IMG/VR virus record: IMGVR_UViG_3300011423_000025
Location: 1-27,225 of that record
DNA length: 27,225 nucleotides
Source: a virus
Taxonomy: Duplodnaviria; Caudoviricetes
Direction: 5' to 3' (one strand)
Positions 1-27,225 of the stretch are shown here, piece after piece. A program made the translations under genes and the position numbers. The notes below the pieces were generated by a model. The model searched no databases and had not been told where the DNA came from. It was given only the letters and a program-made list of their open reading frames with translations. Position 1 is the stretch's first letter. Each line of letters begins with the position of its first letter.

Positions 1-6
1 CAACGC

Positions 7-390
7 CTACTCCAGCGGCACGACGTAGCGCACGGGCGAGTCTGCCTTTACCGCATCGTATCTCGATCGAATCGCCTGCGTCGTGCGTTCGACCATTTCG
101 CCCGCGAGCTTGCGCCCCTCGAAGTAGAGCGCCATCTGGTCGATCGTCCAGCGCGTCCAGACGTGGTAGGGGATGCCATCGCGCGCGAGGCGATAGGCGA
201 GGATGGCCTTGCGCTCGGCGATCGTGTGCCCATCGAGAGGGGTGCCGGCCACCTGGGCCACGCGCGCGCCCATCGCCTGCGCCACGTAGGTCGCCTGTGC
301 GCCCGTGTAGCGATGCCCCGCATACATCACCGAGCCGTCCGCATCGAATCGGGAGGCAACCGTCGCATGGGCCTCGTGCGTGGTCGCCAT
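7..390 (-). CDS. Tail assembly chaperone, gpT-like downstream ORF (probably also made as a gpGT-type -1 frameshift fusion)
   Basis: ATG at 390. The frame is open upstream across the slippery site at 414-420 (FFVGRSGLIEM). It is the second small ORF after the tail tube gene and has a WTIDQMALYF motif typical of gpT-like chaperones. Confidence 0.6.
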   Translation of the reverse strand: MATTHEAHATVASRFDADGSVMYAGHRYTGAQATYVAQAMGARVAQVAGTPLDGHTIAERKAILAYRLARDGIPYHVWTRWTIDQMALYFEGRKLAGEMVERTTQAIRSRYDAVKADSPVRYVVPLE

Positions 391-395
391 CTCGA

Positions 396-794
396 TCAGA
401 CCGGACCGCCCCACAAAAAAGCGGTGATGATCTCCACCAACTTGATGTGCTGATTGATCGGCAGCTTGCCGAGCCACGCGAGATCCGGCTTGGGATCGTT
501 CTCGCTCAGAGCCATCTCGACGATCTGGAGGAACTGGCCGGGGTTGGTGTCGCGCAGCGCGTTGAAGCCGCTGTAGATCGACTTCCCCGTGAGCAGCGCG
601 ACGCGCGCCGCATCGTCCTCGGTGGCGCAACGCACGCGCACGGTGCGTTTCATGAGGACGATCTCGCCGATCGGGCTGCTCGTCGCCCAAAGCTCGCGGT
701 AGTCCGGCAGCAGCTTCAAGTGCGAGAAGAGATTCGAGATTTCGATCTTCCTCTCGCTGGTCGGCACCTCGCCGGCCGTATTCGTTTCAGTCAC
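396..794 (-). CDS. Tail assembly chaperone, gpG-like
   Basis: 132 aa. GTG start with SD AGGAGG, directly after the tail tube gene and tRNA. A slippery heptamer lies near its 3' end. Confidence 0.7.
   Translation of the reverse strand: MTETNTAGEVPTSERKIEISNLFSHLKLLPDYRELWATSSPIGEIVLMKRTVRVRCATEDDAARVALLTGKSIYSGFNALRDTNPGQFLQIVEMALSENDPKPDLAWLGKLPINQHIKLVEIITAFLWGGPV
414..420 (-). promoter_or_regulatory. Putative programmed -1 ribosomal frameshift site (T TTT TTG)
   Basis: The minus strand reads GCT TTT TTG TGG in the gpG frame, an X XXY YYZ heptamer. The -1 frame is open into ORF 7..390. Confidence 0.7.
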
Positions 795-814
795 GGTTCG
801 ACCTCCTGAATCCT

Positions 815-888
815 TGGTTGCGCGCCCGGGAATCGGACCCGGTTCTCGGCCTTATGAGGGCCGCGACTTGCCATTTGTCCTGCGCGCG
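815..888 (-). tRNA. tRNA-Met(CAU), initiator-like but atypical; encoded 3' CCA
   Basis: Cloverleaf: acceptor CGCGCGC/GCGCGCA (C1xA72), D arm GAC-AAATGGCAA-GTC, anticodon arm CGGCC-CTCATAA-GGCCG, T arm CCGGG-TCCGATT-CCCGG, then A73 and CCA. 74 nt, wholly intergenic. Confidence 0.85.
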
Positions 889-892
889 ATGG

Positions 893-1942
893 TTAGTTGT
901 CGAGGAAGCTGCGAGCGTTGAGCGACGCCAATCGGATGTCGTGCGGAGCCGACGTGATGTCGTTGTCGAATCCGGTGAACGTGATCGGCACGAGCACGCG
1001 ACCGCGTCCCTGCACGTTTGCTGGATAGGTCGCGATGATCGCGTTCGGGAGCGACAGTACGAATTGGTACTTGATCGACGTGCCGGGGATCGTGTTCGTC
1101 GAGACGAACCGGAACATGAGTTCGCGTGGCGTCTGCGCGAGGTAGTCGGCGTACATCGTCGCCGTGCCGACGCGCTTCTCGCCGTCCCATTCGCTCGACA
1201 TCGACGCACGCGAGGCGTACTGCCCCATCGGCGCCTCCTCCGCGAACGTGCGACCGGCGAAGACGCGATCGCGATCGAGGTTGCGGTTCGAGTCGACCGA
1301 GAAATCCGTGCAGGGGATGACGGTCGCGCCCCACGTCACGGTGCACTCGGTGAAGTTGGCGATCGGCGCGGTCGGGAAGCCCGGCGTCGCGGATGAGACC
1401 TGGAGCGTCTCACTGCGCCCGAAGAGGGAGAGGCGCAGCTTGAGCGGCTGATCTCGCCCGCACGAGAACTGGAACGAGTCGATGAGGATCCCGGAGTAGC
1501 TGAACAGCGTCGGATTCGTCGCGCCGGAACCGACGACGCCGCGCGAGACGTGCAGCGAGAGCGACGGAGAGGTCGCGGACTTCCAGCGACCTTTCTTCGC
1601 GAGGTCGAAGTTCCGCGAGAACGATCCCGACGCGCCGCTCGACGTGTTGTTGAGCTCGCCGAAGGCATGGAGGAGAAGGTTTTCCATGCCCTCGTACGCC
1701 ACCGCGACCTCGACATCGCCATCGACGATTTGTGCGCCCTGGAACTTCTGGTTCACGTCGAGATAGGCAGCGCTGATGTTCGGCACCGGGACGAGCGGCC
1801 GATCCGACTTGAGCGATTCGGAGAGGAAGAGGAACGACTCGGTCGCACCGGAGGGGCCGACCCCCGTTCCATAGACCGTCTCTTTGTTTACGCCGATGAA
1901 CGTGTCGGCGGACAGACCGACGAGCCCTGCGCCAGCGACCAT
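893..1942 (-). CDS. Tail tube (major tail) protein
   Basis: 349 aa with an N-terminal FIGVNKETVYGT and ESLK motif typical of siphovirus tail tube proteins. It lies between the terminator and chaperone genes. Confidence 0.8.
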   Translation of the reverse strand: MVAGAGLVGLSADTFIGVNKETVYGTGVGPSGATESFLFLSESLKSDRPLVPVPNISAAYLDVNQKFQGAQIVDGDVEVAVAYEGMENLLLHAFGELNNTSSGASGSFSRNFDLAKKGRWKSATSPSLSLHVSRGVVGSGATNPTLFSYSGILIDSFQFSCGRDQPLKLRLSLFGRSETLQVSSATPGFPTAPIANFTECTVTWGATVIPCTDFSVDSNRNLDRDRVFAGRTFAEEAPMGQYASRASMSSEWDGEKRVGTATMYADYLAQTPRELMFRFVSTNTIPGTSIKYQFVLSLPNAIIATYPANVQGRGRVLVPITFTGFDNDITSAPHDIRLASLNARSFLDN

Positions 1943-1963
1943 GAGATTTCCCCTAGCGCGCGA

Positions 1964-2488
1964 TCATCCGCGCGAGTACCACCGAACCTGCCATCGCATA
2001 ACGATCACTTTGACCGCTGCGGCAGTTTCGATCAACAAGAATTGTTCGTCCGGCGTCCAATCGACGCCAACTAAACGACCGTCGGAAATCATGTTAGGAT
2101 AGATCGACGCCGCGATCTCCGTGAGCCTCGGATTCAGACGAAGCGCCTGGAGCACTTGGAACGCGAAGGCGTCGATCACCTCAAGCGGGTTATCGGTGTT
2201 CGAGTAGGGCTTCCAGACGGATACGCGGAAGTGCTCGATCACCTCGCAGTGCGTCCCGCTGATGTCGATCTTTCCGTCCGGCGTGTACTCGACTTCTCCC
2301 TCGGGCTCGATGAAGACGGCCGGAAGCAGCTTGCCGATCTTGTCGATCTCGGCGACGCGCTCGACCCCGCCGAACTGGCAAACGACGAACGATCCGGCGG
2401 GCGCGGTCGACGTAATGAGCCGAACGAGTTCATCGCCGATCGTCTTCGTCAGAATCCTTACGTTGTACTCGCGCGGATTGTACGCCAT
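1964..2488 (-). CDS. Putative tail terminator/completion protein
   Basis: ATG at 2488 overlaps the upstream stop (TGATG). 174 aa with an LPAVFI motif, in the canonical position before the tail tube. Confidence 0.6.
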   Translation of the reverse strand: MAYNPREYNVRILTKTIGDELVRLITSTAPAGSFVVCQFGGVERVAEIDKIGKLLPAVFIEPEGEVEYTPDGKIDISGTHCEVIEHFRVSVWKPYSNTDNPLEVIDAFAFQVLQALRLNPRLTEIAASIYPNMISDGRLVGVDWTPDEQFLLIETAAAVKVIVMRWQVRWYSRG

Positions 2489-3117
2489 CACTTCACGCCT
2501 TGATTGACGGAAGTCACGAGCAGATCCGACGCCCACTTGCCGTAGAGATCGGCCACATCGGCGACGGCAAGATTGACGGAGCGCGTTACGATTTCGAGCC
2601 CACCATTCTTGAGTACGTCGGCGAACCACGGGCGCGGCTTGATCCCGCGCTTGCCGATCGCGCGAGCGACGAGGAATGCGAGTTGTCGTGCCTGCTTCTG
2701 CTCGTCCTTCGTCGCGCTCTTGTTCAAGTTGGCCTTGAGCGCTGTGCCGGCATCCAGCTTCGCCTTGTTCGAGAGAATGCGATTGTTCACGAGGTGCCGA
2801 CGCGCCCACGCGATCAACGCTTCGTAGGGCGGCGCCTTCTTCCCGGCCGCGCGTCCTTCATGGACGGGGACGGAGTAGTTCGCACGGTTGAATACGATGA
2901 GTTGCGAGGCGGATTCATCGACGACAGAACCATGGCTGTTCGAGAGGCGGCCAGTGTCCCGCGGCGATGTCTTCTTCATCTCTGCCGTGAGCTTGACCCC
3001 CGCCTCTCGAAGACGATGCGCGAAGATGCGCTTCGCTAATGGTGATTGAAGACCCTTGCCCATGTCGAGCTCGGCCGTCGTCGTCTTGCCCATCGCGGTG
3101 ATGTGCAGATGGATCAT
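2488..3117 (-). CDS. HK97 gp10-like neck/tail-completion protein
   Basis: Motifs SPRDTGRLSNS, YSVPVHEG and RGIKPRPWF, plus synteny. Confidence 0.8.
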   Translation of the reverse strand: MIHLHITAMGKTTTAELDMGKGLQSPLAKRIFAHRLREAGVKLTAEMKKTSPRDTGRLSNSHGSVVDESASQLIVFNRANYSVPVHEGRAAGKKAPPYEALIAWARRHLVNNRILSNKAKLDAGTALKANLNKSATKDEQKQARQLAFLVARAIGKRGIKPRPWFADVLKNGGLEIVTRSVNLAVADVADLYGKWASDLLVTSVNQGVK

Positions 3118-3473
3118 CAGATCGACTCGCCGAGATCCTCGACGATGTCGAGCACGAGGAATCGCGGGTTATGGGCGGCCGGGAACTGCGCCACGCGCTT
3201 GACCTGGAATCGAGTCCCGTTCGGATTGGCCTGAATCACGTCACCTTGTGCGATGTTCGTCCCCGCCTTCATGAGACAGGTGAGCGATGTCGTCTGCTGA
3301 AACCCGAATAGTGATTGAAATCTTGAAGGGTTGATCGTCGTGATGAGGCATGGAACGTTGCACGTCTTCTGGACTTCCTGCTGTCCGATGACGGTGCTGT
3401 TCTCGACGACTTGAGGTCGACCAATCACGTCGACTCGGTCTTTCATGAGATTCGAGGAGAGGAGGCGGGTCAT
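3117..3473 (-). CDS. Head closure/head-tail adaptor (SPP1 gp16-like)
   Basis: 118 aa beta-rich protein with an IAQGDVI...RFQVKRV pattern, located after the connector gene. Confidence 0.65.
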   Translation of the reverse strand: MTRLLSSNLMKDRVDVIGRPQVVENSTVIGQQEVQKTCNVPCLITTINPSRFQSLFGFQQTTSLTCLMKAGTNIAQGDVIQANPNGTRFQVKRVAQFPAAHNPRFLVLDIVEDLGESI

Positions 3474-3476
3474 CGC

Positions 3477-4112
3477 CTAGGCCACGCATGATGGACGGCG
3501 ATGCGGAAACAGGATCGCCCTGGATTGTTCGTTGATGCCCTTTGCCGCATACGTCTCGACGACACCACCCATGGAAGAACTCACAAGACTCGGATCCTTC
3601 CCGATCGCGAAGAAGAGATCGGCGATGATTAGGAGTTCGGCCCGAAGGAACTGTAGACCCTCGCTGCTCGTCGGGTTGTGGCCGGCGATGTAGCTCACGC
3701 GAACGGTCGCAACGCCCTCGGGCCATACGTCGCCATTGACCAACGTGAGTTCGCCGGTTTCGAGATCAGCCACCGCATCGATGTCGGATGCGGACTGATT
3801 GCCGGTGAAGTTGTATCCGACGATGTTCGGCTCACCGGAAAACTCGCGGGTCGCCGAATACTTGAGTTCACTGATCGACGTGACCGGATACTCGGGCAGA
3901 TAGAGCGTCGTCTCGCCAGTCCCTTCGAGTGCCGCATGCGCATAGCTGGTCTTGTGAAGCGTGCGTCCAGTGTAGTCCTGGATCAACTGCGCCGCGGCGT
4001 TGATGATCTCACAGATCGTATCGTCGAATGCGACATCATCCTCTTGCAGGTTCAAGTGCGTGCGCGCCTGCGCGAGCGTCGAGAATGCCGCGGCGATGAT
4101 CGGGACGCTCAA
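3477..4112 (-). CDS. Head-tail connector (HK97 gp6/SPP1 gp15-like)
   Basis: Motifs STLAQARTHL, INAAAQLIQDYTGR, LPEYPVTSISEL and VRVSYIAG. TTG start overlaps the upstream TGA. Confidence 0.85.
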   Translation of the reverse strand: MSVPIIAAAFSTLAQARTHLNLQEDDVAFDDTICEIINAAAQLIQDYTGRTLHKTSYAHAALEGTGETTLYLPEYPVTSISELKYSATREFSGEPNIVGYNFTGNQSASDIDAVADLETGELTLVNGDVWPEGVATVRVSYIAGHNPTSSEGLQFLRAELLIIADLFFAIGKDPSLVSSSMGGVVETYAAKGINEQSRAILFPHRRPSCVA

Positions 4113-4387
4113 TCCTTGCCTCTAATGGATGTAATCATTTTCTTGCGCGTTCGATTGCGGTAGGCGTGGTTCGCGGCGAGAAGGATGGCGCTCGTCGCGG
4201 TGGCCGCGATGCTGCCCCACGGACCGAGCGGGTCGAGCATCGAATGAACTTCCTTGATCTTCTGCACGGTGTCGGCCTGCGTTTCGACGCCGAGGAATCC
4301 GGCCATCGCGGCGCATCCAGGCAGAAGCAGCAGCGCCGTCGCAGCGACGTAGCAGCGTCGAGCGGCGGCGCCCCGCGGATTGAACAT
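4109..4387 (-). CDS. Small predicted lipoprotein with a second C-terminal hydrophobic segment
   Basis: SD GAGGAGG then ATG at 4387. 92 aa with a basic N-terminus, an ATALLLLPG-C lipobox-like signal, a later segment WGSIAATATSAILLAA and a basic tail. Confidence 0.65.
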   Translation of the reverse strand: MFNPRGAAARRCYVAATALLLLPGCAAMAGFLGVETQADTVQKIKEVHSMLDPLGPWGSIAATATSAILLAANHAYRNRTRKKMITSIRGKD

Positions 4388-4398
4388 GCATCCCTCCT

Positions 4399-4476
4399 CG
4401 CGGTCCCCGAGCCGCCGACCCCCGCCCGTCGTTCGCACGACGGACGGGGTCGGACGACCCGAGAGGGGATCCCGCG
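4399..4476 (-). terminator. Long GC-rich hairpin after the capsid gene (stabiliser or terminator-like, no U-tract)
   Basis: Core stem CCGACCCCGTCCGTCGT-GCGA-ACGACGGGCGGGGGTCGG with a GNRA loop and one bulge, extended by CGCGG/CCGCG and TCCCC/GGGGA. Confidence 0.6.
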
Positions 4477-4485
4477 GCGTTCGGT

Positions 4486-6021
4486 TTAGAACGTCGCGTT
4501 CTTGTTGATGTTGTAGAGCCCCGCGACGTTGCGCGCGAGCGGGCTCGACGACTCGGGCTGCAGTCGCCCGAAGAAGCCGCGCCACAGCGCCACGAGCACC
4601 ACGCGGTCGGACTGGATCAGTTCCGCGCTCTTGATCGTCACGAGTCGCCGGTCCCACATCTTGAACGACGGACGATGCACCGCGATGGCGACCGTCTTGG
4701 TCGTTCCGGAACCGTCGTACGACCCGACGTGGTTGAGATCCTCGCGCACATAGCCAGAGATCACGACAGGACGGCCGAAGATGTCACCTATCTGTCCAGT
4801 GACGACCGGCGGAACGCCACCATGCGCGTCGTAGCGGTTGAACGCCGTGTCTCCGCAAAGCTGCGCATAACCGATCGGAGACACGACGAAGGCCGTATCG
4901 CCGATGACCTGCGCGAACTTGCCGAACTTCGTCAGCAGGTTCACGAACTTCTGCGCCGTCAGCGCCGCGTTGAGGGCGTCAACCGACGCGCCCGTCGCGA
5001 CGAGCTTGCGCAGACCCTTCCACGCGCGCCGCGGGTCCGACGCCCCCGCGGAATCCACGTCGAGCGATCCGAGGTCGTCGCCGTTCATCACGGCCGCGTC
5101 GATGCCTTCGCCGATCGAACGCGCGATGCCAGCGCGCGCATAGCTCACGGCATCGATGATTGCGTCTTCCTGCTCCTCGGCCGAGACGAGCGTCCGTACG
5201 CCGAGCTTCTTCGCCGTGATCGTGGTGTTCACGGTCGCCTTGGTGCGCGCCGAGATCGCGTTGTTCGAGTCGTCCGGGTTGTCCGAACTCGACTCCGAAA
5301 CGAGGAATGGCAGATTGTCCGCGCCCTCGATCGGAAGCTTCCATGGCGATGCAGGCATCGTGACGTGCTCGAACATATCGGACAGCACGAGCGCCTGCTT
5401 GATGAGCGGCACGAGCGAGCCCGACATCGTGCTCGGGATGAACTCCAGGCCAGTGCCCGAGCCCCCGGTCGTCATGATCTTCGAGACGGCCGGGCCCATG
5501 ACCTTCGCCGCGAGCTCGCTCGCGAGACGCGCGTAGGCCGGCCAATGCTTGCTGGTGTGCGGATCGAAATCGCGGTGAACCGCCTGCGCGATCGTGAATC
5601 CGTCGTGCAGATCGTGGAGCTTCGTCCACTTCCGCACCATGTTCTCGTCGCTGATCTGGTCGAGGTCCATCGACCCCGGCGCCGACATCACGATCGCCTC
5701 GTACGCCTTCTGCGCGATCTCGGTGGCGCGACCGGAGATGAACTTCGCCGTCCCGGCATCGCCGCGCACGGACGCTTCGAGCCCGTTGCGCCATTCATGG
5801 AGCGACCCGCCCTCGAACTCGTCGGGCGCGGGCCGCGTGCGCGCTGCGCGGGCCTTGCGCGTGCGGTCGACGTGCTCCCCGAACAGATCGGGGTTGTCGT
5901 CCTGCGATCGAGCGAGAACCGCCTCGGCCTCGCCTGGCTTGAGCCCGCCGTTTTCCTTGGACTTCGACGCGATGAACGCGCCCATCCCTTCAAGGGTGGC
6001 GCGCGGAACCTTGACCTTCAT
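4486..6021 (-). CDS. Major capsid protein, HK97 fold, with N-terminal delta/scaffold-like extension
   Basis: 511 aa. Motifs GLEFIPSTMS, ITAKKLG...VSAEEQEDA, DAAVMNGD and GDIFGRPVVIS. Confidence 0.92.
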   Translation of the reverse strand: MKVKVPRATLEGMGAFIASKSKENGGLKPGEAEAVLARSQDDNPDLFGEHVDRTRKARAARTRPAPDEFEGGSLHEWRNGLEASVRGDAGTAKFISGRATEIAQKAYEAIVMSAPGSMDLDQISDENMVRKWTKLHDLHDGFTIAQAVHRDFDPHTSKHWPAYARLASELAAKVMGPAVSKIMTTGGSGTGLEFIPSTMSGSLVPLIKQALVLSDMFEHVTMPASPWKLPIEGADNLPFLVSESSSDNPDDSNNAISARTKATVNTTITAKKLGVRTLVSAEEQEDAIIDAVSYARAGIARSIGEGIDAAVMNGDDLGSLDVDSAGASDPRRAWKGLRKLVATGASVDALNAALTAQKFVNLLTKFGKFAQVIGDTAFVVSPIGYAQLCGDTAFNRYDAHGGVPPVVTGQIGDIFGRPVVISGYVREDLNHVGSYDGSGTTKTVAIAVHRPSFKMWDRRLVTIKSAELIQSDRVVLVALWRGFFGRLQPESSSPLARNVAGLYNINKNATF

Positions 6022-6054
6022 TCGGTGCGGTCGACTGTCTCCCGCCGTGGCGAA

Positions 6055-7764
6055 CTACGAGGGGTCGCTCTCGAACACGTCCATCGCCTGCTTCATGTCG
6101 TCGGGATCAACGGCATCGCCGTTCTTCACGGCATCGTGGACTCGTTCGATGGCCGCGAGATCATCCGTATCGATCTCGACCAACTCCTCGTCCGCCGCCT
6201 TCGGCTCGCTCGCCTTGCTCGCCGCGGGTTCCGCGACGGGCTGCGGGGCAGTCGGCGCGGGCGGCGTTGCCGGAGCAGCGGGTGCTGCCGGCTTCGCTTC
6301 GCCCTGGACATCCTTCCGTACGTTCACGGGATCTCCGCTCGTGGTTGCGAGATATAGCGCGGCGCACACCCCATCGTCCAGTGCGTGCTTCTCAATAATT
6401 TCTCCGACGCGGGTTTTGTTCGCGTTCTCGGCGAAACCATGCTCCCTCAACCAATTCTTCCGCTCGGCGTCATCCTTGAATCGCGTCGGGTCGAAGATGA
6501 ACGTCCATTCGCCGCGCTCGCTCGATCCCAGAGTCTCCGCAACGCGCTCTGGCTCCGGCCCCTTCCCGAGCAGGGGCGCCTCAATCCCGGCCTCGGCGAG
6601 ATGCCCAGCGAGGTGCTTGTACGCCGCGGTGCGTTCGGGCTCGCTCAATCTCGCGATCGCGGGCGCGTGGGTCACGAGCGCGGCCATGCCAACGCGCACC
6701 GCCTCGATCGACGTGACGACGTCCCCGGCCTGCACGCCGTGGTGCCGCATGGGCGGCGCGCCGTCCTGATCGATCAGCTTGCACATGCGATCGAGCGCGA
6801 TACCCCCGAGTTCGACGACCGCCTCTCGATGGAAGTCGATGGGTCCGGCAACCGCGAAGCCAAAGCGACGCGGCTCGACGATCGCCTTCGTCTCGGCGCA
6901 CGCGCACTCGCTCGCCGCCGTCTCGCAGCCGCAGCACTTCATGTCATCGCCGTTCGCGAGCGCCTTCGCGACGTTGAACAGCGTCTTGCGGTTGTCCGGG
7001 ATCGTGACGACCGAGACTTCGAGCATTTCCGCCTTCGTGATGTGGCGGATCTGCATCGGCATGGCACCCTCGGGCGCCATGAGCGTCTCGATCTTCCTTT
7101 CCTGAATGATGAAGCTGGACGAGAGCGCGCGGACGGTGCCGCTGTCGATCCAGTCCCAAACCTGATTGTCGGTGATTTCGCCCGCGATCCAGAGTCCTTC
7201 ATTCGTGACGGAGAAGTCGATGACCTTGCCCACCGGGCGGGTCATGTCGTGCATCCACAACATGACCGGGTTCTTCATGAACTCCGGCATCGACTCCGCG
7301 AATGCGGTTGGATCGACGACGTCCTGACTGCGATCGATCGCGGGCGTCGAGGCGAAGCCTTCGATGCGACGTGCCTTCGCGGCCTTCGTGATCTTGAGGT
7401 GGACGGTCTTCTTCTCGCGCTCGTCGCGACATGCCTGCGTCGTGCAAAAGTCGATCGACTTTGCGTCGTCGGCGCTCACGTCGAACACGCGCTCATAGAG
7501 ATTCGTCCGCCCGAACTGGCCGACGTAGCGCCCGAGCGCAATCGACTTCGAGCGACCCGCCTCGATCGATTCGCGCGCGAGTTCGAGTTCGTCCTCGACG
7601 GAATGCCCGTCCCGAGCGAGCACGCGATCGCGCGCAAGCACGGCAACGGCACGGCGCTTCGCGGCCGATGCGACCGCGCCCGACGGCCAGGACATCCCCA
7701 CGTCCTGCACGCCGTCGCTGCGCACGACGAAAAATCCTCCGGCCTTGCTCACCTTCACCGACAT
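6055..7764 (-). CDS. Prohead maturation protease (HK97-type, S78) with N- and C-terminal extensions
   Basis: Motifs IEGFAST, DRSQDVV, NPVMLWMHD (His), ALSSSF (Ser) and LEVSVVTIPDN. The C-terminal part has YKHLAGHL and WLREHGF motifs and a Pro/Ala linker. Confidence 0.9.
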   Translation of the reverse strand: MSVKVSKAGGFFVVRSDGVQDVGMSWPSGAVASAAKRRAVAVLARDRVLARDGHSVEDELELARESIEAGRSKSIALGRYVGQFGRTNLYERVFDVSADDAKSIDFCTTQACRDEREKKTVHLKITKAAKARRIEGFASTPAIDRSQDVVDPTAFAESMPEFMKNPVMLWMHDMTRPVGKVIDFSVTNEGLWIAGEITDNQVWDWIDSGTVRALSSSFIIQERKIETLMAPEGAMPMQIRHITKAEMLEVSVVTIPDNRKTLFNVAKALANGDDMKCCGCETAASECACAETKAIVEPRRFGFAVAGPIDFHREAVVELGGIALDRMCKLIDQDGAPPMRHHGVQAGDVVTSIEAVRVGMAALVTHAPAIARLSEPERTAAYKHLAGHLAEAGIEAPLLGKGPEPERVAETLGSSERGEWTFIFDPTRFKDDAERKNWLREHGFAENANKTRVGEIIEKHALDDGVCAALYLATTSGDPVNVRKDVQGEAKPAAPAAPATPPAPTAPQPVAEPAASKASEPKAADEELVEIDTDDLAAIERVHDAVKNGDAVDPDDMKQAMDVFESDPS

Positions 7765-7767
7765 CGC

Positions 7768-9813
7768 CTAGCCCTCCTCCGGCGTATCGATCACTTCCTC
7801 GATCAATGAACATCGACACTGAATTACTTCCTCGGCCGGACCGGATGGATCGTTCGGGAACATGAGCCCATTGCTGAATTCCTGCATCGCAGGAATCGGG
7901 TTGTCCGTCGTCTCTTCATCGACCGCGGCGTGGCTGTCGCGCACGAGTTGATCGCGCGAAGAGAGCCATGACTTTTTGATGTTCGACCCGTGCGCGACGA
8001 GATCCTTGACTCCCTCGAAACTGCCCTTGTTGAGCATCGTGCCGGCCTCGGTACGCGCAATGCGTTCGAGGCGATACTCCGGGAAGTCCGTCTCCGTCTC
8101 GTCGCCCTGGCCCGTGTCGACGAGATCCTTGAAGGAGGCACCGATACGATTCTCGATCTCGCGCGTCGAGAGTCCCTCGTTGAAGCCATCCTGTACGGCG
8201 CCCTGGATCGCGGCGCGCGTCGCATCCTGGATCTCGACGACCTTCGTCGCACCCCACCTCGAATAGAAGTCCTGGAACGGGAGGTGGCTGTCTTTCAATG
8301 CCCGGCGCGTGGATGGCAGAAGATCGTGCATCTTCTCGTTCGCGGCATCGACCATGCCCGAGAGGAAGACGGGGCCGACCTCCAGCACGAATTTCCGCGA
8401 CTCCTCCTGCGTCGAAAACAGTTTGCCGATCATCGCATCGTCGAAGATGGCCTTCTGCGTCGATGGCTTGGCGCCCGCAGCGACCTGCATGCCCATGAAT
8501 GGACCGAGTTCGCTCTTGAGCGTCTCGAACTTGGCGAGCACGCGCGCGCGCTGATCCTTGAAAAAGGTGCGCATCGGCTCGCGCAGCTTCGCCGTCGCGG
8601 AATCGTGCAATCGGCGGTAGGCGACGCGCGCCATCGCCTTGAATTCAGGGGTCGCGCGCGCGCGCCTGCCTGCACCCTTGGCTGGGAAATCGCCGGCCCC
8701 GCCGAACGGCGAGGGCGCGGGCGCCTTGAAATCCTCACCACCATCCGTCACGGGATCCAGCCCGAGGACGGAGCGCGCCTCGTTCTTCGTGACAATGCCC
8801 GAGTCGTAGCCCTTCATCGTCGCGTCGCGTTCCTTGTCGGAGTCTCGGGTCGCGTCGGCCTGCTCGAAAGCGAATCGCACGCGCAGCCGCGGATCCTTGA
8901 AGTCGCGGCGGATCTGTCGCGTCAGCGATTCAGCGAGCGGGCGCCCCGTGCGCGGCAGCGTGAACTTGAAAAACAGCTTGATCTGCACGTCCGCATTCGC
9001 GAGGACCGACGCTTCCTGCACGTCCATCGCGAGGATCGGCGGGACGCCGAACGCGGCGAGGATGCGGTTCTGCGTAAATTCAGCGGTGTCCGGGAACTGC
9101 ATGTCCTTCGGCGGCAGGCCGATCGGCTTGACCTTTAATCCAGCATCCAGCAAGACGATTCCGCCCGACTTGCCGGATCGCATGTGCTTCTGCTCGAACT
9201 CGCGCGTAATGCGCTTTGCGTTCGAGCGGGCCACGGCCTGTTCGGTTTCGAGAACGAGATCGGGGATGCCGCCATTGTCGACGGTCGACTGGTTGTACTT
9301 CTCCAGGTTTGCGTCGATGCCGATGACGGTGCGCAGGACGGAGATCGGCGAGAGTCCCCACCAATCGTTGTTCGGGTCGAAGTATCGATAGAAGTCGGCG
9401 TTGCGGTAGTCGATCGGGATGATTGTGCCGCCGACGTTGTACTCGTATCGCTTCACGCCTCCAGGTGTGCCACTATCCGGAACGATCGTGACCTGCGACG
9501 GGCGCAGCGGGGTGTAAGCGAGCACCTCCGCATTCGGATTGAAGTCGATGGGATCGACGTTCCTTCGCTCGCACACGATCAACTCGCTGCCGCAAGTCTC
9601 CATGTACGTCGTCGCCTGCTCGACGAAATCGCTGCCCGAGATCCGCGATCGCGGGTTGTCGAGAATCATCTGCGCCGGATGATCGGCAACGGCGACGTAC
9701 TTGCCGCCCTTCTGCTGCTGCTCGACGCACATCGGCACCAAGGCGAGATTGGATGCGATCTGCCGAATCGCGACGTAGACCCATATCGACGCCGCATAGG
9801 TCTGGAGAAACAT
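7768..9813 (-). CDS. Portal protein (HK97 family) fused to a C-terminal MuF/SPP1 gp7-like head morphogenesis domain; true start may be CTG at 10038
   Basis: Portal motifs WVYVAIRQIA, WGLSPI, KDMQF, ILAAFGVPP and TKNEARSVLGLDP. MuF motifs RIARTE, KKSWLSSRD..VRDSH and FPNDP..EVIQCRC. The frame stays open for 81 codons upstream of the ATG. Confidence 0.92.
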   Translation of the reverse strand: MFLQTYAASIWVYVAIRQIASNLALVPMCVEQQQKGGKYVAVADHPAQMILDNPRSRISGSDFVEQATTYMETCGSELIVCERRNVDPIDFNPNAEVLAYTPLRPSQVTIVPDSGTPGGVKRYEYNVGGTIIPIDYRNADFYRYFDPNNDWWGLSPISVLRTVIGIDANLEKYNQSTVDNGGIPDLVLETEQAVARSNAKRITREFEQKHMRSGKSGGIVLLDAGLKVKPIGLPPKDMQFPDTAEFTQNRILAAFGVPPILAMDVQEASVLANADVQIKLFFKFTLPRTGRPLAESLTRQIRRDFKDPRLRVRFAFEQADATRDSDKERDATMKGYDSGIVTKNEARSVLGLDPVTDGGEDFKAPAPSPFGGAGDFPAKGAGRRARATPEFKAMARVAYRRLHDSATAKLREPMRTFFKDQRARVLAKFETLKSELGPFMGMQVAAGAKPSTQKAIFDDAMIGKLFSTQEESRKFVLEVGPVFLSGMVDAANEKMHDLLPSTRRALKDSHLPFQDFYSRWGATKVVEIQDATRAAIQGAVQDGFNEGLSTREIENRIGASFKDLVDTGQGDETETDFPEYRLERIARTEAGTMLNKGSFEGVKDLVAHGSNIKKSWLSSRDQLVRDSHAAVDEETTDNPIPAMQEFSNGLMFPNDPSGPAEEVIQCRCSLIEEVIDTPEEG

Positions 9814-10056
9814 CGCGACGGGATCGGGCGCCTGGAGCGATGAATTCAGCCCCGCGACCTCGGCGATGACTTCCTCGATCAGCCCCTTCGCGTCGCGCGT
9901 GCGTGCCGCCTCGCGCGCGACGGCGACGAGCCCGCGGCGACCGACCTGCCGCGCGAGCGCGGGCAGGAAGTCTTCCGCGCCATGAACGCCCGGCGCGACG
10001 ATCGAGTGGCCGTTCTTCGACGGTCGCCGCTTCGACAGAGCGATGCCCCGCGTCGG

Positions 10057-10821
10057 CTACGGCGTGTGCACCGTCAGCCAGTCGAGCGCGCCACCCGGCG
10101 CGGCCAGGAATGTCTGCGTCCCAAGCTCTTCGGCCCGCTTCGTCAGCGCGCGCCAGAGCGACCGTGTCGCGTCCCACTGCGGAGGGAGATACGCCTCGCC
10201 GATCTGCGCGCACGAAGACGCAGGTACGTCGCCGTGGTCGTAACCGGGCACATCCTTCCCGACCGCCGAAAGCTCGACCTGATCCCCCGCGAGCCTACCT
10301 CCACAGTCCATGCCGAGCAAGAATACTCGCTCTGCGCCACAAAGTAATGCGACCTGATAGGCCAGCAACCCGGAGAGATTTCCGTAGGCGCGAGCGTCCA
10401 ATGGGTTCCACTTCGCATTGGCGAAAACGCCCGGTTCGACCGTGCCGACGTGAGGTTTCGCCTCGAAGATGCGATCGGCGAGATGCGCGGGCTCGTCGAA
10501 TTGAACGCACGTCTCACGCTGCTCGGGCACAACCATGATCGGATCGGGAACGTGCACCGCGCAGGTTTTCATGTAGCCGTGCGCGACGAGGTTCGCCTGC
10601 GCGCCGTCGTACGCGACGATGATTTCGGCCGGTGGCAGCATCGGATCCAGACAGTAGCCGGCGTTGCACCCGATGATCCACGCACGCGAGCGCGCGTTGT
10701 GGACGACCTGCGCGCGATTGACCCGGCTCGGCCCGTTGCCGACGACGAGCACGGTGCGCCAGACCGACATGGGCTTGCGCGTGATGCGCCATCGATCGTG
10801 AAGCTCAATCCAGTTCCTCAT
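10057..10821 (-). CDS. MptE-like/DUF115 (Maf, CST-II sialyltransferase-fold) putative glycosyl- or nucleotidyl-group transferase
   Basis: Motifs VLVVGNGPS, IIGCN and SGLLAYQVALLCGAERVFLLGMD. An alternative ATG lies at 10770. Confidence 0.7.
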   Translation of the reverse strand: MRNWIELHDRWRITRKPMSVWRTVLVVGNGPSRVNRAQVVHNARSRAWIIGCNAGYCLDPMLPPAEIIVAYDGAQANLVAHGYMKTCAVHVPDPIMVVPEQRETCVQFDEPAHLADRIFEAKPHVGTVEPGVFANAKWNPLDARAYGNLSGLLAYQVALLCGAERVFLLGMDCGGRLAGDQVELSAVGKDVPGYDHGDVPASSCAQIGEAYLPPQWDATRSLWRALTKRAEELGTQTFLAAPGGALDWLTVHTP

Positions 10822-11029
10822 CGATCTCCTCTTCTTTCGTCACGTCGAACAGTTCATCGATCTTCACATCCTCACGCTTCGTCTTCGGCGTCGCGTACGG
10901 ATCGAATGCTTTCATGCAGATCGGGCACGTCACGAGTGCCGCATCGGCGTCGTCGTAATCGCTCTCATCGTCGATCGATCCGACGAACTCGGTCGAACAG
11001 TGCGGGCACTCGAAAGCGTCCATGCTCAT
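10805..11029 (-). CDS. Small acidic zinc-ribbon protein
   Basis: CPHC...CPIC pair, 74 aa, ATGA-coupled to terL. Confidence 0.7.
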   Translation of the reverse strand: MSMDAFECPHCSTEFVGSIDDESDYDDADAALVTCPICMKAFDPYATPKTKREDVKIDELFDVTKEEEIDEELD

Positions 11030-12648
11030 GCTCGCTTGTGAATCGCGGTCGGATCCGCCATGCCACGGAAGCTCAACGAGAATCCGATCACCGCGCAGAG
11101 CAGCGCGTCGGGTCCGTGGTCGTCGACCTTGACCGGCTTGCCGGTGTCGTCGGCATGGTACGCCTTCAAGTATCGCACGGCGCGATCAAAGAGTGGGTCT
11201 TTCGGTCCACCACCAAGATCAGGCGCAAGACGAAGCAGCTTCTTCTCGAAGCGTCGGCGCACCTCGCCGATGCCGTATGCCTTCCACTTCGAGAAGACGA
11301 CGGGCACGACACGGGGCGACCAGTCAATGCCACGCTTCTCTGCAACTTGCTGCCCGAGGTTGTGCAATTCCTCATTGTCGCTCGGATTTGCGGAGTCCGC
11401 GAAGATCGACTCGATGCGCTCGTCGAAACATCTTTCGAGGATGTGCTCGCGGATCGGGCCGAATCGCTCGCGCGTGAAGAACTCCCAGCGGTAGGCGACG
11501 AGCGCGTCGCTCATGCGCACGACGTAGACAATCGCGCATTCGCCCGCGAATCCCCAATCGAGGCCGACCGCTTTCTCCAGTAATTGGAACCGGCGCGCGT
11601 GATCCTTCGGATCCTTCGCCAGCGCCTTGCTGCGCAGGATCGATTCGTCGATCGTGATCGGGTCATAGATGTGCCCGGCCGCGGCGACCGCCTTGCCCAT
11701 GAGTTCGCGCTCGAAGACTTCGCGTGACTGATCGATGAACTGCTGCGCGATCTCGTCGATCGACACCCATCCATCGACTTCATGCGCCTTGCCGGCGCAA
11801 TATGCCTCATGAACGATGCGGCGCGTCGGGCCGTCACCCTCGTAGTAGTGCTCGGCGAAATGCTCTTTGACCGGACACGTCGTCTTGCAGTCGTACGGGC
11901 AGCGCTTCGCCACGTCGAAGATGTTGAATCGGCGCAGGTCGTAGCCGGCCATCGAGGGGGACTGGATCAGTTGCCAGAAGCGCCCGACCTGGCGTTCGCC
12001 CATCGTCGAAAGTTGCAGCAGCGCGCTCGGGTCCGCGCTCGTCAGTTGCCCCTTGCTCGCGTCGATCAATCGGTCCTCGATCAGCGCCGCCTCGTCGAGC
12101 GTGAGCCCGCCGCCGCCGCTCGGGCCGCCGGGGTGTGCACCTCGGATTGACTTCTCGCTTGCCGTGTGAATCGTGATCGATCCGCCCGCCTTCGCCTTCG
12201 TTGTCTCGGCCTGACAGTAGAGGGTGAAGTTTGCGAGGTCGGACGAGGTCAGGTGCGCGTCGCGGATGTGCGCGTAGCATCGCGCGGCCTGCTCGCCGGA
12301 CGCGCCGATGTTCGACCAGTCGTACCCAAAGAAGCGATAGGCGATCATCTCGATCAGTGCAGCGAGGTACGTCTTACCGCCGCCGCGCGGGCCGAGGATC
12401 ACGAGGCGCAGGATCTTGCGCTCGCGGAAGTGCTTCAAGACGTAGAGCAGGATGCCAAGGATTTTCGGCACGGTGCGCAGCTTCACGCCGATTTCGCGCT
12501 CGGACCATGCGACAATTTCTTCGTCGCTCGGAGCGGCGCGCGATTCAGCAAGGCGTCCCTGCTCGATCTCCGCGACGAGTCGTGCCATCGCATCCACGCC
12601 AGCTACGCGCGCGGTACCGAGCAATTCGTCGGAACGCTCCGGGATCAC
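11026..12648 (-). CDS. terL: Terminase large subunit
   Basis: Walker A GPRGGGKT, Walker B LTLDEAA, motif III LST, and nuclease motifs GLDWG, ADSAN and DDHGPDAL. Confidence 0.92.
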   Translation of the reverse strand: MIPERSDELLGTARVAGVDAMARLVAEIEQGRLAESRAAPSDEEIVAWSEREIGVKLRTVPKILGILLYVLKHFRERKILRLVILGPRGGGKTYLAALIEMIAYRFFGYDWSNIGASGEQAARCYAHIRDAHLTSSDLANFTLYCQAETTKAKAGGSITIHTASEKSIRGAHPGGPSGGGGLTLDEAALIEDRLIDASKGQLTSADPSALLQLSTMGERQVGRFWQLIQSPSMAGYDLRRFNIFDVAKRCPYDCKTTCPVKEHFAEHYYEGDGPTRRIVHEAYCAGKAHEVDGWVSIDEIAQQFIDQSREVFERELMGKAVAAAGHIYDPITIDESILRSKALAKDPKDHARRFQLLEKAVGLDWGFAGECAIVYVVRMSDALVAYRWEFFTRERFGPIREHILERCFDERIESIFADSANPSDNEELHNLGQQVAEKRGIDWSPRVVPVVFSKWKAYGIGEVRRRFEKKLLRLAPDLGGGPKDPLFDRAVRYLKAYHADDTGKPVKVDDHGPDALLCAVIGFSLSFRGMADPTAIHKRA

Positions 12649-12651
12649 GAA

Positions 12652-12723
12652 TGGCGCCCCGTGGCCGAGTCGAACGGCTCTTCGCGCGGAGTTCCGCCGG
12701 GTGCACCGCTACACCATGGGGGC
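12652..12723 (-). ncRNA. Degenerate tRNA-like element (Glu/Asp-like 5' end, remodelled anticodon arm, 3' CCA)
   Basis: GCCCC/GGGGC acceptor, U8, D arm GTGT-AGCGGT-GCAC, T arm GCCG-TTCGACT-CGGC, then G73 and CCA. The anticodon arm is replaced by GCGG-AACT-CCGC. Confidence 0.65.
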
Positions 12724-12730
12724 GTTTGAA

Positions 12731-13612
12731 TCATCTTGCGGCTCGGCACTTCACGATCACGCAGATGTCGCGGGCGTAGGGCGTCTCGTCCGAAACCACG
12801 TCGACCGTCACGAGATCGCCGACCGCGACGTTGCGGTTGAGCGAGGACGGGACGTTGTACTCCTTGAAGTTCTCACCGCTCGCGATCGCAAGCTTCGTCG
12901 AGCCGACGAGCGTCACGCCATTGCGCAGCACATCGAAGTAAGTCGAACCAGAATATCCGCTCACGCCCTTCGTGATCGTGACCTTTTCGATGCGACCGTC
13001 GCGCTCGACGTACTGCTGCGTGCCGAGCAATTCGGCGCTGTCCGTGAGCGATACGAGTTCGACCTGCATGAACGATCCACCCTGGATCGTGTTGATCGTC
13101 CCGGTCGGCGCACCCTCGCGGATCGCGTAGATTTCGAGGTAATCGCCGCTCACGAGATCAATGATGAATGACGAGAAGGCGGAACCATGCGTGCTCGCCG
13201 TGATCGGAACAGTGAATCCGGACATCGATCCGACGAGATCACTGCCGCTGCTGTTCTTCGAGATGAATGTCTTGATGCTGCCTGCGTCCGCCGCGCCACT
13301 CGATAGCGCATTGACACCGTACGTTACGCGATAGATGCCGGTGCGCGTGACATGGACGCGCGTCGGGAACGAAGACATCGGACCGAAGAAGTCGGGGTCA
13401 CGCGCGCTCTCTCCCGCGAGCCAGACGATGACGTTCGATCCCGTATTGAGGTTGAGTCCGCCCGCACTATCGCGCCGCTTGACGTACTTGAGAATTCCTT
13501 CGCGCCGGTTCCCGTGGCCCGGGAAGGTGAACGTCATGAAGAAGATGCCCGGGTCGCTCGGCGAGGAGCCGCCGCGCACCGGAGGTGGACGAATCTTGCC
13601 GATCGGTGACAT
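12731..13612 (-). CDS. Putative virion surface/decoration protein with a C1q/TNF (BclA C-terminal)-like beta-sandwich
   Basis: Pattern VHVTRTGIYRVTYGV...FIIDLVSGDYLEIY. Ser/Gly/Thr-rich, with a second beta domain containing VAVGDLVTVDV. Confidence 0.55.
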   Translation of the reverse strand: MSPIGKIRPPPVRGGSSPSDPGIFFMTFTFPGHGNRREGILKYVKRRDSAGGLNLNTGSNVIVWLAGESARDPDFFGPMSSFPTRVHVTRTGIYRVTYGVNALSSGAADAGSIKTFISKNSSGSDLVGSMSGFTVPITASTHGSAFSSFIIDLVSGDYLEIYAIREGAPTGTINTIQGGSFMQVELVSLTDSAELLGTQQYVERDGRIEKVTITKGVSGYSGSTYFDVLRNGVTLVGSTKLAIASGENFKEYNVPSSLNRNVAVGDLVTVDVVSDETPYARDICVIVKCRAAR

Positions 13613-13614
13613 CG

Positions 13615-14286
13615 TCAGTGCGCTCCGTTCGTGCCGTTCGTCCCCGGGTTTTCATGGTTCGGATTCGGCTTACTTTGCGATGCAAAGTGACCGGGAACGG
13701 GGGGAGGGCCTAGAGAGAGAGAGGATGTCGATACGTCGATGATGGAATCCTTCGCGGCAATGGTTCGAGCGCCCGACTCCAGCACCGACTTGAAGCGTCG
13801 CGCTAGGCGCAGCAGCAGTTCACGCGCAGGGGGGAGCGGGTCGACGATCTCGGCTCGCATCGCATCGGCAAGCTCGGAGAAGACGACATCGAACGTCGCG
13901 ACGACGATTTCCTTGCGCTCCGGCGCGTTGAGCCCGAGCAACCTCGCCTCGCTCTCGCAGGCCGCCAAGTAACCCGCTTGATCGGGGTCGGACTCCTTCT
14001 GGACCACGCCCCCGTTCACAATGATCTTTTGCCGCGTCAGCGCGATCCGCTTCGCACGCCCACGCTCCGCGATCGCGGTGCTCAGTTGCCCGCGTCGTCG
14101 TCGCTTCGCATCGCGATCGAAATCCTGATAGGCGCATGCGCAATATCGCGACGCCGTGCGCTTGGACATGCCCGGATTCGCCCTGCGCATTTCGGCAATG
14201 ACCGCGCTATCCTGCACGCCGCCCGTGATGAGGTTTTGCGCATCGCGGATGATCTTCCACCGCTTTTCATGGCTCGCCTTGAACAT
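13615..14286 (-). CDS. Putative terminase small subunit (HTH + helical domain)
   Basis: N-terminal HTH-like MSKRTASRY and an EARLLGLNAPER motif. It is the first gene of the packaging cluster. Confidence 0.55.
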   Translation of the reverse strand: MFKASHEKRWKIIRDAQNLITGGVQDSAVIAEMRRANPGMSKRTASRYCACAYQDFDRDAKRRRRGQLSTAIAERGRAKRIALTRQKIIVNGGVVQKESDPDQAGYLAACESEARLLGLNAPERKEIVVATFDVVFSELADAMRAEIVDPLPPARELLLRLARRFKSVLESGARTIAAKDSIIDVSTSSLSLGPPPVPGHFASQSKPNPNHENPGTNGTNGAH

Positions 14287-14375
14287 GTTCTGCTTTCCAC
14301 TTCACTCTGCGGTGCAGAGTATCACCGATCCGCGTTCGCTCTCCGCGACTTCTCAGGAGAGAACGAGTGCAGCGA

Positions 14376-14693
14376 TCACGGGAGACTGCGCAGGAATTCT
14401 TCGACGCGCTCACGCGAAGGCGTGCCGGTGATCTCGTTCGCGCGCTTCAACTTCTCGACCGCCCTCAGGACGGCGGCGGCTTGCAGGTCCATGTTGTAGC
14501 GCTCGTCCACCTCACGCTCGCAGTTTTCCAACCACTCCACCATCTGCATGAGCATGGACTTCTTCGGCGCCTCCCTCTCCAATCGCGCGAGATCGCGGCG
14601 GGCGGCGTCCATGATGAGCGTCCACGTCGGACCCTGGATGCCATTACTGGCCTCCAGCGCCTTCCGCAGCGCGTCCCGGTCGGGGTCACTCAT
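14376..14693 (-). CDS. Hypothetical protein
   Basis: 105 aa, SD AAGGAGG, ATGA-coupled. Confidence 0.7.
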   Translation of the reverse strand: MSDPDRDALRKALEASNGIQGPTWTLIMDAARRDLARLEREAPKKSMLMQMVEWLENCEREVDERYNMDLQAAAVLRAVEKLKRANEITGTPSRERVEEFLRSLP

Positions 14694-14881
14694 GGGGAGG
14701 CCTCCTTCTTCCTCTGTTGCTCAACGGTGTCGGTGGAAAATTCGTAGAAGCAGATCTTGCAGGAGTATTGCAACTCGTCGTTGCGGACGGAGTAGAACGG
14801 CCCACGGAACCACTCGGGCTCACCGTTCCCGCACTTCGGGCACGACATCGGCACCGAGTCCCTATGCTCTCTGAGGGTCAC
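14690..14881 (-). CDS. Small zinc-ribbon protein
   Basis: CPKC...CKIC pair. GTG at 14881 overlaps the upstream TGA. Confidence 0.7.
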   Translation of the reverse strand: MTLREHRDSVPMSCPKCGNGEPEWFRGPFYSVRNDELQYSCKICFYEFSTDTVEQQRKKEASP

Positions 14882-15048
14882 GCCTTCACTCCCCAATTCG
14901 CGGCGTCTAGAGCCGCAAGATCACGTTTGCCGCGGCGCCGGAACCATCGCCGGTACTGATCCTTGCAGAATTTCCGCAGGCCACGAGCACCGGTGTAGTT
15001 CTTCCAGTCGAACTCGTACCGCGTGAACGCTTTGCCGCCGGTCTTCAT
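14878..15048 (-). CDS. Small basic hypothetical protein (56 aa, not in the ORF track)
   Basis: SD GAGGTG then ATG: MKTGGKAFTRYEFDWKNYTGARGLRKFCKDQYRRWFRRRGKRDLAALDAANWGVKA. It fills the gap and is coupled to the next gene. Confidence 0.7.
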   Translation of the reverse strand: MKTGGKAFTRYEFDWKNYTGARGLRKFCKDQYRRWFRRRGKRDLAALDAANWGVKA

Positions 15049-15057
15049 TGGATCACC

Positions 15058-15522
15058 TCAATAAATCTGTGGGTGCGCCTCCGCGTCGATCGCCTGGAGC
15101 CTCTTCAGCGAGGCGAGGACGTCGAGGAAGGCTGACTTCTCTGCGGCGTCGTACTCCGAGTCCTCGAAGGACGCTGTGGCGCGATCTTCGATCATCCGCA
15201 CGTTCATCTTGCCGAGCTTGCTCTTCATCTTCTTGGATCGCCCTCGCGAAGCGTTGGGCTCGCGCGCGGCCGGCGTGGCAGTGGCAATACCGTAGAGGCG
15301 GCGTCCATTTGCCCACATCTGCGGAGAGTCCAAATCCTCTTCGTCCTTCTCGCACGATGCCGGAGCCGTGGCAGACCCGGCACCACCACGAGAACGACCG
15401 ATCCTCTCGCTGAGACGCCGCAGCAGCCACGTCCGATACGCCACGACCTGCCGGTCGATGCACGCGAGTTCATTCGCCAAGTCCAAAACCGATCGATTCG
15501 AGACGGGCGCGCGACGCTTCAT
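15058..15522 (-). CDS. Hypothetical protein (overlapped by an alternative-frame Zn-finger-like ORF)
   Basis: SD GGAGGAG, ATG at 15522 in an ATGA overlap. The middle part is less protein-like than the overlapping frame 15053..15463. Confidence 0.5.
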   Translation of the reverse strand: MKRRAPVSNRSVLDLANELACIDRQVVAYRTWLLRRLSERIGRSRGGAGSATAPASCEKDEEDLDSPQMWANGRRLYGIATATPAAREPNASRGRSKKMKSKLGKMNVRMIEDRATASFEDSEYDAAEKSAFLDVLASLKRLQAIDAEAHPQIY

Positions 15523-15791
15523 GTTTTCTCCTCCCGCAGCCGCATGTCCGCGACGAGTTTCGCATCCCGAGTGCGACATGCCGGCCAGCCGAATTCTTTG
15601 AATGCGTGAGCGAGTTCGAGGCCGATGCGCGTGATGTAGCGCTTCGTTTGGCTCAGTGGATCCGTCTCGATCCTGGCGAGGCCGGCGCGCGCCAGCGCGC
15701 GCAGCAATCGCGGTTCGACGAGGCGACCCCGCCCGAGTCCGAGGTGCACGAGGGCCTCGAAGTGCGCGCGCGTCATGTTGCGTCGCTTCAT
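15519..15791 (-). CDS. Hypothetical protein, possible winged-helix DNA-binding
   Basis: ATGA-coupled. LRALARAGLARI...YITRIGLE resembles a wHTH wing. Confidence 0.55.
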   Translation of the reverse strand: MKRRNMTRAHFEALVHLGLGRGRLVEPRLLRALARAGLARIETDPLSQTKRYITRIGLELAHAFKEFGWPACRTRDAKLVADMRLREEKT

Positions 15792-16072
15792 CGCTTGATG
15801 CCGCCGACGCCCGTGCGCGGCGCCTTGATCGGTTCCTTCTTCACGTTCGCCCACTCCGGGTCGCCCGGAGCCAATCGAAGATGTCGCGCCTGCAACGCCA
15901 TCGCGACGCACCCCATCGCGATCACGCGCAGATCCCCGTATCGACCCGCGACCGAACCGTCCGGTGCCGACGCGATCGCCGCCACGGCTGCGAGCGCCGC
16001 ATCATTCGTGACACAGATGCTGGTCAATGCCTCCGGGTCCATTTGCAAGAGCGACGCGAAGTTGCGTTCCAT
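15788..16072 (-). CDS. Hypothetical protein
   Basis: 94 aa, part of a chain of coupled small genes. Confidence 0.6.
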   Translation of the reverse strand: MERNFASLLQMDPEALTSICVTNDAALAAVAAIASAPDGSVAGRYGDLRVIAMGCVAMALQARHLRLAPGDPEWANVKKEPIKAPRTGVGGIKR

Positions 16073-16075
16073 GAT

Positions 16076-16279
16076 CTAGGCCCCTTGTGCAACGTCGTTT
16101 GAATGTGACACCGGCTGCGCCTTGCCCACTTGATCGAAGTGTCCGATCTTCTCCGCCTTGGCGCCATTGCCGACGAACCGCTCCCAGCGATCGAGGATGC
16201 CGTCACAGAAGTGGGGCGAGAGTTCGCAGGCGAAGACGCGGCGCTTCAACATTTCTCCATGGTTCTTAAAATGGATCAT
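16076..16279 (-). CDS. Hypothetical protein
   Basis: 67 aa, ATGA-coupled. The ELSPHFCDGILDRWERF segment loosely resembles the C-terminal end of DNA methyltransferases (ELDPxYCDVIxxRW), so it may be a remnant. Confidence 0.55.
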   Translation of the reverse strand: MIHFKNHGEMLKRRVFACELSPHFCDGILDRWERFVGNGAKAEKIGHFDQVGKAQPVSHSNDVAQGA

Positions 16280-16560
16280 CCCGTCTCTTCCAGCGGGGTC
16301 ATCATGCCCTCGGGCAGCGTCGCCATGTAGTGGTGCAGATTCGAATCCTCTCCGAGTTCGTAACCGTGCCGTTCGAGCGTACGCTGGAGCGCGGCGAAGA
16401 CGTGCATCCCCTCGCGTCGCGCGGCACGGAAGCTCGGACGCAGCGCAAGGTCGATCGATTCGCCGTCCTTCGACTCCTTCATCTGCGCGTGCGCACGCAG
16501 CCGGATTTTGAACACGAGCTCGTGATGCGGCGGGCCGCCGCTCCCGGAAGATGGATTCAC
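16276..16560 (-). CDS. Hypothetical protein
   Basis: 94 aa, GTGA-coupled, SD AGGAGGGAG. Confidence 0.6.
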   Translation of the reverse strand: MNPSSGSGGPPHHELVFKIRLRAHAQMKESKDGESIDLALRPSFRAARREGMHVFAALQRTLERHGYELGEDSNLHHYMATLPEGMMTPLEETG

Positions 16561-16769
16561 TGGATGACTCCCTCCTGATCGATCACGGCGCGCATCGCAT
16601 TCGTCGCCTCAATCAACGTCGCGAACGTCCAGCGATCGGCGGGTGTACCGACACCGTTGCGATAGCGCGTCAGGTCGTAGCGGCCCGGCGCGCATGCGAG
16701 CGTGAAGAAGACCGACTTCTTCCTCGCATGCGGTCGCCGGACCGCGGCCAGATGTCGCTTCGCGCTCAG
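16557..16769 (-). CDS. Hypothetical protein, probable CTG start
   Basis: Protein-like 70 aa (SAKRHLAA...EGVIQ). The only candidate start is a CTG overlapping the upstream TGA (CTGA), like the ATGA/GTGA/TTGA couplings elsewhere. Confidence 0.45.
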   Translation of the reverse strand: MSAKRHLAAVRRPHARKKSVFFTLACAPGRYDLTRYRNGVGTPADRWTFATLIEATNAMRAVIDQEGVIQ

Positions 16770-17011
16770 ATCGCGTCCGCCCCCGCCTTCGTCTTGCGGC
16801 TGCGCTTGGGCCGGTCCTCGGCCGGGCCGTCTTCGCCCGTGTCGCGCTTCTTCCGCATCGCTTCCAGCGTCGGCGCCTCGAACTCGACGATGAGCGTCGC
16901 CGGCCCCTCGATCACGCCGCTGCCCAGGAACGCGCTCATGGCTTCCTGCGCCGTGCCGCGCCCCTTCTCGTCGCTCGCGTCGAACTGGATCGTCTTCCTC
17001 AGTCGTGCCAC
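16766..17011 (-). CDS. Hypothetical protein
   Basis: 81 aa, SD GGAGGAG, GTG start. Confidence 0.7.
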   Translation of the reverse strand: MARLRKTIQFDASDEKGRGTAQEAMSAFLGSGVIEGPATLIVEFEAPTLEAMRKKRDTGEDGPAEDRPKRSRKTKAGADAI

Positions 17012-17035
17012 GTTCCGCTCCTCCCGTCTCGGGTT

Positions 17036-17731
17036 TCATGTCGCGCGGCCGACGCCGGCCGACGCTTCGAATTTCACATCACCCCATCCCGCCGTCACGC
17101 GCAGCAGTTCATGATCGCGCGCCGCGAAGAGGATCGCCGCGGCATCGAAGGCGTTGTCGCGCAGCTTCTCGATCGACTCGACCGGGATCATTGCGCCCGT
17201 CCGCTTGTGCTTCACGAGCTTCGTCTTCGGCAGCGCGCTTTGATCCACGATGAACGTCTTTGCGACCAGCGCGCGCGTTTGAAGTTTCGTCTCGTCGCTC
17301 ACGCGCTTCGTCCCGAGCGCGGCCGCGATCACGTCATTGCGGATGAAGTCGCAGCGATTCGCGCATGCGACGACGCACGCGGCGCGATAGGCCGCGAGTG
17401 CGATCGACATGGCACGCATCCCCGAAGCGTTCTGCGCGCCCATCGTCGGCAGCTCGGCGAACACAATCGCTCCAATCCCTGGACTGTCGAAGCCCCACGT
17501 CGGACCATTATTGGCGATGGTCTCTACGAGAGACGTGTAGAGATTCTCCGCGAGATCCCCGAAGTAGATGCATGATCGCTTCTCGTTCCGCGCGGCCGTC
17601 GAGAGGCCGGCGGCCGGCTCGATCACGGACAGCTTGACGTGCGGCCCGTCGTCACGCAGCGTCGCGATGGCGACGCCCGTCGCTTCGAGGCCCACGTCGA
17701 GCAGGAGCACGGCCCGCGGCGCGTTCGTCAC
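17036..17731 (-). CDS. RuvC-like Holliday junction resolvase
   Basis: Catalytic pattern LLLDVGLEATGVA (D), FAELP (E) and DNAFDAAAI (D,D). The GTG at 17731 has SD GAGGGG; the track extends the ORF to 17791. Confidence 0.8.
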   Translation of the reverse strand: MTNAPRAVLLLDVGLEATGVAIATLRDDGPHVKLSVIEPAAGLSTAARNEKRSCIYFGDLAENLYTSLVETIANNGPTWGFDSPGIGAIVFAELPTMGAQNASGMRAMSIALAAYRAACVVACANRCDFIRNDVIAAALGTKRVSDETKLQTRALVAKTFIVDQSALPKTKLVKHKRTGAMIPVESIEKLRDNAFDAAAILFAARDHELLRVTAGWGDVKFEASAGVGRAT

Positions 17732-17820
17732 GACCGGTCCCCTCGTCGTTTTCGTCGTCGTCACGCCGCGCACGATGGCGCATTTAGGCACGATCGCGCG
17801 ACAAGAAAAACGCTGACTGA

Positions 17821-17849
17821 CGTAAGTCGTTGCAGGTGCGCAGCTTACG
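17821..17849. promoter_or_regulatory. 29-bp imperfect palindrome CGTAAG-N17-CTTACG in the divergent control region
   Basis: cgtaagtcgttgcaggtgcgcagcttacg, followed immediately by a pyrimidine tract. Confidence 0.45.
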
Positions 17850-17850
17850 C

Positions 17851-17890
17851 TTTCTCTTTTTTTCTCTTTTTTTCTCGTCTTTTCTCTCCT
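17851..17890. repeat. Pyrimidine-rich, AT-rich tract with short direct repeats (TTTCTCTTTT)
   Basis: tttctctttttttctctttttttctcgtcttttctctcct, the most AT-rich stretch noticed in the window. Confidence 0.8.
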
Positions 17891-18132
17891 GAAAGACGAT
17901 CATCTCCGCCATCGACGTGGGCAGCCGAACAGGCACCGCGACGATGGCCCGACCCGGGCCGCGATGGATCCTTGAAAACTTGATGGCCCGTCACGGTGTT
18001 CAGGAGACGCGGCCCGCGGCGACAACGGAAGCCCGCGAAACGAAACCTTCCCGCGCCAGCGACACTCTCCGGGCAGTTGAAGCCGGGGCGAACCTGCTGG
18101 AAGCCGCTAACCCGCGTACGGGTTGAATGAAA

Positions 18133-18214
18133 GCCGAAAGGGGAGACGGGGTGGTGTACGCCTCGTCCCTCTCGCGCCGCGATCGATCCGTGCGGCGCCT
18201 GATGAGGCAGGATC
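18133..18214 (+). ncRNA. Hammerhead ribozyme, type II, with loop I-3' tail pseudoknot
   Basis: Order: GCC (stem II), GAAA 18136-39, stem III (AGGGG-A-GACGGGGTG/CGCCTCGTC-CCTCT), C17 at 18173, stem I GCGCCGC/GCGGCGC, CTGATGA 18199-205, GGC. Loop I GATCC 18185-89 pairs with GGATC 18210-14. Confidence 0.93.
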
Positions 18215-18265
18215 AAAACCGCGACACCGATCCGGTGCCGCTCGGCATACAAAGGAGTCCTGACC

Positions 18266-18487
18266 ATGAACACCAACAAGCACCCCGCCACCTTGCCCGA
18301 GGGGCGCGCGTGCGCGATCAGCGAGGGAGCCCATGCGGCCCTCGCGTCCGTGCAGACGGACCCGCTTCCGACGCGCCTTCGTGGCGGTGCTTACGTCGTC
18401 GGCAAGGCGTGGCTCGCCCACGAGATCGAACGCGCCTACCTCCAAGGCCGCGCGGACGAAGCGGCCACGCGGGAGGTGGCCAAGTGA
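18266..18487 (+). CDS. Hypothetical protein (first early gene)
   Basis: SD AAAGGAG, 73 aa. Confidence 0.75.
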   Translation: MNTNKHPATLPEGRACAISEGAHAALASVQTDPLPTRLRGGAYVVGKAWLAHEIERAYLQGRADEAATREVAK

Positions 18488-18771
18488 AGAAATCGAAGCT
18501 CACGCCTGCGCAAGAGATGGCGCGGATCGCTGTCTCGATCGGCCGTGCGCACCGCATCTTGGCGAAGGCACGCACGCGGACCGCTGCACTCTCGAATGGG
18601 CGTGGTGATAGCGAGTCGCGTCGTTTCTTCGGGCTCGCCGCTGGTGCCGCGGTCTTGGCGGGCGATGCCGCCTATCACGCGCTGTTGCTCGCGTCCAATT
18701 TCGGCGTGCTGCTGCGGCGGGACGACCCACTGCCCCACGTCGAGAAGCTCGGGTCGAACGAATCCGTCTGA
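18484..18771 (+). CDS. Hypothetical protein
   Basis: SD GGAGGT, GTGA-coupled, 95 aa (MKKSKLTPAQEMARI...). Confidence 0.65.
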   Translation: MKKSKLTPAQEMARIAVSIGRAHRILAKARTRTAALSNGRGDSESRRFFGLAAGAAVLAGDAAYHALLLASNFGVLLRRDDPLPHVEKLGSNESV

Positions 18772-18845
18772 TCGGATCCCACGAGACGCGGCATGCACCG
18801 CGTCTTTCATCGTTTCAAGGTTCAACGCAGGAGAGGAAGCAAGCC

Positions 18846-19000
18846 ATGGCACATGAAATCGAGTTCGACGCTACGTCGAGAGCGAGTCGCTCAAGCGCCG
18901 CGAGGCGCGCTTCGTGGACGCGACGTTCGGCGGCGGCGCGACGCTCAAGCGCGCGGCCTTGAAGTTCGCGCTCGATTACGCGGGCGCGTCGAACAACTGA
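18846..19000 (+). pseudogene. Internally deleted remnant of a DUF932/TIGR03299-like gene
   Basis: A strong SD and MAHEIEFD (family-like N-terminus) are joined out of frame to ...RFVDATFGGGATLKRAALKFAL... (family-like C-terminus), which ends at TGA 19000. Confidence 0.6.
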
Positions 19001-19069
19001 TCATGTCTTCGTCGTGCGCGGTGAGGCATACCCCGCCTCAACGCCATCCGCGTGCGACGGTCTTTCATG

Positions 19070-19120
19070 GGGGCGCCGAGTTGCTGCGCAAATATGCGCG
19101 CGGCTCGGCGCCCCGTTTTT
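19070..19120 (+). terminator. Rho-independent terminator
   Basis: GGGGCGCCGAGTTGC/GCGGCTCGGCGCCCC stem plus inner GCGCA/TGCGC, followed by GTTTTT. Confidence 0.75.
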
Positions 19121-19135
19121 CAGGAGACTTCAATC

Positions 19136-19450
19136 GTGACGAATCGCGAGGAATACGTGGCTGTTCATTCCGTGCTCACGGCCTTCTACAACGTGGGCAG
19201 CGACGTGGAGCCGCAGCCCATCGAGCCGTCGATCTGCGATTTCCTGCGGCTCCAGAATCCGAAGGTGCATCCGTCCTATCTCGATGATAAGGCGCGGATG
19301 TGGAGATCGTCGCCGATCGCGTGGTTCGGTGCGTGCGATACGGCACGGCAACTCGCGTTCATCGAGTGGGCGAAGAAGTGGTTTGGCGCGATGTCACACG
19401 CCCAGTTCGAGGCGCATGAGTCGCGCGACGCGGAACGGTTCCCGGTCTAA
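19136..19450 (+). CDS. Hypothetical protein
   Basis: SD AGGAGA, GTG at 19136, 104 aa. Confidence 0.7.
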   Translation: MTNREEYVAVHSVLTAFYNVGSDVEPQPIEPSICDFLRLQNPKVHPSYLDDKARMWRSSPIAWFGACDTARQLAFIEWAKKWFGAMSHAQFEAHESRDAERFPV

Positions 19451-19530
19451 CATGAACGTGTCGCGGCGCAGGCGGGTCGCTCTTCCGAGCGTCTCGATCG
19501 CACCGGCCGCCGCGACACTTCCTCACTGCG

Positions 19531-19574
19531 GCGGCGTCGTGTCGGGTGTGTGCTCGGCGCGGCGCCGCTCTTTT
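19531..19574 (+). terminator. Rho-independent terminator
   Basis: GCGGCGTCGTGTCGGG/CTCGGCGCGGCGCCGC stem with several G-U pairs, followed by TCTTTT. Confidence 0.65.
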
Positions 19575-19600
19575 CAACGATTCGAGGAGATCGAAGACCA

Positions 19601-20047
19601 ATGACGACGAACAACGACTCAAATGATTCGAAGAACGCGGCGCTCGACGATGTTGCCGCCAAGATCAAGGCGATCATCGATGCAACGCCCGGCCTGCGCC
19701 GGAAGATGAAGCGCGAACTCAGAGTGGCGAAGGAGCCCCATCTGCTCGGACCATTGAAGCGCGGCATCCTCCCTGGAATGCGCTTCACGGCGCGTTTCTT
19801 CAACGAAGGCAGCGACTTGAGCAACCCCAAGAATGTGATCGAATGGAATGGCGAAGTGGTGAAGTCGACTCGAATGAATGTGCATCTCGGCAATTTCGGT
19901 GCGTACGAGACCTTTCAGAAGTTTTCAAAGAACGCGAAGAATCTGATCGAAGATGGGAAGTTTGGACCGGGCGTGACCGGTCCGATCCTCGAAGCGAACG
20001 CGATGAAGAATCGGCAACTCATCGAACAGCGGTCGGGGCAGCCGTGA
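19601..20047 (+). CDS. Hypothetical protein
   Basis: SD GAGGAG, ATG at 19601, 148 aa. Confidence 0.75.
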   Translation: MTTNNDSNDSKNAALDDVAAKIKAIIDATPGLRRKMKRELRVAKEPHLLGPLKRGILPGMRFTARFFNEGSDLSNPKNVIEWNGEVVKSTRMNVHLGNFGAYETFQKFSKNAKNLIEDGKFGPGVTGPILEANAMKNRQLIEQRSGQP

Positions 20048-21918
20048 GCATCCAACTCGAACGGTACGACTCGACGGGGGCGCGCTTGTGCGCGGCGCTC
20101 CCGTTCGACCGGAACTCCCCGGCCAAGGCCGTGCCGGGCTTCCGCTACGACGGCAACTGGCTGGGCGCGAACGGCGGGGCGCCCGCGCGCAAGGTCTGGC
20201 ACTGGCCCATCCAGTCGCTCCCCGTACTGCTGCGCGCGTTCCCCGACATCGTGACGATCGACGCGATGATCCTGTCGGCAATCGAGCGCGCCAATCAACT
20301 CAACGCGGCACGGGCGCTGACGATGGAGCGGGCGCGCGCGCTCGCGGCCGGCGCCACCCTGCGCGATGGGGTGCGCACGGCGACGGGCAAGACGCTGCGC
20401 GCGCATCAGATTGCCGCCTGTCAGGCCGCGCTCGCGGCCGGCGGATCGCGCGGGATCCTGCATCAGACGGGCACGGGCAAGACACCCACCGCCGCGACGC
20501 TGGTGTCGTTGCTCACGCAGCCGGAGAACGGACTGCGCAAAGCGGTCATCGTCTGCCCCGTCACGCTGATCGAGGCGGCCTGGATCCCTGATCTCAAGGA
20601 ATGGTTCCCCGAGTTGCCCGTGGTCAACTTGCGCGCATATCCCAAGGGCCAGAAACGCGAGTTGGCGGTCGCGGCGGCAATTCGAACGCACGGGCGCGTC
20701 GTCGCGCTCATCAATTACGAATCGATGCGCACGGATCCGAGCGTCCGCCGGATCATGGCGGGTGCATACGTCGTGTTCGACGAGGTGAGCAAGTGCAAGG
20801 GCGTGAAATCATCGATATCGATCGTGGCACGCGAGATCGCGGCGACGTTCCGCGGATGTGTGCTGCTGTCGGGCACGCCGGCACCGAACGGGAACCAGGA
20901 GTATTGGCCGCTCGCGAAGATCATCGCACCGGCCGCGGGCTACGACCCGTTCCCCGGCGGGCATTCCGCTTTCGTCAAGGAATTCTGTGACGTAAAGACG
21001 TTTCAGCGACGCGGGCAACCCGGCGTGAAGCACTTCGCGGGCTTCGAGTTCCGCGACGAGATGGCCGCGCGCATCCACGAACGCCTCTCGCCGATCTGTG
21101 AGTGGGTGAAGAAAGAGCAATGCCTCGATCTCCCGCCCAAGGTGTTCCAGCGCGTGCCGATCGAATTGAGCAAGGACACGGCGAGCGCGTACGAGGAGAT
21201 GCGCGACGCCATGATGGTGTCGATCGGAAAGAAGTACGACGATTCCGAGAAGCTGCGCGCGCATGCGAAGAACGCGCTGGCGCAGATGATGAAGCTGCGG
21301 CAGATTACCGCGGGCTACGTTCCGGCGCACAAAGAGGATTGGATTGCCGGATCTGACGCGGCATCGAGTCGCGTGCTCGTACCGATCGGTCGCGAAAAGA
21401 TCGATTGGCTGCTAGAGCACTGCGAGACGGACACCGAGCGGATCGTTATCTGGACGCAGTTCATCTTCGAGGCGAAACGCTACGTCGAGGCGTTGCGCGA
21501 GGCGAAGGTGCCGTGCGAATCGATCACGGGGGAGACGCCCGAATCGGATCGCGCGAACGTGTTCAAGGGGTTCGTCGCTGGACACTTCCAGGTGCTCGTC
21601 GCGCACCCGGGCGTCGCGCAGTGGGGCGTATCGTTCCCCGGCATCTCGCTCGCCGCATACGGATCGCTCTCCTACTCGCTCCAAGAGTACGCGCAGTCGC
21701 AGGATCGCATCCACGGCATCGGTCGCGGCGACGCGACCAAGCACTCGACGTACTACCTGCTGACGGCGCGCGTGCGCGGCGCCGAGACGATCGACGCGGA
21801 TTGCGTGGACGTACTGGAGGGCAAGCGCGACGCGCTCGACCTCGTCTTCGACATCGACCGGAAGCGTCGTGCGGCGGGATTCGTCGCGAGCGACACTGGA
21901 CAGACGATCGACGCATGA
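20044..21918 (+). CDS. SNF2-family (SF2) DNA helicase
   Basis: Motifs LRAHQ, HQTGTGKT, IVCPVTL, VFDEVSKCK, LSGTP, LDLPPK, MKLRQI and QSQDRIHGIG. GTGA-coupled start. Confidence 0.9.
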   Translation: MSIQLERYDSTGARLCAALPFDRNSPAKAVPGFRYDGNWLGANGGAPARKVWHWPIQSLPVLLRAFPDIVTIDAMILSAIERANQLNAARALTMERARALAAGATLRDGVRTATGKTLRAHQIAACQAALAAGGSRGILHQTGTGKTPTAATLVSLLTQPENGLRKAVIVCPVTLIEAAWIPDLKEWFPELPVVNLRAYPKGQKRELAVAAAIRTHGRVVALINYESMRTDPSVRRIMAGAYVVFDEVSKCKGVKSSISIVAREIAATFRGCVLLSGTPAPNGNQEYWPLAKIIAPAAGYDPFPGGHSAFVKEFCDVKTFQRRGQPGVKHFAGFEFRDEMAARIHERLSPICEWVKKEQCLDLPPKVFQRVPIELSKDTASAYEEMRDAMMVSIGKKYDDSEKLRAHAKNALAQMMKLRQITAGYVPAHKEDWIAGSDAASSRVLVPIGREKIDWLLEHCETDTERIVIWTQFIFEAKRYVEALREAKVPCESITGETPESDRANVFKGFVAGHFQVLVAHPGVAQWGVSFPGISLAAYGSLSYSLQEYAQSQDRIHGIGRGDATKHSTYYLLTARVRGAETIDADCVDVLEGKRDALDLVFDIDRKRRAAGFVASDTGQTIDA

Positions 21919-22040
21919 TCGATCCTGCTGCGCGCGTGTCGCGGCCTCAACGACTGCACCTTCCCGTGAGTCGTTTCATGGATTCGAGTAACCGCGACCG
22001 CGCGTGGCTGGATTTCTTAGGAGGATGCACCATCTCATGA
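21915..22040 (+). CDS. Small hypothetical protein (41 aa)
   Basis: ATGA overlaps at both ends, with the helicase stop and with the next start. Confidence 0.45.
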   Translation: MIDPAARVSRPQRLHLPVSRFMDSSNRDRAWLDFLGGCTIS

Positions 22041-22147
22041 CGACGAAGAATCACAACGAACGTTTCTGCTGGCTATGCGACGGCTTCGACATCGCCGCGG
22101 CATGCGTCGCGATCGCGGTGATCGTGCTGCTCGCCTGCGGCATCTAG
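22037..22147 (+). CDS. Small membrane peptide (36 aa)
   Basis: MTTKNHNERFCWLCDGFDIAAACVAIAVIVLLACGI, with a single C-terminal hydrophobic helix. ATGA-coupled. Confidence 0.5.
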   Translation: MTTKNHNERFCWLCDGFDIAAACVAIAVIVLLACGI

Positions 22148-22164
22148 ACGAGAGGAATCCACGA

Positions 22165-22704
22165 ATGGGCATCGAAGGAATGGAATCAGGTGGCGAAGCG
22201 ATCGACGCACCGCCCCTATCGATCAGCGCGGCGCAACTCGCCGCGTCGATCGTTGGCGACGATCCGATCGGCGCAACGTCAGGCATGACGACCGTCGAAC
22301 TCGCGACCGCATGCGCCGAATTGGATCTGACGCTCGATGAAGTCGCCGCCGCGCTGACCGAGAAGAAGGCGGCGCTGACCGAGGCGCGCAAGCGCTTGAA
22401 CGAGCGCATGACGAACGAGGGCGTGCCGGGCATCCGCGTGACGACGAGCAAGGGACGGCGGCTCGTGCATCAGGTCGCCATCTTCGCGCCGAAAGTGCCC
22501 GCCGCGAATCGGGAGAAGGTGCTCGCGTGGCTCAAGGCGCATCACCCCCAACTCGTCGCCGAGAGCTACAACGATGCGACGTTCCGCGCCGAACTGAAAA
22601 AGTGGCAGTCCGCGCAGGAGGGTGACTTCCCGCAGGCGCTTGTCGACGATGGCACGATCGAAGTGTTCCAGGGGACGGAGGTCCGCTTTCGTCAGAGCAA
22701 CTAG
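22165..22704 (+). CDS. Phage replication-module protein (coiled coil + alpha/beta domain), of the kind often found upstream of SSB
   Basis: SD GAGGA. Coiled coil followed by a KVLAWLKAH...SYNDATFRAEL pattern. Alternative starts at 22180 and 22285. Confidence 0.65.
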   Translation: MGIEGMESGGEAIDAPPLSISAAQLAASIVGDDPIGATSGMTTVELATACAELDLTLDEVAAALTEKKAALTEARKRLNERMTNEGVPGIRVTTSKGRRLVHQVAIFAPKVPAANREKVLAWLKAHHPQLVAESYNDATFRAELKKWQSAQEGDFPQALVDDGTIEVFQGTEVRFRQSN

Positions 22705-22761
22705 CGCGCGTCGCGTGACACGCGCACGAAGGTTCATCGCATTCAACTTGGAGATTGAGAC

Positions 22762-23682
22762 ATGGCGAAGTCGAAAAACGAGGACGCGCGACCGGCCGAG
22801 GCGCCCCCCGCGCCGTTGCCGGCGCCCGTTGCGTCGGCCAATCTGCCGGCCACGCTCGCGCCTTCGAGCCGCGTCGAGGGGCTCGACGAGGTGCTGCCCG
22901 GGCAGGTCAACGTCCCGATGCTCGTGCTCGTGCAGGGCACGTCGAAGGACGTGGGTGAGGCGCGGGTCGGTGAGTGGCTGCTGCGCTCGACCGGCAAGGT
23001 CTACGGCACGAAGGTCCGCATCGTGCCCGTCTCGCAGTTCAATACACGCGGCTACTTCCGCAAGGATGAGGACGCACCCGCCTGCACCTCGCTCGACGGC
23101 CGCGTGCCCGAGAGCGGGTCGTCGCCCGCGGATCCGCGGGGCGTCGTCTACCATGACTGCGGTCGCTGCTTCTTCGCGCAGCGACATCCCGATCCGAAGA
23201 ACCCGCGGAGCAAGCTGCCCTCGCCCTGCGCGGCACAGATCAACTTCCTGGCACTCGTATGGGGGATGGAGGACGAGGAGATCGACCGGCAACTCTGCCG
23301 CATCCGGTTCAAGCGCTCGTCCTGGCTCTGCGGGTCGCAGATCATCAGCAACGCGCAGATGAACGCCTTGCGCGTCAAGACGCTATGGGGCACGCTCTAC
23401 GAACTCTCGACGAAGATCGAGGAGGGCGGCATGGGCAAGTACGGCGTTCCGAGCGCGCGCGTGATTGGGCCGATCGAGAAGACGTTCCCGAACATCTCGG
23501 AAGAGGCGCGCGCCTACTCGATGATCTGGTCGAAGCAGCGCGAGTTGCTCGCCCGAGAGAGCCTCGCGCCCGACACCGAAGAGATGGAGGGGGTCGCACC
23601 GGCCGACGTTCACGCCGCGCCCGCGTCAAAGGGTGTGGCGCCGAACGAGGGAGGTCCGCCGGTCGACGACTTGCCCTTCTGA
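22762..23682 (+). CDS. Putative single-stranded DNA-binding protein
   Basis: Acidic C-terminal tail ending DDLPF, N-terminal VPMLVLVQ, and Cys residues (C-SLDG, CGRC, PC). Located in the replication cluster. Confidence 0.7.
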   Translation: MAKSKNEDARPAEAPPAPLPAPVASANLPATLAPSSRVEGLDEVLPGQVNVPMLVLVQGTSKDVGEARVGEWLLRSTGKVYGTKVRIVPVSQFNTRGYFRKDEDAPACTSLDGRVPESGSSPADPRGVVYHDCGRCFFAQRHPDPKNPRSKLPSPCAAQINFLALVWGMEDEEIDRQLCRIRFKRSSWLCGSQIISNAQMNALRVKTLWGTLYELSTKIEEGGMGKYGVPSARVIGPIEKTFPNISEEARAYSMIWSKQRELLARESLAPDTEEMEGVAPADVHAAPASKGVAPNEGGPPVDDLPF

Positions 23683-23746
23683 AATGATGGCGGCGGCCGA
23701 CGCGCTTCGCGGACAGCGCGTCGGTCGTCGTCGTTCAACCTGGAGA

Positions 23747-23986
23747 ATGAACGTGAACACGGCACCGAAGGATCAGATGACGCGCCGCGAACTACTGGTG
23801 CGCCGCGTCAAGCGCGGCGAGGGCCTTTCGTGGCGCGAGGTCGCGACCAGTCTTGGCTTCGGATCGATCGGCGGGCTCATGAACGTCCTCGGTTCGGACG
23901 CCCCGCAGGACGCGACGTTGACGCGCCTGCGCGATTGGCTCGCGCGATTCGGCGTCAACGCAACACTCGACGATCTCGCGCGATAG
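23747..23986 (+). CDS. Small HTH (Cro/XRE-like) DNA-binding protein
   Basis: GLSWREVATSLGFGSIGGLMNVL helix-turn-helix, SD GGAG. Start is ATG 23747 or GTG 23753. Confidence 0.7.
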   Translation: MNVNTAPKDQMTRRELLVRRVKRGEGLSWREVATSLGFGSIGGLMNVLGSDAPQDATLTRLRDWLARFGVNATLDDLAR

Positions 23987-24028
23987 CGTCGAATCGACCG
24001 GGCCAAGATCGATGGGGGAGGGGTCCAA

Positions 24029-26740
24029 GTGTCCGATCCTGTTTATGCGCAAGCATTCGTATCTGCGTTCCGCGACCTGTTCGACGGGCAGCGGGAGTTC
24101 TACGCCGAGGAGAGCGTGCCGTGCGTCGTCGAGCCCATCAGTGATGAGCGCATTCGAGACCACCTCGAAGGCCGGCGGCGTCTTGGCATCTACGCGATGG
24201 CGGGCCGCGAGCGCGATCACTGCCGATGGATCGTCGCGGACGTGCAGGGGCCGGATTGGGAGCTCGCGCTCGCGCTGGAGCGTCGGCTCGAAGACGGCCA
24301 CGGGATCAAGGCTCACATCGAGCGCAGCAAGTCGGGCGGCTGGCACGTGTGGGTCTTCTTCGCGGCCTGGGTTCGCTGCTGGAAGGCGCGCGCGGCGATA
24401 GGTCTCGCGATCGCTGACATCCGCGACCGCGCAATCCATCCCATCGAGATCATCCCCGATCAGAATCAGATTCCGGCCGAGCCGGCCGACCTGCGCGGGC
24501 GCTACGTCTGGCTGCCGCTGTTCGGGCGCGATGTCGCGACGGGGCGGACGTGCTTCTACGTCGATGTCGCCGGGCGCCCCGTGCTCGTGAAGGACTGGAC
24601 GCCGACGCGCGTCGCGTCGAACCGGGAGATCGCGCTCGACCACCTGCTCGACGGAATGGACGAGAGCGAACGCGCGACCGCCTATGCGCGCGGGGACGAC
24701 GAGGCGCCGAGCGAGCGGCGGGTCGACGCGCTGCTGCCCTGCGCGACGCGCGTCTTGAAGGACGGGGCGCGCGACGACGCCGTGCCCGAGTGGGCGAAGC
24801 GGCTCGCGATTCATCTACGCCGCAACGGCTACCGCGAGGAGCAGACGCTCGCGACGCTCAAACCCTGGAACCAGCGGCTCTGCGTCCCCGAACTCGACGG
24901 CGAGGCGCTGCGCTCGATCGTGGCCGCGACGTACGACCCCGCGAACGCGAAGGAGGGGCTCGGCTGCGACCACCCGCTCGTTGTCCCGTGCTGCGCGAAG
25001 GGCGAGTGCCCCGTCTGGCGCGTCGCGCATCTTGCGCCGGCCGAGGCCGCGAGGCCGAAGATCGATCCGAAGCGCGTCGTCATGGACAAGGACGATGCGG
25101 CGACGATGTCGTTTTGGTTCTCGCGCGGAGAATTGAAGTACCGCGTACTGAATCTCGACAACTCGCGCGGAGCGATGCGTTGCCTGCTCATCATCGAGAA
25201 GGATGGTGAGACGGTCTGGAAGCAGGCGGCAAATCTCGACAGCACGCGCAGCCGCACCGAAGTCGAGAAGAAGGTCTTCGAGCGCTGCAAGATCGGCGAC
25301 GTGTCCACCGACCTCATGAATATATCTGATGGGATCATGAAGCGATTGGAGGAGACGGTTCGGAAGGATCGAACGAAGGCGGAGAGCGCGAGGCAGGGCT
25401 ACGTACTGACGGAGCAGGAGACACGCGCCGTGCAGCAGTGGGCGCGCGAGCATCCTCGCATTCTGTACGACGTGATCGAATACACATCTCGACACGGACT
25501 CATTCGCGAGTTTGCAAACCGACTGCTGGTCTATCTGCTCGGCACGAGTCGCAAGATGAAGTCCCCATTCAGCGGCATCGGCAAGGGTGACGCCGCGAGC
25601 GGCAAATCGTTTCTCGCATCGGCGATCTTCAAGCTCATGCCCGAAGAGGATCTCGTCGAATATACGCGCATCACGAGCGCCGCCCTCTACTACCGCGACG
25701 AGTACGCGCTCCAGAATAAAATCTTCTTCGTGCGCGAGGCGCCTGGAGCCGATGGCAGCGAGCATTCGATCCGTACGTTCATGACGGAGGGCGATCTCAC
25801 ACAGTCAACCGTGCAGAAGGACGAGAGCGGTCGCAACGTGTCGGTCGACATGAAGATCCGCGGACCCATCGCGTTCTACACCACGACGACGCTGGTCGAG
25901 ATCAACCCCGAGAATGAAACAAGATTGCTGCAAGTCCATGCAGACGAGACGCGCGAGATGAACGAGGCGATTCTCAAACCCATCGCATGGGCCGCGCAGC
26001 ACGGATCTTTAGATCCGTCACCCGATACGCTGCTCGCATGGCGGAACTTCCAACGTGTGCTGGTCAAGGGCGCGGGTGTCGTCGTCCCATTTGCGAAGCG
26101 ACTCATGTCGGGCTTTCCAACATCGAACCTGCGTTCTCGACGCGATTTCGCGCGCCTGCTCGATCTCATCAAGGCGTGCGCCTACTTGCATCAGTTCCAT
26201 CGACAGAAACATACTTACGTGGACGACGCCGGGCAGCCCCACGATGACATCGTCGCATCGGTCGCAGACTACGCGATCGTGAAGCGCGTCGTCGGAGCTT
26301 CGATGATGAAGTCGGCGCTCGATGTGAAGGCGGGGCAGGAAGAGCTCATCAAGGCTGTTAACGCGATCACGGAGACGGCGATCCTTGAAGCGAAGTCGGG
26401 TCGCACTCCATTGCAACATACCGAGGCCGAGCGTGACGGCAATGGAGATTGGACAGTTTGGATCGCGACGCCTGCGATCCGAGAGTATCTCGGCAAGACG
26501 CAGCGCGCCGTGCGCGATCTTGTGCGCACGCTGGAGGAGCAAGGCATCGTGATCGTGGCTCCGAATCGCAAGCCGACGCGATTGCGGATCGGGGATCGCG
26601 TCGTGAATGGTGAGCTTGTACTACCGACGATCGACCCGGAAGAACTGTTCGCGGATGCGCCGCAGGATCGTGCGCTCGCGTACGACCCGCTGACAGCGCC
26701 CGACTTCGATCAGATCCATCGTTTCGATGCGCCATCGTGA
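24029..26740 (+). CDS. Primase-helicase fusion: AEP (TOTE-like) primase + Cys-rich PriCT/PriL-like domain + P-loop ATPase + C-terminal wHTH
   Basis: HLEGRRRLGIY and ERSKSGGWHVWVFF (AEP motif II), then LLPC...GC...CC..GECP, Walker A GDAASGKS and RSRRDFARLLDLI. Confidence 0.8.
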   Translation: MSDPVYAQAFVSAFRDLFDGQREFYAEESVPCVVEPISDERIRDHLEGRRRLGIYAMAGRERDHCRWIVADVQGPDWELALALERRLEDGHGIKAHIERSKSGGWHVWVFFAAWVRCWKARAAIGLAIADIRDRAIHPIEIIPDQNQIPAEPADLRGRYVWLPLFGRDVATGRTCFYVDVAGRPVLVKDWTPTRVASNREIALDHLLDGMDESERATAYARGDDEAPSERRVDALLPCATRVLKDGARDDAVPEWAKRLAIHLRRNGYREEQTLATLKPWNQRLCVPELDGEALRSIVAATYDPANAKEGLGCDHPLVVPCCAKGECPVWRVAHLAPAEAARPKIDPKRVVMDKDDAATMSFWFSRGELKYRVLNLDNSRGAMRCLLIIEKDGETVWKQAANLDSTRSRTEVEKKVFERCKIGDVSTDLMNISDGIMKRLEETVRKDRTKAESARQGYVLTEQETRAVQQWAREHPRILYDVIEYTSRHGLIREFANRLLVYLLGTSRKMKSPFSGIGKGDAASGKSFLASAIFKLMPEEDLVEYTRITSAALYYRDEYALQNKIFFVREAPGADGSEHSIRTFMTEGDLTQSTVQKDESGRNVSVDMKIRGPIAFYTTTTLVEINPENETRLLQVHADETREMNEAILKPIAWAAQHGSLDPSPDTLLAWRNFQRVLVKGAGVVVPFAKRLMSGFPTSNLRSRRDFARLLDLIKACAYLHQFHRQKHTYVDDAGQPHDDIVASVADYAIVKRVVGASMMKSALDVKAGQEELIKAVNAITETAILEAKSGRTPLQHTEAERDGNGDWTVWIATPAIREYLGKTQRAVRDLVRTLEEQGIVIVAPNRKPTRLRIGDRVVNGELVLPTIDPEELFADAPQDRALAYDPLTAPDFDQIHRFDAPS

Positions 26741-26754
26741 CAAAGGAGAACACC

Positions 26755-27225
26755 GTGTCCGTGAAGACTGCAACAAAGATCCATTGGTCCCGCAAGCTGA
26801 TCCGCCTCGGCGCGTGCGAGGAAGCGGTCGAATATTCGAAGGCGCAACCGTCCTTCGCCGTCGCGTGGAAAAAGTGCGAGCGCGGCGACTGGATGCTTTG
26901 GCTTGCCGGCCGGCTCTCGGGCCCTCCGAAGAGTGCGTCGCGCAAGAAGCTGGTCCTCGCGGCCTGCGCGTGCGCCCGGCTCTCGTTGCCGCACGTCCCT
27001 GCCGGCGAGGAGCGCCCGCGTATCGCGATCGAGACGGCCGAGCGGTGGGCGCGCGGCGTAAAGGGTGTCACGCTCGATCAGGTGCGATCCGCCGCCTCCT
27101 ACTCCGCCTCCTACTCCGCCTCCTACTCCGCCGCCGCCGCCGCCTCCTCCGCCGCCTACACCGCCGCCTCCTGCTCCGCCGCCTACACCGCCGCCTCCTG
27201 CTCCGCCGCCTACGCCGCCGCCTCC
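26755..27225 (+). CDS. Imm5-like helical protein with Ala/Ser/Tyr low-complexity repeat (truncated by window end)
   Basis: SD AAGGAG then GTG. Motifs LGACEEAV, AWKKCERGDWMLWL, LAACACARLSLP and RPRIAIETAERWARG. No stop before 27225. Confidence 0.75.
   Translation, partial: MSVKTATKIHWSRKLIRLGACEEAVEYSKAQPSFAVAWKKCERGDWMLWLAGRLSGPPKSASRKKLVLAACACARLSLPHVPAGEERPRIAIETAERWARGVKGVTLDQVRSAASYSASYSASYSAAAAASSAAYTAASCSAAYTAASCSAAYAAAS
27088..27225 (+). repeat. In-frame codon-level tandem repeats
   Basis: (GCCTCCTACTCC)x3 and a 27-bp unit GCCGCCTACACCGCCGCCTCCTGCTCC x2 plus a partial third copy. Only NCC, TAC and TGC codons occur. Confidence 0.85.

Follow-up and report, generated by a model that had tools for sequence, protein, structure and literature searches.

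A predicted type II hammerhead ribozyme with a pseudoknot in the early-operon leader of an uncultured tailed phage

Judged by its sequence, the element at the head of the early operon described here is a canonical type II hammerhead ribozyme, in agreement with every core and junction rule, and it probably cuts itself between positions 18173 and 18174 during transcription, so that the early mRNA would begin at a fixed site with a 5'-OH. The ribozyme class, its pseudoknot and an early-operon example have been known since 2011, and the present copy is a further member of the class. The features of the locus are collected in Table 1.

The window, i.e., the whole stretch of 27,225 nt that was analysed, is a 27-kb piece of a tailed, uncultured phage with a G+C content of 64%. 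Its leftward block comprises tail, head-tail adaptor, major head, protease, portal and terminase genes, and its rightward block contains genes for an SNF2-type helicase, Pam3 gp33/gp34-like genes and a primase gene. Between the divergent blocks lies a gap of 534 nt, flanked by gene starts at 17731 (-) and 18266 (+), and the AT skew switches sign at this gap. The first gene of the leftward block, leading to the terminase, portal and head genes, encodes the 231-aa protein; its RuvC-like call has a score of 0.94 and the protein clusters with RuvC on 20-34% of members, while no match was found in Pfam or PDB. On the other side of the gap, the 73-aa first gene is called as a gene in public sets and its codons are coding-like. 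The preliminary description had put the ribozyme in the leader of the early/replication operon, and sequence and comparison agree that it stands in a non-coding leader ahead of the gene that opens the rightward operon. It is also worth mentioning that a tRNA-like match (Rfam, 47 bits) lies between tail genes, directly after the minor tail gene, at 818-888 (-) of the window, and that long intergenic hairpins occur in the early/replication block at 19000-19075 (-34.7 kcal/mol) and 21915-22040 (about -57 kcal/mol), both of them possible processing or termination sites.

Table 1. Features of the divergent gap and the predicted ribozyme (window coordinates)
Feature	Position	Strand	Basis or remark
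231-aa protein, divergent neighbour	17036..17731	-	RuvC-like by language-model features only
Non-coding leader	17900..18132	+	Modest fold, non-coding codon use
Six-pair hairpin just before the boxA-like motif, in boxB-like position	17946..17960	+	C17955 is T in the relative
boxA-like motif	17967..17983	+	About 190-194 nt upstream of the predicted cut; putative function
Entire type II hammerhead ribozyme, pseudoknot included	18133..18214	+	Anatomy; Rfam RF02276, sub-threshold; 23-copy model
Stem II 5' strand GCC (18133-35) and G12-A15.1 GAAA (18136-39)	18133..18139	+	Sequence
Stem III, 14 pairs, 18139-18153 with 18159-18172	18139..18172	+	Sequence, fold
NUH triplet CUC (18171-73) and predicted cut C18173/G18174	18171..18174	+	Sequence and hammerhead consensus (PMC3088659, available text)
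Stem I, 7 Watson-Crick pairs, 18174-80 with 18192-98	18174..18198	+	11-nt loop with pseudoknot strand GAUCC (18185-89)
Core C3-A9 CUGAUGA (18199-205), stem II 3' strand GGC (18206-08), linker A, tail GGAUC (18210-14)	18199..18214	+	
Hairpin between ribozyme and ribosome-binding site	18221..18241	+	Terminator-like score on the - strand; identical in the relative
Shine-Dalgarno AAAGGAG (18251-57) and first gene, 73 aa, ATG 18266	18251..18487	+	Family match absent

The anatomy given in the preliminary description, with its core, stems I, II and III of 7, 3 and 14 pairs and CUC triplet, proved right base for base. So did the 5-bp pseudoknot between GAUCC of loop I and GGAUC of the tail, which consists of Watson-Crick pairs throughout and stands in the family register, and the distance of 92 nt from the predicted cut to the first early ATG at 18266. 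By the core and junction criteria in the available methods text of PMC3088659, C3 U4 G5 A6 N7 G8 A9, G12 A13 A14, A15.1, U16.1 and H17 are all unchanged, and the core-adjacent pairs 1.1-2.1, 10.1-11.1 and 15.1-16.1 are present as G18174-C18198, G18206-C18135 and A18139-U18172, respectively. Stem II is open and stems I and III are loop-closed, as in the type II permutation; neither a type I nor a type III hammerhead was matched in the window. Within stem III, A18144 is bulged, three of the pairs are G-U and the loop spans 18154-58. The combination of a short stem II with a loop I pseudoknot had been called typical of microbial type II hammerheads, and type II copies with a pseudoknot are indeed common in phages.

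The type II descriptor gave one match on the + strand of the window and zero on the - strand. Among 300 order-2 Markov windows the loose match arose in 2, stems of this length in 1, and such stems together with a 5-pair pseudoknot in 0. The minimum-energy structure of the 82-nt stretch is the three-stem form, at -41.2 kcal/mol (z -2.1), which was equalled by 6 of 200 shuffles. With flanks included, the predicted pairing probability of stem II drops to 0 to 0.1 under a model that cannot score the pseudoknot, and for longer stretches another fold is predicted as the minimum, by 2.9 to 5.6 kcal/mol over the hammerhead form when the pseudoknot is given no energy; for the pseudoknot duplex by itself the estimate is -5 to -8 kcal/mol. 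The Infernal check against Rfam Hammerhead_II (RF02276) that had been proposed fell short of the gathering score: a 601-nt scan yielded 19.2 bits (E 0.29) against a gathering score of 37, which is a curator's threshold and not a structural rule, and the scan of the whole window did not match the ribozyme site. The Rfam alignment has 24 nt in stem III where the model has 9, and the low score is probably due to this long stem. When a model was built from 23 other phage copies, with the window excluded, the ribozyme site reached 22 bits with a rough E of 3e-5, and the next site 11 bits.

The family to which the copy was compared was retrieved with a pattern in which stem II, the core and the two letters after it are fixed; about 350 viral records were estimated to match and 130 loci were listed. 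Among these listed matches 109 of 130 loci have the type II topology, and at least 159 distinct ribozymes are obtained when flank neighbours are included. Since 9 of the 11 loci scanned pass the Hammerhead_II cut-off, with L293 and the relative L021 falling short, the retrieved set is RF02276, and by its structure the window copy belongs to a common phage subfamily of it. The descriptor required stems I-III and not the pseudoknot, so that only the latter is a fair test of the family. A pseudoknot of at least 5 Watson-Crick pairs is present in 92 of the 159 copies listed, against 6% on average and 14% at most when tails were swapped 300 times, and in 23 aligned copies, chosen for equal length, two-sided changes were seen in four of the five pseudoknot pairs, a covariation that belongs to the family level and not to the lineage of the window phage. 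The register of the window pseudoknot, 9 nt to C3, is that of 27 of the 106 listed copies with a pseudoknot of at least 4 pairs.

The setting of the family is also regular. In 126 of 155 usable listed copies the cut is followed, no more than 100 nt on, by a Shine-Dalgarno sequence and start codon; the opposite strand gave 4 of 154, and 1050 random points gave 19%. The median distance is 61 nt among the 136 listed copies for which both were found. A reading frame ends no more than 40 nt upstream in 140 of 154 listed copies, against 20% of random points, so that most family copies are intercistronic; about 14 of the 154 have no gene ending just upstream and are thus of the leader type. The window copy departs from the listed copies in its stem III segment (32 nt; family mode 13), in the G15.2:C16.2 pair combined with a CUC triplet (3 of 159), in the length of stem I plus loop (25 nt; family mode 22), and in its downstream hairpin at 18221-18241, which is stronger than in about 99% of them. 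Several phages carry more than one copy: on one 71-kb viral contig (L073-L076) at least nine type II pattern matches occur in about 7 kb, one before each small gene, and several are also present in L026, L043, L097 and L102. Twister-sister ribozymes share gene blocks with type II hammerheads in L049 (1002-1081 and 2971-3048) and L057 (2996-3073). In L035, L050, L077, L091, L112, L118, L126 and others the tail could re-pair with the 3' side of the core as a post-cleavage hairpin; the window copy has no tail able to do so. A separate search with the exact 16-nt core plus tail was set aside, as none of its 18 viral loci had the hammerhead topology.

A scan of metagenomes returned four loci, of which L019 is the window itself and L020 stops before the ribozyme, and both were excluded. 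The remaining two, L021 and L022, represent one strain type, referred to here as the relative. They match window positions 17791-18243 with two changes, G18149A and C17955T. The former keeps a pair of stem III, as the G-U with U18163 becomes A-U, and the latter turns a G-C pair of the upstream hairpin into G-U. Both changes were also found in runs X4, X5, X7 and X18, while a contig from run X3 is identical to the window over 17554-18730. In contigs from 8 of 23 runs, patchy cover in low-share runs being left out, G18149A is the sole variant of the ribozyme. No RNA data set is listed among the 23 runs, which has no bearing on expression. The shared leader ends at 18243; from 18244, 84 nt past the cut, the relative has another Shine-Dalgarno sequence and different first genes. 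These data show that the ribozyme and leader sequence is real and that the leader is a unit. Its near identity is no evidence of selection, because the replication genes of the relative and the window are likewise 99.5-99.7% identical.

Two further differences between these phages deserve a mention. The RuvC-like gene at 17036-17731 (-) has 86% DNA identity to that of the relative, with both flanks at about 99%, which suggests that the allele has been exchanged. At 18846-18998 of the window, most of a 330-aa TIGR03299 (phage/plasmid-like) gene present in the relative is deleted, leaving only its two ends; the junction at 18869/18870 is probably not an assembly error, since the same junction is found in run X3. 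Among viral contigs, no related phage was found by the helicase, the RuvC-like protein or an alignment of the latter, and the four loci obtained with the helicase alignment are very distant (21-24%) and lack a convincing hammerhead, the best candidate scoring 13.4 bits. The genome search revealed no related phage, and GenBank phages gave no match to the leader and helicase matches of only about 25%; in protein searches more distant relatives appeared at 46-68%.

Two open frames, one upstream of the ribozyme and one across it, had to be considered. The frame of 47-69 codons ending at 18126 is probably not a gene: none of its three versions is present in a collection of 15 billion proteins, in which two downstream genes are found, and it has neither a homologue nor a clear Shine-Dalgarno sequence. 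Its codon score is -0.11 per codon, where real genes lie at 0.21 +/- 0.08 and 0.2% of 473 real windows are as low, and its third-position G+C is 0.66, compared with 0.73-0.87 in other likely small genes. The region is taken as a leader because the frame is absent from the protein sets, has no homologue and shows non-coding codon use. The second frame, of 214 codons (18127-18771), runs through the ribozyme; it was rejected, as it stops after 50 codons in the relative, scores -0.30 per codon and is absent from the protein collection. The preliminary description also had the cut free an upstream structured RNA. That RNA upstream would be cut off stands, but a separate structured RNA hardly emerges from its fold (z -2.3 against shuffles for the 233 nt upstream of the ribozyme, and 0.1 for the central 150 nt), and no Rfam family or homologue was found for it among the loci compared. 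The appearance of the upstream region is rather that of a leader carrying a hairpin and a boxA-like motif. No sigma-70 promoter consensus was found in the leader. An inverted repeat in the divergent gap (17821-17880; CGTAAG...CTTACG with a 17-nt spacer, then a long T-rich run) is identical in the relative and may represent either a terminator-like + strand structure or a site of protein binding.

The boxA-like motif, chosen by eye, is preceded by the hairpin and lies 284 nt before the Shine-Dalgarno sequence. It shares 10 of 13 letters with the B. subtilis consensus in the available text of PMC13753749, and it does not match the gammaproteobacterial boxA consensus. In 60 of 120 genome loci with the exact pattern a 16S 3'-end motif lies upstream, which identifies them as 16S-23S spacers; Rfam placed the pattern between the SSU and LSU rRNAs in 12 of 12 Bacillales loci tested and in 0 of 8 others, and in Paenibacillus and kin it precedes the 23S rRNA. 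This rRNA-spacer match is to Bacillales, while the phage has 64% G+C. Two further copies of the strict motif are present in the window, both over coding DNA (8555 + and 19931 -), and as this exceeds the Markov estimate the chance rate is nearer 1-2% per leader. Before family hammerheads the strict motif was seen in 0 of 40 and 1 of 63 cases and the relaxed one in 3 of 14 leader-type versus 9 of 140 intercistronic copies (p 0.08), i.e., with no significant enrichment. In an unrelated phage, L293, a promoter-like site, a hairpin, a boxA-like motif, a type II hammerhead and a start codon follow in this order on the minus strand; its hammerhead has a 3-nt loop I, and a second hammerhead-like sequence lies after two small genes. 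L293 is the only one of 47 distinct matches to the joint boxA and hammerhead pattern that has a convincing leader, the spacing being set by the pattern itself. Locus L158 has a promoter-like site, a hairpin and the exact motif, and among seven viral loci with the exact pattern one stands in a promoter-hairpin setting and none has a convincing hammerhead. Downstream in L293, as in the relative of the window phage, there is a TIGR03299-like gene of 328 aa, recognised by eye. A direct repeat of 17 of 20 letters links the boxA-like region at 17955-17974 to stem I and loop I at 18173-18192; the window contains two other matches of this quality, and one arose in 14 of 1500 simulated leaders (about 1% per 400 nt). 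Whether the motif is functional is judged close to evenly balanced, and the chance that the ribozyme cut is tied to it is put near a quarter.

In the explanation favoured here, transcription would start from a promoter near 17850-17900 and the RNA would fold as it is made, with the pseudoknot docking stems I and II; it is through this docking that the weak 3-pair stem II would be workable. With cleavage after C18173, the leader would end in a 2',3'-cyclic phosphate and the mRNA would start with a 5'-OH; about 270 nt of leader, boxA-like motif included, would be removed. The downstream piece would then carry stem I, the second hairpin and the Shine-Dalgarno sequence in this order, its 5' end capped by stem I and the pseudoknot, in line with the hairpin-capped 5'-OH end that had been predicted and that sequence and comparison support. 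The early message would thereby be insulated, and probably stabilised, whichever small gene comes first, much as with the engineered RiboJ. A 5'-OH end is not protective in every host, and a host with RNase J could reverse the effect. Standing against this explanation are the sub-gathering Rfam score, the rare G15.2:C16.2 pair, the 25 nt of stem I plus loop, the competing longer folds and the missing promoter consensus.

Other readings concern the purpose of the cut. It might serve a Nus complex loaded at boxA, where NusB/S10 and other Nus factors would let the polymerase read through the early operon; ribosome loading would be blocked by the RNA loop that joins boxA to the polymerase, and the hammerhead would open this loop at the place that RNase III occupies in the lambda N leader. 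This proposal, which is compatible with the favoured explanation and adds to it, is possible though on the unlikely side. In the lambda N leader, cleavage by RNase III is reported to relieve N repression. The order of hairpin, motif and distant Shine-Dalgarno sequence, the occurrence of the exact pattern in rRNA spacers, the same order of elements in L293, the promoter-like site, hairpin and exact motif of L158, and terminator-like hairpins in the early block (18785-18804) all speak for it. Published work points the same way, as the B. subtilis boxA lies behind a small hairpin and binds NusB (PMC13753749, available text), and boxA, by way of the full Nus complex, represses translation at distances of up to 100 nt, and lambda nutL from about 200 nt (PMC5725501, available text). 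These points are offset by a motif picked by eye that recurs over coding DNA at the chance rate given above, by its lack of significant enrichment before family hammerheads, by the single convincing leader among the joint matches and by the confinement of the rRNA match to Bacillales. The wider claim, that phages use a leader of promoter, hairpin, boxA, hammerhead and ribosome site in which host Nus factors need no phage N protein to allow read-through of the early operon and the ribozyme takes the place of RNase III in opening the RNA loop, leaving the transcript translatable, is doubtful. The cut could also destabilise the early mRNA by exposing the 5'-OH product to a 5'-3' exonuclease, as with glmS in Bacillus, and so limit or time expression. 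The glmS product with its 5'-OH is degraded by RNase J1 (PMC11780869, available text); yet the product here begins directly with a G+C-rich stem of 7 pairs and no free 5' tail, and family copies stand before ribosome-binding sites, often several per operon, which fits processing better and makes destabilisation quite unlikely.

The remaining readings question the ribozyme's behaviour or its existence. It may be slow or switchable, the tail pairing either with loop I, in an active state with the ribosome site free, or with the spacer between the Shine-Dalgarno sequence and the start; in a variant, the upstream look-alike of stem I and loop I at 17955-74 would compete. A tail-spacer duplex of -11.8 kcal/mol in the window, the direct repeat overlapping the boxA-like motif and competing folds within a few kcal/mol lend this some colour, but the duplex is only -6.7 in the relative, repeats of this kind recur in the window and in simulated leaders, and stem I is local and should form first; taken together, the two versions are very unlikely. 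Higher still is the bar for reading the leader as a small gene (frame from 17917, 17944 or 17983 to 18126), with an intercistronic ribozyme and boxA-like letters that are codons. The majority of listed family copies do have a frame ending close upstream, and this frame stops 9 nt before GAAA and is left silent by C17955T; against this, the protein collection, the homologue search, the lack of a clear Shine-Dalgarno sequence, the codon score and the third-position G+C described above render it highly improbable. A last reading, in which the element is an inactive relic, a piece of the 214-codon frame or a fold that G+C-rich DNA forms by chance, draws on the ease with which G+C-rich sequence pairs, the low Rfam score, the long open frame across the ribozyme and the 4 of 18 consensus hammerheads that proved inactive (PMC3088659, available text). 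None of the 300 random windows matched, the long frame fails in the relative, in its codon score and in the protein collection, and the independent 23-copy model ranks the ribozyme site far above the rest of the window, so that this reading is highly improbable as well.

If the cut were tied to the loading of Nus factors, this would explain the presence of a hammerhead in some phage early leaders, provide the first concrete job for phage hammerheads and link self-cleavage to antitermination. As a copy missed by the Rfam threshold, the ribozyme is a useful addition to an ordinary class. The locus is a compact test of the role of phage hammerheads, with one ribozyme, a kept leader, exchanged first genes, a RiboJ-like layout and an upstream boxA-like motif. 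A natural leader combining boxA with a hammerhead was not found in the mostly open-access literature searched, and the supplementary alignments of PMC3088659 may hold cases; the available text of PMC10250234 concerns an engineered hammerhead in an rRNA trailer and not a natural pairing with boxA. Like the rrn boxB-boxA and lambda nutL-N leaders, the window has a hairpin and a boxA-like motif early in what would be a long transcript, separated from the first ribosome-binding site by roughly 200-300 nt of structured RNA in which, here by prediction, a cleavage site lies. It differs from the lambda nutL/N leader in that the cutter would be a ribozyme instead of RNase III, and no N-like protein or boxB was identified.

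With RiboJ, as described in the available text of PMC6206723, the window shares the succession of a self-cleaving ribozyme, in its case a predicted one, a hairpin and a ribosome-binding site; here too the leader would be removed and a hairpin left at the 5' end. In the reporter tests with RiboJ mRNA rose about twofold. RiboJ is synthetic and derived from the ribozyme of a plant satellite RNA, and the likeness is one of function and not of family. The type II hammerheads of RF02276, their pseudoknot and their clustering between prophage genes were described by Perreault et al. in 2011 (PMC3088659), in whose available text activity was seen for 14 of 18 consensus hammerheads assayed, fast cleavage depended on the pseudoknot, and an altered stem I length lowered the activity of one ribozyme. 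The window copy has in common with them an open and short stem II, closed stems I and III, a canonical core, a single A followed by the pseudoknot tail, a phage setting and a downstream ribosome-binding site. It differs from them in its long stem III, the rare G15.2:C16.2 with CUC, a 7-pair stem I with an 11-nt loop, its single copy, its position in a leader, the strong hairpin before the Shine-Dalgarno sequence and a score below the Rfam cut-off. The same text contains the closest parallel in position, a hammerhead variant at the head of one phage early operon, HHphage of the haloviruses HF1/HF2. HHphage has an insertion in the core, lies 13 nt from the start codon and belongs to archaeal hosts, whereas the window has a canonical core and small genes that precede the helicase. 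In both, a hammerhead heads an early polycistronic transcript with a helicase gene, a predicted one in the window, and in the haloviruses the 5' end of the early transcript was mapped near the cut site, within 3 nt of it.
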